A stretch of 64,000 nucleotides of DNA, taken from contig JAIMBK010000003.1 in the NCBI GenBank assembly GCA_023511535.1, forward strand, positions 25,471-89,470, read 5' to 3'. Origin of the DNA: Armatimonadota bacterium. Lineage in GTDB: Bacteria; Bacillota; Desulfotomaculia; Desulfotomaculales; Nap2-2B. Below the pieces are notes generated by a model. It worked only from the letters and a program-made list of their open reading frames with translations, made no database searches and was not told the origin of the DNA. Within the stretch, counting starts at the first letter, position 1, and every line of letters starts with the position of its first letter. The position numbers were made by a program, and so were the translations under genes. This document shows, one piece after another, positions 1 to 64,000 of the stretch.

Positions 1-885
1 GAGCAGTTCCGAATTAAGCTCGGGATGCTGCCGATTATCGATAACCTCCCCTTCTGGGTGGCCCAGGAAAAAGGGTATTTTCAAGCCGAAGGCCTGGACG
101 TGGAATTGATCCCTTTTCCCAGCGCGGTCGAGCGGGACAGCGCCTTTACGGCCCGGAAAATCGACGGGGCGGTGGGCGATCTGCTGGCCGTGGCGGCCTT
201 AAATGACGCCGGCGTGCCGCTGAAAGCGGTGAGCATCGCGATGGGAGCCAAACCCGGCGAGAGCAGGTTTGCCGTGCTGTCCGCGCCGGATTCGAATATT
301 CGCCGGCCGGAGCAGCTGAAAAACGTCGAGATCGCCATGTCTTTGAATTCCATCATCGAGTACACTACGGACCGGCTCCTCCAGCATCAAGGGCTGAAAC
401 CGGACGAGATTAAAAAGGTGTCTATTCCAAAAATGCCCGTTCGCCTGGAATCTCTGCTTCAGGGGAAGGTAAAAGCAGCCACCCTGCCCGATCCGCTGGC
501 CACCCTGGCGGCCATCAAAGGGGCCCACATCGTGGCGGATACCTTAAATGACAACGTTGCGCAGACCGTCGTCATTATTCAGCAGGAGATGCTGGATCAA
601 AACCTGCCGGCGGTGAAGAAATTAATGAAGGCGTACGGGCGGGCCGTGGCCGATATCCAGGCCGACCCCGCCGGCTTTAACAGGCTTCTGGCGGAACAGG
701 CGAAAGTACCGGAAGAGGTCCTGGCCAGCAAAGAGCACCGCCTGCCGGTGAACTTTTCGGCCCCGCAACTCCCGGCTAGAAAAGACGTGCAGGATGTGCT
801 GGACTGGATGAAGGAGCGCAACCTTTTGAAAAAGCCGTTGAAGTACGAGGATCTGGTGGATGAACGGGTAATCGGTAAGGATTAG
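1..885 (+). CDS. ABC transporter substrate-binding protein, NMT1/THI5-like (NitT/TauT family); 5' end outside window
   Basis: ORF 25..885 stays open in-frame back to nt 1. The translated sequence looks like nitrate/sulfonate/pyrimidine-type periplasmic binding proteins. The cognate ATPase and permease follow. Confidence 0.8.
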   Translation, partial: EQFRIKLGMLPIIDNLPFWVAQEKGYFQAEGLDVELIPFPSAVERDSAFTARKIDGAVGDLLAVAALNDAGVPLKAVSIAMGAKPGESRFAVLSAPDSNIRRPEQLKNVEIAMSLNSIIEYTTDRLLQHQGLKPDEIKKVSIPKMPVRLESLLQGKVKAATLPDPLATLAAIKGAHIVADTLNDNVAQTVVIIQQEMLDQNLPAVKKLMKAYGRAVADIQADPAGFNRLLAEQAKVPEEVLASKEHRLPVNFSAPQLPARKDVQDVLDWMKERNLLKKPLKYEDLVDERVIGKD

Positions 886-967
886 CGATTAACCCTCAGG
901 ACGCTTTTTCGGGGCGATGACAAAAATAAGCGAATGCTGTTTTCAGGACGGAGGTATAAAGGCATTG

Positions 968-1030
968 AGGCACAAAGAAAAGATGTGACATTTACTTTGT
1001 GCCTTTGTGCCTGAAAAACTTTGTGCCTGG
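968..1030. repeat. GGCACAAAG / CTTTGTGCC inverted-repeat element (copy K1)
   Basis: aGGCACAAAG, a 21-nt spacer, then CTTTGTGCCTTTGTGCC, aaaaa, CTTTGTGCCtgg. Same 9-mer family as copies at 28083, 40901, 50459 and 57898. Confidence 0.8.
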
Positions 1031-1057
1031 TATTTCGGGGTAGAGACAGGTGATCTT

Positions 1058-1855
1058 ATGCCTGGAGGGGGAGCTGCGGTACTGGTTGACCGCCTGTCCT
1101 TTTTTTACGCGCTCAACGGCAACCGGGTAGAAGCGTTGAAAGAAGTTTCTTTTTCCATCGAGGGAGGCGGAATTTATGCCCTCATCGGCCCTTCCGGCTG
1201 CGGCAAGTCCACCCTTTTATATATTTTGGCCGGATTGCTTCCCCCCCGCGGCGGCAGGGTCCTGATCAACGGCGAGCGGCCCCTCCCCGGCCGGCGGGCA
1301 ACTTCCCTGATTCTGCAGGAATATGGCCTGTTGCCCTGGAAAACGGTTTGGGATAACGTGGTTCTGGGGCTGGTGATCAGGCGCCTGCCGGCCGGTGAAA
1401 TCCGCCGGAAAGGGGAAAAAGTCTTAAAAGAAATGGGTCTGTGGGAACTGCGGCGGCGCTACCCCGCCGAACTGAGCGGCGGCCAGCGCCAGCGGGTGGC
1501 GATTGCCCGCTCCCTGGCCACTGAACCGGATTTGTTGCTTATGGACGAGCCGTTTTCCTCCCTCGACGCCCTGACCAGGGAGGCTTTGCAGGATGTTTTG
1601 CAAAATATTTTGCAGAGCGGGGGTTTAACTGTTCTGTTGGTGACCCATAACATTGAGGAGGCGGCCTTCCTGGGGCGCCGGGTAATTGTGCTTACCCCCC
1701 ATCCCGGCTCCGTCTACCAGATTTTCGAGAACCCGCGGGCCTGTTCACCAGGTTACCGGAAGAGCGCCGAATTCTTTCGTTTGTGCACGGAACTGCGCAA
1801 CGCCCTGGAGTTTGCACAGATCCGTGCACAAGATGCAAATGCAGGTTGTGGTTAA
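1058..1855 (+). CDS. ABC transporter ATP-binding protein (NitT/TauT family)
   Basis: Walker A GPSGCGKST, ABC signature LSGGQRQRVAIARSL, Walker B LLLMDEPFSSLD. Start moved from ORF-track 1007 to ATG 1058 because 1007-1057 lies inside the repeat element. Confidence 0.9.
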   Translation: MPGGGAAVLVDRLSFFYALNGNRVEALKEVSFSIEGGGIYALIGPSGCGKSTLLYILAGLLPPRGGRVLINGERPLPGRRATSLILQEYGLLPWKTVWDNVVLGLVIRRLPAGEIRRKGEKVLKEMGLWELRRRYPAELSGGQRQRVAIARSLATEPDLLLMDEPFSSLDALTREALQDVLQNILQSGGLTVLLVTHNIEEAAFLGRRVIVLTPHPGSVYQIFENPRACSPGYRKSAEFFRLCTELRNALEFAQIRAQDANAGCG

Positions 1856-1860
1856 GACCA

Positions 1861-2628
1861 ATGCAGCAAGCAAAAAAACCGGGGACAATCAAAAACCTGA
1901 TATATTATAAACTAACGCCCGTACTGACCCTGTTTGCGGTTTGGTACCTGTTGGCGACTGGTCTGAACAATCCGGCCCTGCCCCCACCCGGAAAGGCTTT
2001 ATTAACGTTTTTCGAGCAAATCCCCGCCGATCTCGGGAGACATTTCCTGATTAGTTCCTGGCGCGTGCTGGCGAGCATTTTCATTTCACTGTTCGCCGGC
2101 GTTCCGCTGGGCCTCTGGCTGGGGACGGAGGAAAGGTTCGACCGCTTTTTCGCTCCGCTGATTTACCTGACTTACCCTATTCCCAAGATCGTTTTTCTAC
2201 CGGTGGTTATGATTTTACTCGGGCTGGGCGACCCATCCAAAATATTCCTGATCACTCTGGTGGTTTTTTTTCAGATCCTGGTCACTACCCGGGATGCCGC
2301 CCGCAGTGTCAGCCAGGCGATGATCCTTTCGGTGGTTTCCCTGGGGGCGAAAAAGCTGGATATTTACCGGCACGTCATCTGGCCGGCGGTTCTCCCGGAC
2401 GTTTTTACCGCGCTGCGGATCGGCTCGGGAACGGCCATTGCGGTTTTGTTTTTTGCGGAGTCCTTCGCCAGCAGTGATGGTCTGGGCTACTACCTGATGG
2501 ACGCCTGGTCGCGTTATGCCTACCTGGAAATGTTTGCCGGAATTATTGCCATGAGCCTTCTGGGCTATTTACTTTACGTCTGCTTGGACGGGCTGGATCG
2601 AAAAGCCTGCCCCTGGAAGGGTTTGTAA
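1861..2628 (+). CDS. ABC transporter permease (NitT/TauT family)
   Basis: Multi-span hydrophobic protein. ATG 1861 lies 6 nt after the ATPase stop. The 1783 ORF start overlaps the ATPase gene and is unlikely. Confidence 0.85.
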   Translation: MQQAKKPGTIKNLIYYKLTPVLTLFAVWYLLATGLNNPALPPPGKALLTFFEQIPADLGRHFLISSWRVLASIFISLFAGVPLGLWLGTEERFDRFFAPLIYLTYPIPKIVFLPVVMILLGLGDPSKIFLITLVVFFQILVTTRDAARSVSQAMILSVVSLGAKKLDIYRHVIWPAVLPDVFTALRIGSGTAIAVLFFAESFASSDGLGYYLMDAWSRYAYLEMFAGIIAMSLLGYLLYVCLDGLDRKACPWKGL

Positions 2629-2705
2629 AAGAGGAGAAAAAACACAAGGAAAAGGCAAAAAGGTATAAGGGATAAAAATGAATAAAGGGAGAGAGATGGA
2701 CAAAT

Positions 2706-3341
2706 ATGCTTGGTGGACAACCGCGTAAAGTAGCGATTATCGGCGGCCCGGGCACGGGGAAAACCACCTTGATTAAACAACTGGACGTAGATTACAGCAT
2801 GGCCGGTTACATTACCGACGTGGCCCTGGAATTTGCCCGCAGCTACATCGTCAGGTACGGCGTTCCGACGTCCATTTTTGAACAGTTTTTGCTCTACGAG
2901 GGGCAAAAGCAGCGCGAGGAAGAATTGCGGCACTGCGACATCATTTTTTGCGACAACGCCACAATTTTAAACTATGTATACGGACTGATGTGCTGCGATT
3001 TTAAAAACCCCAAGGAAGTGTACGCGCTGATGAAATTGTACGAATGGGCCATGAAGGATTTGCCCGGCTATGATATTTTTTACGTCCCCCGGGAATTTGC
3101 CCTGGAGAAAGACGGGGTGCGCTACCAGGACGAAGAGTTCGCCGTGGTCGTAGACACGAAGATCAAAAATTTTTTAGATATCATGAATGTGCCGTATACT
3201 ATAGTCAAAGGGGACTTGCCCGCCAGGGTGAAGACAGTCAAGGAGAAGCTGGGTTTTGTGGAGAAGCGGAGGAAAATGATCTGTTTACTGGAAGGAGAAG
3301 AAGGTACACCGGCCGGGCAGGAGACCGGATCAGGTCAATAG
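2706..3341 (+). CDS. P-loop NTPase (AAA_28 / NadR-like kinase-type ATPase), function unknown
   Basis: N-terminal Walker A IIGGPGTGKTTL. About 210 aa, AT-richer codon usage than neighbours, purine-rich RBS region upstream. Confidence 0.6.
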   Translation: MLGGQPRKVAIIGGPGTGKTTLIKQLDVDYSMAGYITDVALEFARSYIVRYGVPTSIFEQFLLYEGQKQREEELRHCDIIFCDNATILNYVYGLMCCDFKNPKEVYALMKLYEWAMKDLPGYDIFYVPREFALEKDGVRYQDEEFAVVVDTKIKNFLDIMNVPYTIVKGDLPARVKTVKEKLGFVEKRRKMICLLEGEEGTPAGQETGSGQ

Positions 3342-3420
3342 GAACGGGATCATTTCCATCTTAACAATGAAGATAGAGTGCTGGATTAGTCTGGGCGGGT
3401 GACAGAAAAGGGGTTCTCAC

Positions 3421-3456
3421 TAATTCCCATCCCCAACCCCTAACCCCTAATCCCTG
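3421..3456 (+). repeat. Heptamer tract (YAAYYCC)n-TG, copy H1, 5' of rlmD-like gene
   Basis: TAATTCC CATCCCC AACCCC TAACCCC TAATCCC TG, ending 15 nt before ATG 3471. Confidence 0.85.
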
Positions 3457-3470
3457 ATCTGCCGGGGTGG

Positions 3471-4694
3471 ATGATGAATCAGCGTGAATTTGAACTGGAA
3501 ATAACCGAAATGGCCCACCGGGGAGAGGCGGTGGGCAGGCTGAACGGCAAAGTTGTTTTTGTACCCTTCGCCATACCCGGGGAAGTGGTCCTGGTCAGGC
3601 CGCGCCTGGAAAAGAAAGATTACCTCGAAGCGGAGATTGTGGAAATCCGCAAGCCCTCGCCGCACCGGATTGAAGGGGCCTGCGCCGGTTTTGGCCGCTG
3701 CGGGGGCTGCAACTGGCAGCATATCGAGTACGGCTACCAGCTGGAGCTGAAAAGGCAGGTGGTCGAAGACCAGTTGCGGCGCGTGGGCAAGATCGCCAAT
3801 CCCGTGGTAAAGCCGGTTCTTCCCGCCGTCCGGCAGTGGCATTACCGCAACCGCGGTGATTTTTCGGTAAACAAGGAAGGATACCTGGGCTTCCGGATGC
3901 GGGGGACGCATAAATTCGTTCCCGTGCAGGACTGCCGCCTGATGCATCCGCAGATCAACGAGCTGCTTTCCCGGCTCCAGGGAAAATGTACCCGGAGCGC
4001 CGCCCGGAAGACACACAACGTCTGCCTCCGGTACGGCGTGCACACCGGGGAATGGTTAATCCAGCCCTTCCTGGATTTGCCGGACGTCCCGACCGGCCAG
4101 CCCTTTTACCGGGAAAAGCTGCTCGATCACCTCTTTGTTATTTCCGCGGCTTCTTTCTTTCAGGTTAATACCCTGCAGGCCGAGAAATTAATTGCCGTTG
4201 TGGAAGAATTCGTCCGTCCCACCGGGGAGGAAGTGCTGGTGGATGCCTACGCCGGGGTGGGGACGTTTGCTAAAGCCCTGGCGGGAAAAGTCCGCCGGGT
4301 AATCGCGGTGGAGGAGGCGAAGTCGGCGGTAAAAGACGCCGCGGTAAACCTGGAGGGGTTTGCCAATGTCCGGTATTACAAGGCGAAAACGGAAGATTTC
4401 CTGGGACAAATGACCGAAAGGGTGGATGTGGTGATCCTGGACCCGCCCCGGGCCGGTTGTTTCCGTCCGGCGCTGGAAGCCCTGGTGCGGCTCGCCCCGG
4501 CGAAGGTGGTTTACGTCTCCTGCGATCCCGCCACCCTGGCCCGGGATCTTGCCTTCCTGGTCGAAAACGGCTATACCCTCGGCGAAGTCCAGCCCGTGGA
4601 CATGTTTCCCCAGACCTACCACATCGAGTGCGTAGTTTCCATCGAAAGAAAACACAGTATTAATGGCAAGGGTTTGAGGTACTTTGGGAGTTAA
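3471..4694 (+). CDS. 23S rRNA (uracil-5)-methyltransferase, RumA/RlmD family (TRAM + Fe-S + SAM-MTase)
   Basis: N-terminal TRAM-like segment, Cys cluster CAGFGRCGGCNWQH, SAM motif VDAYAGVGTF, and C-terminal VYVSCDPATLARD typical of the RumA family. Confidence 0.85.
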   Translation: MMNQREFELEITEMAHRGEAVGRLNGKVVFVPFAIPGEVVLVRPRLEKKDYLEAEIVEIRKPSPHRIEGACAGFGRCGGCNWQHIEYGYQLELKRQVVEDQLRRVGKIANPVVKPVLPAVRQWHYRNRGDFSVNKEGYLGFRMRGTHKFVPVQDCRLMHPQINELLSRLQGKCTRSAARKTHNVCLRYGVHTGEWLIQPFLDLPDVPTGQPFYREKLLDHLFVISAASFFQVNTLQAEKLIAVVEEFVRPTGEEVLVDAYAGVGTFAKALAGKVRRVIAVEEAKSAVKDAAVNLEGFANVRYYKAKTEDFLGQMTERVDVVILDPPRAGCFRPALEALVRLAPAKVVYVSCDPATLARDLAFLVENGYTLGEVQPVDMFPQTYHIECVVSIERKHSINGKGLRYFGS

Positions 4695-4765
4695 TAGTAT
4701 GTTTCCATGTGCCGACGGAGAAAACACCTCGTTTTTGCAATTGTTGGTTATGCCCGGCCTTAAAC

Positions 4766-5338
4766 TTACATTGCGCGAAAAACGTTAAAGGTCTGTTCTG
4801 GTAAAAAATCATATCTCTCAACCAGGACGTATCCGGCATTTTTCATGGTTTCTTGAATAAACGCCTCTTCAGCATAATGCCCTATCAAGGCAATTACATT
4901 TAGTGTCTTGCGCTTCTTATAATCAATGACAACAACCCTGCCTCCAGGCTTTAGAAAACATTTCAGGGTCTTAAAATAATGTTCTGGTTGATTTAAATGA
5001 TGAAAAACATTTCTCAAAAAAATTAGGTCACAGCCCTCTTTTGGCAAGTTTAATCCGTTTTTATCAATCAATACGGTTTCCACGTTTGTTATTTGATTCT
5101 TCTTAGCGTAATTCTTAACATAAGCCAAAAGCCGGGCATTGGTGTCGACAGCAAATACCCTGCCATTCAATCCCACTGTTTTAGCAAAACGTATTGTAAA
5201 ATAACCTCCACCAGAGCCAATATCTGCAACTACCGCCCCTTTTTGAAGTGAAAGAACTTCGATAATCTCATCCGCCTTGAATTTCGGATGGCTCGCCCTG
5301 CGATTCAACATTTCTGCCCTCTTAAATATAAATAGCAT
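4766..5338 (-). CDS. Class I SAM-dependent methyltransferase (small, stand-alone)
   Basis: Motif I VADIGSGGGYFT and a Methyltransf_11-like layout. Visibly AT-rich compared with flanking genes. Confidence 0.75.
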   Translation of the reverse strand: MLFIFKRAEMLNRRASHPKFKADEIIEVLSLQKGAVVADIGSGGGYFTIRFAKTVGLNGRVFAVDTNARLLAYVKNYAKKNQITNVETVLIDKNGLNLPKEGCDLIFLRNVFHHLNQPEHYFKTLKCFLKPGGRVVVIDYKKRKTLNVIALIGHYAEEAFIQETMKNAGYVLVERYDFLPEQTFNVFRAM

Positions 5339-5472
5339 CTCGTTATCTCCCCGGTTACGTATATTGGTTGTGAGCGGTTATCCAGACTCGGCTGGCCGGG
5401 TTGAAAAGGGTCTCCTTGAAAAGAACCTTAAAAAGCTCCAAAGGAGTCTAAGAACATGCGGCTCAAACCTTT

Positions 5473-7479
5473 TTACCCGCTACCGACAGGTTTCCCGCAG
5501 CACTTTTTATACTTTTTTCCACTGCCGCACGGGCAGGGATCATTCCGGCCGATCTTCGGAGGTTTGACGATCGGCTTTAGCGGCGGGTGATCGGCCCACT
5601 CTTCGTCATCATCTTCTTCTTCATCGAATAACGGGGCGGATTCTTCCCAGCCCTCCTCGTCCTCATCCGGGAGCCATTCCGGTTCGTCATCGGGGTCAGC
5701 GTCGAACAGGTCCGGAAAGCGGGTATGTAATTTATATAATTCTTGATCGAACTTACTGGTCCTTATCCTTTCCACCTCTTTTTTCAGTTCGGCCATTTCC
5801 GGAAAAGAAATCCCGTTGTTTTCCCCGAGCTCGACGAGAGCGACTTGCGCCGCTTCGACAACTTCTTCGTCTTCGTCGGCGAGAAGGCGCCGGATCTGGA
5901 AAATGGCCGCCGGATCGCCGTATTCCTGGAGATGCTCCAGGGCGGCCCGCCTGATTTCCGGATTGGCGTCTTCAAGCTGGCCCAAAAGAAAGGATAACGA
6001 CCTGGGATGACGGATTTTAGCCAGGGCGCCGCCGACCGAGATAATGTTTTGCCAGGAACCGGTGTTTGTCCAGGCTTGAATTTTCTTGAGGGCGGGTTCG
6101 ATTACTTTTTCCCCGCAGAAGGCCAGGGCATCCTGGATTGTGTGCAGCATCAGTTCCCCGTCTTCGTCTTCCGGATCAACATCCGGAATAACCTCCAGCA
6201 AAGCTTCTACGGCGCCGGGCGTGTTGATTTCCCCCAGGGCCTCGGCGGCCCAGAAACCGGCCTGGCTTCCCGGATATTTTTTCAGGACCGATTTTAACGG
6301 GTTAACTGCCGGATCACCGTAGCCGATGATTTTTTTGAGCAAGAAACGGGGTTTTACCGTGCTTGTAATGATCATTTGGGTAATCAGGGCGGCTAAATCG
6401 TCTGCTTTGCCGGCAGCGGCACCCGGGTTTCTTTTTTCGAAGATCCGGTTAAGTTCTTCCCAGGTGGCGGAGGTGCAGAAAACAGCCAGCTCAAGGTCCC
6501 GGCCGGTATACTTTTCCCTTGTTATTAGTTTTTTCTGGCTTAAGAAACTAAAGGTCGTGATGATTGCCCCGAGCCTGGTATCAATCAGTTTTTGCAGAAT
6601 TCTATCTTCGTCGTGGAAATCGCTCTCCTCCAAAATTCCGGCCGCTTCCAGAACGGCATAGCTGGTCAGGAGCAGGGCTTCCGCGAGGGATTCGTAAAAA
6701 CGCCGGAAGGATTTTTTCTGCAGGGCCTGCAGAGCTGATTTATAGATCTTTTTCAATTCGGGCGGCGCTTCGGCGATCTCTTCATTCACCAGGGAAGAGA
6801 AGAATTCCGTGGCGTCAGCGAGATCTATTTCCCCCTCCTGAAAAAATTCCGGCTTTCCCAGCAGGGAAGCCAGGCATCTGGTTAAGTCGTCCCGGTAAAA
6901 ATCATCGTCCAGGCGATAATATAATTCAATGATCTGCGGCATCGCCCGGTAGCATTGCAATTCGGCCAGCGCTTCGGCGCAGGCGACCTCCTCGTCTGGA
7001 TTTTCTGCTTCCGCCAGAAAGGAAAGCAGTTCTTTTTCCAGACCCTGCTCCGGAAACGCCCCCAGCGCCAGCAAAACCTCCTCCCGGCCGGGGAAGGCGG
7101 GATCGCGGGCGGCCGCGCGCAAGGCCGGAAAAGCTTCCCGGAATCCCAGGTCACCCAGAATGCCGGCCGCTTCCGGGCTCAGCAGATCGTGTTTTTGGTT
7201 CAGGATGGCGATCAGTTTGGGAACGCATCCTTCGTCTCTCAGCCACCGCAAAGAATCCATGGCGCCTAACGCGACCAGGGGATCGCTGTCCCGAAGGGCC
7301 GTTTCCAGGGGGGCCAGCGCCGGGCGGCCGAAATAGCGGAGCTGGAACGCGGCGTGGCGCCTTACCTTTACCTCCGGGCTGGTCAGGTCGCGGGCATAAT
7401 CCTGAACACCTTTCAATTTAACAACCCCTTGTACATTCAATTCCCCCATCCGTTCTGAACACCGGAAGGGAGTGTCCAA
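5473..7479 (-). CDS. HEAT-repeat protein with acidic linker and C-terminal SEC-C zinc motif
   Basis: Repeated HEAT/PBS-lyase-like helices, an acidic D/E run, and terminal [19 protein letters not shown] (SEC-C motif). Start is uncertain: TTG 7479 or ATG 7449. Confidence 0.7.
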
Positions 7480-7654
7480 CCTTAATTAGTTGTTGTCAAT
7501 TATACCATTTCAGGAGAGAAATAACTATCCTCCGGGTTATTTATTTTGATAAATTTTTTATATTGTCCTGCTTTGTTTAAAAAATTTTCCCGGGCAGGAA
7601 GTCTGCCGCTGGTTGTTGAACTATTTAATTAAGCAAAAGAAAGGAGAAGCAACT

Positions 7655-8953
7655 GTGTATTGGGACCGTGAGAATGAAACCATGCCCCGGGAGCAGCTGC
7701 AGGCGCTCCAGCTGGAACGGCTCCGGCTGACCATCGAGCGGGTTTACCGGAACGTCCCTTTTTATCGCGAAAGATTTACCAAAGCGGGTATTAAGCCTTC
7801 TTCCGTCCGTTCTTTAGAGGACTTGCGCCGCCTGCCGTTTACCACCAAGCAGGATCTGCGGGACAACTATCCTTTCGGCCTGTTCGCCGTCTCCATGAGC
7901 GATGTGGTGCGCGTCCACGCTTCCTCGGGCACCACGGGCAAACCCACCGTGGTGGGCTACACAAAAAATGATATCAACACGTGGGCGGAGCTCGCCGCCC
8001 GGTCGCTGGCCTGCGCCGGCGGCACCAAATTTGACGTGGTGCAAAATGCCTATGGGTACGGTTTGTTTACCGGCGGGCTGGGCCTGCATTACGGCGCCGA
8101 AAGGCTGGGTGCGGCGGTGGTGCCGGTTTCCGGGGGGAACACCCGGCGCCAGCTGATGCTTATGCAGGACTTCGGTACCACCATTCTCACCTGCACACCT
8201 TCCTACGCCCTCTATCTGGCGGAGGAAGGGCAGAAAATGGGCCTGGATTTTAAAAAAATGCCTTTAAAGGCCGGGATTTTCGGGGCCGAGCCCTGGTCGG
8301 AGCGGATGCGCCGGCAGCTGGAAGAAAAACTGGATCTGGTGGCGCTGGATATTTACGGGTTGTCCGAAATTATGGGTCCGGGCGTGGCCATGGAGTGTCC
8401 GGCTAAAGAGGGCATGCACATTTTCGAGGACCACTTTATCCCGGAAATTATCGATCCCGACACGGGAGAAGTGCTTCCTGCAGGAAGCGAAGGGGAACTG
8501 GTTATTACTACCATAACGAAAGAAGCTTTTCCCCTCATCCGCTACCGTACCCGGGACATTACCCGGTTCAACCCGGAGCCTTGCCCCTGCGGCCGCACGC
8601 ACCTGCGCATCCGGCGGATTACCGGCCGCACCGACGATATGCTGATCATCCGCGGCGTAAACGTGTTTCCCTCCCAGGTGGAAAGCGTCCTGCTGGAGTC
8701 CGGCGAAACCGAACCCCACTATCTTTTGGTGGTGGACCGCAAGGGCAATTTAGATCAGCTTGAAATCTGGGTGGAGGTGGGGGAAGAACTGTTCAGCGAT
8801 AAGGTCCGCCAGCTGGAGGACCTGGAACAGCGCCTGCGGGAGCGCATCGAAAGCGTGCTGGGGATTTCCGCCCGGGTGAGGCTGGTCGAGCCCAACACCA
8901 TCCCCCGCAGCGAGGGCAAGGCCAGGCGGGTAGTGGACCGGCGGGAAATATAA
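7655..8953 (+). CDS. paaK: Phenylacetate--CoA ligase family protein (aryl-acid CoA ligase)
   Basis: N-terminus [25 protein letters not shown] motif [10 protein letters not shown]-terminal [17 protein letters not shown] 7655 follows RBS AAAGGAGAA. Confidence 0.9.
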
Positions 8954-8979
8954 AAACTAAAAAACAGGGGGGTTGGGGA

Positions 8980-9411
8980 ATGAAAATAAAGCAGATTTCG
9001 CTCTTTCTGGAAAACAAATCGGGGCGCCTGGCCAGGGTAACCCGGGTCCTGGGCGGGCACAACATCAACATCCGCGCCCTGTCCATTGCCGATACCACCG
9101 ATTTCGGCATCTTAAGGCTCATCGTCAACGAACCGGACCTGGCCTACCGGGTCTTAAAAGAAGCCGGTTTTACCGTCAGCGCCACCGAAGTCATTGCCGT
9201 GGAGGTTGCCGACGAACCCGGGGGGCTGGCCCGGGTGCTGGCCGTTTTAGAAGAGGCCGGTTTAAACATTGAGTATTTATACGCCTTCGTGCAAAAAACT
9301 CCCCGGGCGGCCCTGGTGGTGTTCCGGGTGGAGCAACTGGACGAAGCCATCGCCGCCCTGCAGGCCAAAGGCGTCCGGATCTTGAAAGAGGAAGAAGTGT
9401 ACTCTTTATAA
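8980..9411 (+). CDS. ACT domain-containing (amino-acid-binding) protein
   Basis: Two ACT-like beta-alpha-beta-beta-alpha-beta units ([15 protein letters not shown]..., [13 protein letters not shown]...). Classic partner gene downstream of paaK. Confidence 0.8.
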
Positions 9412-9418
9412 GCAGGAT

Positions 9419-11848
9419 TCAGCTTACTTCCTTGTTTTGAAAGGTTCTTTTGAATTGTTCCAGGGTCATCAGGACCGGCCGGGGTTTGCTGCCGTCAAAT
9501 TTCCCCACGATTCCCCTTTGCTCCATGATGTCCACGAGCCGGGCGGCCCTGGCGTAGCCGATGTGGAAGCGCCTTTGCAGCAGGGAGATGGAAGCGGTTC
9601 CTTTTTCAATGAAAAGCTGCACGGCCTGGGGAAGCAATTCGTCCTCTTCTTCGGCCAGGGCGGAATGGTTTTCCGGAAGCTCCATTTCCGCCACTTCCTG
9701 GTCGTAAACCGGTTTGGCCTGCTCCTTGAGAAAGGCTACCAGGGCCTCCACTTCCTTATCCGAAAGGAAGGTTCCCTGCACCCGCACCGGTTTGGGCGCT
9801 CCCACGGGGAAGAAGAGCATATCCCCCCTCCCCAGCAGCTTTTCGGCGCCGCCGATGTCCAGGATGGTGCGCGAGTCCATCTGCGAAGAAACGGCGAACG
9901 AGATCCGGGAGGGAATGTTGGCCTTGATCAAACCGGTGATGATGTCCACCGAAGGGCGCTGGGTGGCCACCACCAGGTGCAGGCCGGCGGCCCTGGCCAT
10001 TTGCGCCAGGCGGCAGATGGAATCCTCCACCTCGGCTGGCGCAACCATCATCAGGTCGGCCAGTTCGTCGATGATGATGACGATAAACGGCAGCGGACCG
10101 TCGCCGGCACCCCCGGCATGGACAACCCCGCCGCCGGCAGCCCCACCGGGGATACTCCCGGTATGCATACCCCTTTCGCCGGCGCTCCTGTTCTTGTCCC
10201 CGGCGCCCCCGCCGCCGGCCCCCGTTTCCCCGCCGGCTCCCGGCTCCCCCGCTTCATTTGCGCTTCCGGAAACGGGGCTCCTGGGCTGGCCCGCGTACAG
10301 CTGCTCATTGTACCGGGCAATGTCCTTGGCGCCGGCCGCGGCAAACAACTCGTAGCGCCGCTCCATTTCCTTGACCGCCCAGTGCAGAATGCCGGCCGCC
10401 TTTTTCGGACTGGTGACCACCGGGGTGATCAAATGCGGAATCCCGTTGTAGGTGATCAGTTCGACCATTTTGGGGTCGATTAAGATAAACTTTACTTCGT
10501 CCGGCGTGGCCTTAAACAGGATGCTGGCCACAATCGTGTTGATGCAAACGCTTTTTCCGGAGCCGGTGGCGCCGGCCACCAGCAGGTGGGGCATTTGGGC
10601 CAGGTCGGCGACGACGGGCGCGCCGGCGATATCTTTGCCCAGCGCCACGGTAAGCCGGGAAGGGGATTGCTGGAACTCCTTGCTTTCCAGCAACTCCCGC
10701 AAGTGGACGGTTGCTGTTTTCCGGTTCGGCACCTCGATGCCGATGGCGGCCCGGCCGGGGATGGGCGCCTCAATCCGGACCTGCGGGGCGGCCAGGGCCA
10801 GGGCCAGGTCGTCGGCCAGCCCGACGATGCGGCTCACCTTGACTCCCGCCGGCGGCTGGATTTCGTAGCGGGTGATGGCCGGACCAACAGTCACCTGCGT
10901 TACGCGGGCCGTTATGCCGAAGCTGGCCAGGGTTTCCTCCAGGATGCCGATCTTCTCGTTGATTTCCTTGTCGGTAACCCCGGATTCCCGGCCTTTTGCC
11001 GGGGACAGTAAAGATGCCGGCGGAAGCTGGCAGGTTTTGCCGCTGCGCACGGAAAAGGGGATTACCTTGCTCTCTTTTTTGTTTTGATCTTCCTGCTGTT
11101 TTTTGGCGGGGTGCCGCTCTCTGTCCCGGTCGGCTGCTGCTTCCGGGCGGTTGGCAATAATTACTTTTTTGCCGGCGCCTTGATCTTTTTGTTCGCCTTT
11201 GCTTTCCCCTTCCTCTTCTTTGATTTCCTCAAAAAGGAAATTAGAAATCCTGTGCACGGCCTTTCGTCCCGCCAGGGACAGGCGGGTCCCGAAGATTTGC
11301 CCCAACTGCGCCAGCGAAAGACCCGTCAAGAGGATCACCGCCACGATCAGCAGCGAGGTTAAGATAATATAGCTGCCCGCAAGGCCGAAATACTTGACCA
11401 GCAAGTAGCTGCCCAGAGCTCCCAGCAGCCCGCCGCCCTGACCCTGTTTTCCGGCGGAAAAGGTTTCGGCGAGGGGTACCCCGAGGTGCAAAAAGGTTAA
11501 AGCCACCAGCAGCAGCAGGGTAAGCCCGGTAAGCCGGGAGGTAATCTGAAGGTTCTGACGCTGCCGGATTATTTCCCAGCCAATGAAAAGAAAAAACAGG
11601 GGCAGCAGGTACCGGCCCGCCCCGGCGATACTGACGAGGCCCTGCCTGAGCAGGCTCCCGGCTGTTCCGGCGGCGGGCGTGAAAAGGCTGACCAGGCCGA
11701 GAAGCGCCAGGGTGATCGTGGCAATGCCCGCAAGCTCAAACTTCAACTCCGTGGGTGGCGGCTTGGCCACGCCGGCATTCCCCCTTTGCAAGCAGGTAAC
11801 CGCGAAGGCGCATAAAGCGCATAGAACCAAAGTTATCAAGGCTATCAA
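9419..11848 (-). CDS. ftsK: DNA translocase FtsK/SpoIIIE
   Basis: N-terminal TM segments, Walker A GATGSGKS, Walker B IIIDELADLM, C-terminal gamma wHTH (SISLLQRRFHIGYARAARLVD). Carries a Gly/Ala-rich insert (see findings). Confidence 0.9.
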   Translation of the reverse strand: MIALITLVLCALCAFAVTCLQRGNAGVAKPPPTELKFELAGIATITLALLGLVSLFTPAAGTAGSLLRQGLVSIAGAGRYLLPLFFLFIGWEIIRQRQNLQITSRLTGLTLLLLVALTFLHLGVPLAETFSAGKQGQGGGLLGALGSYLLVKYFGLAGSYIILTSLLIVAVILLTGLSLAQLGQIFGTRLSLAGRKAVHRISNFLFEEIKEEEGESKGEQKDQGAGKKVIIANRPEAAADRDRERHPAKKQQEDQNKKESKVIPFSVRSGKTCQLPPASLLSPAKGRESGVTDKEINEKIGILEETLASFGITARVTQVTVGPAITRYEIQPPAGVKVSRIVGLADDLALALAAPQVRIEAPIPGRAAIGIEVPNRKTATVHLRELLESKEFQQSPSRLTVALGKDIAGAPVVADLAQMPHLLVAGATGSGKSVCINTIVASILFKATPDEVKFILIDPKMVELITYNGIPHLITPVVTSPKKAAGILHWAVKEMERRYELFAAAGAKDIARYNEQLYAGQPRSPVSGSANEAGEPGAGGETGAGGGGAGDKNRSAGERGMHTGSIPGGAAGGGVVHAGGAGDGPLPFIVIIIDELADLMMVAPAEVEDSICRLAQMARAAGLHLVVATQRPSVDIITGLIKANIPSRISFAVSSQMDSRTILDIGGAEKLLGRGDMLFFPVGAPKPVRVQGTFLSDKEVEALVAFLKEQAKPVYDQEVAEMELPENHSALAEEEDELLPQAVQLFIEKGTASISLLQRRFHIGYARAARLVDIMEQRGIVGKFDGSKPRPVLMTLEQFKRTFQNKEVS

Positions 11849-12061
11849 CGAAAAAGCGACAAATAACCCTTTTTCTCCTCAAAGCTTACCATAAAGTGGG
11901 CGAATAGGCAAGCCGGGCCAGGGAAAAAGGCCGGGGGAAACTGACATAAAAAGGAGTGCGGTTGCGGGACCTCCCCGTGGCTCCGGAGAAGATTCCGGCG
12001 GCGATGAAACAAATAAGGATAATAGAGAAATACAGCCAGTTTTTACCTGGTAAAATTCTTG

Positions 12062-12091
12062 TTGACAAAGGTTTTTCCGTTATGGTATTAT
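12062..12091 (+). promoter_or_regulatory. Sigma-A-type promoter with extended -10
   Basis: TTGACA (12062-12067), an 18-nt spacer including TG at 12083-12084, then TATTAT (12086-12091). Confidence 0.6.
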
Positions 12092-12111
12092 TTCGCCAGT
12101 CAATTTGATAA

Positions 12112-12164
12112 CGGTTGAGTTGAGATGAGTTTGCGGTTCGTCAGCTTAGGTGAGTTGAGATGAG
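12112..12164 (+). promoter_or_regulatory. Phased (G/U)AG triplet array in the 5' leader (candidate RNA-binding-protein site)
   Basis: GAG at 12117, 12122, 12127. CAG at 12142, TAG at 12147. GAG at 12152, 12157, 12162. All are on one 5-nt register. Confidence 0.55.
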
Positions 12165-12184
12165 CGGCAGGTTTACGTGGTAAT

Positions 12185-12222
12185 AAACCGGCGTTCGTCT
12201 GCAACGCTGGTTTTTTATTTTA
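12185..12222 (+). terminator. Intrinsic terminator / attenuator upstream of dctP
   Basis: Stem CCGGCGTT (12188-12195) / AACGCTGG (12203-12210), 7-nt loop, then TTTTTTATTTT. It lies between the promoter and the dctP RBS. Confidence 0.75.
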
Positions 12223-12242
12223 ATCTTAAGGAGGTTCGACCC

Positions 12243-13337
12243 ATGCCGACCAACCCACAACCAACCGCCCGCCTGTTTCAAAGACCGGTTCTTCTCCTGC
12301 TGGCGGCCCTGCTCGGCCTCGGGCTGCTTTTCGGCGGCTGCGGCCGGCAGGAGGCCCAGCCTCCAAAAGAAGGGCAGGCCCCGCAAGAGGCCAAACCGAT
12401 CACCTTAAAATACGCCTTCTTTGCCCCCGCCAACACCTTCCCGGCCAGGCAAATGGATAAGTGGGCCGAAGAGGTGGAGAAGCGGACCAACGGCAAGGTC
12501 AAGGTGGAAAAATTCCCCGGGGGCACCCTGCTTACCGCCCAGAACATGTACGACGGCGTCTTAAAAGGAGTGGCGGACATCGGACTCTCCTGCCCCTCCT
12601 ACGAACCCGGCCGGTTCCCGCTCATCGGCGTCAGCGACCAGCCCGTGGCCTACCCCAACGCCAGGGTGGCCAGCCTGGTCCTCTACGACCTGGTCAAAGA
12701 ATTCCAGCCCCAGGAACTGGCCGACTTTAAGGTTCTCACCGTTTTTAACACCGAACCCGCGTACATCCAGTCCAAAAAGCCGGTGCAAAGATTAGAAGAC
12801 ATTACCGGCTTGCGCCTGCGCACCACCGGCACGGGGGTTCCGGTGCTCAAAGCCTTGGGCGGCACCCCGGTGGGCATGCCCCAGTCGGAAATCGCCCAGG
12901 CCCTGCAGACCGGGGTCATCGACGGGTACATCACCAGCCGGGAAGTGCTCCTCGACTTTAAGTACGCCGAAACCGTCAAATACGTCACGGACTATCCCCT
13001 GGTCACCGTCTCCTTTGCGGCGGTGATGAACAAGAACGTCTGGAACTCCCTGCCCCCGGACGTGCAAAAGGTGATCGACGACCTGGGCCGGGAAATGGCC
13101 CTCTGGACGGGGACCTACCTGGACAACCACGTCAAGGAAAGCCTGGCCTGGGCCACCAAAGAACAGGGCCTGAAAGTAATCACCTTAACCCCGGAAGAAA
13201 AGGCCCGGTGGGACGCCAAATTAAAGGGAGTCACCGACGCCTACGTTAAAGAAGTGGAAGCCAAGGGGCTCCCGGCGCAAAAGTTTCTCCAGCGGCTTAC
13301 CGAACTAAGGGATAAGTACGCTCAAGAATACAAGTAG
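12243..13337 (+). CDS. dctP: TRAP transporter substrate-binding protein (DctP family), lipoprotein
   Basis: ATG 12243 after RBS AAGGAGG. Signal peptide with lipobox LFGGC. DctP-family body. DctQ and DctM follow. Confidence 0.85.
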   Translation: MPTNPQPTARLFQRPVLLLLAALLGLGLLFGGCGRQEAQPPKEGQAPQEAKPITLKYAFFAPANTFPARQMDKWAEEVEKRTNGKVKVEKFPGGTLLTAQNMYDGVLKGVADIGLSCPSYEPGRFPLIGVSDQPVAYPNARVASLVLYDLVKEFQPQELADFKVLTVFNTEPAYIQSKKPVQRLEDITGLRLRTTGTGVPVLKALGGTPVGMPQSEIAQALQTGVIDGYITSREVLLDFKYAETVKYVTDYPLVTVSFAAVMNKNVWNSLPPDVQKVIDDLGREMALWTGTYLDNHVKESLAWATKEQGLKVITLTPEEKARWDAKLKGVTDAYVKEVEAKGLPAQKFLQRLTELRDKYAQEYK

Positions 13338-13456
13338 GTGGCCTGAAAAAAAAGTTATTACCTGCTCCAAAAAATAACTTTTTCGTCCTCTGTCGGGTCG
13401 CAAAAAACATATGGTCTGAATTCCCAATCCCTGCTTTCAAGGAGGACGTTTTTCCC

Positions 13457-13933
13457 GTGGAAAAATTCATCCACCGCTTAAACACAGGGCTGGCCTGGGT
13501 GGCTGCAGGGGCCTTGATGATCATGATGCTCCTCTCCGTGGCCAACATCATTTTGCGCCTGGCCCACCGCCCCTTAGGGGGCACCGCCGAGGCCGTCGGC
13601 TGGCTGGCGGCCGTCACCGCCGCCTTTGCCTTAGGTTACGCCCAGCTGCACCGCGGCCACGTGGCCATCGACCTGTTCGTGGCGCGCCTCCCGGCCCGCC
13701 CCCGGGCCGGCATCGCCGCCGCCGCCTCCTTTGCTGCCGCGGCCTTCTTCGCCCTGGCTGCCTGGCGGGTGGGGGTGCTGGCCCACCGCTTAGGGCAGCT
13801 GGGCAAGCTCTCCGAAACGATGCACGTGAGCTATTATCCCTTTACTTACGCCGTGGCCTTCGGCCTGGCCTGCCTTGCCCTGGTCCTTTTGGTGGATCTG
13901 CTCAAAGCGGGGAAAGGGGTCTTTGGGAAATGA
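13457..13933 (+). CDS. dctQ: TRAP transporter small permease (DctQ)
   Basis: 158-aa protein with four hydrophobic spans. Its stop overlaps the dctM start (ATGA). Confidence 0.8.
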   Translation: MEKFIHRLNTGLAWVAAGALMIMMLLSVANIILRLAHRPLGGTAEAVGWLAAVTAAFALGYAQLHRGHVAIDLFVARLPARPRAGIAAAASFAAAAFFALAAWRVGVLAHRLGQLGKLSETMHVSYYPFTYAVAFGLACLALVLLVDLLKAGKGVFGK

Positions 13934-15210
13934 GCGCCCTTCTCGGCACAGGGTTGATGGTCGTCCTCATGCTCCTGGGGATGCCCGTGGGCTTTGCCAT
14001 GCTGCTGGCCGGCTTTGTAGGGTTTTGCCTCGTAACCTCTCCGGAAGCCGCCCTGAATATGTTAAGCGGGGACATCTGGGAGCAGTTTTCCTCCTACGGC
14101 TTAAGCGTCATTCCCTTGTTTGTGCTCATGGGCAGCATCGCCTTTCACTCCGGGGTGACCGAAAGCCTTTACCGGGCGGCGTACAAGTGGGTGGGGCACT
14201 TCAAAGGCGGCCTGGCCAGCACCACCATCGTGGCCAGCATGGGCTTTGCCGCCATCTGCGGCTCCAATGCCGCCACCGCCGCCACCATGGGGACCATCGC
14301 CCTGCCGCAGATGAAAAAATACCGCTACGACCCGGCCTTGAGCGCGGCCAGCGTGGCCTGCGGCGGCACCTTGGGGGTGGTCGTTCCCCCCAGCGTGGTC
14401 CTCATCGTCATCGCCATCCAGACCGAACAGTCCATCGGCAAACTGTTTGTGGCCAACGTTATCCCCGGGATTCTTTTGGGCCTTTTGTTTTTGCTCACCA
14501 TTTCTTTTTTATGTCTGAAGAATCCCAGACTTGGCCCCGCCGGGGAAAAGGCGAGCTTTCAAGAAAGGCTGGCCGCCCTGCCCGGGGTGATCGAAACTCT
14601 GGTGTTGTTTGCCCTGGTCATCGGCGGCCTCTACCTGGGGTGGTTCACCCCCACTGAGGCCGGTGCCGCCGGTTCCTTCGGCGCCCTCGTCATTGCCCTT
14701 CTCCAGCGCCAGCTGACCTGGAAAGGGTTTGCCGGCGCCGTTCTCGAGACCATCCGCATCTCGGCCATGGTCATGGTCCTGGTGACCGGCGCCGTCATCT
14801 TCGGCCGCTTTTTAACCGTCACCAGGCTCCCCTATATTTTAACCGACTGGGCGGCGGCCCTGCCCGTTCCCCCCTTTGTGGTCCTGGGGATCATCATCGC
14901 CATCTACACCTTAGGGGGCATGTTCATGGACGCCCTGGGCTTTCTGGTGGTGACCATCCCGGTTTTTTTCCCGCTGGCCCTGGCTCTAGGCTACGACCCC
15001 TTGTGGTTTTCGGTGCTCTTGAACATCCTCACCACCATGGGGGCGGTGACCCCGCCGGTGGGAGTGTGCGCGTATATTGTGAGCGGGCTTGGTGAAAACC
15101 TGCCCCTGCAGGTGGTCTTCAAGGGTATTCTGTACTTTTTGCCCGCTTATTTTGCCGTCGTTATAATTCTGATTGCCTTTCCGCAAACGATTACCTTTTT
15201 AACCAGTTAA
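13930..15210 (+). CDS. dctM: TRAP transporter large permease (DctM)
   Basis: 426-aa polytopic protein typical of the DctM family. Confidence 0.9.
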   Translation: MSALLGTGLMVVLMLLGMPVGFAMLLAGFVGFCLVTSPEAALNMLSGDIWEQFSSYGLSVIPLFVLMGSIAFHSGVTESLYRAAYKWVGHFKGGLASTTIVASMGFAAICGSNAATAATMGTIALPQMKKYRYDPALSAASVACGGTLGVVVPPSVVLIVIAIQTEQSIGKLFVANVIPGILLGLLFLLTISFLCLKNPRLGPAGEKASFQERLAALPGVIETLVLFALVIGGLYLGWFTPTEAGAAGSFGALVIALLQRQLTWKGFAGAVLETIRISAMVMVLVTGAVIFGRFLTVTRLPYILTDWAAALPVPPFVVLGIIIAIYTLGGMFMDALGFLVVTIPVFFPLALALGYDPLWFSVLLNILTTMGAVTPPVGVCAYIVSGLGENLPLQVVFKGILYFLPAYFAVVIILIAFPQTITFLTS

Positions 15211-15241
15211 AATTAATCATATCCAGAAAAAGGTATACCCT

Positions 15242-15271
15242 TAATTCCTAATCCCAAATTCCTAATTCCTG
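15242..15271 (+). repeat. Heptamer tract (YAAYYCC)n-TG, copy H2, 5' of iorA RBS
   Basis: TAATTCC TAATCCC AAATTCC TAATTCC TG, followed by cttttaAGGAGG and ATG 15294. Confidence 0.85.
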
Positions 15272-15293
15272 CTTTTAAGGAGGCGGTAGACGC

Positions 15294-17084
15294 ATGCCCA
15301 AACATCTTCTCCTGGGCAACGAAGCCATCGCCTGGGGGCTGGTGGAGGGCGGCCTGCAGGTGGCCGCCGCCTACCCGGGCACCCCCTCTTCGGAGGTCTT
15401 CGGCACCCTGGCCCGACTGGCCCCCACCAAAGGTTTCTACGCCGAGTGGTCGGTCAACGAAAAAGTGGCTCTGGAAGTAGCCGCCGGGGCGGCCTACGCC
15501 GGGGCCCGGGCGGCGGTGAGCATGAAGCAGGTGGGCTTGAACGTGGCCGCCGATCCGTTAATGGCCCTGGCCTACATCGGCGTCAAAGGGGGCCTGGTCC
15601 TGGTGGTGGCCGACGACCCCGGTCCCCACAGTTCCCAGACCGAGCAGGACACCCGGCTCTTTGCCCGCTTCGCCGGCCTGCCTGTGTTAGATCCGGCTAC
15701 CCCGCAAGAGGCCAAAGAAATGGCCAAAGCCGCCTTTGCCCTTTCCGAGGTCCTGGGTCTCCCGGTGATCTTGCGGCCCACCACCCGAGTGGCCCACGTC
15801 GGCCAGGATGTCGGGATCGACGAAACGGTGGTCTCGCCCCCCTTCACAGGGAAATTTGCCAAAGACCCCCGCTGGGTGATCTTCCCCAGCTTAGCGGCTA
15901 AACGCCACGTCTGGCTAAACCGTCAGCAGGAAGCGGCCCAGAAGCTATTGGCCGCCACCCCCTTTAATGTTTTCCGGGAAGCAGAGAGCGAACTGGGCAT
16001 TCTTGCCTCCGGGGTCAGCGCCACCTACGCCGAAGAAGCCCTCTTTGAGTTAGGGCTAAAAGTTAACCTCTTCAAGATCGGCACTCCCTATCCCTTGCCG
16101 ATAGAACCGGTGCTCAGCTTCTTAAAGCGCTTAAAACGCCTTTTGATCCTCGAAGAGCTGGAGCCGGTGGTGGAAGACCAGGTGATCCGCCTGGCCTGGC
16201 AGCATCGCCTGCCGGTGGAGATAGCCGGCAAGCACGATCACCTGGTCCCCCGGGAAGGGGAGTTCAACGTAGACCTGGTCCGGAAAATCATCGCCTTCTT
16301 TGCCGGAGTAGCAGATCAGCTCCCTCCGGAGATGGTTCTCCCCCCTTTGCCGGCCCGCCCCCCGGTCCTCTGCGCCGGGTGCCCCCACCGGGCTTCCTTC
16401 TATGCCTTGAAAAAGGCCGCGGAAGGAACGGACGCAGTCTTCACCGGGGACATCGGCTGCTATACCCTGGGCAACGCCCCGCCGCTTTCGATGGTGGATA
16501 CCTGTCTGTGCATGGGGGCCGGGATAAACATTGCCGCGGGGCTTTTCCGGGTGGGGCCCGCCCGCAAGCAGGTGGCCTTTTTAGGGGACTCCACCTTCTT
16601 TCACGCCGGCCTGCCCGGCCTGGTCAACGCCGTCTACAACCGGGCGGCCATCACCATCGTCGTTCTGGACAACCGCACCACGGCCATGACCGGCTACCAG
16701 CCCCACCCGGGGACCGGCCGAAATGCCGCCGGCAAACCCGCCCCGGTGATTGAGATCGCCGCTTTGGCCAGGGCCTGCGGGGTGGAATTTGTCCGGGTGG
16801 TGGACCCCTACGACCTCGCCGAAGCCGTGCGGGTGGCCAGAGAAGCCCTGGCTTTCCCCGGACCCGCGGTGGTGGTCATGCGCCGGGAGTGTGTTGCCTT
16901 AGCCCAACCTAAAAAACCCTGCCGGGTGGACCGGGAAAAGTGCCTGGAGTGCAACCTCTGCATAGAAGAGCTGGGCTGCCCGGCCCTTGCCCCCGGTCCG
17001 CAAATTACCCCTGCCTGCACCGGCTGCGGCCTGTGCGCGGCTGTCTGCCCGGCCGGCGCCATCTCCGGAGGTGAGCTTTCGTGA
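15294..17084 (+). CDS. iorA: Indolepyruvate:ferredoxin oxidoreductase subunit alpha
   Basis: TPP-enzyme layout (GDIGCYTLG, GDSTFFHAG) plus two C-terminal ferredoxin-type Cys clusters (CLECNLCIEELGCP, CTGCGLCAAVCP). About 596 aa. Confidence 0.9.
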   Translation: MPKHLLLGNEAIAWGLVEGGLQVAAAYPGTPSSEVFGTLARLAPTKGFYAEWSVNEKVALEVAAGAAYAGARAAVSMKQVGLNVAADPLMALAYIGVKGGLVLVVADDPGPHSSQTEQDTRLFARFAGLPVLDPATPQEAKEMAKAAFALSEVLGLPVILRPTTRVAHVGQDVGIDETVVSPPFTGKFAKDPRWVIFPSLAAKRHVWLNRQQEAAQKLLAATPFNVFREAESELGILASGVSATYAEEALFELGLKVNLFKIGTPYPLPIEPVLSFLKRLKRLLILEELEPVVEDQVIRLAWQHRLPVEIAGKHDHLVPREGEFNVDLVRKIIAFFAGVADQLPPEMVLPPLPARPPVLCAGCPHRASFYALKKAAEGTDAVFTGDIGCYTLGNAPPLSMVDTCLCMGAGINIAAGLFRVGPARKQVAFLGDSTFFHAGLPGLVNAVYNRAAITIVVLDNRTTAMTGYQPHPGTGRNAAGKPAPVIEIAALARACGVEFVRVVDPYDLAEAVRVAREALAFPGPAVVVMRRECVALAQPKKPCRVDREKCLECNLCIEELGCPALAPGPQITPACTGCGLCAAVCPAGAISGGELS

Positions 17085-17665
17085 GCTTTGATATCGTCAT
17101 CACCGGTGTGGGCGGCCAGGGCACCGTCCTGGCCGCCCGGGTGCTGGCCGCAGCGGCCATGGCCGCCGGTCTCCCCGTGCGCACCTCGGAAATCATCGGA
17201 ATGGCCCAGCGGGAAGGGGTGGTGATGAGCCAGGTGCGCTTCGGCGACCCCCTGTGGGGCGCCTTGATCCCGGACCGAAAAGCGGATCTGCTCTTAGGCT
17301 TTGAGCCCGCCGAAGCGGTCCGCGGCCTGCCCAAGCTAAAACCCGCCGGCGTGGCGGTGGTGAATACCACCCCCGTGATCCCCGTCACCGCCGCTTTAGG
17401 GTTGTCCGCCTACGACCCGCAGGCCTGCCTGGCTTACCTGCGGGAAAAAGTGCCCCGCCTCTACCTGCTGGAGGCTTCCCGCCTGGCCGCCGAAGCGGGG
17501 CACCCCCGGGCGGTCAACTCTGTCTTGCTGGGCGCCGCCGCCGCCCTGGACCTTTTGCCCTTTAGTGCCGGCTCCCTTTTGGACTGCCTTTTGGCGGCAG
17601 TGCCGGAAAAATACCGGGAGGTCAACAGGAGGGCTTTTGAGGCGGGGAAAATGGCCGTCGGGTAA
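17081..17665 (+). CDS. iorB: Indolepyruvate:ferredoxin oxidoreductase subunit beta
   Basis: GTG overlaps the iorA stop (GTGA). N-terminus DIVITGVGGQGTVLA is typical of the gamma/IorB family. Confidence 0.85.
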   Translation: MSFDIVITGVGGQGTVLAARVLAAAAMAAGLPVRTSEIIGMAQREGVVMSQVRFGDPLWGALIPDRKADLLLGFEPAEAVRGLPKLKPAGVAVVNTTPVIPVTAALGLSAYDPQACLAYLREKVPRLYLLEASRLAAEAGHPRAVNSVLLGAAAALDLLPFSAGSLLDCLLAAVPEKYREVNRRAFEAGKMAVG

Positions 17666-17693
17666 ATGAAAACAAATACAGCAAAAGTATCTA

Positions 17694-17726
17694 CCCCAAT
17701 TCCCAATTCCTAATTCCCAATTCCTG
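17694..17726 (+). repeat. Heptamer tract (YAAYYCC)n-TG, copy H3, 5' of paaK2 RBS
   Basis: CCCCAATTCC CAATTCC TAATTCC CAATTCC TG, then tatttaAGAGGTGa and ATG 17746. Confidence 0.85.
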
Positions 17727-17745
17727 TATTTAAGAGGTGATCACC

Positions 17746-19032
17746 ATGACCTACGACGAAGTCGTCCACCTTTCCGCCGACGAAATGTACTCCATTCAGG
17801 AAAAAGGCCTCAAGTGGACGGTCCGCCACGCCTACGCGAACTGTCCCTTTTACCGCCGGAAAATGGACGAAGCGGGGGTAACCCCCGAAGACATCAAAAC
17901 CCTGGCAGACATCACCAGGCTTCCCTTTACCACCCCGGAAGACATCCGGGACAACTACCCCTTAGGGATCACGGCGGTCCCGGAAAAAGACATCGTCCGC
18001 ATCCACGCCTCTTCGGGCACTACGGGGAAAAAGAAAGTGATCCCGTATACCCGCAAGGATCTTGAAGACTGGGCGGAAATGTTCTCCCGCTGCTTTAAGC
18101 TGGCCGGCCTCACCCCCGAAGACCGCATCCAGGTGATGGTGGGCTACGGCCTCTGGACCGCCGGCGTGGGCTTTCAGGCCGGGATCGAAAAGTTCGGCGC
18201 CATGGCCGTCCCGGTGGGCCCCGGCCAGACCGACCTGCAGCTGGAGCTCATGGAAGATCTGCAGGTGACCGCCTTTTGCGCCACTTCCTCCTACGCCCTC
18301 TTTTTAGGCGAGGAAGTGGAAAGAAGGGGCTTAAAACCCCGCTTAAAGCTCAAAGCCGGGATCATCGGCTCGGAGCGCTGGAGCGACCGGATGCGCAAAA
18401 GGATCGAAGAACTCCTGGGCGTGGAAACCTTCGATATCCCCGGAATGACCGAACTCTACGGCCCCGGCACGGGCCTTGATTGCCAGGCCCACGAAGGGAT
18501 CCACTACTGGTCCGACTACTTCCTCTACGAGATCATCGACCCCCGGACCGGCCAAACCCTCCCCCCGGGGGAAACGGGGGAACTGGTGGCCACCACCTTA
18601 TGCAAAGAAGCCATGCCCATGATCCGCTACCGGACCCACGACCTCACCCGGCTCCTCCCCGGCCGGTGCTCCTGCGGGCGCTCGTTCTTCCGCACCGACC
18701 GCTTTCTGGGACGGACCGACGACATGGTGAAGGTACGGGGGGTGAATATTTTCCAGAGCCAGATCGATCATCTGTTAAATCCTTTCCGGGAACTGGGCAG
18801 CGAATACCAGTTCATTATTGACAGGGCGCCCGGGGGGAAGGACGCCGTCCTCTTACGGGTGGAATGCAGGCCGGGTTTTTCCGGCGACGGTAACGGGTTG
18901 GCGGAAACAATCAAAAAAAGGTTTTTTAACTTCGTCGGCCTCACCCCGGATGTCGAGCTGGTGCAATATGGGGGCTTGCCGCGCACGGAGCGAAAAACCA
19001 GGCGCATTTTTGATCGCCGGCTGGATTTATAA
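17746..19032 (+). CDS. paaK: Phenylacetate--CoA ligase family protein, second copy
   Basis: SSGTTGKKK AMP motif. Paralog of 7655..8953. ATG 17746 follows RBS AAGAGGTGA. Confidence 0.9.
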   Translation: MTYDEVVHLSADEMYSIQEKGLKWTVRHAYANCPFYRRKMDEAGVTPEDIKTLADITRLPFTTPEDIRDNYPLGITAVPEKDIVRIHASSGTTGKKKVIPYTRKDLEDWAEMFSRCFKLAGLTPEDRIQVMVGYGLWTAGVGFQAGIEKFGAMAVPVGPGQTDLQLELMEDLQVTAFCATSSYALFLGEEVERRGLKPRLKLKAGIIGSERWSDRMRKRIEELLGVETFDIPGMTELYGPGTGLDCQAHEGIHYWSDYFLYEIIDPRTGQTLPPGETGELVATTLCKEAMPMIRYRTHDLTRLLPGRCSCGRSFFRTDRFLGRTDDMVKVRGVNIFQSQIDHLLNPFRELGSEYQFIIDRAPGGKDAVLLRVECRPGFSGDGNGLAETIKKRFFNFVGLTPDVELVQYGGLPRTERKTRRIFDRRLDL

Positions 19033-19159
19033 AGATTTTCCCTGAGAATTGTTCCAGACACCACCAACTTTTGCTACCATCAGGCGTAAATTGATAGAAC
19101 GGAGCCATATCCACAATCCAGTCCTGGCTGTCAAGAGTGTACTGAGAGGGGCGAAAAAA

Positions 19160-19198
19160 TAAAAAAACCGGAAAAGAGATTCTTTCCGGTTATTTTTA
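19160..19198. terminator. Bidirectional intrinsic terminator
   Basis: AACCGGAAA (19166-19174) / TTTCCGGTT (19183-19191), flanked by an A-run and a T-run. Lies between convergent paaK2 and the zinc-ribbon gene. Confidence 0.75.
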
Positions 19199-19214
19199 TC
19201 CTTCTTTTTACCTT

Positions 19215-19508
19215 CTACCGGTAGCTCATCTGGCGGTTTTGGGCCAGGCATTCCCGGCAGTAAACGGGCTTTCTCCCGGTGGGTTTGAAAGGTACCATGG
19301 TCTGGGCGCCACAATTGGAACAGAAGGCTTCGTACATCTGGCGGCTGGCCGACCCGCGCCGTTCTTCTTTGCGTCGCTGGCGGCAATCCCGGCAACGGCT
19401 GGGCTCGTTGGTCAGCCCCTTTTCCGCGTAAAAAGCCTGCTCACCGGCACTGAACACAAAATCAGCGCCGCAATCCTTGCACTTGAGCACTTTGTCTTCG
19501 TAGAACAT
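19215..19508 (-). CDS. Double zinc-ribbon protein (CxxC...CxxC x2), function unknown
   Basis: CKDCG...CRDCR and CSNCG...CRECL pairs. Strong RBS AAGGAGGAG upstream of the ATG. Confidence 0.7.
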   Translation of the reverse strand: MFYEDKVLKCKDCGADFVFSAGEQAFYAEKGLTNEPSRCRDCRQRRKEERRGSASRQMYEAFCSNCGAQTMVPFKPTGRKPVYCRECLAQNRQMSYR

Positions 19509-19708
19509 GAAAAAATTCTCCTCCTTGAAAGATTGGGTTACTGGTTTAGGGACCCAAACAAACCTTCTTCCTATCCAAACCAGCTTTTCAAGGAGAAGAA
19601 TTGTTGCCGGTTACCTAAAAACCAGTTTTTTAAATTATAACATAAATCATTGTGGCTGTCGAGACCATGGACAGTTATTTTTTTACTTCTCTTTAAAAAC
19701 ACTCCCGG

Positions 19709-20458
19709 TTAAAAAGCCTGCAGCCACCGGGCAACGACCCGCCAGACCTGCCGGTAATGCTGCGAAAACTGATGATCGGCCCCGTCGATTAAAGCCAGCT
19801 GCTTTGGTTCGCCGGCTGAACGGTAGATGGCTTCCGCCTCGGCGGGCGACACCAGTTCGTCCTTTGTGCCGTGAATAATCAGCAGGGGGCGGGGAGATAG
19901 ACGCCCCGCGTCGGCGGCGACGTCGTATTGCTGGAGATCTTCAAGGAAGCTTTTTTTCAGGTAAACGACACCCTGTTCTCCAGCCAGGCCGATCCGGTCG
20001 CCTTCGTCGGCGGAAAGGCCGGTAAAAAGTTCAGTAAGCGCGGCGGGCGCGGCCCAGGTGCAGACGCCGGCCGCCGTTTGATCCCGGGCGGCCTGGCAGA
20101 TTACCGTGCTTCCCCCGAAGCTCCGGCCAAGGGTGACGATTTTTGGAAAACCTTTTTCCGTGCACCATTTCAGCGCACAGGTTAAATCGTCTATCTGCCC
20201 GGTGAGGGTAAGCCCGGCAAAGGAGCCTTCACTTTCCCCGCAGCCGGCAAAGTCGAATAAAAGCGCCGACCACCCCCGGTTGCCAAATTCCTCGGCCATT
20301 TCGACGGCCCTGCCGCCCCCTTCCTTGCTTCCCGTGAAGCCGTGGCAGACGACCAATATTTTCCCCGCGGGCGCCGGTGGGGTATATAATAACCCGGCGA
20401 TTTTGCGGCCCTGCGAATTGCGAAACGAGATTTTTTGCCAGGAAGGAGAAGCAGCCAT
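19709..20458 (-). CDS. Alpha/beta-fold hydrolase
   Basis: 249 aa, HGFTGSKEGG oxyanion region, nucleophile elbow GRSFGG, C-terminal DH (GADHQF). Confidence 0.75.
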   Translation of the reverse strand: MAASPSWQKISFRNSQGRKIAGLLYTPPAPAGKILVVCHGFTGSKEGGGRAVEMAEEFGNRGWSALLFDFAGCGESEGSFAGLTLTGQIDDLTCALKWCTEKGFPKIVTLGRSFGGSTVICQAARDQTAAGVCTWAAPAALTELFTGLSADEGDRIGLAGEQGVVYLKKSFLEDLQQYDVAADAGRLSPRPLLIIHGTKDELVSPAEAEAIYRSAGEPKQLALIDGADHQFSQHYRQVWRVVARWLQAF

Positions 20459-20783
20459 TTGGAAACCCTCCGGATCTAAAATCTATTCTTCCCTGGAATA
20501 TTATCCATTCCGCAGGCAAATTCCTGCCGGCATCACCAGGATTTTAACGGTCGGTACCATGGCGGCAATTTCCGACCGCAAGACAGTTTCCTTTTGGTCG
20601 ATGACCAGCAGACGTTTTACGTTTTCGCGGATGGACATCTTGCAACACCCTTAAATTTATGGTATATATTATACTATTAGGTATATTATGGTATAAAAAT
20701 TCCCAGGAGTTTTCTGGAGAGAAAAGAGCAAATTCGGGGCAGACTAAGCATGGAGAAAATCAAAAAAACAGGAGGCGTGAACG

Positions 20784-21002
20784 ATGACGATCGGCGAAAA
20801 AATGCACCAGACCCTGGCGACCCTGGAAGGCGTAACGGCAAACCTGAAAAGCTTTGCCCTGGATACACAGGATAAAAATGCAAAGAAAATGTTTTCCGAT
20901 TATGCCAACCAGCTGGAAAATATTACCCGGGGGCTGCGCGGAAGGGTAAATTATGTCGAGCAGCAGGAGCCCCAATATAAGGTTTACGAACAGCAAACAT
21001 GA
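20784..21002 (+). CDS. DUF1657-family small spore-associated protein
   Basis: 72 aa. LATLEG...LKSFALDTQDKNAKKMF...EQQEPQYKVY matches my recollection of DUF1657. RBS AGGAGG. Confidence 0.65.
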   Translation: MTIGEKMHQTLATLEGVTANLKSFALDTQDKNAKKMFSDYANQLENITRGLRGRVNYVEQQEPQYKVYEQQT

Positions 21003-21036
21003 TAGCGCAAAACTTTTTTGCCCCAATAGATCACTA

Positions 21037-21070
21037 AAAGGGACAGGATAACCCGCCTGTCCCTTTTTTC
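21037..21070 (+). terminator. Intrinsic terminator after the DUF1657 gene
   Basis: AAAGGGACAGG / CCTGTCCCTTT stem, 8-nt loop, T-run. Confidence 0.8.
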
Positions 21071-21188
21071 CGATGGCCCAAGAAAAATTTCCTTAGCCCT
21101 CAGTCCTTCATCTGAATACGCCCGGCTTGAGGCACCGGCCGCTCGGGTAACCTATCCCTCGTTGCCATAAAATGGTATAAAATTTAAC

Positions 21189-21217
21189 TTGATTTATTCC
21201 TTCGCTTTAGATATAAT
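21189..21217 (+). promoter_or_regulatory. Sigma-A-type promoter of the T-box leader
   Basis: TTGATT (21189-21194), 17-nt spacer, TATAAT (21212-21217). Confidence 0.6.
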
Positions 21218-21224
21218 AACCCAT

Positions 21225-21537
21225 AACATAACGATGGTCTTCAAATCCCGTGAAGGAGGAAAGTAGGCCGGGCCCAGTTCTTCAGGGAGGAGGCGTCGGC
21301 GACTGGAAGCGCCTCTAGAACATGGCTGGTTGAAGTTCCCTCCGGAGGAGCAGGCTGAAAACCTTGAGCGGTAAAGTAGGCTGCGCCGGCTTCTTCCCCC
21401 GTTACCGGGAAGGGGGTATCGGAGTTCATTCCTGTACCTTTTTACCTGAGGGGTTTGCGCTTTTGGCGCAGGCAAGTAGGGTGGTACCGCGAAAAGATTG
21501 ATGGCTTTTCGTCCCTATGGATGAAAAGCCTTTTTTA
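21225..21537 (+). promoter_or_regulatory. T-box riboswitch 1 (complete: Stem I, Stem II, Stem III, T-box, terminator)
   Basis: Stem I base is GGAGG (21255-21259) / CCTCC (21339-21343), with AAAGTA S-turn motifs at 21260 and about 21373. Stem III is GCGCttttGGCGC. T-box core is AAGTAGGGTGGTACCGCG (21474-21491). Terminator is GGCTTTTC...GAAAAGCC plus T6 (21503-21536). Confidence 0.85.
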
Positions 21538-21539
21538 GT

Positions 21540-21665
21540 TGTCAGGAATGATTTTTCCCGTACCCTAAGCGAGGGGGCCGCCGGCGCTCGGCGGTCAACC
21601 AGGGTGGTACCGCGAAGAGCCCGCAGCCTTCGTCCCTGGAGGGATGGAGGCTGCGGGTTTTTTTC
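21540..21665 (+). promoter_or_regulatory. Second T-box antiterminator/terminator module (no recognisable Stem I)
   Basis: Hairpin GGCCGCCGgcgctCGGCGGTC, T-box core CCAGGGTGGTACCGCG (21599-21614), and terminator CCCGCAGCC...GGCTGCGGG plus T7 (21620-21664). Confidence 0.75.
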
Positions 21666-21730
21666 TATATTTATACCTTAATTTAATACCTTCACTTTAA
21701 ACAACTTATTACAGTTGGGAGGGCGCAAAG

Positions 21731-22789
21731 ATGGTTGTTGTCATGGAGCCCGGTGCATCACCGGAAACGATCGAAGTCGTCAGCGAGAGGCTGGCCGCCC
21801 AGGGTTTTCAACCGCATTTAATCCATGGCGTCAGCAGAATTGTCATCGCGGCCGTGGGGGAGCACCGCGCGGCGGATACTTCAGGCCTGGAAAACTTGCC
21901 CGGCGTGGAAAAGGTAGTCCCCATCATGAAGCCTTATAAGCTGGCCAGCAGGGAGGTCAGGGGGGAAGACAGCGTGGTGAAAGCCGGCCGGGTGGCGGTA
22001 GGCGGCGGGAGAAGCGTGGTCGTGATGGCCGGGCCGTGCGCCGTCGAAAGCCGCGAGCAGCTGTTCATGGCGGCCCGGGTGGTGAAGCGGGCCGGGGCGA
22101 CAATTTTGCGCGGCGGGGCCTTTAAACCGCGGACGTCTCCCTACAGCTTCCAGGGGTTAGCAGAAAAGGGATTACAGTTGCTGGCGGAGGCAGCCGCCTG
22201 GGCGGGTCTGGCCACGGTGAGCGAAGTAATTGACCAGGAAAGCCTGGACATGGCCAAAGATTACGTGGATATTCTGCAGATTGGGGCGCGCAACATGCAG
22301 AATTTCCGCCTTTTGCGGGCGGCCGGCCGCTCCGGCAAGCCCGTTCTGTTGAAGCGCGGCCTCTCGGCGACCATCGAGGAATGGCTCATGGCGGCGGAAT
22401 ATATCATGTCGGAAGGCAACGAGCAAGTTATCCTGTGCGAACGGGGCATCCGCACCTTTGAGCGCCTGACGCGTAATACCCTGGACTTGAGCGCCGTTTC
22501 TCTGGTGAAAATCTTAAGCCACCTGCCCGTGGTGGTCGATCCCAGCCATGCCACCGGAGACCGGCGCCTGATCGGCCCGATGTCCAAAGCAGCACTGGCG
22601 GCCGGGGCGGACGGCCTGCTCATCGAGGTGCACCCCGATCCTGCTCAGGCGCTGTGCGACGGCCAGCAGTCCCTTAACCCGGAACAATTTACCGCGCTGA
22701 TGCAGGACTTACAGGCAATAACGCTGGTTACCGGGCGAAAATTGGGCAGCCTTCCGGAGGCGGGCAAAGGAATAAAAGCTGCCGGCTAG
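21731..22789 (+). CDS. aroF: 3-deoxy-7-phosphoheptulonate (DAHP) synthase, class I-beta with N-terminal ferredoxin-like regulatory domain
   Basis: N-terminal roughly 70-aa regulatory domain (VVVMEPGAS...), then KDO8P/DAHPS-type barrel (AGPCAVES, GAFKPRTSPYSFQG, DPSH). Confidence 0.9.
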   Translation: MVVVMEPGASPETIEVVSERLAAQGFQPHLIHGVSRIVIAAVGEHRAADTSGLENLPGVEKVVPIMKPYKLASREVRGEDSVVKAGRVAVGGGRSVVVMAGPCAVESREQLFMAARVVKRAGATILRGGAFKPRTSPYSFQGLAEKGLQLLAEAAAWAGLATVSEVIDQESLDMAKDYVDILQIGARNMQNFRLLRAAGRSGKPVLLKRGLSATIEEWLMAAEYIMSEGNEQVILCERGIRTFERLTRNTLDLSAVSLVKILSHLPVVVDPSHATGDRRLIGPMSKAALAAGADGLLIEVHPDPAQALCDGQQSLNPEQFTALMQDLQAITLVTGRKLGSLPEAGKGIKAAG

Positions 22790-22936
22790 CCGCTTTCTTG
22801 CGGAGAGCGGCAAATCCGATAAGCCTTTTAAGGTTGCCGGAAAGGAGGAAATTAGCAAATGGAGGAGATTGTTCAGGGGAATTCGCGTTCCCCTCCATAA
22901 AAAGTGAAAATAGCCGTGCATACCAGGAGTATCTAT

Positions 22937-22949
22937 CCCCAATCCCTGT
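22937..22949 (+). repeat. Short heptamer tract, copy H4, 5' of pheA RBS
   Basis: CCCCAATCCC TG, then ttttaaaAGGAGG and ATG 22970. Confidence 0.6.
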
Positions 22950-22969
22950 TTTAAAAGGAGGATGAAATC

Positions 22970-23848
22970 ATGACTAAAAAAATCGGTTATTTAGGACCGC
23001 CGGGAACTTTTTCGGAAATGGCCGCCAGGCTTTACCTAAATAGCGTGGATAAGGGTGAATTAATTCCCTTTCCTTCTCTGACGGATATTTTTATGGCCGT
23101 AGAAAAAGGAGGACTGACCGAAGGAATTTTGCCCCTGGAAAATTCTACCGAGGGATCGGTAAACCAGACGCTGGATTTACTGGCCCACCGCTTTGGGCAG
23201 ACGAAAATCAAGAACGAAATAATCTTGTCCGTGAACCACCATTTGCTGGCGCGGACGGGTGTTCCTTTCCATAAAGTGGTGCGGGTGGTCTCGCACCCCC
23301 AGGCGCTGGCGCAGTGCCGCTCCTTTCTGGAAAACTCCCTGCCGGGGGTGGAGGTACAGGAGGCTGCCAGCACTGCTGAAGCCGCTGCGCTCGTCGCCGC
23401 CATGCCGGCGCCCTGGGCGGCCATCGGAACCGCGCAGGTTGCCCGGTCTTGCGGCCTGGTGATTTTAGCGGAAAAGATCAACGATTGCTCCGCCAACGCC
23501 ACCCGTTTCATCGTGGTTGCCCGGGAGGACGCTCCCCAGGGGCCGGGGTGCAAGACTTCCATCATCTTTTCCGTGGAGGACCGGCCGGGGGCGCTGTGCG
23601 ACGTTCTTCTCGAATTTGCGGAAAGGAAAATCAACCTTACCCGGATTGAATCCCGCCCCACCCGGAACAGGCTGGGGGAATACCTGTTCTTTGTTGACTT
23701 CCAGGGGCATCGCCTGGACCAGGTCGTGCAGCAGGCCCTGGCGGCGGTTTCCCGGCGCGCGGTCAGCATGCGCGTGCTGGGCTCGTATCCGGCGGTTTCC
23801 GGAGAAGAACCGGAGGCCGGGCAGAAAAAATACCGGCGGGCCGGTTAA
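22970..23848 (+). CDS. pheA: Prephenate dehydratase (PDT + ACT domains)
   Basis: GYLGPPGTFSE N-terminus and TRIESRPTR ACT-domain motif. Confidence 0.9.
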   Translation: MTKKIGYLGPPGTFSEMAARLYLNSVDKGELIPFPSLTDIFMAVEKGGLTEGILPLENSTEGSVNQTLDLLAHRFGQTKIKNEIILSVNHHLLARTGVPFHKVVRVVSHPQALAQCRSFLENSLPGVEVQEAASTAEAAALVAAMPAPWAAIGTAQVARSCGLVILAEKINDCSANATRFIVVAREDAPQGPGCKTSIIFSVEDRPGALCDVLLEFAERKINLTRIESRPTRNRLGEYLFFVDFQGHRLDQVVQQALAAVSRRAVSMRVLGSYPAVSGEEPEAGQKKYRRAG

Positions 23849-23932
23849 AATACTTGAAACACGGGTTTAAAGCCGGGCAGGTTTAAAACTGTTAGAACAG
23901 CGGCGCCAGAAAGAACTGTCCACCGCTGAAAC

Positions 23933-23977
23933 AAAAAGCAAGCTTCCGGGAAATCGCCCCCGGCCGCTTGCTTTTTG
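23933..23977. terminator. Bidirectional terminator between pheA and ilvD
   Basis: AAAAAGCAAGC (23933-23943) / GCTTGCTTTTT (23966-23976), with an inner CCGGG/CCCGG hairpin. Confidence 0.7.
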
Positions 23978-24063
23978 TTCTTCTGACCGAAATGAATTGG
24001 GTTGACGCTCAACTGGTTAACCGGCGGCGGAAAAACCGGCGTCAGGGCACTAACTCCTGATCC

Positions 24064-25737
24064 CTACTCCGGCGCTTTCATTACCGCCCCCGTGCTGGCG
24101 GAAGTGACCAGGGCCGCGTAGCGGGCCAGGTAGCTTTTGCCGGTGACTTTCGGGGGCGGGGGCTGCCAGGCGCTGCGCCGGGCGGCCAGCTCTTCTTCGG
24201 AAAGCTTTACGTTCAGCTGGCGCCGGGGAATGTCGATTTCAATCAGGTCGCCTTCTTGCACCAGGGCCAGCGGCCCGCCTTCGGATGCTTCCGGGGAAAT
24301 GTGCCCGATGGAAGCCCCGCGGGTGCCGCCGGAGAAACGCCCGTCGGTGATCAGGGCGACTTTGCTGCCCAGGCCCATTCCCGTGATGGCCGAAGTGGGG
24401 CTGAGCATCTCCCGCATGCCGGGACCACCCCTGGGACCTTCATAACGGATGACCACTACGTCTTTTTCCCGGATTTTTCCGTCCATAATGGCGTTAAAAG
24501 CTTCTTCCTCGCTTTCGAACACCCGGGCCGGGCCGGTGTGCACGAGCATTTCCGGGACCACCGCCGACTGCTTGACCACCGCGCCGTCCGGCGCCAGGTT
24601 ACCCCTTAAGACGGCGATCCCTCCCTCGGGCGCGTACGGGTCGGTTAAGGGGCGAATGACCCGGGAATCACGCACGGCGGCCCGGCTGATGTTTTCGCCC
24701 AGCGTTTTGCCGGTGGCGGTCGGCGCGTCCAGCGCCAGCAGTCCCGCTTTGCCCAGTTGCTTGAGCACGGCGGAAATGCCGCCCGCCTGGTAGAGGTCAA
24801 ACAGCCGGTCTTCACCGGCGGGGCTCAGCTTGCAGATGTTCGGCACCCGGGCGCTGATTTCGTCAAAGGTTTCCAGCGCCAGGGGAACTTCCGCCTCGTA
24901 AGCGATGGCCAGCAGGTGGAGCACCGTGTTGGTGGAGCCGCCGATGGCCATATCCAGTGCGATGGCGTTGCGAAAAGCCGCCGGGGTAAGGATATCCCGG
25001 GGGCGCACGTTTCGCCGGACCATTTCCATGAGGCGCTCCCCGGCCAGCTTGGCCAGGGCTTTGCGCTGCCCGTAGGGGGCGGGAATGGTGCCGTTGCCGG
25101 GCAGGCCGATCCCCAAAGCCTCCGCCAGGCAGTTCATGGTGTTGGCCGTGAAAAGCCCGGCGCAGCTCCCGCAGCTGGGGCAGGCGCTCAGTTCCATTTC
25201 GGTCAGTTCTTCTTCGCTTATTGTTCCCTGGGCGAAAGTGCCCACCGCTTCAAAGACCCCCCGCACCAGGTCGACCTTCCTTTCCCGGTGCGTGCCCGTC
25301 AGCATGGGTCCGCCGCCCACGTACACGCTCGGAATGTTCAGGCGGGCGGCGGCCATCAACATACCGGGGACAATTTTATCACAGTTGCCGATCAGCACCA
25401 GCCCGTCCAGCTTGTGGGCGACCACCATGGTTTCGATGGAATCGGCAATCAGCTCCCGGCTGGCCAGGGGGTACTTCATGCCGTCGTGGTTCATGGCGAT
25501 CCCGTCGCAAATGCCGATAACCGGAAATTCCACCGGCGTACCGCCGCCGGCCGCCACGCCCAGCTTGGCCGCCTGGGCAAGCTCCCTTAAATGGATGTGC
25601 CCGGGAATGATTTCGTTGAAGGCGTTGACAATCCCGATCAGCGGTTTTTGCAGGTCTTCCGGCGTATAGCCCATGGCGTAAAAGAGCGACCGGTGCGGCG
25701 CCCTGGTGACGCCTCTGGTTACCTGTTCGCTAGCCAA
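24064..25737 (-). CDS. ilvD: Dihydroxy-acid dehydratase
   Basis: 557 aa with canonical IlvD motifs (CDGIAMNH..., SDGRFSGGT-like [11 protein letters not shown]). TTG start after GGGTGAG. Confidence 0.95.
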
Positions 25738-25895
25738 CCAAATCTCACCCTTTCTAGTGTTTTACCGGTTGCCGGGATAATCTTTCCTCATTATCGCTCA
25801 ACAAAAGATTTCAATAAAAAAATAGAAAACCCTTTTTGGAAAATACATCTTGCTAAATTCCTACACGAAAGGTATAGAAAGAGGGCTGAAGTCAG

Positions 25896-25915
25896 CCCCT
25901 AACCCCTAACCCCTG
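25896..25915 (+). repeat. Heptamer tract copy H5 (G-rich on the mRNA strand, directly after the mutase small-subunit stop)
   Basis: CCCCTAACCCC TAACCCC TG on the + strand, 5 nt from the stop codon of the minus-strand gene 25920..26318. Confidence 0.8.
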
Positions 25916-25919
25916 TCTT

Positions 25920-26318
25920 CTATACTCGCACATTTTCCCTGATCCACTGCACAATCGTCTCGATCGGCGTGCCGGGGGTAAACAGCTCCTTTGCCCAGCC
26001 GCCCTCTTTTAAGGCTTTGATGTCGTCCGTCGGGATGGTGCCGCCGCCGATGACGATGATGTCTTCCGCTCCGCGCTCTTTCAGCAGTTCGCTCACCCGG
26101 GGGAAGAGGGTCAGGTGGGCGCCGGACAAAATGCTCAACCCGATGACGTCCACATCTTCCTGGATGGCGGCTTCGACAATCTGCTCGGGGGTTTGGTGCA
26201 GACCGGTATAGACTACTTCCATCCCCGCGTCGCGCAGACCCCGGGCGATTACCCGGGCGCCCCGGTCGTGACCGTCTAAGCCCGGTTTGGCGACTAAAAC
26301 GCGAATTCTTCTGCTCAT
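25920..26318 (-). CDS. icmB: B12-binding small subunit of acyl-CoA mutase
   Basis: DxHxxG motif ([10 protein letters not shown]), SxL...GG cobalamin-binding fold, 132 aa. Symbol is tentative and follows from the large-subunit signature. Confidence 0.85.
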
Positions 26319-26363
26319 GGTTTCTCCTTCCTTTCTTTTGGAAAACCTTCCAAAATCAAATCC

Positions 26364-28025
26364 TTAGAAAACAGGCTTTTCTTTGTATTCGCCGAAAACT
26401 TCCTTCATCGTCTGGATGATCTCGCCCTCGGTGGCGTAGGCCCGCACGCACTCCAGGATGCAGGGCATCAGGTTTTCCGTGCCCGCGCAGGCCCGGCGCA
26501 GGTTGTCCAGGGTTTCCTTGACCCGGATGTTGTCCCTTTCCTGGCGCAGCTTCCGCACCCGCTCCACCTGCTCCTTTTCCACCTGCGGGTCAATCTTGAG
26601 AATTTCGATTTCCAGCTGTTCGTCGGGGTTGATAAATTCGTTCACCCCGACTAAAATTCTTTGTTTGCTGTCCAGGGCCTGCTGGTAGCGGTAGGCCGCG
26701 TCGGCAATTTCCTGCTGGAAGAAATTCTGGTCGATGCAGGCCAGCACCCCGCCGCGCCGGTCGATTTCCTCAAAATACTTTTCCGCTTCTTCTTCCATTT
26801 TATTGGTGAGCGCTTCGACGTAGTAGGAGCCGGCCAGGGGGTCGATGACGTTGGCCGCGCCCGTTTCGTAGGCGAGAATCTGCTGGGTGCGCAGGGCGAT
26901 CTGGACCGCCTTTTCGGTGGGCAGCGCCCAGACTTCGTCCATGGAGTTGGTGTGCAGGGACTGGGTTCCGCCCAAAACGGCGGCCATGGCCTCGTAAGCC
27001 GTGCGCACGATGTTGTTTTCCGGCTGCTGGGCGGTGAGGCTGCAGCCGGCGGTCTGGGTGTGGAAGCGCAAAAGCCACGAGCGGGGGTTTTTCGCCCCGT
27101 ATTTTTCCTTCATCCGGCGCGCCCAGATCCGCCGGGCGGCCCGGTACTTGGCGATTTCTTCGAAGAAGTCGATGTGCGCGTTGAAGAAGAAGGACAGCCG
27201 GGGGGCGAAGTCGTCCACGTCAAGCCCTGCTTTGATCCCCGCTTCCACGTAGGCGAAGCCGTCGGCCAGGGTAAAGGCCAGCTCCTGGACGGCGGTGGAG
27301 CCGGCTTCCCGGATGTGGTAGCCGCTGATGCTGATGGTGTTCCATTTGGGCACGTGTTTGGAACCGAATTCGAAAATGTCCGTAATGATCCGCATGGACG
27401 GTTCGGGTGGGAAGATCCAGGATTTCTGGGCGATGTATTCCTTTAGGATGTCGTTCTGGATGGTGCCCGTGAGCTGCTCCGGGCGCACTCCCTGCTTTTC
27501 CCCGGTGGCGATGTACATGGCCCAGATCACCGAGGCGGGGGCGTTGATGGTCATCGAGGTGCTCACCTTATCCATGGGGATGCCGTCAAAAAGGGTTTCG
27601 AAGTCCTGCAGGGAGTCGATGGCCACGCCGCACCGGCCCACTTCGCCCAAGGAGCGGGGATGGTCGCTGTCGTAGCCCATGATGGTGGGCATGTCAAAGG
27701 CAATGCTCAAGCCCGTCTGGCCTTTTTCAAGCAGGTACTTGTAACGCTGGTTGGAGTCCTTTGCCGTGCCGAAGCCGGCAAACTGGCGCATGGTCCACAG
27801 GCGCCCGCGGTACATGTTCCCCTGGACGCCGCGGGTAAAGGGGTAGAGGCCGGGGAAGCCCAAATCGCGCAGGTAGTCTAAGCCTTCGATGTCCAGAGGG
27901 GTGTAAAGATCGTTGACCGGCAGGCCGGAGACCGTTTCAAACCGTTCTTCCCGGTCCTTCATTTTGCCGCGCAGTTCCAGCCATTGTTGCCGTCCCTTGC
28001 GGATTTCTTCGGATTCATTGCCCAT
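26364..28025 (-). CDS. icmA: Acyl-CoA mutase large (substrate-binding) subunit, isobutyryl-CoA-mutase-type signature
   Basis: Global MCM-family sequence. Substrate-carboxylate residues are replaced: RQFAGF (Phe for MCM Tyr89) and KEYIAQKSW (Gln for MCM Arg207). Confidence 0.8.
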
Positions 28026-28082
28026 AAAATTACCACCTCATTTCCTAAAAATTATATAAATTTAATCCTTTTATGAAGTTTT

Positions 28083-28155
28083 CCAGGCACAAAGGCACAA
28101 AGTAAAATATTCCCTGGTTGCACCTGTTTCTTCGTGCCTTCGTGCCCCCTGTGCC
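28083..28155. repeat. GGCACAAAG / CTTYGTGCC inverted-repeat element (copy K2)
   Basis: ccaGGCACAAAGGCACAAAG, a 29-nt spacer, then CTTCGTGCCTTCGTGCC, ccCTGTGCC. Confidence 0.8.
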
Positions 28156-28247
28156 TCCCCTATAAAAATAGCTTTCGCACATTTTCATCTTCTGTTGATG
28201 TCGCCGAAAAAGCAGCATGGAGGTTTAATCCCCGATCTTTTCTCTAT

Positions 28248-28274
28248 CCCCTAATTCCCAATCCCCAATTCCTG
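28248..28274 (+). repeat. Heptamer tract copy H6 (G-rich on the mRNA strand, directly after the activase stop)
   Basis: CCCCTAATTCC CAATCCC CAATTCC TG on the + strand, 4 nt from the stop of minus-strand gene 28278..29228. Confidence 0.8.
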
Positions 28275-28277
28275 TCT

Positions 28278-29228
28278 TTATACGTCCCAGCGCGGGCAGC
28301 GTCCTCCCCAGCGCCCGATGATCCGGTCCGCTTCGTAAATCTCCACGATTTCGCACGTATTGGGGCAGCCGTCGCACTCGAAACTGCTTGTGCGGTAACG
28401 CACTTGCGCGGCGCCAAAACCCTTAAAACTGGTGGACCCTTTTTTGCCGGCCTCTTCTTTGGCCAGGTAGGCGGCGCCGATGGCGCCCATGATTTTATGG
28501 TGCTCCGGGACATAAATTTCCAGTTTTAAAGCCCGCTCAAAGGCCGCCTTAATGCCGACGTTGGCCGCTACCCCGCCCTGGAAGACAACCGGCGGAAGGA
28601 TTTCCTTGCCCTTTCCCACGTTGTTCAGGTAGTTGCGCACCAGGGCCTCGCACAACCCGTTAATGATGTCCGGCAGGGAGTGCCCCATTTGTTGTTTGTG
28701 GATCATGTCCGATTCGGCAAAGACGGTGCACCGGCCGGCGATCCGGACGGGTTTTTGCGACTGCAGGGCCAGGCTGCCGAACTGGTCGATGGGAATGTTC
28801 AAGCGCGCCGCCTGCTGGTCCAAAAAAGAGCCCGTTCCAGCCGCGCAGACGGTATTCATGGCAAAATCAACCACCACCCCCCGGCGCAAAATAATCATTT
28901 TCGAATCCTGGCCTCCGATTTCGAATACGGTCTGAACGTCGGGAATCAACAGAGAAGCAGCTAAAGCGTGGGCGGTAATTTCGTTTTTAATCACGTCGGC
29001 ACCCACCATTACGCCGGCCAGGAAACGGCCGCTTCCCGTGGTCCCCGCGCCGGCGATTTCGATCCCCGCCGGCAAACTTTCCCGGACCTGCCGCAGGCCT
29101 GTCTGGATGGCTTCAATCGGCCTTCCGGCCGTGCGCAAATACAACCCGCTCAGAATTTCCCCGGCTTCCGTCAGGATCACCAGGTTTGTACTGACGGAGC
29201 CCACATCGATGCCAAGGTAAGCTTTCAT
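28278..29228 (-). CDS. BadF/BadG/BcrA/BcrD-type ATPase (2-hydroxyacyl-CoA dehydratase activase-like)
   Basis: Acetate/sugar-kinase fold N-terminus LGIDVGSVSTN. Cluster-bridging Cys contexts (VCAAGTGSF, AGRCTVFAESD). C-terminal Cys-rich tail CDGCPNTCEI. Confidence 0.85.
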   Translation of the reverse strand: MKAYLGIDVGSVSTNLVILTEAGEILSGLYLRTAGRPIEAIQTGLRQVRESLPAGIEIAGAGTTGSGRFLAGVMVGADVIKNEITAHALAASLLIPDVQTVFEIGGQDSKMIILRRGVVVDFAMNTVCAAGTGSFLDQQAARLNIPIDQFGSLALQSQKPVRIAGRCTVFAESDMIHKQQMGHSLPDIINGLCEALVRNYLNNVGKGKEILPPVVFQGGVAANVGIKAAFERALKLEIYVPEHHKIMGAIGAAYLAKEEAGKKGSTSFKGFGAAQVRYRTSSFECDGCPNTCEIVEIYEADRIIGRWGGRCPRWDV

Positions 29229-29241
29229 TCCGTTCCCTTCT

Positions 29242-30348
29242 TCAAATGTTTACGGCCATTTTGGGCGACTTTGCCTGCTTTTTCCGGTAGCGCAGCAAAT
29301 CCACGAAAGCTTCCAGCCGGGTGGTCATTCCGGCCTTCCCGGTTTGTTCGTCCAGGAAAAAAGTAAGCACAGGCAGATCATAATCTTTAGCCACCCGGGG
29401 CAGGATGGTGCGGGCGACAATTTCCGGGATGCAGGTGAAGGGAGCCAGCTGAATCACCCCGTCAAAGCCCCGTTTGGCGTAAATGATTGTGTTGCCCACC
29501 GACTCGCGGCCGTGTCCGCCCAGCAGTTCGGGCAAATAGGGCAGGGCCGCCTCGCGCACGGTGATGTTTTCCACCGTTTCCGCCCAGGTGTTGTCGCGGG
29601 TCCAGCCGGTCAGGAACATGGAGCGTTCCACCTCCACGCCCAGGTTGCCCAGGGTTTCTTCCATTTCCAGGTTGCTGGCCGGCTCCAGCAGGACGTAAAT
29701 TTCCCCCACAATGCCCACGCGCAAAACTTCCCGTTCCGGGTCCTGCGGTACTTTTTGTAGCGCCTCCAGGGCGGCGGCTTCCGCCTCGAGGATTTCTTTT
29801 AAGGAATAAGCGTGGTCAACCCATTCCACGCCCTGCCGGTAAACCCTGGTGGTAGCGCCGCGGCTCAGTTCGCGCGGGCGCACCCGGTGGCTGAGTTTTT
29901 CCAGGTTGTCCAGGGCCTGGATCTTGCGCCAGGCCCGCCGGACGCACTCGTAAACGGACCGGTAGGACAGCCGGCGCGGATTCAGTTTTTTTACATTCAG
30001 CAATAGATCCAGGGGGTAGAGCCGCGGCGGTTCGAAGACGATGATGTCCACGGAGTAGCCCAGGGAGCGCAGAATTTTTTTATGTAGCTGAGCGTAATGG
30101 CCGGCCCGGCAGGGACCCACCCCGCCGCTGGTGACGATTAACTCTACCCCTTGCGGGCAGGTCTCCAGATAGGTGCCCAGGAGGATTTTGACCGGAAAAC
30201 AGGCGAATTCCGGGGCGTACTTAACCCCCAGGTCGAGGGTGCGTTTGCTGGGCCGGGGTGGCATAATTACCTCGTTGCCCAGGTCGTTCATCAGCATTTT
30301 TAGTGCCCGCTGCGCTTCCGCAACGTGAGGAAAGGTGATTACCGGCAT
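29242..30348 (-). CDS. Acyl-CoA dehydratase activase-related protein (DUF2229 / dehydratase component-D-like)
   Basis: 368 aa. Resembles the C-terminal modules of the large 'CoA-substrate-specific enzyme activase' fusions. Its start overlaps the upstream gene's stop. Confidence 0.7.
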   Translation of the reverse strand: MPVITFPHVAEAQRALKMLMNDLGNEVIMPPRPSKRTLDLGVKYAPEFACFPVKILLGTYLETCPQGVELIVTSGGVGPCRAGHYAQLHKKILRSLGYSVDIIVFEPPRLYPLDLLLNVKKLNPRRLSYRSVYECVRRAWRKIQALDNLEKLSHRVRPRELSRGATTRVYRQGVEWVDHAYSLKEILEAEAAALEALQKVPQDPEREVLRVGIVGEIYVLLEPASNLEMEETLGNLGVEVERSMFLTGWTRDNTWAETVENITVREAALPYLPELLGGHGRESVGNTIIYAKRGFDGVIQLAPFTCIPEIVARTILPRVAKDYDLPVLTFFLDEQTGKAGMTTRLEAFVDLLRYRKKQAKSPKMAVNI

Positions 30349-31349
30349 CAGGCAGCCGCCCCCTTTTTCCTTCTAACCATATCCGCAAAAGCTTCCAGGC
30401 GAGTGGTCATGCCGGCCTCGCCGCTGTGTTCGTCTACGGTTAAACTCATAAACGGGATGCTGGAGCGCTCCTTGACCAGCATTTCCATAAATTTATCCAG
30501 CATGGCGTCCGGTCCGCAACCGAAGGCGGTGAGGTGGATAATTCCGTCCACCCCGCCGCGCTGCAAGAGAAACTGGGTAGCTTTATAGGCCAGGTCGCTA
30601 AACGTCCAGAAAAGCCGTTTGTCTAAAATATGCGGCTGCCTGGCCAGGGGTTTCGCCGGTAAATTTTCGGCGGTGACCGCCTTGATTCCCATTTTGGATA
30701 ATTTATTTAATAGTCCGACGCTGACAAATTGATCATGAATAAGGTACGGGTAACCAAGAATGGCAAAAACGAGTTCCGTTTTATTCCGGTGGAAATGGCC
30801 TGGGGATTTCTGGACCGCGGATTTATTTTTGAAGATTTCCAGGGCTTCCGGGGGCTGATAACCCGCCTGCAAAAGGGCGAAAAAACGCCTTCCGGCAAGT
30901 ATGGCCTTTCCGTAAGCCTGCGCTACGGCCGGCCATTTGGCACCCAGGGCGCGGCCCGCTTCGCTGTATGCGCGGTAGAGGGCACCGGTTCCTTCGCGCA
31001 CATCCATCCGGACATCAATCAGCGGGGGAAGGTCCGTCAGAACGTGCCTGATCATATCCGGCAGCCCGAGAAACTTGGGACAGTAGGTGGTCTCGCCATT
31101 TAAGCAAACCACCCGGGGCACAAACAGGTAGTCGACCCCTTTTTCAATCAGGTTCAAAACGTGACCGAAGTACAGCTTGATAGGCACGCAGGCATCTGCC
31201 AGCGCTTCTTTAACGCCGTAGTCCAGCGCTTTTTTATTTGTTTTGCCGGAGGTGACAACCTCGGCGCCGATATTCCGGAAAAAGGTTTCCCATACCGGAA
31301 AGTACAGGTAATAAAGCAGGGTGCCTGGAATACCGACCCGGGCAGGCAT
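30348..31349 (-). CDS. Acyl-CoA dehydratase activase-related protein (DUF2229-like), first gene of the triad
   Basis: 333 aa, paralogous in layout to 29242..30348. RBS AGGAGGTG upstream of ATG 31349. Confidence 0.7.
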   Translation of the reverse strand: MPARVGIPGTLLYYLYFPVWETFFRNIGAEVVTSGKTNKKALDYGVKEALADACVPIKLYFGHVLNLIEKGVDYLFVPRVVCLNGETTYCPKFLGLPDMIRHVLTDLPPLIDVRMDVREGTGALYRAYSEAGRALGAKWPAVAQAYGKAILAGRRFFALLQAGYQPPEALEIFKNKSAVQKSPGHFHRNKTELVFAILGYPYLIHDQFVSVGLLNKLSKMGIKAVTAENLPAKPLARQPHILDKRLFWTFSDLAYKATQFLLQRGGVDGIIHLTAFGCGPDAMLDKFMEMLVKERSSIPFMSLTVDEHSGEAGMTTRLEAFADMVRRKKGAAA

Positions 31350-31367
31350 GGCCGCACCTCCTGGGAA

Positions 31368-31400
31368 CAGGGATTAGGGGTTGGGGATTAGGGGATAGGG
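31368..31400 (-). repeat. Heptamer tract copy H7, 5' of the triad RBS
   Basis: Minus strand reads CCCTATCCCCTAATCCC CAACCCC TAATCCC TG, then ttcccAGGAGG and ATG 31349. Confidence 0.85.
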
Positions 31401-31603
31401 TTTACTTTTATGCCGCTTTTAGTGATCACAACGGAACAACAGAGGGTGCCCGGCGCACAGCTCAGGTTAATTTTTTTTGTTCTGAGCAGGGAGCTGGGAG
31501 CCGGTTGCTGATTCCGGATATCTATTTTCCTCTGTGTTCTCTGTGGTTAAATTTATATTATTGAGTATTTCTATGACTGCGGGGAAAATCCTCTTCCAAA
31601 AGG

Positions 31604-32914
31604 TTACAATTTTCGCCCGGGAAACTTGCTTTTTAAAACTTCCCAGCCTTTGGGGTCTTCTAAGCCCAGGCGCCAGACGGCGACGCCCCCCAGGTTGTAC
31701 TTCACCGCCAGATCCAGCTTGCCCGCCCAACTGCTGGCGTTTTCAAAGTAAACTTCGTGGCGGGAGCCATTTTCGTCTACGTAAGTAAAATAAGGAACCT
31801 GCGCCCTTTCGTCCCAGCTGATCGGCTGCCGGTAACGGCGGGCGGTGGCCATGGCGATGGCGTACGAAATGTAGCGCGGCTCTTCCCGGTCCTCGTTCCA
31901 GTCAAACCCGTAGGCCGGGATGCCCAGGACGATCTTGGCGGGCGGAATCTCCCGCAAGACGCTGCAAATTACCTTTTCCACCCAGGGCAGCGAAGCCACC
32001 GGCCCCGCACCGCTAAAAACGCCGTGCTCGTCGTAGGCCATGATTACTACCTGGTGGGCGTAACGGCCTACCGTTCCGTAATCGAAAGAATCGGACCAGC
32101 TTAAGCCGGTTTGTTCGTCCAGCCTCGCCGGGAGAGCCACGGAAAGGTAATATTGCCGGGGCGCCAGCGCATCCGCCAGTTCTTTAATGAATTGATTAAA
32201 CAATTGCCGGTCACGCGGGTAAATGTTTTCCAGATCAATTTCTATGCCCGCAAAGCCATTCTCTTGAATGACGGCCAGCAGATTCTTGATCAGCGCCTGC
32301 CGGTTTTCCTTGTCGGCCAAGACCCGGTGGGCCGCTTCCCGGCCGTCGATACCTTTATTATATAACAGGTTATGAACGAGAGCCAGTACCTTTACGTTCT
32401 GTTCGCGGGCAGTTTTAACCAGCCTGCGCATTTCTTCCCGGGTGACGTCCGCCTGCAGAATCAAATCACCGTTTCCCCGGGGATCGAGCTGGTACCAGAA
32501 GGGTGCAACCTGGGTGAGGACACTACCCTGGGCGGCCAGGACGGCTGCGGAAGAAGGCAGGGGGCCTTCCGCACCGGTGTAGTAGCCATGGACAATTCGC
32601 GGCCGGCTGCCCGTCCTTTGCAAAAAAACATCAATTGCCGCCCGGGTTTGGGGACCGACAATTCCATCCGCCTGCAGGCGGGCGTCTTTTTGTAGACCGG
32701 TTACCGCCAGGGAGGTCAGGGGACCGAAATAGCCGGTGGGGGAAGCCTGGAAATAGCCCAATTGCCGAAGCTGTTCTTGCAAAGTGCGGACGTCTGCGCC
32801 GTAGTCGCCTTGCGCCAAAAGCCGGTTGGTCTGTCCGGGGGAGGAAAATCCGGAGGAAAAAATGAGGGCGACAAAGAAAATCAGCAGGGTTGGCAGTTTT
32901 AGCCGGGAAAACAT
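31604..32914 (-). CDS. Peptidoglycan-binding domain + GH18 glycosyl hydrolase (spore cortex/peptidoglycan hydrolase-like)
   Basis: Signal peptide, PG_binding_1 repeat (GADVRTLQEQLRQLGY...), GH18 catalytic FAGIEIDLE. Start set to ATG 32914, which follows GAAGGAGG. Confidence 0.8.
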   Translation of the reverse strand: MFSRLKLPTLLIFFVALIFSSGFSSPGQTNRLLAQGDYGADVRTLQEQLRQLGYFQASPTGYFGPLTSLAVTGLQKDARLQADGIVGPQTRAAIDVFLQRTGSRPRIVHGYYTGAEGPLPSSAAVLAAQGSVLTQVAPFWYQLDPRGNGDLILQADVTREEMRRLVKTAREQNVKVLALVHNLLYNKGIDGREAAHRVLADKENRQALIKNLLAVIQENGFAGIEIDLENIYPRDRQLFNQFIKELADALAPRQYYLSVALPARLDEQTGLSWSDSFDYGTVGRYAHQVVIMAYDEHGVFSGAGPVASLPWVEKVICSVLREIPPAKIVLGIPAYGFDWNEDREEPRYISYAIAMATARRYRQPISWDERAQVPYFTYVDENGSRHEVYFENASSWAGKLDLAVKYNLGGVAVWRLGLEDPKGWEVLKSKFPGRKL

Positions 32915-33168
32915 AATAACCTCCTTCGCGGTAAACATTTTAACAAATTATATAAAATTTACCCTCAGGAGGCATTGCAAAATATCTGGCTTAAATGGGA
33001 CAAGCTGGCAATCAGCAAATGCCGGGTAGCGGCTGTTAAGGTTGGGAAATGCCAGCCCTTCTTTAAGCCGTCCTTTGCTCCATAAAAAACCGGCTGCCGT
33101 TATTAATGGCCGCCGGTGCTGGTAGATGGATACTGATCTAATGCCTTTCAACGCCAGGGAAAATCGAT

Positions 33169-33615
33169 CTAGTGGATGTCGATCCGGATCGGTTTTCGCC
33201 GGCCTTCCTCACTCTTCGGAATGCGCACCTCCAAAATCCCGTTCCGGTAGCTCGCCCGGGCCTGCTCCGGTTTCACCTCGGCCGGCAGGGGGACGGTGCG
33301 GCTGAAAGTACCGTAATACCGCTCGCTGTGGTAAAAATCGTCGTCCTTTAGGTCCTGGGCGCGCTTGAATTCTCCTCTGATGGTCAGGCTGTTGTCCGTG
33401 ACCGAGACGTCAATGTCTTCCTTCGACTCGATGCCCGGCAGCTCCGCCGTGGCCACCACCTCGTTTTCCGTCTGGTAAACGTCAACCCGCGGCCCGTACC
33501 CTTCCAGGCCCCAGCCGCCGCGCCAGCCCCGCCACCAGGGGCTTTCCAGGAAACGATTCATGTGTTGGCGCAGGGCGCTTAATTCTCCAAATGGATCCCA
33601 GCGCATTAAGCCCAT
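33169..33615 (-). CDS. Hsp20/alpha-crystallin small heat-shock protein
   Basis: 148 aa alpha-crystallin domain (VDVYQTENEVVATAELPG...AxxxNGILxV: ASYRNGILEVRIPK). Confidence 0.9.
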   Translation of the reverse strand: MGLMRWDPFGELSALRQHMNRFLESPWWRGWRGGWGLEGYGPRVDVYQTENEVVATAELPGIESKEDIDVSVTDNSLTIRGEFKRAQDLKDDDFYHSERYYGTFSRTVPLPAEVKPEQARASYRNGILEVRIPKSEEGRRKPIRIDIH

Positions 33616-33636
33616 GACTGAAAACCTCCTTGAAAA

Positions 33637-33666
33637 TAGGAATTGGGGATTGGGAATTAGGGATTA
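33637..33666 (-). repeat. Heptamer tract copy H8 in the hsp20 5' UTR
   Basis: Minus strand reads TAATCCC TAATTCC CAATCCC CAATTCC TA, then ttttcaAGGAGG and ATG 33615. Confidence 0.85.
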
Positions 33667-33812
33667 GCCCTCTTCCCGGACATGCTTGTTTTCATATCTG
33701 AAATTAAATTTGCCCGGAAACAACCGCAAATATACGCATAATAAAAGCAGGAAAATAACCTTTGTGCAGCGAAAGTCGAATAGTGGAGAAGGGACAAGGG
33801 AGATGATTTGCT

Positions 33813-34418
33813 TTGTGGATGAACCTGGAGCCGGCCATTCGAAAAGCGCGGGAGGATTTCGGCCGGCGCGACCCGGAAGCAATGGCCTTCAACGCCCGGG
33901 TGTCCTTTGCCCGGGGAGAATTCGAAATACCGTTCCTGGGCGAAGCATACCTGGTCCGCCACCCGCAGGGAGAGGTTAGGTGCATCCCGCAAGAACAGGA
34001 GGTACCTCTCCCCCTGCAGATTATTTTACTGCACTACCTCGCCCAGGCAACGCCGGCGGCCCCGGAAGGCAGGCTGGTCTCGTTTAAGGAATTGCCCGGC
34101 GGAAATATCTACGTGGGGCCTTTCACCAACCGGACGATCCGCCCCCTGCTGAAATACTTCGGCACGCAGCCGGAAAAGCTCCTGGCGGCCGGCGCAAAAT
34201 TAGGCGGGAAATCCGCCGGCGTTGGCGAGTTTTCCGTAACCGTGCCCGCTTTGCCGAAAATTCCCGTCACCTTTGTCATCTGGCCCGGCGACGAGGAATT
34301 TCCTCCTTCCGGAAATATTCTCTTCGATTCCTCCGCCGCCAGGCACCTGCCCGCGGAAGATTACGTTGTCTTGTGCGGCCTGGTTTTGGACGAATTAAGA
34401 AGAACAGGAGGCGAATAG
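33813..34418 (+). CDS. Hypothetical protein (possibly DUF3786-like)
   Basis: 201-aa ORF with good coding look. Its stop lies 1 nt before the nudF start. The family assignment is from memory only. Confidence 0.5.
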   Translation: MWMNLEPAIRKAREDFGRRDPEAMAFNARVSFARGEFEIPFLGEAYLVRHPQGEVRCIPQEQEVPLPLQIILLHYLAQATPAAPEGRLVSFKELPGGNIYVGPFTNRTIRPLLKYFGTQPEKLLAAGAKLGGKSAGVGEFSVTVPALPKIPVTFVIWPGDEEFPPSGNILFDSSAARHLPAEDYVVLCGLVLDELRRTGGE

Positions 34419-34419
34419 T

Positions 34420-34977
34420 TTGACCTCCCAGGCAGAGACCCGGGAAACCCGGATTGCTTCCAGAATCATCTACGAAGGGAAAATTGTTCATCTGCGGGTT
34501 GATCAGGTCAGGCTGCCCAACGGCCGGGAAGCCTCCCGGGAAGTGGTGGAGCACGCGCCGGCGGTCGCGGTGGTGGCCCTGGACCGGAATCAAAACGTTT
34601 TGCTGGTGAGGCAGTACCGTTACCCGGTGCAAAAGGAGGTGCTGGAAATTCCCGCCGGTCTGGTGGAAGCGGGGGAGGAGCCCCTGGCGGCGGCGCAAAG
34701 GGAGCTGGCGGAGGAAACGGGCCGGCGCGCCCGGCGCTGGCAGCCCCTTTTCAGCATTTATTCCTCCCCCGGATTTACGGACGAGCAGCTTCACCTTTTT
34801 CTGGCGCAGGACCTGGAGCCGGCCGGCGGGCAGCACCTGGACGAGGACGAGTTTATCAAAGTGGTGAAGGTGCCCCTGGCGCAGATTCCGGAAATGATCA
34901 GGCGGGGCGAAATCTGCGACGCCAAGTCCGTCGCCGGCCTGCTGGGGTGCGGCTATCCGTTTGAAGGTCGCAGGTAA
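34420..34977 (+). CDS. NUDIX hydrolase (ADP-ribose pyrophosphatase-like)
   Basis: Nudix box GLVEAGEEPLAAAQRELAEETG. TTG start. Confidence 0.85.
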   Translation: MTSQAETRETRIASRIIYEGKIVHLRVDQVRLPNGREASREVVEHAPAVAVVALDRNQNVLLVRQYRYPVQKEVLEIPAGLVEAGEEPLAAAQRELAEETGRRARRWQPLFSIYSSPGFTDEQLHLFLAQDLEPAGGQHLDEDEFIKVVKVPLAQIPEMIRRGEICDAKSVAGLLGCGYPFEGRR

Positions 34978-35690
34978 GGGCGGATGACCAGTTTCCCGTT
35001 TTCCAGCAGGGCCATTTGCGGGGTCCCGTTCTCCGGAAGGGAGGATGGGGAACTCTTCCGCGGCGCCGGCGCCGCCACTCCGGCGATGGTCAGCCGGTTG
35101 GGGCGGAGGTCCAGCGCCACCACCATGGCCTTTTGGTTGTCCGGTTCGCCGGCGTGCACGTCTCCCCGGCACCGCCCCATAATGACGACGTCCCCGGAAG
35201 CGAAAATCCGGGCGCCCGGGTGAACGTCCCCCACCAGGACCAGGTTGCCGGAATGGACAATTTGCTGCCCGGAGCGCAGCTGGGTGCACACCAGCCGGGC
35301 GCGCTCGCCCGCACCGTTTTGGGCCGGACGGACCGGCCAGCGGATGTTCGGGGCGGGAACCAGCCCGTATTGCCGGCAGATGTTTTCCAGCTCCACCTGC
35401 TGCTCTGCGTTCAAGGCCGTGTTTCCCTGGTAGAGGGTAAATTTAGCGCCCCGGAAAAAGCCCCGGGCCGCTTCGATTTTATGTTTCAAGTTATTCTTAA
35501 TCTCTTCAAATTCCCTTTCCGGGTCAAAAAAGATGACCAGACCTTCGCGCGTTCCTTTAATGCTGACAAGTTCCTTCGCCAAAGGAAATCCACCCTTCCA
35601 GGATTTTCTTTCTACGGGTAAAATTCGACTTGCCTGTTCTTTTTCCTGCCGGAAACGAAAAGTTTGTTTAAAAAAGGTCGGCCTTTGCAT
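34953..35690 (-). CDS. minC: Septum site-determining protein MinC
   Basis: N-terminus IKGTREGLVIFF. C-terminal beta-helix repeats (VHSGNLVLVGDVHPGARIFASGDVVIMG). The true start may be internal. No minD is adjacent. Confidence 0.8.
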   Translation of the reverse strand: MQRPTFFKQTFRFRQEKEQASRILPVERKSWKGGFPLAKELVSIKGTREGLVIFFDPEREFEEIKNNLKHKIEAARGFFRGAKFTLYQGNTALNAEQQVELENICRQYGLVPAPNIRWPVRPAQNGAGERARLVCTQLRSGQQIVHSGNLVLVGDVHPGARIFASGDVVIMGRCRGDVHAGEPDNQKAMVVALDLRPNRLTIAGVAAPAPRKSSPSSLPENGTPQMALLENGKLVIRPYLRPSNG

Positions 35691-35738
35691 AAAAAGGGCG
35701 TTTTTGCGGTAACTTTACAGTGAAAGGAGGAAAAGAAA

Positions 35739-36032
35739 ATGGCCATTGTCGAAGTAAACGTCACCCCTTTGGGCACCGGCCGGCCGAACATCAGCAGTTA
35801 CATTGCCAGTTGCTGCGACATAATTAAAAAAGAAGAAGGGATCAGATACCAGGTTACCCCGATGTCCACCGTGATCGAGGGAGACCTGGACCGGGTGCTG
35901 GAGGTGGTCAAAAAAATCCACCGCGTGCCCTTTCATAACGGCGTGCAGCGCGTACTGACCTCCCTGACCATTGACGAGCGCACGGACAGGGAAGATTCGA
36001 TGGAAGCCATGGTGCAATCCGTCGTTACTTAA
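35739..36032 (+). CDS. MTH1187/YkoF-family (DUF77) small protein
   Basis: 97 aa. VEVNVTPLGTG...MSTVIEGDLD is typical of the family. Confidence 0.75.
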   Translation: MAIVEVNVTPLGTGRPNISSYIASCCDIIKKEEGIRYQVTPMSTVIEGDLDRVLEVVKKIHRVPFHNGVQRVLTSLTIDERTDREDSMEAMVQSVVT

Positions 36033-36187
36033 GCCCCGGGGGACACAGTGAACAAAAGAAGATCCGGGGTAGACCTCCATGCCGCTTTTCACGCCACCAA
36101 TATGGGATGAAAAAGTTCTTTTGTTGATGAGAGAAGCTGCCCTCTGTGCCCTCTATGGCTTAAAACTTTGCAAAGGAGGAAACCGTT

Positions 36188-37219
36188 TTGCCCGAATGGA
36201 GAAGGGATCCGGTGGTTGACCGCTGGGTGGCCATTGCTACCGAGCGGGGCAAGCGGCCGTCCGATTTTAGATGCGTGGTGCACGAGCGGAACGATACCGC
36301 CTGCCCCTTGTGTGCCGGCTGTGAGGAGCATACCCCGCCCGAAGTCATGGCTTTTCGCCGGGCCGGCACCCCGAAGGACGCGCCGGGCTGGTGGGTGCGG
36401 GTGGTGCCGAACAAATTTCCGGCGGTAAAAATCGAAGAGGGCCAGGAAGTCTTCCACCGGGGCATCTACGAAGTCAGGGAAGGTTTGGGAGCCCACGAAG
36501 TGGTGGTGGAGGTGCCCCAGCACGTTGACAACCTTGACGTCCAGAGCGAAAAACAGGTCGCCGAAGTCCTGTGGGCCTGGCGGGAACGATCCCTGGATCT
36601 CCGCCGGGACACCCGGTTTAAATATATCCAGATCTTTAAAAATTACGGCAGTACGGCGGGGGCGTCCCTGGAGCACGCCCATTCCCAGATCATCGCCACG
36701 CCCATGGTGCCCGCCGAAGTCCGGAACGAGCTGGAAGGCTTTCACCGCTACGCCCGGGCTGCGGGCAGGTGTATTTTTTGCGATCTGGTCGCCCAGGAAG
36801 CGGCTGAGCGCGAGCGCCTGGTGATCCAGGAAAAGCATTTTCTGGCCCTGGCCCCTTTTGCTTCCCGGTTTCCATTTGAATTGTGGATCGTCCCCACCGA
36901 ACACCAGCACGATTTTGCGCAGATCCGCGAAGGGCAGATCCGGGAACTGGCCCGGATGCTGCGGGCCTGCCTGCGCAAGTTGTCCGTGCTGCTCTACGAT
37001 CCGCCGTACAACCTTGTGCTGCACACTTCGCCGGTGAACGAACCGGAGGTTGAACAATACCACTGGCACCTGGAAATTCTGCCCCGTTTAACCGTGATTG
37101 CCGGCTTTGAGCTGGGCACCGGCTACTACATCAATCCCACCCCGCCGGAACTGGCCGCCCGGTACTTGCGGGAAACGGAGGCGCACTTTGAAGAAATGCC
37201 GTACAGGGGGGTAGGGTAA
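36188..37219 (+). CDS. GalT-like HIT-superfamily nucleotidyltransferase (hexose-1-phosphate uridylyltransferase / ADP-glucose phosphorylase-like)
   Basis: Zn site CPLCAGCEEHTP, active-site EHAHSQIIA (HxHxQ). TTG start after AAGGAGG. Stop lies 3 nt before glgA. Confidence 0.8.
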   Translation: MPEWRRDPVVDRWVAIATERGKRPSDFRCVVHERNDTACPLCAGCEEHTPPEVMAFRRAGTPKDAPGWWVRVVPNKFPAVKIEEGQEVFHRGIYEVREGLGAHEVVVEVPQHVDNLDVQSEKQVAEVLWAWRERSLDLRRDTRFKYIQIFKNYGSTAGASLEHAHSQIIATPMVPAEVRNELEGFHRYARAAGRCIFCDLVAQEAAERERLVIQEKHFLALAPFASRFPFELWIVPTEHQHDFAQIREGQIRELARMLRACLRKLSVLLYDPPYNLVLHTSPVNEPEVEQYHWHLEILPRLTVIAGFELGTGYYINPTPPELAARYLRETEAHFEEMPYRGVG

Positions 37220-37222
37220 AAA

Positions 37223-38716
37223 ATGTTTGACCGTCCGCTCAAAATCTTGCTGGTTTCGGCGGAAGTGGTGCCGTTTGCCAAAACGGGCGGCCTGGCCGAC
37301 GTGGCCGGTTCCCTGCCGAAAGCCCTGGCCACCGTGGGCAACGATCACGCCGGCAACGACGTCCGGGTGACCCTCCCCCATTACAAAGGGATCGAGGGGG
37401 CGCGGTACCGGATGGATTTCCCGGTCTTATTTAAAAACCGGGCGGAAACCGCCATCATTCGCGAAGCCGGCTTAGAAGCCCAGTATCGGGGTGAACACCG
37501 CCTGGTCCCGGTTTACCTGGTGGATAATCACCATTATTTTTACCGGGACGGCATGTACATGTTTGAAGATGAAGCGGAGCGCTTCGCCTTTTTCTGCCGG
37601 GCGGTGCTGGAGATGCTGCCCCGGCTGAACTGGCAGCCGGACGTCATTCACTGCAACGACTGGCAGGCCGGACCGATTCCTTTCTTTTTAAAGGTGCGCT
37701 ACCGCCACGATTCTTTTTACAATAAAATGGCCACCGTGTTTACTATCCACAACCTGCAGTACCAGGGTAATTTCCCCCAAGAAACCCTCTCTCTTTTGGG
37801 TGTGGGCGAAGATTACTTTACCCCGGAATTGCTGGAATTTTACGGAACAGTCAGCTTTATTAAAATGGGCATTTTATTTGCCGACGTGGTCAGCACCGTC
37901 AGCCGGACCTACGCCGAAGAAATCCAGCGGCCGGAAACGGGTGAGCGCCTGGACGGCCTTTTGCGGATGCGCGCGGCGGATCTATACGGCATCGTGAACG
38001 GTATTAATTATCACGAGTTTAACCCCCGGACGGACCCCCGCATCCACCGCAATTACGACCGGGATTCCCTGGAAAATAAGCGGGAAAACAAATACTCCCT
38101 GCAAAAAGAAATGGGCCTGCCCGTCAAAAACACCCCTGTTGTAGCGATGATTTCCCGCCTGGTGGAGCAAAAGGGCCTCGACCTGGTGGCGCGGATTATT
38201 GATCAATTAATGGAGATGGACCTGCAGTTCGTCCTGTTGGGGACGGGGGACCCGGATTACGAAAAAATTTTTAAGGAAATAAAAAGCAAATATCCCGGCA
38301 AGGCAGGCGTCCACATCGGCTTTAACGCCATCCTGGCCCAGCGCATTTACGCCGGCGCGGACATGTTCCTGATGCCCTCGCGCTTTGAGCCCTGCGGGCT
38401 GGGCCAGTTGATCGCCATGCGCTACGGGACCATTCCCATCGTCCGCGCCGTGGGCGGCCTGGCGGACACCGTCCACGATTTTAACCCCGTCACGGGTTCC
38501 GGCAACGGCTTTGTCTTCTCCGAATACAGTGAAGAAGCACTGCTGCACGCCGTGAAACGGGCGCTGGCCCTCTACCGCGACGACCCCGGCCAGTGGCAAA
38601 AACTCGTCCGCCACGCGATGGAAATCGACTATTCCTGGGCGCGCTCGGCGGTGGAATACCTGCAGCTATACCAGGAAGCGCTGGCCAGACACACGCAGAA
38701 GGCGAAAATAGCTTAA
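37223..38716 (+). CDS. glgA: Glycogen synthase (ADP-glucose type)
   Basis: N-terminus ILLVSAEVVPFAKTGGLADV and C-terminal GT1 motifs (PSRFEPCGL). Confidence 0.95.
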   Translation: MFDRPLKILLVSAEVVPFAKTGGLADVAGSLPKALATVGNDHAGNDVRVTLPHYKGIEGARYRMDFPVLFKNRAETAIIREAGLEAQYRGEHRLVPVYLVDNHHYFYRDGMYMFEDEAERFAFFCRAVLEMLPRLNWQPDVIHCNDWQAGPIPFFLKVRYRHDSFYNKMATVFTIHNLQYQGNFPQETLSLLGVGEDYFTPELLEFYGTVSFIKMGILFADVVSTVSRTYAEEIQRPETGERLDGLLRMRAADLYGIVNGINYHEFNPRTDPRIHRNYDRDSLENKRENKYSLQKEMGLPVKNTPVVAMISRLVEQKGLDLVARIIDQLMEMDLQFVLLGTGDPDYEKIFKEIKSKYPGKAGVHIGFNAILAQRIYAGADMFLMPSRFEPCGLGQLIAMRYGTIPIVRAVGGLADTVHDFNPVTGSGNGFVFSEYSEEALLHAVKRALALYRDDPGQWQKLVRHAMEIDYSWARSAVEYLQLYQEALARHTQKAKIA

Positions 38717-39120
38717 GGGCAGCGATGACCAAACAAGCGACGGGCACCGGAAAATAATTTGGAGCAAAAGCAGGAATTTAACAAGAATCGAAGAAAAAGT
38801 AGATTATTAACCGGATGTTCTAATAATGCGCATGGGAACCGGCCGGCAGTGAAGGGGGTGAACTTTTCTCAATCATGACCATGTGCACTTTTTCCCCGGG
38901 CAGCCTGAAACGCCGCCAAAAGTCTTTGCTCCGGCCCGCCGGCCGCCGGCAATCCGGAAATCCGGGATGGGCATAGGGAATCCTTGTGCCGGCTATTCTT
39001 TTCATCAGTAAGTTAAATAAATCCGGGATAGGCAGGGACAAGGCTGCTAAAAAAGCTTTTTCAGGCGCCCGGCCTGATTTATTGCCGGAACCATGGTTTC
39101 AGAAAAAAGGGGGAGAAGAG

Positions 39121-39891
39121 ATGAAAATCATCGTCCTGATGAAGCAAACCTTCGACACCGAGGCCAAGATCACCCTCGACGGCCAGGGCAAGATCAACCG
39201 GCAGGGGGTCAACCTGATCATCAACCCCTACGACGAATTTGCCGTGGAAGAAGCCCTGCGCATCAAAGAAAAACACGGAGGAGAGGTTGTTTTAGTGAGC
39301 GTCGGCGCTGATTCCGTCCAGGAAGCCCTGCGCCAGGCCCTGGCCATGGGCGCCGACCGGGCGGTGCTGATCAACCCGGAGATGGAAGAAGTGGACGAAT
39401 TTACCACCGCCACCATCCTCGCCAGGGCCGTGTCCGGTCTGGGGTATGACCTGATCCTGGGCGGCTGGCGGGCCATTGACGACGGCAGCGCCCAGGTGGC
39501 GGGCCGCGTGGCGGAAATCTTGGACCTCCCCGTGGTCAACCAGGTCACCAAAATCGAAATTGAAGCCGGCAAAGCGGTCGCCACCCGCGACATTGAAGGC
39601 GGGAACGAGGTGGTGGAAGTTTCCTTGCCGGCCGTTTTGACCGCTCAAAAGGGCTTAAACGAGCCGCGTTACCCGACCATGAAAGGGATCATGCAGGCCA
39701 AAAAGAAGCCGATGGAGAAAAAGAATCTGGCCGACCTGGGCTTGAGCGCCGACCAGGCGGCCCCCAAAGTGAAGGTGCTGGAGTACTTCCTGCCCAAGCC
39801 CCGGGCCGCCGGCAAAATTCTCGAAGGCGAAGTTCCCGAAGCAGTGGCCGCTCTGGTCAAAGCCTTACGCGAAGAAGCCAAGGTTATCTAA
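39121..39891 (+). CDS. etfB: Electron transfer flavoprotein subunit beta
   Basis: MKIIVLMKQTFDTEAKI... The ORF-track start 38986 is an upstream extension. ATG 39121 follows GGGGGAGAAGAG. Confidence 0.9.
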   Translation: MKIIVLMKQTFDTEAKITLDGQGKINRQGVNLIINPYDEFAVEEALRIKEKHGGEVVLVSVGADSVQEALRQALAMGADRAVLINPEMEEVDEFTTATILARAVSGLGYDLILGGWRAIDDGSAQVAGRVAEILDLPVVNQVTKIEIEAGKAVATRDIEGGNEVVEVSLPAVLTAQKGLNEPRYPTMKGIMQAKKKPMEKKNLADLGLSADQAAPKVKVLEYFLPKPRAAGKILEGEVPEAVAALVKALREEAKVI

Positions 39892-39907
39892 AAAGGAGGA
39901 AGGGCAA

Positions 39908-40894
39908 GTGGCGAAAGGAATCTGGGTTTACGCGGAAGTCCGCGACAACAAAATTAAAAAAGTTACCTGCGAAATTTTAAGCGCCGGGCGCAAGTTTGCC
40001 GACCAGCTGGGCGAAGAACTGTGTGCCGTCCTGGTGGGCAAGGGCTTGGCGGAACTGGCCCCGGGCCTGGGCGCCTACGGGGCCGATAAAGTGTACGTCA
40101 TCGAGGGGGACCGGCTGGAAAACTACACCACCGACGGCTACACCAAAGTGGTCGCCGATCTGATTAAGGAGCACCAGCCCTCCGCCTTCCTCCTCGGCTG
40201 CACCATCCGCGGCCGGGACCTGGCCGCCCAGGTGGCCCAGCGGCTGAACACGGGCCTGCTGACCGACTGCACGGACATCGCCTTAGAAGACGGCCGGCTG
40301 GTCTTCACCCGGCCGATTTACGCCGGCAAAGCCTTTGTCAGAGCATACTGCCCGGAGGCCCGGCCGGTAATGGCCACCATCCGGCCGAACGTCCTGCCCG
40401 TGGACGCTCCCCAGGAGGGCAGAACCGCCGAAGTTGTTCCGGTAAGCGCCGATCCCGGCGACCTCCGGCAGGTCATCCGGGAGGTCGTCCGCCAGGTCAG
40501 CACCCGTCCCGAGCTTACCGAGGCGGACATCATCGTTTCCGGCGGCCGCGGCATGAAGGGCCCTGAAAACTTCAAGATTTTAGAAGAACTGGCCGACGTT
40601 TTAGGCGCCGCCGTTGGTGCTTCCCGGGCCGCTGTAGACGCCGGCTGGGCCCCGCACAGCATGCAGGTGGGCCAGACGGGCAAAACCGTGTCCCCCACCA
40701 TCTACATCGCCTGCGGGATCTCCGGGGCCATCCAGCACCTGGCCGGGATGGGCTCTTCCAAGTGCATCGTGGCCATCAACAAAGACCCGGAGGCCAATAT
40801 CTTTAAAGTGGCCACCTACGGCATCGTGGCCGATCTGTTCCAGGCCGTGCCCTTGCTGACGGAGGAGTTTAAGAAGCTGCTGGCGTCATCGTAA
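39908..40894 (+). CDS. etfA: Electron transfer flavoprotein subunit alpha
   Basis: GTG after AAAGGAGGAAGGG. FAD-binding C-terminus ([17 protein letters not shown]). Confidence 0.9.
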
Positions 40895-40900
40895 AAAGAG

Positions 40901-41140
40901 GTACAAAGGACAAAAAAGAAAGGCACAGAGGCACAAAGGCACAAAGAAAGAAAGGAATCAAGGGATTAAAGGGCCAGCGGCACAAGGGCACAGAGGAGTA
41001 GAGGTACTAAAGAATAGAATCAACCCGGTACCTGTTTTTAAACTTTGTGCCTTAGTGCCTGGTTAACTTTCCAATCTATATACCTCAGTGCTTAAACTAA
41101 CTTCTTAACCTTTGTGCTTTTGTGCCTGCTCAACTTTGTG
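40901..41140. repeat. Largest GGCACAAAG / CTTTGTGCC inverted-repeat cluster (copy K3)
   Basis: The left half has at least 6 GTACAAAG/GGCACAGAG/GGCACAAAG-type units. The right half has at least 5 CTTTGTGCC/CTTAGTGCC/CTTTTGTGCC-type units. It fills the etfA-thiolase spacer. Confidence 0.85.
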
Positions 41141-41219
41141 TTTCCCAAGACGTAGACCAGATGAGCAAAGCGGCCATTTCAGAGGTTTATTTCTAATGGA
41201 AGGGGGAAAACTTTTCCCG

Positions 41220-42515
41220 ATGCGCGAAGTAGTGATTGTCAGCGGGGCACGAACGGCCATCGGTTCTTTCGGCGGCTCTCTGAAAGACGTTCCGGCGGTT
41301 AAACTGGGGAGCCTGGTGATTAAGGAGGCGCTGAAAAGGGCCGGCTTAAAGCCGAAATCCGGCGAAGAGCTGCTGGGCTTCGGCCCGGATGCACTGAAGG
41401 GCGGCGGCGTGACCGAACTGGAAAAGTCGTTTGCCGATTGGGACGATTCCCTGCGGGAGGTCCAGGTGGACGAGGTGATCATGGGCAACGTCCTCCAGGG
41501 CGGGCAGGGCCAGAACCCGGCCCGTCAGGCGGCGGTTTACGCCGGCGTGCCCAAGGAAACCACCGCATTTACCGTTAACAAGGTCTGCGCTTCCGGGTTA
41601 AAGGCCATTACCCTCGGCGCCCAGGCCATCATGCTGGGGGAAGCGGAGGTAGTGGTGGCCGGCGGCATGGAAAACATGAGCTGCGCTCCCTACCTGCTGC
41701 CCAGGGCCCGCTGGGGCTACCGGATGGACGTCAGCGCCAAAGGGGAATGTGTGGATTTAATGGTTTTTGACGGGCTCTGGGAAATCTTTTACGGCTACCA
41801 CATGGGCAATACGGCCGAAAACATTGCGGCCAGGTACGGAATCACCCGCCGGGAGCAGGATGAAATCGGCCTGCTCAGCCACCAGCGAGCCCGGACGGCG
41901 ATCAAGGAAGGCCTTTTCCAGGAGGAAATCGTGCCCGTGGTTATCCCGCAAAGAAAGGGCGATCCCGTCGTCTTCGCCACCGACGAGCGGCCCATGGATA
42001 CCACCCTGGAAAAAATGGCCAAGCTGCCGCCGGCCTTCCGTAAAGACGGGGTGGTCACGGCGGGTAACTCTTCCGGAATCAACGACGGGGCGGCCGCCGT
42101 GGTCTTAATGTCCCGCCGGAAGGCTGAAGAGCTGGGCCTGGAACCCTGGGTAACCATTAAGGCGTATGCATCCGGCGGCGTGGATCCCGCCTACATGGGC
42201 CTGGGCCCCATTCCGGCGGTCCGGAAGGTTCTGAAAAAAACGGGTCTTTCCGTCGCCGACCTGGACGTCGTCGAGCTGAACGAAGCCTTTGCCGCCCAGG
42301 CCATCGCCTGCCTGCGGGAGCTCGGCTTAAATCTTGACCAGACCAACCCCCTGGGCAGCGGCATTTCCCTGGGGCACCCCATCGGCTGCACCGGCGCCCG
42401 GCTTGTCGTTACCATCATGCACGAAATGAAACGGAAAGGGCACCGTTACGGTCTGGTTACCATGTGTATCGGCGGCGGCCAGGGAATGGCCATGCTGGTG
42501 GAAAGAAAGGTTTAA
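41220..42515 (+). CDS. Acetyl-CoA C-acetyltransferase (thiolase II) with N-terminal-region insert
   Basis: MREVVIVSGARTAIGSFGG, active-site VNKVCASGLKA, C-terminal CIGGGQGMA. Start moved from 41112, which lies in the repeat, to ATG 41220. Confidence 0.9.
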   Translation: MREVVIVSGARTAIGSFGGSLKDVPAVKLGSLVIKEALKRAGLKPKSGEELLGFGPDALKGGGVTELEKSFADWDDSLREVQVDEVIMGNVLQGGQGQNPARQAAVYAGVPKETTAFTVNKVCASGLKAITLGAQAIMLGEAEVVVAGGMENMSCAPYLLPRARWGYRMDVSAKGECVDLMVFDGLWEIFYGYHMGNTAENIAARYGITRREQDEIGLLSHQRARTAIKEGLFQEEIVPVVIPQRKGDPVVFATDERPMDTTLEKMAKLPPAFRKDGVVTAGNSSGINDGAAAVVLMSRRKAEELGLEPWVTIKAYASGGVDPAYMGLGPIPAVRKVLKKTGLSVADLDVVELNEAFAAQAIACLRELGLNLDQTNPLGSGISLGHPIGCTGARLVVTIMHEMKRKGHRYGLVTMCIGGGQGMAMLVERKV

Positions 42516-42531
42516 AAAGGAGGCGGGTAAA

Positions 42532-43314
42532 GTGACCTGGAACAATATCCTGGTGACGAAAGAGGAAAACATCGCCATCCTCACCATTAACCGGCCGAAA
42601 GTGTTGAATGCTTTAAACTACGACACTGTGATGGAAATCGGCCAGGCCATGGAACAGCTGGAAGCCGACCCGGAGGTGCGGGTGATCATCATCACCGGTG
42701 CCGGTGACCGCGCCTTTGTGGCCGGCGCGGACATCGTCTACATGAGCGGGCTCACCCCCCTTCAGGCAAGGGATTTTGCCCGGAAGGGGCAGTTGGTCTT
42801 AAACAAAATTGAGAACCTGGCCAAACCCGTTATTGCGGCCATTAACGGGTTTGCCCTGGGCGGCGGCTGCGAACTGGCCATGGCGTGCGACATCCGGGTC
42901 GCCTCGGAGAACGCGAAACTGGGCCAGCCGGAAGTAAACCTGGGCATAATGGCCGGCTTTGGCGGAACCCAGCGCCTGACCCGCCTGGTGAACCCCGGGT
43001 GGGCGAAGGAAATCCTCTTTACCGCGGACCAATACGACGCCCAAACCGCCCTGAGCATCGGTCTGGTCAACCACGTGGTGCCGGCGGACCAGCTGCTGGA
43101 TTTCTGCCGGGATCTGGCCAGGCGCATCGCCCGGCGCGGACCCGTGGCCGTGCGCCTGACTAAAGAAGCAGTAAACGAGGGGCTGGAAATGGACCTGGAC
43201 AAGGCCCTGGCCCACGAGGCGGATCTCTTCGGCGTGCTGTTTTCTACCGAAGACAGGAAAGAAGGAATCGCCGCCTTCATGGAAAAGCGCAAACCGGAGT
43301 TTCAAGGAAAATAA
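42532..43314 (+). CDS. Enoyl-CoA hydratase (crotonase family)
   Basis: 260 aa, GAGDRAFVAGADI and GFALGGGCELAMACD motifs. GTG after AAAAGGAGG. Confidence 0.9.
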   Translation: MTWNNILVTKEENIAILTINRPKVLNALNYDTVMEIGQAMEQLEADPEVRVIIITGAGDRAFVAGADIVYMSGLTPLQARDFARKGQLVLNKIENLAKPVIAAINGFALGGGCELAMACDIRVASENAKLGQPEVNLGIMAGFGGTQRLTRLVNPGWAKEILFTADQYDAQTALSIGLVNHVVPADQLLDFCRDLARRIARRGPVAVRLTKEAVNEGLEMDLDKALAHEADLFGVLFSTEDRKEGIAAFMEKRKPEFQGK

Positions 43315-43495
43315 TAATCGCCCCGGCACAGGCCGCGTTTTAAGCGCTGACTGCAGCGGCAAGTTTTTTGTATTGACTGCATGTCGCAAAATTGACACCT
43401 TATCTGTCGTTCAGCCGACAGACGGAGTCAAGCAGAACTGGCATAATAAAGATGAGCCTGATTAACTGAATATATCCTATACCTCCTTTTCCCGG

Positions 43496-43521
43496 GTCCT
43501 GCTTTTACGGCAGGACTTTTT
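43496..43521 (+). terminator. Intrinsic terminator about 180 nt downstream of the crotonase gene
   Basis: GTCCTGC (43496-43502) / GCAGGAC (43510-43516) plus T5. Confidence 0.7.
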
Positions 43522-43593
43522 GCTATTCCTGATTCACTTTTTCCGCGTACTTGTGTTATAATTGAAAGAAAAATGCGAGGAGGTCCCGGTCTG

Positions 43594-44226
43594 ATGTTTA
43601 TCAGGGATCACATGACCCCAAACCCCGTTACCATTCCCTCCAACACGCCCATTTTAGAGGCGATGGACATCTTGAAGAAGCAAAAAATCAGGCAGCTTCC
43701 AGTTGTCGATAATGGCGTTTTGGTGGGACTGGTCACCAGGTACGATTTGTTGACGGTTTCACCGTCCCCCGCCACCACGCTGAGCGTCTTTGAAATGAAT
43801 TATCTTCTTTCCAAAATGGTTGTCCGGGAGGTTATGATCAAGAACCCGCCCACGATCAGCCCGGACGCCAGTATCGAAGAAGCGGCCGTGATTATGCGCG
43901 ACCACCAGATCGGCTCCCTTTTAGTGGTCGAGAACGGCAAACTGCTGGGGATCATCACCGAATCGGATTTATTTGAAGCGCTCATTCAGCTTTTCGGTTT
44001 CCGCCGGCCCGGGACCAGAATCGTCATCGAAACGGAAAACCGCGTCGGCGCCCTGGCCGATCTGCTTGACGTCGTGCGGGACCATAACATCAGCGTAATC
44101 GGGATCGCCTGTGTGGAACGGCCGGAAGCAAAGGTCCAGGTGGTCTTAAGATTAAACACGACCGAACCTGCCCCTCTGGTGGACGAATTTAAAGCTAAAG
44201 GCTTTAACGTCCGGTCAATCAGCTGA
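43594..44226 (+). CDS. CBS-pair + ACT domain protein (AcuB-like)
   Basis: Two CBS motifs followed by a C-terminal ACT-like domain. ATG 43594 follows GCGAGGAGG. TGtTATAAT promoter at about 43553. Confidence 0.8.
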   Translation: MFIRDHMTPNPVTIPSNTPILEAMDILKKQKIRQLPVVDNGVLVGLVTRYDLLTVSPSPATTLSVFEMNYLLSKMVVREVMIKNPPTISPDASIEEAAVIMRDHQIGSLLVVENGKLLGIITESDLFEALIQLFGFRRPGTRIVIETENRVGALADLLDVVRDHNISVIGIACVERPEAKVQVVLRLNTTEPAPLVDEFKAKGFNVRSIS

Positions 44227-44385
44227 AAAACGATCCGGATTAAGTAAATCCAGAAGATAAATACATAGGGAATTGGGGAAAAGGGTAAAAGATAAACGTA
44301 GAAAACACTCTCGTAGCCAGTGTTTCTAATAAAGTCTTAACCCTTGATCCCAATTCTTCATTTCTAACGTAAAGGGAGCAATGAA

Positions 44386-45018
44386 ATGGAAACACAGGAA
44401 ACTCAGGTGCTGGCCAGGTACGCCACTATTGCCGTGGATATCGCGACCAGAATCGTCCGCGGGGAATACCGGGAAGGGCAAAAAGTTTTCGGCCGCTCGA
44501 CGCTGGCCGGAAAGTACAGCGTTTCCCCGGAAACCATCCGGAGGGCGCTCACCCTTCTGCAGGAGACAGGCATTGTGCAGGTTGTTCCCGGCGTGGGGGT
44601 GGTGGTCCGGTCGCAGAAGGCGGCGGAAGAGTTTTTGGCGGAGTACGGCCACCGGCAGGTGCTGCGCCACATGCAGCAGAAGCTGCACCACCTGCTGAGA
44701 GAAAGGGACAAAATAAACCTCGAAATCGAAAAGCTCATGAACGAACTTCTCGATTACACCTTTAAAATGGCCGGAAACCTGCAGCGGATCGAGGAAATCA
44801 AGGTTGCCCCCGGCTCGCCCCTGGCGGGCAAGTCCCTAAGGGAAGCAGAGTTTCGCACCAGAACCGGGGCCACTGTGCTTTCCATTTACCGGAACGGTGA
44901 AGAAATTCTGTCCCCCCAGGCGGACACCGTCATCTACAGCGGGGACGTTTTAATTGTTCTGGCCCCGCCTGAGTTAAAGGAGCAGGTTTACGATCTGGTA
45001 AATGGGAAACAGAAGTAA
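44386..45018 (+). CDS. GntR-family wHTH regulator fused to a TrkA-C (RCK_C) ligand-binding domain
   Basis: N-terminal GntR HTH (STLAGKYSVSPETIRRALTLLQETGIV) and C-terminal TrkA_C (GSPLAGKSLREAEFRTRTGATVLSIYRNGE...). Confidence 0.8.
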   Translation: METQETQVLARYATIAVDIATRIVRGEYREGQKVFGRSTLAGKYSVSPETIRRALTLLQETGIVQVVPGVGVVVRSQKAAEEFLAEYGHRQVLRHMQQKLHHLLRERDKINLEIEKLMNELLDYTFKMAGNLQRIEEIKVAPGSPLAGKSLREAEFRTRTGATVLSIYRNGEEILSPQADTVIYSGDVLIVLAPPELKEQVYDLVNGKQK

Positions 45019-45063
45019 AAAGCTCAAAGGGTGCAGCATGTTGCAGAATGTTGGTGATCGCCG

Positions 45064-46173
45064 GTGGACGAGCAGTACATGAAGCTGGCTCTGGAGCTGG
45101 CTAAAAAGGCGGAAGGATTCACCAGTCCCAACCCGCTGGTCGGGGCTGTGCTCGTGAAGGATGGAAAGATCGTCGGGACGGGCTACCACGCCCGCGCCGG
45201 CTCGCCCCACGCCGAGATTATGGCCCTGCGGGAAGCCGGGGAAAAAGCGCAGGGGGCCACCCTTTACGTGAACCTGGAACCTTGCTGCCACCACGGGCGC
45301 ACAGGGCCGTGCACGGAGGCGGTCATTGCGGCGAAAATCCGCAAAGTGGTGGTCGCCATGGCGGATCCCAACCCGCTGGTGGCCGGAAAGGGCATTGCGC
45401 GGCTCCGGCAGGCCGGGGTCGAGGTCGCCGTCGGCGTGCTGGAGGCCGAAGCAGGGCGCCTGAATGAAGTTTTCAGCAAGTACATCACCACTCGCCTGCC
45501 TTTTGTTGTGCTGAAGGCGGCCATGAGTTTGGACGGCAAAATCGCCACCCGGCGGGGGGAATCCCGGTGGATTACCTCGGAACAGGCGCGTATCTTCGGG
45601 CATCGCCTGCGCCATCGCTACGATGCAATTTTAGCCGGCGTCGGCACAGTTCTGGCGGACAATCCTTCCCTGACCGCCCGGCTGCCGGAAGGAGGGGGCA
45701 GGGACCCGGTGCGGGTAGTCCTCGACAGCAGCGCCCGCACGCCGACCAGCGCAAAAATAATTAACCAGGCGTCACCTGCCCCCACCCTGATCGCCGCCAC
45801 GCCGAAGGCGCCGGCAGCGCGGGTGGCGGCGCTCAAAGAGGCCGGCGCGGAAGTTTTGGTGCTGCCCCCGGACGAAAAAGGGCGGGTAAATCTGCCGCTG
45901 TTAATGAAGGAACTGGCCGGCCGGGAAATTACCAGCGTGCTCATTGAAGGGGGCGCCGAAGTGCACGCCTCCGCCTTAAACGCCGGAATTGTGGACAAAG
46001 TTGCGTGGTTTATCGCGCCCCGGATCATCGGCGGGAAGGAAGCCCCCGGCCCGGTGGGGGGGCAGGGAGCCGGCCGGCTGGACGAAGCTGTTCCACTGCG
46101 GAACGTATCCGTCCAGCGAATTGGTGAAGATATTTACATTGAAGGATACGTCGAAGGATCCGCCGGACGTTAA
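45064..46173 (+). CDS. ribD: Bifunctional riboflavin deaminase/reductase
   Basis: CMP/dCMP deaminase Zn motif (HAEIMA...PCCHHGRTGPC) plus RibD_C reductase domain. Confidence 0.95.
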   Translation: MDEQYMKLALELAKKAEGFTSPNPLVGAVLVKDGKIVGTGYHARAGSPHAEIMALREAGEKAQGATLYVNLEPCCHHGRTGPCTEAVIAAKIRKVVVAMADPNPLVAGKGIARLRQAGVEVAVGVLEAEAGRLNEVFSKYITTRLPFVVLKAAMSLDGKIATRRGESRWITSEQARIFGHRLRHRYDAILAGVGTVLADNPSLTARLPEGGGRDPVRVVLDSSARTPTSAKIINQASPAPTLIAATPKAPAARVAALKEAGAEVLVLPPDEKGRVNLPLLMKELAGREITSVLIEGGAEVHASALNAGIVDKVAWFIAPRIIGGKEAPGPVGGQGAGRLDEAVPLRNVSVQRIGEDIYIEGYVEGSAGR

Positions 46174-46209
46174 TTTGTTTAATTCGTTTCATTCGGGGAG
46201 AAGAGAAGG

Positions 46210-46860
46210 TTGTTTACCGGCATCGTCGAAGAACTGGGAACACTCCGGCAAATTGTCCGGGGAACCGCCTCGGCCCGTTTAAAAATTGAGGCCCGGCACG
46301 TGCTGGAAGGAACCCGCGCAGGGGACAGCATTGCGGTCAACGGAGTTTGCCTCACCGTTACCGCCCTGGACAAAAACTTTTTCACCGCCGACGTGATGGC
46401 CGAAACCCTGGCCAAAACAAATTTAGGGCAACTGGCGCCCGGCGACCGGGTTAACCTGGAGCGCGCCCTGCGGCTGGACGCCCGCCTGGGCGGGCACCTG
46501 GTGAGCGGCCACATCGACGGCGTGGGAACAATCCTCCGGCGCGAACCGCACGACATCGCCACCCTGCTGACGATCGGCGCCCCTGCCGGGGTAATGCGCT
46601 ACATTATTAAAAAAGGCTCCGTGGCTATTGACGGGATCAGCCTGACGGTGATAGATTTTAATGATAGCAGCTTTCAAGTTTCCCTCATTCCCCATACGGC
46701 CGCCCTGACCACGCTGGGCTTCAAAAGGCCCGGCGACACCGTGAACCTGGAGGCCGACCTCATCGGGAAGTACGTGGAGCGCCTTTTACTCCAGAGGGAA
46801 AACGGCCGCCGGGAAAAGCTGTCCCTGGCCTTTTTGGCCGAACACGGATTTATGGAATAG
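46210..46860 (+). CDS. ribE: Riboflavin synthase
   Basis: MFTGIVEELG N-terminus, duplicated lumazine-binding barrel. TTG start. Confidence 0.95.
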   Translation: MFTGIVEELGTLRQIVRGTASARLKIEARHVLEGTRAGDSIAVNGVCLTVTALDKNFFTADVMAETLAKTNLGQLAPGDRVNLERALRLDARLGGHLVSGHIDGVGTILRREPHDIATLLTIGAPAGVMRYIIKKGSVAIDGISLTVIDFNDSSFQVSLIPHTAALTTLGFKRPGDTVNLEADLIGKYVERLLLQRENGRREKLSLAFLAEHGFME

Positions 46861-46922
46861 GGATTGGGGGTTAGGGATTGGGAATTAGTGTCGCGGGTTA
46901 GGAATTAGGAATTGGGGGATTG
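46858..46922 (-). repeat. Heptamer tracts copy H9 (two blocks; G-rich on the mRNA strand, starting at the ribE stop)
   Basis: + strand reads TAGGGATTGGGGGTTAGGGATTGGGAATTAG (46858-46888) and GGTTAGGAATTAGGAATTGGGGGATTG (46896-46922). Confidence 0.85.
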
Positions 46923-47069
46923 TAGGAGTGGGGACAAGGCGATGAGAACTACCGGCCCGTCGTTCGGTGTGCCGGGAGCGTTGGCGCGGCGGCAAACGAC
47001 CGGCGGGCAAAAGGGTTTTTCGGAGGAGAAGCTGGTTTGAATATTGCGGGAGAGAAAGGAAGTAAGGAC

Positions 47070-48278
47070 ATGGAATTTCGTTTTAGCACCATCGATGAGG
47101 CCATCGAAGATATTCGCGCCGGAAAAATGGTTGTTGTGGTCGATGACGAGGATCGCGAAAACGAAGGGGACCTCATCATGGCCGCGGAAAAGGTCACCCC
47201 GGAAGCAATCAACTTTATGGTTACCCACGCCCGCGGCCTGGTTTGCCTGCCGGTTAACGGGGCGCGGCTGGACGAACTGGATTTGCCCCTGATGGTGACG
47301 CATAATACCGACCCCCACGGCACCGCCTTTACCGTTTCCATCGACCACCGGGACACGACGACAGGCATTTCCGCCCACGAACGGGCCTTTACCATTAAAT
47401 CTATTTTAGACCCGGCCACCCGGCCCGAAGACCTTCGGCGCCCGGGGCATATCTTCCCCCTGCGGGCGAAGGAAGGCGGCGTCTTGCGCCGGGCGGGCCA
47501 TACCGAGGCGACGGTGGATCTGGCGCGGCTGGCGGGTCTTTACCCGGCCGGCGTCTGCTGCGAAATTATGAAGGAAGACGGAACCATGGCCCGGGTGCCC
47601 GAACTGATCGAGTTTTGCCGGCAGCACGGCTTAAAGATGATCACCATCGCGGACCTGATCCAGTACCGGCGGCGCACGGAAAAGCTGATTAAAAAAGTGG
47701 ACGAAGCGAAGCTGCCCACCAGGTTCGGCGAATTTACCGCCGTAGCGTACGAAAGCCTGCTGGACAAAAAAGGTCACCTTGCCCTGGTGAAGGGCGATTT
47801 AACGAGCGTGGAGGCGCCCCTGGTGCGGGTGCACTCCGAATGTCTCACCGGCGACGTTTTTGGCTCTCTGCGCTGCGATTGCGGCGAGCAGCTGAAGCGG
47901 GCCATGGAGATGATTGCAGAAGAAGGCGTGGGCGTTGTTCTGTACATGCGCCAGGAGGGACGCGGCATCGGCCTTTTAAACAAGATCCGGGCCTACAAGC
48001 TCCAGGATCAGGGCAAGGACACCGTCGAGGCAAACGAAGCTTTAGGTTTTCCGCCGGACCTGCGGGATTACGGGATTGGCGCTCAGATTCTGGTGGATCT
48101 CGGTCTGCGAAAGATCCGCATCATGACCAACAATCCACGGAAAATCGCCGGTTTGGAAGGGTACGGGCTGCAGGTTGTAGACCGCGTCCCGATCGAAATT
48201 TCTCCGTGCAAAACCAACCGTTTTTACCTGAGCACGAAGAAGAAAAAGCTCGGGCATTTATTGAACCTCACCGGCTAA
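47070..48278 (+). CDS. ribBA: Bifunctional DHBP synthase / GTP cyclohydrolase II
   Basis: [35 protein letters not shown] and the RibA Zn motif [15 protein letters not shown]. Confidence 0.95.
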
Positions 48279-48417
48279 GAACGGTCGTCGGAAGTCGGAA
48301 GTCGGACGTTTGAAATAAATCAGTCCGCTGGCGGGTGGGAAGAACCAACGGACCGGACCATTGTTACCCAAACGTTGACTGCCGGCGGCGCCAGTTTAAA
48401 TGAAGGGACAGGAGATT

Positions 48418-48885
48418 ATGGCGAAAGTTTACGAAGGTCATTTATTGGGCGAAGGGTTGCGGTTCGGCCTGGTAGTGGGCCGCTTTAACGAATTCATCAC
48501 CAACCGGCTGCTCAGCGGTGCCCTCGACGCCCTCAAACGCCACGGGGTGGCGGAAGAGGACGTGGAAATAGCCTGGGTGCCGGGCGCCTTTGAGGTTCCC
48601 CTGGCCGCCCGCAAGATGATTGAAAAACGGCGGTTTAACGCGATAATTTGCCTGGGCGCGGTAATCCGCGGCGCCACTCCGCATTTTGAGTATGTGGCCG
48701 CCGAAGTAGCGAAGGGAATCGCCAGAATCAGCATGGAGACCGGCGTGCCGGTGGCGTTCGGCATAATTACCGCCGATACCATCGAGCAGGCCATCGAAAG
48801 GGCGGGCACGAAGGCCGGGAACAAGGGCTGGAGCGCAGCCGTCACGGCCATTGAAATGGCTAATTTACTTAAGAATATGGAGTAA
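48418..48885 (+). CDS. ribH: 6,7-dimethyl-8-ribityllumazine synthase
   Basis: MAKVYEGHL...VVGRFNEFI...VPGAFE... canonical RibH. Confidence 0.95.
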
Positions 48886-48919
48886 TAAAAGTTTTCTTTT
48901 CAGGGAGGGCGGGCTCAAA

Positions 48920-49102
48920 ATGACTGAAAAAGAAAAGATTGTGCAGGTCGTTAAGGAACTTCCTGATGATGCGACAATCGAAGAAGCAATGGAGCGTCTC
49001 TATTTGCTTTACAAAATTCAACGCGGTCTTGAGCAGGCAGATGCCGGGCAGAAAGTATCTGCAGAAGAAGCCCGGATACGGTTGGCAAGATGGCTCAGAT
49101 AA
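48920..49102 (+). CDS. Type II antitoxin (small, RelB/ParD-like partner of the ParE toxin)
   Basis: 60-aa acidic protein. ATG 48920 follows GGGAGGG. Its stop overlaps the toxin start by 13 nt. AT-richer than the rib genes. Confidence 0.65.
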   Translation: MTEKEKIVQVVKELPDDATIEEAMERLYLLYKIQRGLEQADAGQKVSAEEARIRLARWLR

Positions 49103-49392
49103 CCTGGACTAAACAGGCGCTTGATGATCTGGATACGATTTGCCTTTATATTGCGAATGATTCTCCTCGTTTTGCGGAATTGTTTGCATTCAAAGTATTT
49201 CAGGCTGTAGAACGTTTAGCTGATTTTCCGTTTTCGGGCCGGGTTGTTCCTGAAATTGAACAAGAAAACATACGGGAAATAGTTATGGGCAATTATAGAA
49301 TTATCTACCGGGCAAGTTATGAGGAAGTTGAAGTATTGACAGTTTACCATAGCGCAAGACTGCTTGATCCCCTTAAGCTGCTTGGAAAATAA
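49090..49392 (+). CDS. Type II toxin, RelE/ParE family
   Basis: 100 aa. WTKQALDDLDTICLYIANDSP...YRIIYR...VEVLTVYHSARLLD matches the ParE-type plasmid-stabilisation toxin pattern. Confidence 0.8.
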   Translation: MAQITWTKQALDDLDTICLYIANDSPRFAELFAFKVFQAVERLADFPFSGRVVPEIEQENIREIVMGNYRIIYRASYEEVEVLTVYHSARLLDPLKLLGK

Positions 49393-49450
49393 ACGAGTTT
49401 TTTTACGGGGCGGGTGAAGAAAAATCAAAACCGTACAGGGCTTACAAGAA

Positions 49451-50455
49451 GTGGCCGGTTTCCAGGTTTCGACCGGCCGGCGCCTTTTTTCGGCGGATGA
49501 AGAAGAGATCCGCCAGGGCTGGACGACCGACATTTATTTTATCAAAACGAGGGAAATCTTGCGCGCCATGGGTTTGCAGGATACTCCGGTGGTTGCGGAA
49601 GTTTTTGCCGGGCGGGCCGGCATCCTGGCGGGAGTTCCGGAAGTAAAAAATCTGCTCGCCGGAACCGGTACGGAAATCTGGGCTTTACCGGAGGGCGAGC
49701 CCTTTGACGAAAAAGAAGTAATTATGCGCCTGGCCGGTCCGTACGATCGCTTCGGCCTTTACGAAACCGCCCTTTTGGGTATCCTGGCCAGTTCCAGCGG
49801 CTGGGCCACCGCCGCCCGGCGCTGCAAAGAGGCCGCCGGAGGGAAAAGGGTCGTTTGTTTCGGCGCCCGTCACGTCCATCCGGCGGTTGCCCCGGTGATG
49901 GAAAGGGCCGCCATCGTGGGCGGGGCCGACGGCGCCAGTTGTATTTTGGGAGCCAAGCTGGCCGGCTGCGAACCTTCCGGGACGGTGCCGCACGCAGTTA
50001 TTTTAATTGTCGGCGATACCCTCGAGGTGGCCCGGGTTTATCAGCGCATCATGCCTCCGGATTCGCCGGTGATTGTGCTGGTGGATACTTTCAAGGACGA
50101 GGCGGAGGAAACCCTGCGGGTGGCGGCGGATCTCAAGGAGAAACTGCAGGGGGTCCGGCTGGACACGCCTAACGAAAGGGGCGGGGTGACCCCGGCGCTG
50201 GTCCGGGAGGTAAGGGCCCGCCTGGACCAGGCGGGCTTCGGGCACGTGCAGATTTTTGTCAGCGGGGGGCTTACTCCCGAGCGGATCAGGGCCCTTAGCG
50301 ACGTCGGCGCCGGCGCTTTCGGCGTAGGCAGCTATATCTCCGCTGCACCGCCCATCGACATGACCATGGACATTAAAGAAGTGAACGGCCGGCCCGTGGC
50401 CAAGCGCGGGCGCATCCCGGGAATCACCCCTGCGCCGCGGCTGAAAAAGCTTTAA
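49451..50455 (+). CDS. Nicotinate phosphoribosyltransferase (archaeal/short type, QPRT-fold)
   Basis: TDIYFIKTREIL N-terminus, GARHVHP and RLDTP motifs typical of the type II PRTase barrel. GTG start. Confidence 0.75.
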   Translation: MAGFQVSTGRRLFSADEEEIRQGWTTDIYFIKTREILRAMGLQDTPVVAEVFAGRAGILAGVPEVKNLLAGTGTEIWALPEGEPFDEKEVIMRLAGPYDRFGLYETALLGILASSSGWATAARRCKEAAGGKRVVCFGARHVHPAVAPVMERAAIVGGADGASCILGAKLAGCEPSGTVPHAVILIVGDTLEVARVYQRIMPPDSPVIVLVDTFKDEAEETLRVAADLKEKLQGVRLDTPNERGGVTPALVREVRARLDQAGFGHVQIFVSGGLTPERIRALSDVGAGAFGVGSYISAAPPIDMTMDIKEVNGRPVAKRGRIPGITPAPRLKKL

Positions 50456-50458
50456 AAA

Positions 50459-50494
50459 GGCACAAAGGCATCAGGCTCAGAAACACAAAGGAAC
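50459..50494. repeat. GGCACAAAG-type repeat (copy K4, left-arm units only)
   Basis: GGCACAAAGGCAtcaggctcagaaACACAAAGGAAC. Confidence 0.6.
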
Positions 50495-50512
50495 AAAAAA
50501 AACCTGCCAAAA

Positions 50513-50551
50513 CGCTTTGCCGGGACTAAGGTACCGGCAAAGCGCTTTTTT
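50513..50551. terminator. Bidirectional terminator between the NAPRTase gene and rpmB
   Basis: CGCTTTGCCGG (50513-50523) / CCGGCAAAGCG (50534-50544) plus T6. An A-run lies upstream. Confidence 0.8.
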
Positions 50552-50586
50552 ATGGCTCAATTTTTTCCTTTATCCTGTTTTAAATT

Positions 50587-50778
50587 TTAAACAGCCCGCT
50601 GCACCTTTCCGCTGCGCAGGCAGCGCGTGCAGACCAGGATTCTTTTCGGCGCGCCGTTGACGATTGCCTTTACCCGTTGCAAATTCGGCGTCCAGGTTCT
50701 TTTTGTCCGGATATGGGAATGGCTTACCTGCATGCCCACCCTGATTCCTTTTCCGCAAATGGCGCATTTTCTGGCCAA
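50587..50778 (-). CDS. rpmB: 50S ribosomal protein L28
   Basis: (M)ARKCAICGKG...SHSHIRTKRTWTPNLQRV. TTG 50778 lies 5 nt after GGAGGTG. Confidence 0.9.
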   Translation of the reverse strand: MARKCAICGKGIRVGMQVSHSHIRTKRTWTPNLQRVKAIVNGAPKRILVCTRCLRSGKVQRAV

Positions 50779-50799
50779 GAAAAACACCTCCTATAAAAA

Positions 50800-50832
50800 C
50801 AGGAATTAGGAATTGGGAATTAGGAATTGGGG
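50800..50832 (-). repeat. Heptamer tract copy H10, 5' of rpmB RBS
   Basis: Minus strand reads CCCCAATTCC TAATTCC CAATTCC TAATTCC TG, then tttttatAGGAGGTG and TTG 50778. Confidence 0.85.
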
Positions 50833-51178
50833 AAAGAAAAAATCACTTTGATATTCTACCAAAAGAAAAAAGGCGGCGCAAGCCACTTTTTTCAAATTAA
50901 AAAGTAAATATGCGGTGAAACCGCTCACCGCAACATTTTAAAATTGGAAATGTGCAAAATAAATTCCCTCCAAAATATGCCTGCCCTAATTCGCCTGTCA
51001 TTAAATGCCTCTCATGCCTGTACGTACCATTTTCTTATTCACACATTCCCAGTGAGATGGAGGAGCGTGCCCCCTTTTTCTAATGATCCGGGCCTTTCTC
51101 GGGTAAAATGTTCTAGTTATAAATTATTTTATTGACGACAATACTAAGACCAGGATAAAGACAAGGAGGTGAAACACG

Positions 51179-51421
51179 ATGGCCTTAGGGCAAAAACGGA
51201 ACACTTTAATTTTCCCGCAGGCTGCTGCCGCGATGGAGCAGTTCAAATGGGAAACCGCCCGCGAACTGGGCGTCCAGGTTCCGCAGGGAGGTTACATGGG
51301 TGATATTCCTTCCCGGGTCAACGGCGCCATCGGCGGCAACATGGTCAGAAAGATGATTGCCGCCTATGAGCAAAGCCTGGCTGCCGGTTCCCAGCCTCCG
51401 ACCCCGCAGGTAACCAGGTAG
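51179..51421 (+). CDS. Alpha/beta-type small acid-soluble spore protein
   Basis: FKWETARELGV...GGYMGDIPSRVNGAIGGNMVRKMI, the canonical SASP motif pair. RBS AAGGAGGTG. Confidence 0.9.
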   Translation: MALGQKRNTLIFPQAAAAMEQFKWETARELGVQVPQGGYMGDIPSRVNGAIGGNMVRKMIAAYEQSLAAGSQPPTPQVTR

Positions 51422-51655
51422 TCAGCGCCCGGACTACTCCTGTCCAGGGAGGTACGGGATGAAGAGCTTTGACACGGGTCCGCGCTGTGTCCCGTGTTCC
51501 CTGCTTACCTCATTAAGGACCTATCCGGGGGCCGTTTAGATTAAAAGCAAAGCCAAATTGAACCGGCCCCCGGTAGACCTTACTAAAAACCAACAAAATC
51601 AGCAGTAATTCCCGGCCGCAAAGCTGTTCGCAAATTCCAGAAAAACAGATACAAT

Positions 51656-52639
51656 TTAGTGCAGATAAAAGTTGTATTCGTCGGGGGTCAGATTTGGGTG
51701 CAGGGCCATGGTTATTCCCCCTGCAACGATTTCAGCGGCCGTATGAATCAAGGTGTCAATTTCTTTGGGTGTTACCGTCAAGTTCCCGCCGAAAGGTTCC
51801 AGCACCCGGTTGATTACTTCCTGGGCCAAACCCGGACTCAATCTCTGAGAAAGCTGGTAGAGTTCGGGGCTTTTCCTTAGCTGCTCCAAAAAGCCGTCGA
51901 GAGTGTCCCGGGCAATCACGGCGGCGTGGGCCACCGTGGGAATCCCGAGGGCAATTACCGGCACCCCCATGGTTTCCCGGTTGATTCCCGCCCGCTGATT
52001 CCCAGTTCCCGACCCGGGGCTGATTCCCGTATCGGCGATCTGGATGGTGGTGCCGATCCGGCTGACGTTGCGGGCGGCCAGGGCGTCGATGGTGATGATC
52101 AGCTCCGGGCGGATTTTTTCCACCACGCCTTTAATGATTTCCGCTGTTTCGATTCCGGTAATGCCCAACACGCCCGGCGCCAGAGCGCTGACCGAACGCA
52201 TTCCTTCTTTTAACGCTTGCGGCGCGTAATTGAACAGGTGCCGCGTAACCACGGTCAGACTGCAGACTTTCGGCCCCAGGGAATCAGGAGTGGCCCGCCA
52301 GTTGCCCAGACCTACCACCAGGATATTAGAGTATTCCGGCAGTTTCACGAACGGTTCCAGGTGCCGGGCGAGGATTTCCGTAATTTCCTGGTGGGCGGGG
52401 GGGTTGTTTTCTCTGATGACGGGGGCTTCAATGGTGATGTAAGTGCCCACGGGTTTACCCATCAGCTTTTCGGCGTAAGGCTCCACTATTTTAACGATGG
52501 TTACTTCCGCATAATCGTATTTTTCCCGGTCCACCTGTACGCCGGGGACTTCCTGCTCCGTTTCTCCCCGGACGATTTCCCTCGCTTCCAGGGCCAGATC
52601 CAGATTGATGCCAAAAGCCCGGCAAAACTCTGTAAACAA
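51656..52639 (-). CDS. gpr: GPR endopeptidase (germination protease)
   Basis: 327 aa. DLALEAREI..., VVGLGNWRATPDSLGP..., DTGISPGSG. The protease that degrades SASPs. TTG start is uncertain. Confidence 0.85.
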   Translation of the reverse strand: MFTEFCRAFGINLDLALEAREIVRGETEQEVPGVQVDREKYDYAEVTIVKIVEPYAEKLMGKPVGTYITIEAPVIRENNPPAHQEITEILARHLEPFVKLPEYSNILVVGLGNWRATPDSLGPKVCSLTVVTRHLFNYAPQALKEGMRSVSALAPGVLGITGIETAEIIKGVVEKIRPELIITIDALAARNVSRIGTTIQIADTGISPGSGTGNQRAGINRETMGVPVIALGIPTVAHAAVIARDTLDGFLEQLRKSPELYQLSQRLSPGLAQEVINRVLEPFGGNLTVTPKEIDTLIHTAAEIVAGGITMALHPNLTPDEYNFYLH

Positions 52640-52899
52640 ATGGTTTTCCCCTTCCCAATTTCTCGTTAATAGCTTTTCCCGGACAAATTTATCTATACGT
52701 GAAAAAATCGATTTTTCGCTTGTATGTGTTTAAGATCCGGTTTTGAAAGAGGGGGTTCACCGCAACGCCGAACCTGGTATTGGCAAGGTGTAGAATATCC
52801 TTAAAGGCAAAATTTTACTTTGCAAAAGGAATGAGGAGGAAAACGTCGAATGGATATAATGACCAGGAACAGAAAAGTACAGGCAGGTGTGGATAAAGC

Positions 52900-53856
52900 A
52901 TGGAACCTACCTTATTTGATTCTCTGTTTTATGCCGAAGAAACTCAAAAGGAGAACACCATTGTTGTCGGTCCCCCGTCTTTACTTTCTAAAATCGATAA
53001 AGAAAAATCGTACATAATTACAGGAAACGCCCTGACAGCGTTAAAGCAATTGCCTGCTGACATCATCCAGACCTGCATTACCTCACCACCTTATTGGGGG
53101 CTTCGCGATTACGGCATCCCAGACCAGATCGGTACGGAAATGGACATCTCCGAATACCTGGATAAGCTGGTCAAGGTTTTCCGAGAGGTAAAGAGGGTCC
53201 TTAAACCCGAAGGCACTTTCTGGTTGAACATAGGCGATGGCTATACGAGCGGGGGGAGGACTTACCGTGCCCCCGACAAAAAAACCGACAACGGCCACAT
53301 CGTGCGCGGGCTGCCTTTCCGGCCTCCTACACCGGCCGGTTTAAAACCAAAGGATCTCCTGGGCCTGCCGTGGCGATTGGCTTTCTTGTTACAAGAAGAT
53401 GGCTGGTATTTAAGGGCAGATATTATCTGGTTTAAGCCTAACATACTACCTGAAAGCGTTAAAGACAGGCCGACCATCGCCCACGAATACGTCTTTTTGC
53501 TCACTAAAAACGAACGTTATTATTATGATTACCAGGCAATTCTTGAGCCAGCAGCTTCCGGTAAAGGTTACCGGAACAAGCGGTCGGTCTGGACCGTGAA
53601 TACCGAACCTTACCCGGAGGCCCATTTCGCGACCTTCCCCCCGGCCCTTGTCCTGCCCTGCATCCTGGCCGGGTCAAAACCAGGTGATCTCGTGCTTGAC
53701 CCCTTCCTGGGTTCGGGTACTACAGGGTTAGTGGCCCTGCAACAAAGGAGGTATTTTATCGGCATCGAACTAAACCCTGAATATTGTACGCTGGCCGAAA
53801 AAAGGCTAATTCCTTACGCCACGATCCTGAAAAACGAAACCGAAACGGAGGCTTGA
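52900..53856 (+). CDS. Beta-class amino DNA methyltransferase (SPPY type; probably N4-cytosine)
   Basis: Motif IV TSPPYWGLRDYG precedes motif I DPFLGSGTTG (beta-class order). ParB-less, about 318 aa. Confidence 0.85.
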   Translation: MEPTLFDSLFYAEETQKENTIVVGPPSLLSKIDKEKSYIITGNALTALKQLPADIIQTCITSPPYWGLRDYGIPDQIGTEMDISEYLDKLVKVFREVKRVLKPEGTFWLNIGDGYTSGGRTYRAPDKKTDNGHIVRGLPFRPPTPAGLKPKDLLGLPWRLAFLLQEDGWYLRADIIWFKPNILPESVKDRPTIAHEYVFLLTKNERYYYDYQAILEPAASGKGYRNKRSVWTVNTEPYPEAHFATFPPALVLPCILAGSKPGDLVLDPFLGSGTTGLVALQQRRYFIGIELNPEYCTLAEKRLIPYATILKNETETEA

Positions 53857-53859
53857 ATT

Positions 53860-54745
53860 GTGGAAACTTTGATTCCCACAAAACAAATGTGGGTAATCAG
53901 CCGCTTAAAGTCCGAGCGTGGAAAAATTCTGCGCGACGCCCTGAGAGAAGCCGTGGGAAAAGTAGGGGTCCAGATTATTGATCGTGAGCTTCACGATATG
54001 GTCAGTGCAGGCGCCCTCAATAAATTGGGCGCGTTCGGCCTGCGCGGAGAAGTCCTTTTTGCCGTACCCTGGCAAAAAAGGTCTGGGTAAGTGGGTTGAA
54101 ATTGAAAAAGGAAAAAGCGAAACTGTTTCGGAAAGCGAAATTCGGGACCTTTGCGCCGCTCTTATCGAGGCGGGAGAACGATTATTGAGCGCGATTAGCA
54201 GCAGGGATAATATCACCGAAGATTTTTTCCACGAACTTGCCCTGTTGACCCTGGGGGCACAATTGGACGGGAGTTACCGGGTAATCGTCGGCCAGAAGGC
54301 GGTAGCCGTTGTTCGGGAGTTAATCGAAAACATCGTTAAGCCAAAAAATCCAAGCGGTTTCCAGGAAAGGGAGAGCGAGATCGAATTCAACAACGCGGCG
54401 GGCCGGCGGGTGAAAATACGTTTCGGCTCCGACCCGGATATACTGGTTAGCGAGCGTTCCGGAAACCAATACCGGCACCTGCTAGCGATAGAAGTAAAAG
54501 GGGGCAGCGACCTTTCTAATATTCACAACAGGTTGGGCGAGGCTGAAAAGAGCCACTTAAAGTTGTCCGCAAGCGGCGTCCTCCGCTGGACTATCATAGG
54601 GGTTCCGGTTGACGAACAAACGGCCCGGATGCGCTCACCGAGTACAAACCGATTTTATGCGATTAGCACTTTGCTTATTGACGGAAGCCAGGAGTACGAA
54701 AGTTTTCGGCGGGAGTTGATTTCAATTCTGGGCCTTCCTGAATAA
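53860..54745 (+). pseudogene. PD-(D/E)xK type II restriction endonuclease candidate, split by a +1 frame change near 54061-54088
   Basis: GTG 53860 follows ACGGAGG, 3 nt after the MTase stop. Frame 1 stops at 54090, and the sequence continues in frame 2 to 54745. Catalytic-like DPDILV...LLAIEVKGG. An A6 run lies at 54074-54079. Confidence 0.55.
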
Positions 54746-54767
54746 ACACCAGTTTTCGCTTTATCCA

Positions 54768-54802
54768 AGCGTTGCTTCCAGGGACAACGCTATTTTTATT
54801 TT
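54768..54802 (+). terminator. Intrinsic terminator after the nuclease gene
   Basis: AGCGTTG / CAACGCT stem followed by ATTTTTATTTT. Confidence 0.75.
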
Positions 54803-54869
54803 AAGGCTATAAATCGATTTTTTTGTTTTTTTATGTTATAATGTCCCCAGCTAAAGGAAAGGAAAATTT

Positions 54870-55424
54870 ATGGTCAGAATTATTGCCGGCGCCTGCAAGG
54901 GGCGCCGCCTGAAAACCCCGCCCGACTGGCCGGGCCGCCCCACTGCCGACCGGGTAAAGGAGGCTCTGTTTAATATCCTGGCTCCCGTGCTCGCCGGGAG
55001 CAAATTTTTAGATCTTTTCGCCGGGAGCGGCAACGTGGGCATCGAGGCCTTAAGCCGCGGGGCGGAAGCGGCTTTTTTCGTGGAAAAAGACCGCCGGGCG
55101 GTAAAAACCATTTTTGAGAATCTCGCTGCCCTATCTTTAAGCGCCGGCGCGCGGGTACTGCCGGAAGATGTATTTACGGCCATCAAACGGCTGGCCAAAA
55201 AAGGAGAGCGTTTTCACCTTATTTTTCTCGATCCGCCCTACGAGCGGCATCTGGAGCAGCCTGTTTTAGAACAAATCGCCTGGTCCAATTTATTAGAACC
55301 GGGCGGGATAATTATCGTTGAAAGCAGTAAAAGAGAGGTGTTGCCCTCCAGAATTCACAATCTCGTCCTGGAGCGCCAGGAAAAATACGGCGATACCATG
55401 CTAACATTCTTCAGGGAGGGCTAG
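54870..55424 (+). CDS. rsmD: 16S rRNA (guanine966-N2)-methyltransferase
   Basis: RIIAGACKGRRLKTP...RPTADRVKEALFNIL...DPPY. Conserved rsmD-coaD pair. Confidence 0.9.
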   Translation: MVRIIAGACKGRRLKTPPDWPGRPTADRVKEALFNILAPVLAGSKFLDLFAGSGNVGIEALSRGAEAAFFVEKDRRAVKTIFENLAALSLSAGARVLPEDVFTAIKRLAKKGERFHLIFLDPPYERHLEQPVLEQIAWSNLLEPGGIIIVESSKREVLPSRIHNLVLERQEKYGDTMLTFFREG

Positions 55425-55428
55425 AATC

Positions 55429-55932
55429 TTGGCAAAAGCAGTATATCCAGGAAGTTTTGACCCGTTGACCTACGGGCACCTGGATGTGATCGAGCGGGCG
55501 GCTTCCCTATTTGAGGAGGTAATTGTCGCCGTGTCCCGCAATGCCAGCAAAAAGCCTTTATTTTCGGTCGCCGAGCGGATAGACATGCTGAAAACGGTGC
55601 TTGCCCCCTTTTCGAATGTAAAAGTAGATTCATTTGACGGGTTGACTGTCAACTATGCCAAACAAAACGGGGCCAACGCCATTATTCGCGGCCTGCGGGC
55701 GATTTCGGATTTCGAAAATGAATTTATGATGGCGCTGACCAATAAAAAACTGGCGCCCACCATCGACACCGTGTTTTTGATGACCAGGGCTGAATATTCC
55801 TTTATCAGTTCCAGCGGCGTCAAGGAAGTGGCCTCTTTCGGCGGATGCGTGAGAGAACTGGTGCCGCCGGAGGTGGAACAGAGGTTGATTAAAAAATTCG
55901 CGGGCCGCAAAGAAACGGGAGGATGTGAATGA
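55429..55932 (+). CDS. coaD: Pantetheine-phosphate adenylyltransferase
   Basis: AVYPGSFDPLTYGHLDVIERA (T/HxGH motif). TTG start. Confidence 0.95.
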   Translation: MAKAVYPGSFDPLTYGHLDVIERAASLFEEVIVAVSRNASKKPLFSVAERIDMLKTVLAPFSNVKVDSFDGLTVNYAKQNGANAIIRGLRAISDFENEFMMALTNKKLAPTIDTVFLMTRAEYSFISSSGVKEVASFGGCVRELVPPEVEQRLIKKFAGRKETGGCE

Positions 55933-55935
55933 AAA

Positions 55936-56397
55936 GTGGAATTATTTAATGTTTTGAACGAATTGGAGGATTTGGTGGAAAACAGCCCAAAAATTCCTCT
56001 GACCAGGCGCGTCTTGATCGACGAGGAAAAACTGCTGGACTACCTGGACCGGATGCGGGCCGCTTTACCCGAGGAAGTCCGTCAGGCCAAATGGGTGCTG
56101 CAGGAGCGGGAAAAGGTTTTGGCGGACTCGAAAAAAGAAGCCCTGCGGATTATGGAGGAAGCGCAAAAGCAGCTGGACCGGCGCGCCGAGGAAAGCGAAA
56201 TCGCCCGTCAGGCAAAGGCAATCGCCGAAGAGGTCGTACAGAAAGCAGAGGTTGTGGCCAGGGAAATCAAGCAGGGCGCAAGGGATTACGCCGACGACAT
56301 TTTAAGCGGCCTGGAAAAAGAATTAAACAAGTTAATTACTCAGGTAAGAAACGGACGGGCGGAGTTAAAAGGCTATAAACCGGCTGAGGAAAAATGA
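55936..56397 (+). CDS. Hypothetical coiled-coil protein
   Basis: 153 aa, highly charged heptad-like sequence. GTG start 3 nt after the coaD stop. Confidence 0.6.
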   Translation: MELFNVLNELEDLVENSPKIPLTRRVLIDEEKLLDYLDRMRAALPEEVRQAKWVLQEREKVLADSKKEALRIMEEAQKQLDRRAEESEIARQAKAIAEEVVQKAEVVAREIKQGARDYADDILSGLEKELNKLITQVRNGRAELKGYKPAEEK

Positions 56398-56404
56398 AAT
56401 TTTT

Positions 56405-56797
56405 TTGGGCTGGCTACAGGTTTTGCAAAGATATCACCCCGGCGGTCTGGAGGTAATTCTGGGGGCAAAGCGGGACGCCGAATTCGGCCCGGTGATCATT
56501 TTCGGCCTGGGCGGCATTTACACCGAAGTACTCAAAGACGTTTCTTTCCGGCTCGCCCCTTTGACTGAAAAAGAAGCCTGGGAAATGCTGGCCGAAATTA
56601 AATCTTTTCCGCTCCTGTCCGGAGCGCGCGGAGTTCCCCCGGCAGACAAGGCCGCCCTGGTGGACAGTCTGCTGCGCCTGGGGCGGCTGGTTACCGATTT
56701 CCCCCAGATTGCCGAGCTGGATATCAATCCCCTGGCGGTCTGGCCCAAGGGCGTGCTGGCCCTGGACGCCCGGACCGCCGTTAGGGACCCGGTTTAA
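56405..56797 (+). pseudogene. C-terminal remnant of an ADP-forming acyl-CoA synthetase (ATP-grasp/ligase-CoA domain)
   Basis: EVILGAKRDAEFGPVIIFGLGGIYTEVLKDVSFRLAPL...ELDINPL matches only the last roughly 120 aa of roughly 700-aa acetate--CoA ligase (ADP-forming) proteins. No upstream domains are present. Confidence 0.5.
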
Positions 56798-56896
56798 GCT
56801 GCGTTTGCCGTGCAGGTCCGGCGGAGGCGTTGACACCGCCGAAAAAATTGGTTATGATAATAAATATGTGACGAAGACTTGCGGGGGAATTTAGAT

Positions 56897-57814
56897 ATGG
56901 ATCTGGATGCAACCGTTCGCCGGCGCCTCCCGGGGCCCCAGCTGCTGTTCCAGGCGGCAAAAAATTACATCGAGGTGACCAAGCCGCGGTCGGTTTTCCT
57001 GCTGGTTTTTACCGCGCTGGTAACCATGTTTTTGGCCGCTCCGGGAGCAGCCCAGGCCCCATCCGCGGTCTTCTGGGTCAAGGCCATTCTGGCCATTACC
57101 CTGGCCTGCTCGGGCGTGAACGCCGTCAGCTGCTACGTGGACCGGGATTTAGACGCCGGCATGGAGCGGACCTGCCGGCGCCCCATCCCCTCCGGGCGGA
57201 TTTACCCGGCCAGCAAGGCGCTGTACTGGGGCCTGGCGCAATTTGCGGCGGCCCTGGCCATTGCCTGGGCGATTAATTGGCCCGCCTTCGCCTGCATATT
57301 GCTGGGTATGTTCGGTTACGTGGGGGTGTATAGCCTGTGGCTGAAGCGAAAAACCCCCTGGAACATCATCCTGGGGGGTTTCAGCGGCGGTTTGCCCGCC
57401 CTTTTCGGGTGGGCGGCCGTGACCGGCCAGGTGACCATTACGTCTTTGTTAATCAGTATTTTAGTTGTTTTGTGGATTCCCAACCACATCTGGAACCTGG
57501 CCATATACTTTAAGGACGACTATCGGCGGGTCAACGTGCCCATGCTCCCGGTGGTTTGCCGGATCCGGACCACCCTTTTATTCATCCTGCTCACCGTTGT
57601 GCTAATGGTGGCCGTTTCCCTGGCCGTTTACCGCTACGGGAATTTTGGCCCGGTTTACCTCTGGACGGCTCTCGTCAGCGGCGCCGTTATTTTTGCCGGC
57701 AACGTCTATCTTTATTTTAACAGTGAAAACAAAAAGGCGTGGTTTCTGTACAAATTGTCCAGCCCGTACCTGTTTCTCTTGTTTGCGGGCATGCTCCTCG
57801 ACCGGGTGCTGTAA
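56897..57814 (+). CDS. ctaB: UbiA-family prenyltransferase, protoheme IX farnesyltransferase-like
   Basis: Polytopic protein with VNAVSCYVDRDLDAGMERTCRRPIPSGRI (NxxxDxxxD...RT..RP motif of CyoE/CtaB). Confidence 0.75.
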   Translation: MDLDATVRRRLPGPQLLFQAAKNYIEVTKPRSVFLLVFTALVTMFLAAPGAAQAPSAVFWVKAILAITLACSGVNAVSCYVDRDLDAGMERTCRRPIPSGRIYPASKALYWGLAQFAAALAIAWAINWPAFACILLGMFGYVGVYSLWLKRKTPWNIILGGFSGGLPALFGWAAVTGQVTITSLLISILVVLWIPNHIWNLAIYFKDDYRRVNVPMLPVVCRIRTTLLFILLTVVLMVAVSLAVYRYGNFGPVYLWTALVSGAVIFAGNVYLYFNSENKKAWFLYKLSSPYLFLLFAGMLLDRVL

Positions 57815-57897
57815 TAATCATATTAGACATCCATGCTGCAAACGCAGCATCAGCAGAGGATGAAAATTAGCGAAGGTTATTTTCAGGTCAAAAGCAA

Positions 57898-57967
57898 CCA
57901 GGCACAGAGGCATAAAGAAAAAAGGTGACCTGAATATTTTGCCTTTGTGTCCGGGAACTTTGTGCCT
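57898..57967. repeat. GGCACAAAG / CTTTGTGCC inverted-repeat element (copy K5)
   Basis: ccaGGCACAGAGGCATAAAG, a spacer, then GCCTTTGTGTCC, gggaaCTTTGTGCCtg. Confidence 0.8.
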
Positions 57968-58013
57968 GATATTTAAGGGTAGGAAAGAGAGCTAATCTCT
58001 GATTAAAAACTTT

Positions 58014-58039
58014 AATTCCCAAATCTAGTTTTGGGAATT
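58014..58039. promoter_or_regulatory. Perfect 10-bp inverted repeat upstream of crp-1
   Basis: AATTCCCAAA tctagt TTTGGGAATT, about 50 nt upstream of GTG 58091. Confidence 0.4.
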
Positions 58040-58090
58040 TTCTTACAAGCTCTCCTTCCCATTCAGGTTGCAAAAGAGGGGGAAAACCTG

Positions 58091-58759
58091 GTGGTTAACG
58101 AAGTTTTTGAGCGAGTTGTTCTGGACGATCTGGAGAAAATGCTGATCAGGCAGGCCGGGCTGACCGTCCACTACCCGAAGGGTCACACCGTTTTTGCCGC
58201 CGGGGATTATGCCGACCGGGTGTTTCTGATTGAAAGCGGCTGGGTAAAAATTTACCGCCTGTCGGCCGACGGGCGGCGGGTTACCGTGGGCAGCATCCGC
58301 AGCCCCGGAGAGTTGATGGGCCTTGCAGAAACCCTCTGGGGGGGCGAGCGCACCTGCTTCGCCGGGGCGATCAGCAACGTTTCCCTGGTGGTCTTGCGAA
58401 AAAACAAATTCGAAGAGCTGATGGCCACCCATCCGTTCCTGGCCATCAAAATTGCCAAGCTGCTGGGGGCGCGGATGCGGGAAGCCGAGGCGATTATCCA
58501 CGAAATGGTCTCCTGGCAGGCACCGGGGCGGCTGGCCCTGACCCTGCTGAAAATCGGCGAGCGCTGTGGCGTGGAAACCAAAAGCGGGATCAAGATCGGC
58601 CTCCCGCTGACTCACGAAGAACTGGCCAGCATGGTCGGGACTTCCCGGCAAACTGTGACCTCTTTGCTAAGCACTTTCAAACAGGAAAAAAGCATCGCTT
58701 ACGAGGGACGGGAGATTAAAATCGTTAATCCGGACAAACTGGCCAAATGGATTGTTTAA
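58091..58759 (+). CDS. Crp/Fnr-family transcriptional regulator (copy 1)
   Basis: cNMP-binding-like barrel plus C-terminal HTH (THEELASMVGTSRQTVTSLLSTF). GTG 58091 follows GAGGGGG. Start chosen by alignment with copy 2. Confidence 0.85.
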   Translation: MVNEVFERVVLDDLEKMLIRQAGLTVHYPKGHTVFAAGDYADRVFLIESGWVKIYRLSADGRRVTVGSIRSPGELMGLAETLWGGERTCFAGAISNVSLVVLRKNKFEELMATHPFLAIKIAKLLGARMREAEAIIHEMVSWQAPGRLALTLLKIGERCGVETKSGIKIGLPLTHEELASMVGTSRQTVTSLLSTFKQEKSIAYEGREIKIVNPDKLAKWIV

Positions 58760-58765
58760 TTAGAG

Positions 58766-58786
58766 AAGCCGGGTTTATCCCGGCTT
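58766..58786 (+). terminator. Hairpin after crp-1
   Basis: AAGCCGGG tttat CCCGGCTT. Weak T-tail. Confidence 0.5.
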
Positions 58787-58787
58787 G

Positions 58788-58900
58788 ATTCCCTCCCCAG
58801 TTCCCCACCCCTGATTTCCAATTGTCAACCCCCAATTCCCACCCCTAATCCTAATCCCTAAGTTTAACTTCAACTCCAATCCCTAATTCACAATTCCCAA
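58788..58900 (+). repeat. Longest, degenerate heptamer-tract region (copy H11)
   Basis: About 110 nt of CCCTCCCC / CCCCAATTCCC / CCCCTAATCC TAATCCC TAA ... CAATCCC TAATTCA CAATTCCC units between crp-1 and the TauE-like gene. Confidence 0.75.
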
Positions 58901-58967
58901 ATTATCAACTTACGTTCAAAATATGTCATCTACTTGCTAATAACCTGTCGTCAGGATGACCTTTATT

Positions 58968-58991
58968 ATGTCTGCCGGCTGACATTATAAT
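58968..58991 (+). promoter_or_regulatory. Palindrome abutting a TATAAT box upstream of the TauE-like gene
   Basis: ATGTCTGCCGGCTGACAT (16/18 symmetric; half-sites ATGTC/GACAT), immediately followed by TATAAT (58986-58991). Confidence 0.4.
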
Positions 58992-59163
58992 TGTCGTGTA
59001 TCTGTTATTTTACTTTGTAAAGGTAATTTTAAGGACAGATTAAAAAAAGCAGGTTAAGGAGGTGTGAGTTATCGATAGGTTGATGATTTGTCCGGGAAAG
59101 GGAGGATGAGTTGGAATTATTTTTTTGGTTTACCGGATAACTCGTTAAATGGGGGAGGACGTC

Positions 59164-60378
59164 ATGAAAAAAGGAGCACTGATCAATAAAATTGCCATCA
59201 TTATGCTGATTTTCCTGTTAAGCTGCCTGGTTTTAGGAGCAAGCGGCGTGGGTGCCCAAACACCCCAGGCAGGCCAACCGGCGGCAGATCAGGCCAAGGT
59301 GGTGGGCAGCGACCTGGGCCTGCAGGGAAAGCTGGGCGAAGCCATTGCCAAAGCCCCGGCCGGAACGGGGAAAGGGCAGATTAACCCGGACGCGCCCAGG
59401 GGAGCGTTCGGCATCCCCGGCGCACCGAAAATCAACTACCTTGTCGCCATCCTGTGGGCTGTTTGGGTCGGCTGGATCTTCTCCACGGTGGGCGCCTTTG
59501 GCGGGATTATGGCGGGCGTCGGGCACATGACCATTTTTGGGCTGGGCGATTACGCGAAGAGCTTTAAAAATACCGCACCCACTGTAAATAAACTGCTCAC
59601 CGACTCCATTCGCGCCTCGAACCAGTGGCTGGTCGGGTTGTCGTCCCTGTTAAGCACCATTAATTATCTGAAAGCGAAGCGTCTGGCCTGGCCTTTGGGG
59701 CTTGCGCTCGGTCTGGGTTCCATCGCGGGGGCCGTGGCCATTCCGGCACTTACGGGCGGAAAGATCAGTTTCAGCCAGTATCAGGGATGGTTCGGCCTCT
59801 GTGTTTTTGTTATCGGCGGCTTTTTGTTGTACGAAACCACCCCCCGCGGGCAGGCGGGAAAAAAGGCGGCCAAACAAGCGGCCCAGGCTTTTGAAAAAAG
59901 CGTGAAAGAGAAGAAGAACGAAGCGGAGCAGGGGATCGCCGTAAATAGCTGGGGTTTGACAAAAATCGATTTTTCCTTCTTCGGCGCGGAATTCAGCTTT
60001 AACCCGGTGTGGGCCTTCATCGGCGGCGTATTTATTGCTTCGCTTTCGGCTTTTCTGGGGATCGGCGGCGGCTTCCTGTACGTTCCGTACATGACCAGCA
60101 TCGTCGGCCTGCCTATGTTTGTAGTGGCGGGCACCTCGGCCATGGCTGTCTTTGTAAGTATGCTGACCAGTATCACCACCTACATTACGGTGGCCGGCGC
60201 CGCTATGGACTGGGCCCTAATCGGCGTAGGCGTCTTTATCGGTTCGATGATCGGCCCACGGACGCAAAAATATATTCCGGACGTTTGGCTCAAGCGTTTG
60301 TTTGTCGTCCTGGCGCTGTACGTCGGGCTGGGCTACTTCAGCAAAGGGTTCTTCGGACAATCCTGGGTGCCCATGTAA
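59164..60378 (+). CDS. TauE/SafE (TSUP) family permease with signal peptide and low-complexity N-terminal extension
   Basis: ATG 59164 follows GGGGGAGG. Signal-like MKKGALINKIAIIMLIFLLSCLVLGASG, an A/G/Q/P-rich roughly 70-aa segment, then a 4+4 TM TSUP core with a charged central loop. Confidence 0.75.
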   Translation: MKKGALINKIAIIMLIFLLSCLVLGASGVGAQTPQAGQPAADQAKVVGSDLGLQGKLGEAIAKAPAGTGKGQINPDAPRGAFGIPGAPKINYLVAILWAVWVGWIFSTVGAFGGIMAGVGHMTIFGLGDYAKSFKNTAPTVNKLLTDSIRASNQWLVGLSSLLSTINYLKAKRLAWPLGLALGLGSIAGAVAIPALTGGKISFSQYQGWFGLCVFVIGGFLLYETTPRGQAGKKAAKQAAQAFEKSVKEKKNEAEQGIAVNSWGLTKIDFSFFGAEFSFNPVWAFIGGVFIASLSAFLGIGGGFLYVPYMTSIVGLPMFVVAGTSAMAVFVSMLTSITTYITVAGAAMDWALIGVGVFIGSMIGPRTQKYIPDVWLKRLFVVLALYVGLGYFSKGFFGQSWVPM

Positions 60379-60471
60379 GCCTTGCGAAGCGGGGATCAAT
60401 TGCTCAGGCTCCAGATCCGCCAGCGGGCCTGAGCAATTTCCGCCCGAAAAGGCACGAGGGAAGGGGGTCAA

Positions 60472-60496
60472 CCCCCCTCCCAATTCCTGATTCCTG
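60472..60496 (+). repeat. Heptamer tract copy H12
   Basis: CCCCCCTCC CAATTCC TGATTCC TG, about 50 nt upstream of ATG 60546. Confidence 0.7.
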
Positions 60497-60545
60497 TTTT
60501 GCCCGGGGTTGCGCCTGGAAACGTTCGTTCCGAGGTGATTTTTTT

Positions 60546-61076
60546 ATGGATTTTTGGGCAGTTCTCGACTTGATTTTGATTTCTTTTTACCGGCTTACCG
60601 GCAACCCGGTCCTGGACTTTTTTCTGGGTACCTTCGGGGTAGCTTTCCTGGTCGTGTTGATTGGGGAATTCACCATATCTTTAGTTTTCAAAGCAAATAA
60701 ACGTCATCTGGAGAGCTTGAACGTCCGCCTGTCCGATTTGCACCGCCTTTCTATGGCGGCCCTGCGGCTGGGCGACAAAAAAAGCTACCGGGCATGCAAT
60801 AAGGAGGCCAATGACACCTTCGGGCAGGTTTTTTTCAATATGTTCGGCCTGTCGGCGGCCTCTCTCTGGCCCGCTTTTTTCGCCCTGAGCTGGATGCAGC
60901 AGCGCTTTGCCGGGATTGGTTTCCCCCTTCCCTTTACCGGCTATACAGTGAACTATGTTGTTCCCTTTTTGATCTGCTATATCTTAAGCAGGATGTTGTT
61001 TGGCCGGGTAAAGCATAAACTTCCGTATTTCAAAGGCGTTTCGGAAATGCTGGCGGCCTGCGAAAAAAATCAATAA
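60546..61076 (+). CDS. Hypothetical integral membrane protein (176 aa)
   Basis: ATG 60546 follows GAGGTGA. Four predicted hydrophobic segments. The ORF-track 60009 start is an out-of-context extension overlapping the TauE-like gene. Confidence 0.6.
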   Translation: MDFWAVLDLILISFYRLTGNPVLDFFLGTFGVAFLVVLIGEFTISLVFKANKRHLESLNVRLSDLHRLSMAALRLGDKKSYRACNKEANDTFGQVFFNMFGLSAASLWPAFFALSWMQQRFAGIGFPLPFTGYTVNYVVPFLICYILSRMLFGRVKHKLPYFKGVSEMLAACEKNQ

Positions 61077-61094
61077 AAGAAAGGAGACAGGGAG

Positions 61095-61979
61095 ATGGAA
61101 GTTTTAAAATTGCCGGAGCGGGAAAATGTGGCCAAAGAGGGGGTGAATAGCGAACTTCTCCTGGACGACAGGATGTTTGCCGAAGCAATGCTCATGAAGG
61201 AACAGTTGGGCAATGCTGATTTGACCTTTGCGCTCCGCAACTTGCTTAAGCTGGAGTATTACCCGGTGGCCGTAAAGTTTTTCTATTTGGAAAATGAAAT
61301 CGAACAGTTTAAAAATGCCAACGGGTACCGGATCGCTGCCCGTCCCTATACATTTTGTCATTTTTCTGCAGCTTCCCGGCAGCGGGGGGACGTCCTTTTC
61401 GGTGAGAAAGAAACAATGGGTTGTACCAATGCGAAGTACAATTTTGGCTGGAAGGAACTTGACGAGGACGAAATTAAAAGCCACGTAAAATACACCCGGG
61501 ACAGGGAACAGGCGGAAAGATTTGTGAAAACGAAGCCGCGGCTGCCGGAAGGCCTGCTGGCTTTTGCCACCGCCCCGCTCCACAAGGCAACCTTTGAACC
61601 AGACATAATTCACATTATTTGCAACGTTTTACAGGCCTACCATATTGCCAACGACTACGCTTCGGCCATGGACGAGCACCCCGTGGAAACCGCCATGTTG
61701 ATGAATTCCGCTGTCTGCGGGGGTGCAACCTGGAGTTACGTAAACCAGAAATTAAACCTCGTTCCGATGTGCAGCAGCAGTTATACAGCTGGCAAAACCG
61801 AGCAAGGGGAAATCAATGTTTACATTCCCTGGAAAAAGTTCCGGCCGACAGTGAGAAGGCTGCTGGAGAGAACTCTCCAGTACGGGGGGGCTTCCTTCCC
61901 CAGAACCGGCGAAACCTTTCCCGGCTTTAACGTCTGTAAGCTTTGTAATTTCCTTGCGTTTGTTAAACCGAAAAATTAA
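61095..61979 (+). CDS. DUF169-family protein
   Basis: 294 aa. YPVAVKFF... and conserved Cys/Gly pattern (MGCTNAKY, AVCGGATW, PMCSSSY) as recalled for DUF169/COG2043. Confidence 0.65.
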   Translation: MEVLKLPERENVAKEGVNSELLLDDRMFAEAMLMKEQLGNADLTFALRNLLKLEYYPVAVKFFYLENEIEQFKNANGYRIAARPYTFCHFSAASRQRGDVLFGEKETMGCTNAKYNFGWKELDEDEIKSHVKYTRDREQAERFVKTKPRLPEGLLAFATAPLHKATFEPDIIHIICNVLQAYHIANDYASAMDEHPVETAMLMNSAVCGGATWSYVNQKLNLVPMCSSSYTAGKTEQGEINVYIPWKKFRPTVRRLLERTLQYGGASFPRTGETFPGFNVCKLCNFLAFVKPKN

Positions 61980-62119
61980 ATTCTGTCTTTACCGGGTTTT
62001 GTTTTTTCATGGGCGGTGCTTATAACGAGGCTGTTGTTGAAGAGCGAGGTTTTCAAACCTCGCTCTAATAATCCTCAAAATAATAGCCAGTGCGGTAGAC
62101 ATGTGGAGGGAAGCGGACG

Positions 62120-62788
62120 ATGGAAGCGAAGTATTTCGAAAGGGTAGTTTTAAGCGACGTGGAAAAAATACTAATCCGTCAGGCGGGAATAACGTTGCAA
62201 TATAAAAAGAAACAGATCATTTTTGCTCCCGAAGATCTTGCCGACAAAGTTTATCTCATTGACAGCGGGTGGGTTAAAATTTTTCGTCTAACTGCCGACG
62301 GGCGCGGCGTGACGGTGGGCAGCATCCGCAACCCGGGAGAACTAATGGGGCTGGCCGAAACCTTAAGCGGCGAAAGAAGAACGTGTTTTGCCGGCGCCCT
62401 TACCGACGTTTCGCTGGTTGCCCTGGGAAAAAACAAGTTTGAGGAACTGCTGGCCAAACACTCTTTTTTAGCCGTCAAGGTGGCCCAACTCCTGGGTGCG
62501 CGCATGCGAGAAGCCGAATCGATTATTCACGAAATGGTCAGCTGGCAGGCGCCAGGCCGGCTTGCTTCTACTCTTTTAAAATTGGGGGAAAAATGCGGCG
62601 AAGAAGGTAAAAATGGCATAAAAATCAGACTTCCTCTTACGCATGAAGAGCTGGCGGGCATGGTGGGGGTATCCCGGCAAACAATTACCTCACTATTGAA
62701 TACATTTAGAAATGAAAAAAGTATTGATTATGAACGTAAAATAATCAAAATTATTAACATCGAGCAGTTATCCCGATGGATTGTTTAA
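62120..62788 (+). CDS. Crp/Fnr-family transcriptional regulator (copy 2, paralog of 58091..58759)
   Basis: Collinear with copy 1 over its full length, roughly two-thirds identical by eye. Near-identical HTH (THEELAGMVGVSRQTITSLLNTF). AT-richer. Confidence 0.85.
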   Translation: MEAKYFERVVLSDVEKILIRQAGITLQYKKKQIIFAPEDLADKVYLIDSGWVKIFRLTADGRGVTVGSIRNPGELMGLAETLSGERRTCFAGALTDVSLVALGKNKFEELLAKHSFLAVKVAQLLGARMREAESIIHEMVSWQAPGRLASTLLKLGEKCGEEGKNGIKIRLPLTHEELAGMVGVSRQTITSLLNTFRNEKSIDYERKIIKIINIEQLSRWIV

Positions 62789-63820
62789 AATGGTTTCCTT
62801 TAGATGTAAAATCTGCTGGGCGCGGCGGACCACAGGAAGCTCCACCATTTTGCCTTCCAGCTGGATTACTCCGGCGCCGGCGGCCTGCGCCTGCGCGAAA
62901 GCAGCCACCACCTTTTTCGCCCATTCCACTTCGGCGGGCGACGGGTTAAACACCTCGTTGACCGGCCTCACCTGCGCCGGGTGAATCACCAGTTTGCCCT
63001 GGAAGCCCAGTTGTTTGACCCGTTTGACCTCCTCGACGAGTGCCGGAATGTTCCGGAAGTCCGGGTTCACCGTATCCAGGGGCGGGGCAATGCCGGCGAG
63101 ACGCGAAGCCGTCACCAGGCGGCAGCGCGCGTAGAACTGTTCCGCCCCTTCCGGGGAGTAGGTGGTGCCGATGTCCATGGTGTAATCGTTGCCGCCGAAA
63201 GCCAGGCACCACACCCGGGCGCACGCCCCGGCGATCTCCGCGGCCTGCTCGATGCCCCGGGCGCTCTCAACAAAGGGAATGATCACCAGGCGGCCCGGCG
63301 CGATTCCCTTTTCCCGTTCCAGGAGGCCCAGCAGCCAGTCGGCGCGCCGCACCTCTTCGCCGGATTCCGCCTTCGCCAGCATGATTCCTTCGATGGGCAA
63401 ATCCACGACCGCTTCCAGGTCCTTTAAGATATGAGGCGAAGAAACCGCGTTCACCCGGACAAAAACAGGAACCCGGCGCTGATCCCTGCATGAGCCGCTG
63501 CCCGGGTCCTGGCCCCCGCTTCCGAATGGCTCTCCAGCAGGGCTTCCGTCCAGAGTCCCGGGCGATTCCCCCGATGATGCTCCCCCTGCCGGGCTTTCGG
63601 GTGCTCCTCCGGCCTTACTCCGGTCCGAACTCCCGGATGGGCCCCCGGCGGCGGCTCCCGCCAAAACTTCTCTTACCGTTTGCCTGGCGGCGTCCTTTTT
63701 TTCGGGAGCGACGGCGTCCTCCAGGTCTAAAACCACGGCGTCCGCCCCGGCGGCAAAAGCCTTGCCGGCCTTTTTCCGGTCGTCCCCCGGCGCAAAAAGC
63801 ACGGAACGAAATATTTTCAC
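62768..63820 (-). CDS. HpcH/HpaI-CitE family CoA-ester lyase (citrate lyase beta-like) with low-complexity insert
   Basis: RSVLFAPGDD...DAVVLDLEDAV...PFVESARG...VIHPAQV. GTG 63820 follows AAGGTGG (the ORF track extends to 63841). 3' end overlaps crp-2 by 21 nt. Confidence 0.8.
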   Translation of the reverse strand: MKIFRSVLFAPGDDRKKAGKAFAAGADAVVLDLEDAVAPEKKDAARQTVREVLAGAAAGGPSGSSDRSKAGGAPESPAGGASSGESPGTLDGSPAGEPFGSGGQDPGSGSCRDQRRVPVFVRVNAVSSPHILKDLEAVVDLPIEGIMLAKAESGEEVRRADWLLGLLEREKGIAPGRLVIIPFVESARGIEQAAEIAGACARVWCLAFGGNDYTMDIGTTYSPEGAEQFYARCRLVTASRLAGIAPPLDTVNPDFRNIPALVEEVKRVKQLGFQGKLVIHPAQVRPVNEVFNPSPAEVEWAKKVVAAFAQAQAAGAGVIQLEGKMVELPVVRRAQQILHLKETILNNPSG

Positions 63821-63942
63821 GGCATCAACCCACCTTACCAATCCAACGCTTTTAAGACTATTTCAAAAGAGTTTCTCGAGAGAACTTACGTTTTCTCCAA
63901 ACATTAAGGATGAAAAACAGTCATTTCCATCAAGAATATTTA

Positions 63943-63962
63943 CCCTCAATCCCTAATCCCTG
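63943..63962 (+). repeat. Heptamer tract copy H13 at the window edge
   Basis: CCCTCAATCCC TAATCCC TG then tatttaat..., presumably 5' of a + strand gene beyond nt 64000. Confidence 0.7.
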
Positions 63963-64000
63963 TATTTAATATTCTTCCTGCGTCCTCTGGATTCCTTCTG

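Follow-up and report, generated by a model that had tools for sequence, protein, structure and literature searches.

A polar intergenic repeat with tandem octamer arms, likely a hairpin in operon mRNAs

Introduction

The spacer between etfA and a thiolase gene at 40901-41140 of the 64-kb window (the whole stretch of DNA that we analyzed) contains clusters of a short purine-rich unit facing clusters of its reverse complement, which raises the question of what kind of element occupies this spacer and at what level, DNA or RNA, it might act. The original prediction assigned it to a dispersed, REP/MITE-like palindromic family with five clear copies in the window and a weak one near 36140. The question is of wider interest because families of intergenic repeats influence the expression of operons and the plasticity of genomes and disrupt short-read assemblies; two contigs (L123 and L124) end inside the element. 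Our analysis favors the view that this spacer holds one copy of an intergenic repeat that is lineage-specific, non-autonomous and recently mobile and that likely forms a hairpin in operon mRNAs.

Results

The octamer arms lie at the center of a larger, polar composite

The proposed over-representation of GGCACAAAG-type units was upheld in the window, where GGCACAAAG with at most one mismatch matched 41 times compared with 22.4 ± 4.5 times in shuffled sequence (0 of 100 shuffles reached 41), and most of the excess fell within the named clusters. The unit, however, is not 9 nt long as proposed, the actual period being 8 nt, (GGCACAAA)n and then G. Nor are the spans originally quoted whole elements, because alignments and a covariance model revealed larger elements with a defined polarity, in which the octamer arms form the center of a composite of about 110–200 nt that also contains conserved non-repeat modules. 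The core is a long imperfect palindrome, made of one to six purine-rich octamers (GGCACNAA), a spacer with the conserved sequence ..GACCGGGAATATTTTA, and two or three CTTTGTGCC units that are interrupted by TGGAAAA. Full-length copies have in addition a 5′ module (ATTAGAC..CATGCTGC-N4-GCAGCA..GGATGAAAATTAGCGAAGGTTATTTTCAGG) and a 3′ module (TGRTATTTC.GGGTAG), and the non-repeat modules are conserved in several genomes (alignments A1, A2 and A3). No clear inverted repeat relates the two outermost conserved ends (ATTAGAC.. and ..TATTTC.GGGTAG), and the arms, as tandem GGCACNAA / TTTGTGCC octamers, have no GTAG head. Conservation is asymmetric, with the pyrimidine (CTTTGTGCC) arm much better conserved than the purine arm.

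With the covariance model, family members scored 49–96 bits in the sense orientation and about 28–32 bits in antisense. Its significant matches in the 64-kb window were exactly four, listed here together with two one-armed fragments:

Element A, 881..1043, + strand: full length, between an NMT1-type substrate-binding protein gene (stop 883-885) and an ABC ATPase gene (ATG 1058).
Element B, 28067..28223, − strand: between a BcrAD/BadFG activase gene (stop 28278) and a methylmalonyl-CoA mutase gene (start 28025).
Element C, 40897..41145, + strand: the flagged locus, a compound nested hairpin from the etfA stop (40894) to the thiolase start (41220).
Element E, 57822..57983, + strand: full length, between a UbiA prenyltransferase gene (stop 57814) and a Crp/Fnr regulator gene (58031).
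Fragment D, 50459..50494, + strand: a degenerate array resembling the purine arm, 3 nt past the stop of a quinolinate phosphoribosyltransferase-like gene.
Fragment F, 36140..36160, + strand: a degenerate pair resembling the pyrimidine arm, CTCTGTGCC CTCTATGGC, upstream of a GalT gene.

The strand preference was pronounced for A (96 bits on + and 28 on −), B (84 bits on − and 28 on +) and E (81 bits on + and 32 on −), and the same three folded more stably in sense than in antisense (A, −34.7 kcal/mol with z = −6.8 versus −22.5; B, −34.6 versus −22.9; E, −25.5 versus −18.6). Their paired-arm hairpins are at 968-1030, 28083-28155 and 57898-57967, with z scores from −3.6 to −6.8. In a comparison with four relatives (L130, L131, L132 and L133), the 3′ end of B proved to be truncated relative to its L130 orthologue. 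The prediction that each locus can fold as a hairpin thus stood, when folding was checked, for A, B, C and E and failed for the two fragments. Of the "five clear copies", four have paired arms, and the fifth, fragment D, lacks the reverse arm, does not fold (−1.4 kcal/mol, z = 0.08) and scores only 9–11 bits. The copy near 36140 is indeed weak, consisting of a right arm only, without a fold and missed by the covariance model. An ordinary terminator-like hairpin, spotted by eye, lies 3′ of fragment D. Gene positions showed all copies to be intergenic, and the etfA–thiolase and activase–mutase contexts had been given correctly.

The original description of the flagged locus itself was borne out by the sequence. 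Its forward units lie at 40900-40946 and 40979-40995 and its reverse units at 41043-41059 and 41110-41140, in three parts:

Purine-rich left arms, 40900..40995, + strand: GGTACAAAG, GGCACAGAG-GCACAAAG-GCACAAAG, GGCACAAGG-GCACAGAG.
Inner right-arm block, 41043..41072, + strand: CTTTGTGCC-TTAGTGCC-TGGTTAACTTTCC.
Outer right-arm block, 41110..41140, + strand: CTTTGTGCT-TTTGTGCC-TGCTCAA-CTTTGTG, repeat family D13.

As RNA, element C folds at −84.9 kcal/mol (z = −4.85), and a covariance model built without C recovered it at 40920-41069, where the + strand scored 49 bits and the − strand 28.

Known families gave no match, in keeping with the earlier failure to recognize this one. A search of the whole window against Rfam at the gathering threshold returned only a T-box, and E-value scans of C and E returned nothing, or mir-590 at 19.8 bits (gathering score 65). 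In the literature, a tandem 17-mer of the octamer was absent from published papers and the octamer unit GGCACAAA was unreported.

Elements occupy different sites in close relatives

High-scoring copies were found in L130 (four in 14 kb, all intergenic) and L131 (one), and the covariance model found no copies in L132, L133, L125, L126 or Desulfofundulus kuznetsovii (L128). Within a 14-kb syntenic block, different spacers are occupied in the window, in L130 (98% identical) and in L131 (96%), and relatives at 92% have no elements in that block; these and the other identities given for relatives refer to protein. More broadly, relatives at 83–92% protein identity, including D. kuznetsovii, have no elements. 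Because sites differ among relatives at 96–98% and elements are absent at 83–92%, we conclude that copies have recently been gained, lost and copied, and the comparison of orthologous loci therefore supports the proposed mobility, both as presence versus absence and as site turnover.

The etfA–thiolase spacer illustrates this turnover. Where an element is present, it spans 325 nt (window) or about 245 nt (L122, 96% identical), and where there is none, 98 nt (L125), 45 nt (L126) or 13 nt (L128). The L122 orthologue of C is a shorter version, missing a 68-nt segment that includes the inner right-arm block, and the left (purine) arm of C is ~22% diverged from it, as compared with 10–14.5% at four-fold sites of the flanking genes. 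Unit number likewise differs between the window and L122, L130 and L131.

Whole composites also recur at unrelated sites. Over about 185 nt, element E shares 82% identity with a non-orthologous L130 copy in the spacer between an HSP20 and a GH18 gene, which equals the identity between orthologous copies of B. That L130 copy stands in place of a spacer segment in which the window, L131 and L132 carry a terminator-like hairpin, recognized by eye. Between filled and empty orthologous spacers, one segment is exchanged for another instead of being cleanly inserted, and no duplicated flank indicative of a target-site duplication was visible at them.

The genomes thus form a natural series, 92–100% identical in protein, in which the element is absent, at different sites, truncated or expanded, and which could be used to measure both its spread and its effects on neighboring genes.

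Elements lie in sense to their neighbors and fold better as sense RNA

Seven of the eight independent copies for which database gene calls were available are in sense to the adjacent genes; one L130 copy, at 4981-5091, is antisense to its neighbors. Because the sense copies include B and the L130 and L131 copies within a minus-strand gene block, orientation tracks transcription and not replication. In the spacers that hold A, B, C and E, we detected no σ70-like promoter or terminator-like site on the sense strand, the few consensus matches of these scans being confined to coding sequence or the antisense strand, and no intrinsic terminator at the four elements, whose tails are only moderately U-rich. 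With neither promoter nor terminator detected, co-transcription with the flanking genes is most likely. The copies in L075 and in the HSP20–GH18 spacer of L130 lie upstream of a promoter-like site, and the element is therefore not always in a 5′ UTR. A 9-of-12 promoter-like match is present inside element B on the antisense strand.

In 12 of 13 copies, the sense strand gave the more stable RNA fold, with a gain over antisense of up to 15 kcal/mol that arises through G·U pairs. Wobble-compatible transitions outnumbered the mirror-image classes 40 to 9, although many of the 40 were inherited from the family consensus and are not independent events. Covariation was almost all one-sided, with only two pairs showing compensatory changes in RNAalifold. 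Across phyla, for which gene calls were crude, the advantage of the sense fold was a weak trend (about 19 of 26).

The octamer follows a strand rule in many phyla

Arrays of the octamer GGCACAAA are found across many phyla as well as in viral contigs, in most cases with the purine arm leading, and obey a strand rule, with the purine arm past stops and the pyrimidine arm ahead of starts: at 120 loci from many phyla, analyzed with crude ORF calls, the arms adjoining starts were C-rich in 37 cases and G-rich in 11, and those adjoining stops were G-rich in 41 and C-rich in 8. The octamer-carrying genomes also have many other, unrelated 7–8-nt tandem units. For 7–8-nt units other than the octamer, arrays were too few to generalize the rule, with counts of 14 versus 4 at stops and 4 versus 3 at starts.

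The observation that no transposase is associated extended to all 120 array-bearing loci, near which we found neither a transposase nor any other recurrent gene; all-against-all clustering of the nearby ORFs yielded only generic groups (ABC ATPases, histidine kinases, sulfatases and TPR proteins). One candidate, a 23S-rRNA-IVS (four-helix-bundle) gene between arrays in an Opitutales locus (L073), was coincidental, with an iterative search placing it at only 2 of the 120 loci. A family-specific 27-mer was found in a single contig (L121) of the metagenomes scanned, and element A had no match in plasmid and phage collections. Two proteins encoded in the window, looked up by exact match, likewise returned no entry.

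Discussion

Relation to known repeats

The elements are dispersed, non-coding and, by fold and covariance model, palindromic, and with their site turnover they fit the REP/MITE-like character first ascribed to them. We regard them as a new intergenic repeat family that resembles REP/BIME sequences or MITEs and is assembled from STRR-like (short tandemly repeated repetitive) units; we do not assign them to REP sequences proper (GTAG plus RAYT, the REP-associated tyrosine transposase) or to classical MITEs (with terminal inverted repeats and a target-site duplication). With the REP and BIME sequences of enterobacteria and pseudomonads, including REPINs, which RAYT transposases mobilize, they share the character of high-copy, extragenic, imperfect palindromes, often in operons, as well as a mosaic structure of several short modules, lineage specificity with site turnover, probable transcription with the host operon and a proposed role as stabilizer of mRNA 3′ ends, attenuator or processing site. 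Copy density is also REP-like (four elements in the 64-kb window and four in 14 kb of L130, several of them between co-directional genes). Unlike REP/BIME, they have no GTAG-type head, their arms are tandem octamers and not a single 20–40-nt palindrome, and they are longer (about 110–250 nt) and strongly polar; a non-exhaustive survey of the ORFs in the 64 kb of the genome covered showed no RAYT gene. Bacterial MITEs such as Correia/NEMIS, RUP and ERIC resemble them in being non-coding, 100–250 nt long, internally symmetric by inversion and dispersed in intergenic DNA, in insertion polymorphism between close strains and, as is likely here, in co-transcription. They appear to differ from MITEs at their ends, where obvious terminal inverted repeats were not seen, the large inverted arms being internal, and they differ in showing no target-site duplication, filled and empty sites differing by segment replacement instead. 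A cognate autonomous IS that shares their ends was likewise not seen, either in the window or at the other loci examined. With the PATEs derived from IS200/IS605 they have in common an absence of target-site duplications and, apparently, of terminal inverted repeats, a sub-terminal hairpin (here CATGCTGC-N4-GCAGCA at the 5′ end) and strand-specific behavior; unlike PATEs, they have no conserved tetra- or pentanucleotide 5′ of insertions, follow local transcription in their orientation and not one replication strand, and have no TnpA or TnpB gene in any locus examined.

The octamer arrays also belong to the phenomenon of STRRs, or long-unit microsatellites with units of 5–11 nt, which includes cyanobacterial heptamers and the GGGNATC-type repeats of Xanthomonas and Nostoc (PMC4692102) and the TAACTGA repeats of Beggiatoaceae, cyanobacteria and Bacteroidetes (PMC4679880). 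Like these, the arrays consist of intergenic, head-to-tail 7–8-nt units, vary in unit number between close relatives, are sometimes inverted and able to form stem-loops, and share one unit among unrelated phyla without a known transfer mechanism or function. They also place the G-rich strand past stops and the C-rich strand ahead of starts, the very rule reported for G-rich heptamers (PMC4692102, Rehm 2015). Unlike STRRs, the arrays of this lineage form part of a larger conserved element that has polarity and is copied in its entirety, and GGCACAAA offers only GG tracts and hence little G-quadruplex potential. A strand rule shared by the octamer in many phyla and viral contigs ties the family to the question of why STRRs exist and suggests an RNA-level constraint that can be tested.

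A hairpin in operon transcripts

Considering orientation, fold and context together, we think that the element probably acts as an RNA hairpin in operon transcripts. Lying in sense between co-directional genes and probably co-transcribed with them, it would fold within the operon transcript or, seen from the upstream gene, as part of its 3′ UTR. Such a REP/BIME-like stem-loop could block 3′-exonucleolytic decay, dampen read-through or direct processing, and would thereby set the relative expression of the flanking cistrons, with its pyrimidine arm just upstream of the next ribosome-binding site. Slippage would change the number of units, and a trans-acting function may copy whole elements to new intergenic sites. 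The stronger conservation of the pyrimidine arm relative to the purine arm is not predicted by a plain structural hairpin, and the element could also be neutral or selfish.

Alternative explanations

Among the alternatives, we consider it unlikely that the arrays are purely by-products of microsatellite slippage and fold-back copying, functionless, not copied as a unit, and tolerated only where strand-specific constraints allow. The head-to-tail 8-mers differing in number between 96–98% relatives, the existence of one-armed arrays (fragment D and one in the MCM–B12 spacer of L131), the many other 7–8-nt tandem units in octamer-carrying genomes and the strand rule reported for G-rich heptamers (PMC4692102) are all as this explanation would have them. 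What it leaves unexplained are the conserved non-repeat modules found around and between the arms in several genomes, the strong polarity under the covariance model and the 82% identity over about 185 nt of non-orthologous copies, since slippage alone cannot make the same ~200-nt composite at new loci. Action at the DNA level seems rather improbable as well. Ribbon-helix-helix proteins of the MetJ or omega type bind tandem 7–8-bp boxes, and a protein of this class or a nucleoid-associated one could use the 8-bp boxes as operators, regulating adjacent genes or organizing the chromosome; this would suit the nearly invariant CTTTGTGCC boxes, whose partner arm drifts, and the arrays near gene starts. 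A double-stranded site is strand-symmetric, however, and would account for neither the sense polarity and orientation bias nor the G·U folding advantage, and the downstream genes are functionally unrelated (ABC ATPase, mutase, thiolase, Crp regulator), with several copies inside operons that have no promoter-like site. Quite improbable in our estimation is a cold-shock switch, in which the pyrimidine arm (GCCUUUGU)n would be a series of cold-shock-domain heptamers masked by the purine arm, and the hairpin would melt in response to Csp level or temperature, with effects on how well the downstream cistron is translated or how stable it is. The consensus of Bacillus subtilis CspB is GTCTTTG/T, with C3, T4 and T6 preferred (PMC1904285), and right-arm GCCTTTG(T) agrees with it at 6 of 7 positions, including these three. 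The conserved arm is indeed the pyrimidine arm that adjoins gene starts, and universal cold-shock domains could explain why the octamer recurs in many phyla. The case nevertheless comes from sequence resemblance, with position 2 not the preferred T, and must contend with very stable hairpins (−25 to −85 kcal/mol at 37 °C) and with the many unrelated 7–8-nt units in the same kinds of genome. An extension of the idea, to which we give similarly little credence, is that GGCACAAA/UUUGUGCC arrays are an RNA signal shared across phyla, with tandem sites for cold-shock-domain or other universal single-stranded-RNA-binding proteins before starts and a cis-acting purine mask past the preceding stops, that would spread horizontally as a portable switch and make the translation or stability of operon cistrons depend on Csp level or temperature; if true, it would give a first mechanistic handle on the unexplained STRR and heptamer repeats.

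Two further explanations were considered. That the ATG in the 5′ module (GGATGAAAAT) opens a short ORF into the purine arm, whose translation would control hairpin formation as in leader-peptide attenuation, is very doubtful: the ORFs of A and E, read from the sequence, do have 22–23 codons, a common TGA and an in-frame 3-nt indel, but in B, L130, L074 and L091 the length of the ORF and the place of its stop differ greatly, SD-like purines occur only right against the ATG (0–2 nt), and short-form copies join ATGAAAAT directly to the arm in other frames. We give almost no weight to σ54 promoter or enhancer sites, to which the GGCAC of the units, resembling a −24 element, and the activators encoded near homologous operons in relatives might point. 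As had been argued earlier, the spacing does not fit, the distance from GG to GC being set by an 8-nt period, and none of the 17 matches to TGGCAC-N5-TTGCW with up to two mismatches (fewer than the 29 expected by chance) fell in an element. Alternative-sigma motifs and a LexA-like GAAC-N4-GTTC box, noticed by eye upstream of some copies in metagenome-assembled genomes, were inconsistent and absent from the window.

The pyrimidine arm also has a consequence for annotation, in that it creates false N-terminal extensions of ORFs. Those predicted at 1007 and 41112 were both confirmed as spurious: downstream of element A, the true start as read from the sequence is ATG 1058, and the thiolase ORF, which can be extended to a TTG at 41112 in the outer right-arm block of C, truly starts at ATG 41220, where MREVV corresponds to the N terminus of homologues.

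The octamer arrays form the core of a larger, polar repeat element

The spacer between etfA and the thiolase gene had been described at 40901-41140 as purine-rich units, a centre and reverse-complement blocks, and we read the same layout. The purine-rich units, 3′ of the etfA stop (40894), are GGTACAAAG, GGCACAGAG-GCACAAAG-GCACAAAG and GGCACAAGG-GCACAGAG; beyond the central region lie one reverse-complement block from 41043 (CTTTGTGCC-TTAGTGCC) and another from 41110 (CTTTGTGCT-TTTGTGCC...CTTTGTG). The repeat unit was previously taken to be a 9-mer, but its true period is 8 nt. Allowing at most one mismatch, we found 41 matches to GGCACAAAG in the window versus 22.4 ± 4.5 in dinucleotide shuffles (0 of 100 shuffles attained 41), with the excess gathered at 969-1027, 28086-28146, 40900-41126 and 57901-57966.

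These octamers are merely the central part of a larger element. An alignment of nine copies from the window and Bacillota MAGs (A1) yielded the consensus (GGCACnAA)(GGCACAGA)(GGCACAAAG) A.AAA..GACCGGGAATATTTTA, which continues 3′ as (CTTTGTGCC)(TTTGTGCC) TGGAAAA (CTTTGTGCC) TGAT.TTT. Two other alignments (A2 and A3) revealed that full-length copies have an additional 5′ module, ATTAGAC..CATGCTGC-N4-GCAGCA..GGATGAAAATTAGCGAAGGTTATTTTCAGG, and an additional 3′ module, TATTTC.GGGTAG; in A3 the long stem is closed by CAGG of the 5′ module and CCTG behind the last unit. A covariance model based on A1, from whose training the etfA–thiolase copy (element C) was left out, detected four significant elements across the window and no others, A, B, E and C, scoring 96, 84, 81 and 49 bits on the better strand and 28–32 bits on the opposite strand. 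Because one strand scored far above the other, the element has a defined polarity.

Elements in the window, with the genes before and after each
881-1043, + strand: element A; NMT1-type binding protein gene, then ABC ATPase gene
28067-28223, − strand: element B; activase gene, then methylmalonyl-CoA mutase gene
40897-41145, + strand: element C; etfA, then thiolase gene
57822-57983, + strand: element E; UbiA gene, then Crp/Fnr gene

Five clear hairpin copies had been proposed, of which these four form long RNA hairpins in folding predictions (A, −34.7 kcal/mol, z = −6.8; B, −34.6 kcal/mol, z = −4.7; C, −84.9 kcal/mol, z = −4.85; E, −25.5 kcal/mol, z = −3.6). The fifth, at 50459-50494, is unfolded and has only degenerate forward units, with an ordinary terminator-like hairpin 3′ of it by eye. 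The weak copy near 36140 is a fragment consisting of the right arm only. Likewise in agreement with the original prediction, the N-terminal ORF extensions at 1007 and 41112 are spurious: both starts fall within pyrimidine (reverse-complement) arms, and the real genes start past them, at ATG 1058 and ATG 41220.

Asymmetry of the element and its transcriptional context

In 12 of 13 copies, predicted stability favored the sense RNA over the antisense RNA, with a margin of up to 15 kcal/mol, a result that we confirmed for A, B and E; the gap arises because sense-strand mismatches form G·U pairs. Against the consensus unit we counted 40 wobble-compatible transitions (A→G or C→U) and 9 of the mirror-image classes. 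This count is inflated, as variants like GGCACAGA are part of the family consensus and were inherited together. Despite the inflation, the asymmetry built into the element runs the way that a folded sense transcript would predict. Conservation was far higher in the pyrimidine arm than in the purine arm: between the window and its 96%-identical relative L122, the purine arm diverged by ~22% and the loop and pyrimidine arm by ~7–8%, compared with 10–14.5% at four-fold sites of the flanking genes. True compensatory covariation was almost absent from the element alignments.

The genes around A, B, C and E are functionally unrelated, and each of the four elements runs in the direction of both neighbors, including B, which lies on the minus strand amid a minus-strand gene block. 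In the family as a whole, orientation follows transcription in nearly every copy. Consensus scans of these four spacers found no σ70-type promoter or terminator-like site on the sense strand; the few matches were in coding sequence or on the opposite strand, among them a 9-of-12 promoter-like match inside B on the antisense strand. The units had been judged not to be σ54 promoters, and no σ54-consensus match occurred within the elements, nor did the element match any Rfam family. Because sense-strand promoters, terminators, σ54 sites and Rfam matches were all lacking, the simplest reading is co-transcription with the flanking genes, which we infer for the elements. The best-supported mechanism, to which we give moderate credence, is that the element functions as a co-transcribed RNA stem-loop, which would exert REP-like effects on operon mRNA.

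Turnover of the element among close relatives

The host belongs to the Bacillota and is related to Desulfofundulus: its thiolase and mutase are 83% and 87–88% identical, respectively, to those of Desulfofundulus species. A methylmalonyl-CoA mutase 100% identical to that of the window (26364-28025, − strand; protein record P0121) is found on an NCBI MAG contig that carries the label 'Armatimonadetes bacterium'. Close relatives all come from Desulfofundulus or Desulfotomaculia (87–88% identity), and the label appears to be an error of binning or taxonomy. At 21241-21519 (+), upstream of the ORF at 21731-22789, the window has a T-box leader (Rfam RF00230, 96.7 bits), which fits a Bacillota origin.

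The etfA–thiolase spacer (thiolase identity to the window in brackets)
Window: 325 nt, element present
L122 (96%): ~245 nt, shorter element without the 68-nt second right-arm block
L125 (87%): 98 nt, no element
L126 (84%): 45 nt, no element
D. kuznetsovii, L128 (83%): 13 nt, no element

The last three contigs held no octamer arrays within 5–21 kb. The short-read contigs L123 and L124, which are independent of each other and derive from relatives at 94% identity, both begin (position 1) inside the right arm of the etfA–thiolase element, which suggests that the repeat breaks assemblies.

We also recovered a 14-kb syntenic block from four relatives, and the occupied spacers differed among the window, L130 and L131.

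Elements in the 14-kb block (protein identity to the window in brackets)
Window: activase–mutase spacer only
L130 (98%): activase–mutase, HSP20–GH18, GH18–HgdB (antisense copy) and DUF3786–HSP20
L131, MAG158 (96%): spacers used by the window and L130 empty; one-armed array at MCM–B12; full copy between POR and ILVD
L132 and L133 (92%): no elements

Relative to the L130 copy, window element B is truncated, with ~160 nt missing between two AACTT repeats. The HSP20–GH18 copy of L130 stands in place of a segment that carries, by eye, a terminator-like hairpin in the window, L131 and L132, and it is 82% identical to element E at an unrelated locus, equal to the identity between the orthologous B copies. 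Presence or absence at orthologous loci, proposed earlier as a check of mobility, was therefore positive, and the elements were recently mobile or copied in this Desulfofundulus-related lineage. A mobilizing activity would be implied. At filled versus empty sites a segment was replaced, with no clean insertion flanked by a target-site duplication. As anticipated, no transposase, nor any other recurrent gene, accompanied the arrays among the matches listed (at least 120 loci, described below). One candidate, a 23S-rRNA intervening-sequence (four-helix-bundle) protein gene between opposed octamer arrays in an Opitutales MAG (L073, 847-2035), was rejected, being confined to Opitutales at 2 of these loci; the same region has a fragment of a second such gene.

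In the GH18–HgdB spacer, 31422-31546 (−) forms a −38 kcal/mol hairpin with arms CACAGAGAACACAGAGG and CCTCTGTTGTTCCGTTGTG at the exact place of L130's full antisense element; it escaped the covariance model and could be a degraded remnant or belong to another subfamily. In relatives at 92–96% (L131, 12133-18493; L133), the B12-binding subunit gene and ilvD are separated by a ~6-kb block with genes for a σ54-dependent PAS activator, glutamate dehydrogenase, ferredoxin and a 2-oxoacid:ferredoxin oxidoreductase. This block is missing from the window (25738-25919) and L130, and a heptamer array (25893-25915) lies at the window junction.

The octamer hairpin recurs across phyla

An exact scan for two tandem octamer units in one genome per species (596 Gb) returned at least 120 loci, against a chance expectation of ~70 single matches; many of the loci listed have multi-unit arrays, which chance does not yield. 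The listed loci represent Opitutales, spirochaetes, Desulfobacterota, Bacteroidota, sphingomonads, Planctomycetota, Hydrogenedentota, Bacillota, cyanobacteria and an archaeon. Among the matches listed, 44 arrangements were forward-then-reverse, 10 reverse-then-forward and 99 of one orientation only. Crude gene calls on these matches gave a strand rule: on the sense strand, gene starts adjoined 37 CTTTGTGCC arms versus 11 GGCACAAAG arms, and stops 41 GGCACAAAG arms versus 8 CTTTGTGCC arms. Outside the Bacillota lineage, in other phyla, the covariance model scored about equally on both strands (35–58 bits): they have just the octamer hairpin in common, not the polar composite. Array-bearing genomes also have many further 7–8-nt tandem units, among them the GGAATTA/GGGAATT heptamers of which the window's second repeat family consists; this abundance makes it less surprising that any one unit should recur by chance in several phyla. 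We also detected octamer hairpins in 52 IMG/VR viral contigs, whereas reference collections of plasmids and phages gave zero matches to the composite element.

Several MAG copies of the element (L074 ~3590-3610, L091 ~1930-1945 and L030 ~1500-1515) have a LexA-box-like palindrome, GAAC-N4-GTTC, 15–30 nt upstream of the ATGAAAAT module; it is missing from the window copies. A tail outside the octamers, CCTTTGAACCTGAGTAGT, is common to elements at L005 ~5190-5215, L111 ~7110-7135 and L163 ~4860-4883, from a 'delta proteobacterium' MAG, a 'Firmicutes' MAG and a viral contig, and could reflect horizontal transfer or mislabelled bins.

Relationship to known repeats

REP/BIME elements and MITEs are nearest to the composite element in behavior, but on the features tested it departs from their formal definitions, having neither the GTAG head of REPs nor the clear terminal inverted repeats and target-site duplication of MITEs. 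The octamer arrays, taken alone, match the STRR / long-unit SSR class. G-rich heptamers following the same strand and position rule, with inverted arrangements and with variation among close relatives, have been described without a known function (Rehm et al., PMC4692102), and a heptamer common to unrelated phyla immediately upstream of start codons has been proposed to bind S1, Csp or CsrA (MacGregor, PMC4679880). The conserved arm GCCTTTG(T) matches the B. subtilis CspB consensus GTCTTTG/T (preferred C3, T4, T6; PMC1904285) at 6 of 7 positions, including C3, T4 and T6, a resemblance of sequence only. The tandem octamer was absent from the literature searched. The original prediction of a dispersed, unrecognized REP/MITE-like palindromic family thus holds, in the form of inverted octamer arrays without a counterpart in Rfam or that literature: the family of polar, hairpin-forming intergenic repeats is real and previously undescribed. 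Its main value lies in the clean comparative series of relatives and the cross-phylum strand rule.

A second family of heptamer arrays

The window also contains tandem heptamers of the GGGAATT/GGAATTA/GGGGTTA type, at 3422-3462, 15243-15277, 17685-17734, 25893-25915, 28239-28282, 31364-31398, 33629-33667, 46854-46913, 50792-50835, 58820-58905, 60472-60502 and 63938-63968. They usually terminate in ...CAGGAATT or AATTCCTG, often adjoin octamer elements and, like them, occupy a given orthologous spacer in some close relatives but not in others. Near-identical arrays occur in Opitutales (L029, L073), Calditrichia (L056) and a Bacillota MAG (L037). At 58014-58039 the heptamer unit forms a short perfect hairpin, AATTCCCAAA-N6-TTTGGGAATT, which overlaps the putative TTG start (58031) of the Crp/Fnr gene.

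Follow-up and report, generated by a model that had tools for sequence, protein, structure and literature searches.

A decaying restriction-modification unit inserted with target duplication at a conserved promoter palindrome between gpr and rsmD

The window analysed here is the whole stretch of 64 kb, in which the divergently oriented core genes gpr and rsmD are separated by a segment that carries an intact DNA methyltransferase gene (M), the remains of a restriction endonuclease gene (R) and, upstream of both, the beginning of a tyrosine-recombinase gene (int) (Table 1). An earlier note, made from the letters of this DNA, had described the segment as AT-richer than its surroundings and as bracketed by a perfect 12-bp direct repeat that is unlikely to have arisen by chance. 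All of this was borne out. The repeat AAATCGATTTTT is present in two exact copies, a shared word of at least 12 nt between the two intergenic stretches of 260 and 124 nt is expected with P ~0.003 (20,000 mononucleotide shuffles), and the GC content of the segment is 0.496 vs. 0.565 in the rest of the window, which places it at the 2.6th percentile of 2.1-kb windows. The left copy, which together with positions 52703-52704 forms the 14-nt palindrome AAAAATCGATTTTT, is separated from the conserved promoter block of gpr by approximately 6 nt. The same palindrome, holding a third copy of the 12-mer, occurs at 59961-59974 inside a coding sequence.

Table 1. Features of the gpr-rsmD locus, in positions of the window.
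Feature	Position	Strand	Basis or remark
gpr (germination protease), left flanking core gene	51656..52639	-	PF03418, E=5.6e-94
Left copy of the duplicated target AAATCGATTTTT	52705..52716	.	Maps to the single copy in the L003 empty site
Inserted foreign segment, 2,094 bp, GC 0.496	52717..54810	+	Absent from L003; composition
Left inner end, ~40 nt, not significantly similar to other insert ends or to the int modules	52717..52755	+	
5' leader relic of the int gene	52756..52849	+	Hairpin-equivalent position, promoter region, GGAGG ribosome-binding site
First 7 int codons, MDIMTRN	52850..52870	+	Rest of the ~855-bp ORF, including the stop, gone
Former int-M spacer	52871..52899	+	From here on homologous, at the DNA level, to the R-M unit of Pelotomaculum thermopropionicum
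M, beta-class DNA methyltransferase, 318 aa, intact	52900..53856	+	PF01555 N6_N4_Mtase, E=2.6e-54
R pseudogene, N-terminal part of 70 codons, beginning with GTG 3 nt beyond the M stop	53860..54069	+	PF09571 profile positions 2-59
71-bp deletion site, frameshift	54070..54070	+	Comparison with L081
R pseudogene, C-terminal part, +1 frame, PD...EVK kept	54071..54745	+	PF09571 profile positions 83-305
Right inner end, 64 bp, holding the terminator-like hairpin	54747-54810		
Terminator-like hairpin (AGCGTTG / CAACGCT) followed by ATTTTTATTTT	54768..54802	+	Sequence reading and fold
Right copy of the duplicated target	54811..54822	.	Still at its native site in front of the rsmD extended -10
rsmD, right flanking core gene, followed by coaD	54870..55424	+	PF03602, E=1.1e-57; synteny

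Among 80 related loci, gpr and rsmD are commonly divergent neighbours 125-270 bp apart, and this adjacency is ancestral. In the relative L003, whose gpr protein is 86% identical to that of the window, the spacer measures 125 bp and contains one TAAATCGATTTTTTTG. Alignment places both flanks of the segment, 52500-52716 and 54809-55000, on L003 with an overlap of 14 bp (L003 2923-2936). Since they converge on a single copy, the 12-mer is a duplicated target or the core of an attL/attR pair, which supports the earlier reading of the repeat as a target-site duplication or a recombination scar; an empty site with one 12-mer in a relative was the decisive check that had been proposed for it. The slot is also unfilled and the motif single-copy in dozens of outgroup genomes of several genera, which makes the empty state the ancestral one and requires that an insertion took place at some point. 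The segment between gpr and rsmD is thus confirmed as a true insertion with target duplication, and it is shared, with identical junctions, by the sister genome L001. Furthermore, the motif keeps a constant spacing to the rsmD extended -10 that follows it (TGTTATAAT, 54834-54842 in the window) in many relatives, in exact form in 18 of 70, with at most one mismatch in 39 and with at most two in 48. The repeat is therefore a deeply conserved host promoter element that was not brought by the inserted element.

Translation of M revealed TSPPYW and DPFLGSGTT, with SPPY preceding FxGxG, in agreement with the beta-class SPPY methyltransferase that had been read from the sequence before, and its length equals that of its partners in L081 and L094. 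Some of its homologues are labelled cytosine-N4-specific in their source records. No record identical in sequence to gpr, M, P0012 or P0127 was retrieved. The gene downstream had been described as a translationally coupled PD-(D/E)xK nuclease, and the family, the catalytic PD...EVK signature and the 3-nt gap to M all stand; the gene is, however, not intact but split. At 54070 a single nt stands in place of 72 nt of L081 (6211-6282), which encode CLIKEKPxxSGYYRLVLGISQKEY there. The N-terminal ORF continues beyond this point in a shifted frame until the stop codon at 54088-54090, and the two R ORFs, 53860-54090 and 53978-54745, lie in different frames. Both fragments match RE_XcyI (PF09571; E=4.5e-20 for the N-terminal and E=6.2e-103 for the C-terminal one) with profile positions 60-82 missing, and they are 81-83% identical to intact homologues of 318 aa. 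At the DNA level the M-R pair is 87% identical to PTH_2668 of Pelotomaculum thermopropionicum and its methyltransferase, which reside in a different genomic context.

XcyI and Cfr9I cleave C^CCGGG and are accompanied by m4C methylation (PMC1920265; PMC8557920). From family membership and this literature, the recognition site and the methylated base of the cargo can be predicted, and we infer a Type II system of the XcyI/Cfr9I type (CCCGGG) in which M presumably makes m4C in CCCGGG. The cargo resembles the XcyI/Cfr9I/XmaI group of Type IIP systems, which cut C^CCGGG and have a methyltransferase producing C-m4C-CGGG, in the RE_XcyI match of both R fragments and in its PF01555 SPPY methyltransferase, and the order of M followed by R with a 3-nt gap recurs in close homologues. 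It differs from the group in that R is a pseudogene with 24 codons missing and the frame shifted, and identity to typical XcyI-family members outside this Bacillota group amounts to only ~40%.

As R is a pseudogene, the system is no longer a working restriction-modification (R-M) pair, and the locus most likely acts now as a solitary CCCGGG methyltransferase. R of the sister genome L001 carries a separate deletion of 536 bp that is independent of the 71-bp deletion in the window. In the surviving 3' part of R, 11 of 13 substitutions between the window and L001 are synonymous, which indicates that R was under constraint until recently. An intact M beside an R with independent inactivating deletions in two sister genomes is what is seen for solitary methyltransferases that arise by R decay; unlike typical representatives, the decay here is recent and the surviving R still bears a signature of purifying selection. 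The host sequence shows no avoidance of CCCGGG (77 sites observed vs. 81 expected), which counts against a long residence of an active system. Identity between the window and L001 is 99-100% in the M region and ~95% in the rest of the genome, which shows a recent recombinational exchange at the locus.

The absence of integrase, transposase and terminal inverted repeats reported previously holds for the latter two: the ORF list and Pfam contain no transposase gene in the insert, and its ends bear no terminal inverted repeats except the palindromic target itself. It does not hold for the integrase, as a 5' relic of int is preserved upstream of M. In L085 and L094, M is directly preceded by a gene for a 284-aa XerC-like recombinase, and the leader and beginning of this gene are homologous to 52789-52870 of the window; within that stretch, 52789-52866 is 81% identical to L085 3100-3177. 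These two loci, from Desulfofundulus thermocisternus (L085) and Thermodesulfitimonas autotrophica (L094), contain intact int-M-R triads with int genes at 3161-4015 (starting MDILTSF...) and 5001-5867, respectively. Relative to L001, the window also has a 29-bp deletion between 52785 and 52786. A second, independent deletion of int left a 9-codon mini-ORF in L087-L089. The int deletion junction is apparently common to the window and the Pelotomaculum thermopropionicum copy; if it is shared, the unit may have been without int already at its arrival.

Five intact int modules (L085, L093, L094, L096, L098) begin at a terminal hairpin (TTCACAAAACGGCCCTTTTGTGAA) of the form TTCRCAAAAYnnnnCTTTTGTG, ~118 nt upstream of the int ATG. 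The equivalent of this hairpin end in the window is position 52756, 40 nt inside the repeat, so that the repeat does not abut the usual left end of the int module. Direct repeats of at least 10 bp were detected neither around int-M-R in L085 and L094 nor around M-R in L081, L087 and L090, the 64-kb window contains no intact recombinase copy elsewhere, and Rfam gave no match upstream of int in L093. In other genomes the widespread 284-aa XerC-like family heads defence cargo, namely R-M, SLFN/AlbA, SNF2-NOV_C and AbiE, and it is also found on a plasmid beside addiction modules, which makes a plasmid fragment a plausible donor. Scans of viral contigs with the recombinase, the R protein, the inner ends of the window insert and the conserved end of L062/L004 yielded nothing useful.

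At the other end of the segment, the terminator proposed previously is supported in part. A hairpin (stem 54768-54774 / 54785-54791) followed by a T-tract (54792-54802) is present, but the terminator scan missed it and its stability is no greater than that of shuffled sequence (z = -0.45). Promoter and terminator scans of the islet gave no signal above background, and Rfam had no match in it.

The slot between gpr and rsmD is occupied by other cargo in sister lineages. L062 contains a BrnT/BrnA toxin-antitoxin pair flanked by TAAATCG--TTTTT and TAAATCGATTTTT, and L004 contains 4.6 kb of cargo (Mut7-C / PRiA4_ORF3 / hydrolase) within a flanking repeat of ~20 bp with 2 mismatches; an insertion sequence with a DDE_Tnp_1_6 transposase and its own 12-bp duplication, ATCTATACGTAA, lies a few bases off the latter. 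The left inner ends of the L062 and L004 inserts match at 33 of 36 nt, compared with only ~78% identity of the host genes, and neither insert holds an int relic. A likeness of the left inner end of the window insert to the ends of L062, L004 and the L093 element in MAFFT alignments did not pass a shuffle test (P=0.65, 0.015 and 0.56) and was dropped. L003 is empty yet 94-97% identical to L062, which shows that the filling of the slot is recent and recurrent. In holding an R-M unit, a BrnT/BrnA pair or a Mut7-C set and being empty elsewhere, the slot, seen in four lineages, resembles integration hotspots between core genes in which defence and addiction cargo alternates. Unlike hotspots with broad flanking homology, it is set by a single short duplicated motif.

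Taken together, the locus is very probably a horizontally acquired and degraded int-M-R module that inserted at a host promoter palindrome, duplicated 12 bp and then decayed. Foreign DNA entered between the promoters of gpr and rsmD, which face away from each other, exactly at the AT-rich palindromic element, and 12 bp of this element were duplicated. Its cargo is a degraded form of a triad of a XerC-like int, an N4-cytosine-type M and an XcyI/Cfr9I-type R (C^CCGGG). Deletion of the int ORF left its promoter, ribosome-binding site and 7 codons, and the relic promoter presumably now drives M. The frameshifting 71-bp deletion inactivated R, and M remained intact.

An event of this kind, in which a mobile R-M unit flanked by direct repeats decays to a solitary methyltransferase, is ordinary and well documented. 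R-M units with direct-repeat flanks are known, including a minimal unit of R, M and an integrase in Xylella fastidiosa, R-M units that inserted with duplication of the target, in the absence of any other mobile element, form a recognised class, and the direct repeats tabulated in the section on this class measure 45-49 bp (Furuta, Abe and Kobayashi, 2010, PMC2853133). Similar to the Xylella fastidiosa unit, the insert is small and consists essentially of R-M genes and an integrase homologue, here a relic, and similar to the units of Furuta et al. its flanking direct repeats collapse onto one copy in the empty locus of a relative. It differs from the Xylella fastidiosa unit in that the target is an intergenic promoter palindrome and not a tRNA gene, that the repeat measures 12 bp and not ~45 bp, and that only a 5' relic of the integrase is left, whose role in the insertion is putative. 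Compared with the Nobusato/Furuta class of long target duplications, which span tens of bp, the duplications are short (12 bp here, ~20 bp in L004), and an int relic is present here.

How the insertion took place can be stated less firmly. We tentatively favour integration by a tyrosine recombinase, in which the chromosomal palindrome would have recombined with a matching core on a circular element, leaving the 12-mers as the cores of attL and attR. The reconstituted attP would read ...GGCTAT-AAATCGATTTTT-CGCTTG..., and the junction of the circular form ...TTTTAAGGCTAT-AAATCGATTTTT-CGCTTGTATG.... Several observations stand against such a recombinase step: the repeat lies outside the int-module end, L085 and L094 lack comparable repeats, the int deletion junction is apparently shared with the Pelotomaculum thermopropionicum copy, the L062 and L004 inserts contain no int relic and no significant similarity to the inner ends of the window insert, and the window holds no intact int.

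A less probable explanation is illegitimate recombination over short homology or double-strand-break repair without a dedicated recombinase. Either a circular or plasmid-derived fragment that by chance contained a similar AT-rich stretch would have undergone a single crossover at the palindrome (Campbell-type), or foreign DNA would have been captured when a staggered break at the cruciform-prone palindrome was filled in and ligated. Both routes would look like the insertions with target duplication reported for R-M units lacking mobility genes. The insert has neither an intact mobility gene nor terminal inverted repeats, its repeat is displaced from the usual int-module end, the deletion of int may predate arrival, the AT-rich target is perfectly palindromic, the occurrence of the int family on a plasmid near addiction modules makes a plasmid fragment plausible as donor, and the recognised class of R-M insertions cited above provides a precedent. 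Against this explanation, three cargos in three lineages occupy one target of 12-21 bp, which argues for sequence-specific targeting, and two of the inserts have common end sequences, as expected of the arm sites of a recombinase. The target duplications of the published class are, moreover, much longer and variable.

We regard it as improbable that a DDE transposase, supplied in trans to a non-autonomous element, produced the 12-mers as a classical target-site duplication. A length of 12 bp falls within the range of some insertion sequences, the insertion sequence near the L004 cargo has a duplication of the same length, and R-M units with inverted repeats and 8-bp duplications have been described (Furuta et al., 2010, PMC2853133); the insert, however, has no transposase inside and no inverted repeats at its ends beyond the palindromic target, and the reuse of the exact target by three inserts with duplications from 12 to ~20 bp would be atypical. 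It is very improbable that the islet, or at least a filled slot, is ancestral to the clade, with L003 emptied by deletion between the repeats and cargos swapped by homologous recombination via gpr and rsmD. A crossover between direct repeats is expected to leave just one copy, and the near identity of the M region in the window and L001 does show recent exchange, but the slot is unfilled and single-copy in the outgroup genomes, and the window cargo has no end sequences in common with L062 and L004. That the 12-mers match by chance, or as copies of a common regulatory motif unrelated to acquisition, is effectively refuted by the convergence of the flanks on one empty-site copy, by the shuffle test and by the same duplication around other cargo in sister lineages, even though the motif is a widespread promoter element with a third copy in coding sequence 5 kb away.

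The one finding that goes beyond the routine is that a deeply conserved promoter palindrome is a common target of unrelated cargos in sister lineages and a possible attachment site. A further proposal, which we consider doubtful, is that the palindrome upstream of rsmD would serve as a dedicated attachment site for small integrase-less defence and addiction cassettes (R-M, BrnT/BrnA and others), which the 284-aa XerC-like family would insert and exchange in trans; if it were true, thermophilic Desulfotomaculia would possess an integron-like cassette slot. The life cycle of a selfish R-M unit can furthermore be followed cleanly at this natural locus, with an arrival that disrupted neither core promoter, followed by loss of the mobility gene and then of the nuclease, and with a remaining methyltransferase that spread recently between lineages ~95% identical genome-wide. 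For annotation, R should be flagged as a pseudogene and M treated as a solitary methyltransferase. A public record names a 228-aa fragment "XcyI family restriction endonuclease".

The segment carrying the restriction-modification genes between gpr and rsmD (the islet) is a real insertion. A genome scan with Gpr as query returned 80 loci, in most of which gpr and rsmD are divergent neighbours 125–270 bp apart. In the relative L003 (Gpr 86% identical) the spacer measures 125 bp and holds a single motif copy (...CTATACGTAAAAATAAATCGATTTTTTTGTTTTCCTGTGTTATAATG...); window positions 52500–52716 and 54809–55000 each align to it, overlapping there by 14 bp, which is the empty site an earlier note on this sequence had proposed to look for. 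That note had described an exact 12-mer repeat, improbable by chance, around an AT-richer segment. All three points hold: both copies of AAATCGATTTTT are present (Table), a common word of at least 12 nt arose in ~0.3% of trials with the gpr-side and rsmD-side intergenic stretches shuffled, and the GC profile that it had asked for puts the bracketed segment at 0.496, the 2.6th percentile of 2.1-kb windows, vs 0.565 elsewhere in the window. GC3 is 0.55–0.56 for the methyltransferase gene (M) and the XcyI-type nuclease gene (R) vs 0.60–0.67 for adjoining genes. The sister genome L001, ~95% identical genome-wide, carries this islet too, and its junctions are identical; the insertion is therefore older than the split of the two. 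The contig of the relative nearest in Gpr (99% identical) starts inside gpr codon 12, on the islet side, as it would if a variable or repeated region had broken the assembly.

Features of the islet, its surroundings and related loci
Feature	Locus	Position	Description
gpr	window	51656–52639 (-)	
rsmD	window	54870–55424 (+)	
Left repeat copy	window	52705–52716	within 14-nt perfect palindrome AAAAATCGATTTTT
Right repeat copy	window	54811–54822	
Repeat to rsmD extended -10	window	54811–54842	TGnTATAAT
int leader/start relic	window	52789–52866	81% identical to L085 3100–3177
Retained int sequence	window	52850–52870	ATGGATATAATGACCAGGAAC
int-M spacer	window	52871 onward	
M	window	52900–53856	318 aa; PF01555 match
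R, N-terminal ORF	window	53860–54090	PF09571 (RE_XcyI) profile positions 2–59
R, C-terminal ORF	window	53978–54745	different frame; PF09571 profile positions 83–305
R deletion	window	54070	1 nt for 72 nt of L081
ORF adjoining gpr	window	51179–51421	80 aa
Further ORF	window	50587–50787	66 aa
Third palindrome copy	window	59961–59974	in 409-aa membrane-protein CDS (59149–60378)
int leader, GGAGG, start	L085	3100–3177	ATGGATATACTGACC; MDILT...
int-module hairpin	L085	3043–3066	
int-module hairpin	L094	~4885	
int-module hairpin	L093	~4882	
int-module hairpin	L096, L098		~118 nt upstream of int
Neighbours of int-M-R	L094	8153–10007	
Mini-ORF	L087	548–580	MDILTPSRE*; also L088, L089
Insertion sequence	L004	~5990–7945	550-aa DDE_Tnp_1_6/DUF772 transposase

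The repeated sequence recurs far beyond the islet. Among 70 loci having the rsmD upstream region, AAATCGATTTT(T) is found exactly in 18, with at most one mismatch in 39 and with at most two in 48, always ~10 nt upstream of the extended -10 of rsmD, in Desulfotomaculia, Thermincola and other groups. Conservation at this fixed place shows that the 12-mer is a host element, a conserved portion of the rsmD-coaD promoter region. Its conservation is far above that of an ordinary -35 region, so it may act as an operator or form a specialised promoter element. On the gpr side a TATAGC(T/A)TTTCCC...TCTATAC block is kept in all relatives and is, by comparison with Bacillus, the putative forespore-type gpr promoter. 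The insertion falls between these promoters, and the right 12-mer copy retains its native rsmD context. As read from translation alone, the ORF adjoining gpr resembles an alpha/beta-type small acid-soluble spore protein, a Gpr substrate, and the 66-aa ORF resembles ribosomal protein L28.

M is a beta-class methyltransferase as the earlier note had read it, SPPY standing ahead of FxGxG. The note had also named a PD-(D/E)xK nuclease gene, and R does contain PD...EVK and match PF09571, but the gene is not whole: intact homologues have 318 aa, and R is split by a net 71-bp frameshifting deletion relative to Pelotomaculum thermopropionicum (L081). CLIKEKPxxSGYYRLVLGISQKEY is absent from the aligned protein, and the first third is cut off from the PD...EVK kept in the C-terminal fragment. 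A public record for this C-terminal fragment (P0012; 228 aa, sharing 100% identity with the window) is labelled 'XcyI family restriction endonuclease' and its source is given as an 'Armatimonadetes bacterium' MAG. Both the intact-gene call and the taxonomic label look wrong, the latter because sporulation genes (gpr) are present in the window, whose nearest relatives are Desulfovirgula-like Bacillota. C^CCGGG is the cleavage site of XcyI and Cfr9I, whose methyltransferases produce C-m4C-CGGG (PMC1920265; PMC8557920). CCCGGG is frequent in the host sequence, where no avoidance was seen.

Divergence between the window and L001 is 4.5–6% in the host genes and just 0.6% in the M region. The 99–100% identity of M and its leader in a sliding window over 52.8–53.85 kb, against ~95% in the surroundings, indicates that the methyltransferase allele was exchanged recently by recombination between the two lineages. 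In the 3' part of R that survives, the difference is 3.6% (13 changes, 11 of them synonymous), so R was functional for most of the time since divergence. The R lesions (71 bp in the window, 536 bp in L001) are recent and independent; the L001 deletion also takes the M stop codon, which lengthens the tail of M slightly but leaves the gene intact. R decay that leaves M on its own as a solitary methyltransferase is well known.

The earlier note saw no integrase. The ORF is indeed deleted, but a relic of its leader and start persists, matching Desulfofundulus thermocisternus (L085), in which int, the gene of a 284-aa XerC-like tyrosine recombinase, immediately precedes M and R; the triad also occurs in Thermodesulfitimonas autotrophica (L094). 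The window jumps from the retained int sequence straight to the int-M spacer, and it lost 29 nt of the leader, kept in L001, between 52785 and 52786. An independent, nearly precise deletion in L087, L088 and L089 leaves a 9-codon mini-ORF before M, and recurrent recombinase loss from such modules therefore seems common. As the P. thermopropionicum copy seems to have the window's junction, the int deletion may be older than the arrival at the gpr-rsmD site.

The recombinase family is large in thermophilic Bacillota. In five intact members (L085, L093, L094, L096, L098) the conserved region starts abruptly on the left at a hairpin, TTCRCAAAAYnnnnCTTTTGTG, ~118 nt upstream of the ATG; its arms of 8–9 bp and spacer of 5–6 nt match a tyrosine-recombinase core site in geometry. 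The cargo is R-M in L085 and L094, SLFN_AlbA_2 in L093, a SNF2/NOV_C set in L098, and AbiEi/AbiEii adjoining toxin-antitoxin genes on an Ammonifex degensii plasmid. In P. thermopropionicum M-R without int lies beside Mrr and an insertion sequence; elsewhere it is found in a RepA_N context and in ordinary chromosomal neighbourhoods; in every case the R stop codon ends the R-M homology. In T. autotrophica the neighbours of int-M-R are a large serine recombinase and a truncated sigma-70 region-2 gene, which recalls a skin-like element interrupting the gene of a sporulation sigma factor.

The same slot has received other cargo. The host genes fall into three lineages, ~78% identical mutually: the window with L001, L003 with L062 (94–97% identical to each other), and L004. 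The L062 insert (2.2 kb; BrnT/BrnA and small ORFs of no assigned function) has CGTAAAAATAAATCG--TTTTT at its left border and CGACAAATTAAATCGATTTTT at its right, and because L003 is empty this lineage's slot was filled recently. L004 reads gpr, insertion sequence, CGTAAAATTTAATCGATTTT, 4.6 kb of cargo (alpha/beta hydrolase, PRiA4_ORF3, Mut7-C), CGTAAAAATAAATCGATTTTT; its insertion sequence, adjoining gpr a few bases from the hotspot, bears terminal repeats GATTCCAGTGCAA / TTGCACTGAAATC and has duplicated a 12-bp target of its own, ATCTATACGTAA. At their left inner ends, the inserts of L062 and L004 have 33 of 36 nt in common (P<0.0005), and the window islet's inner end has no significant similarity to either; the same target has therefore served at least two kinds of element.

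The insertion thus duplicated a conserved palindromic target, and its cargo descends from an int-M-R module of which int and R have decayed. Entry may have been by tyrosine-recombinase site-specific recombination, a route that we favour tentatively, at somewhat short of an even chance, because of the integrase relic, the short palindromic target, its repeated use and the conserved ends of two inserts. Against it, the repeat lies 40 nt outside the usual end of the int module, no flanking repeats were found around the intact triads of L085 and L094, and the loss of int may be older than the arrival of the unit. The rest of the probability falls to recombinase-independent entry, by short-homology or break-repair insertion or by transposition in trans; the last lacks support, as neither inverted repeats nor a transposase was found in the insert, in line with the earlier note.

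The islet is of a known kind. Furuta et al. 2010 (PMC2853133) described R-M units with flanking direct repeats that align to one copy in a related genome, like the islet and its single-copy relative, among them a minimal unit of R, M and integrase, and kept the site-specific-recombination class apart from that with long target duplications. Beyond routine is only the deeply conserved promoter palindrome acting as a common target for unrelated cargos. No related locus spanning the third perfect AAAAATCGATTTTT in the window was recovered; this copy, preceded by TTGACA and encoding ...TKIDFS..., may have arisen by chance or serve as a regulatory site inside the gene.
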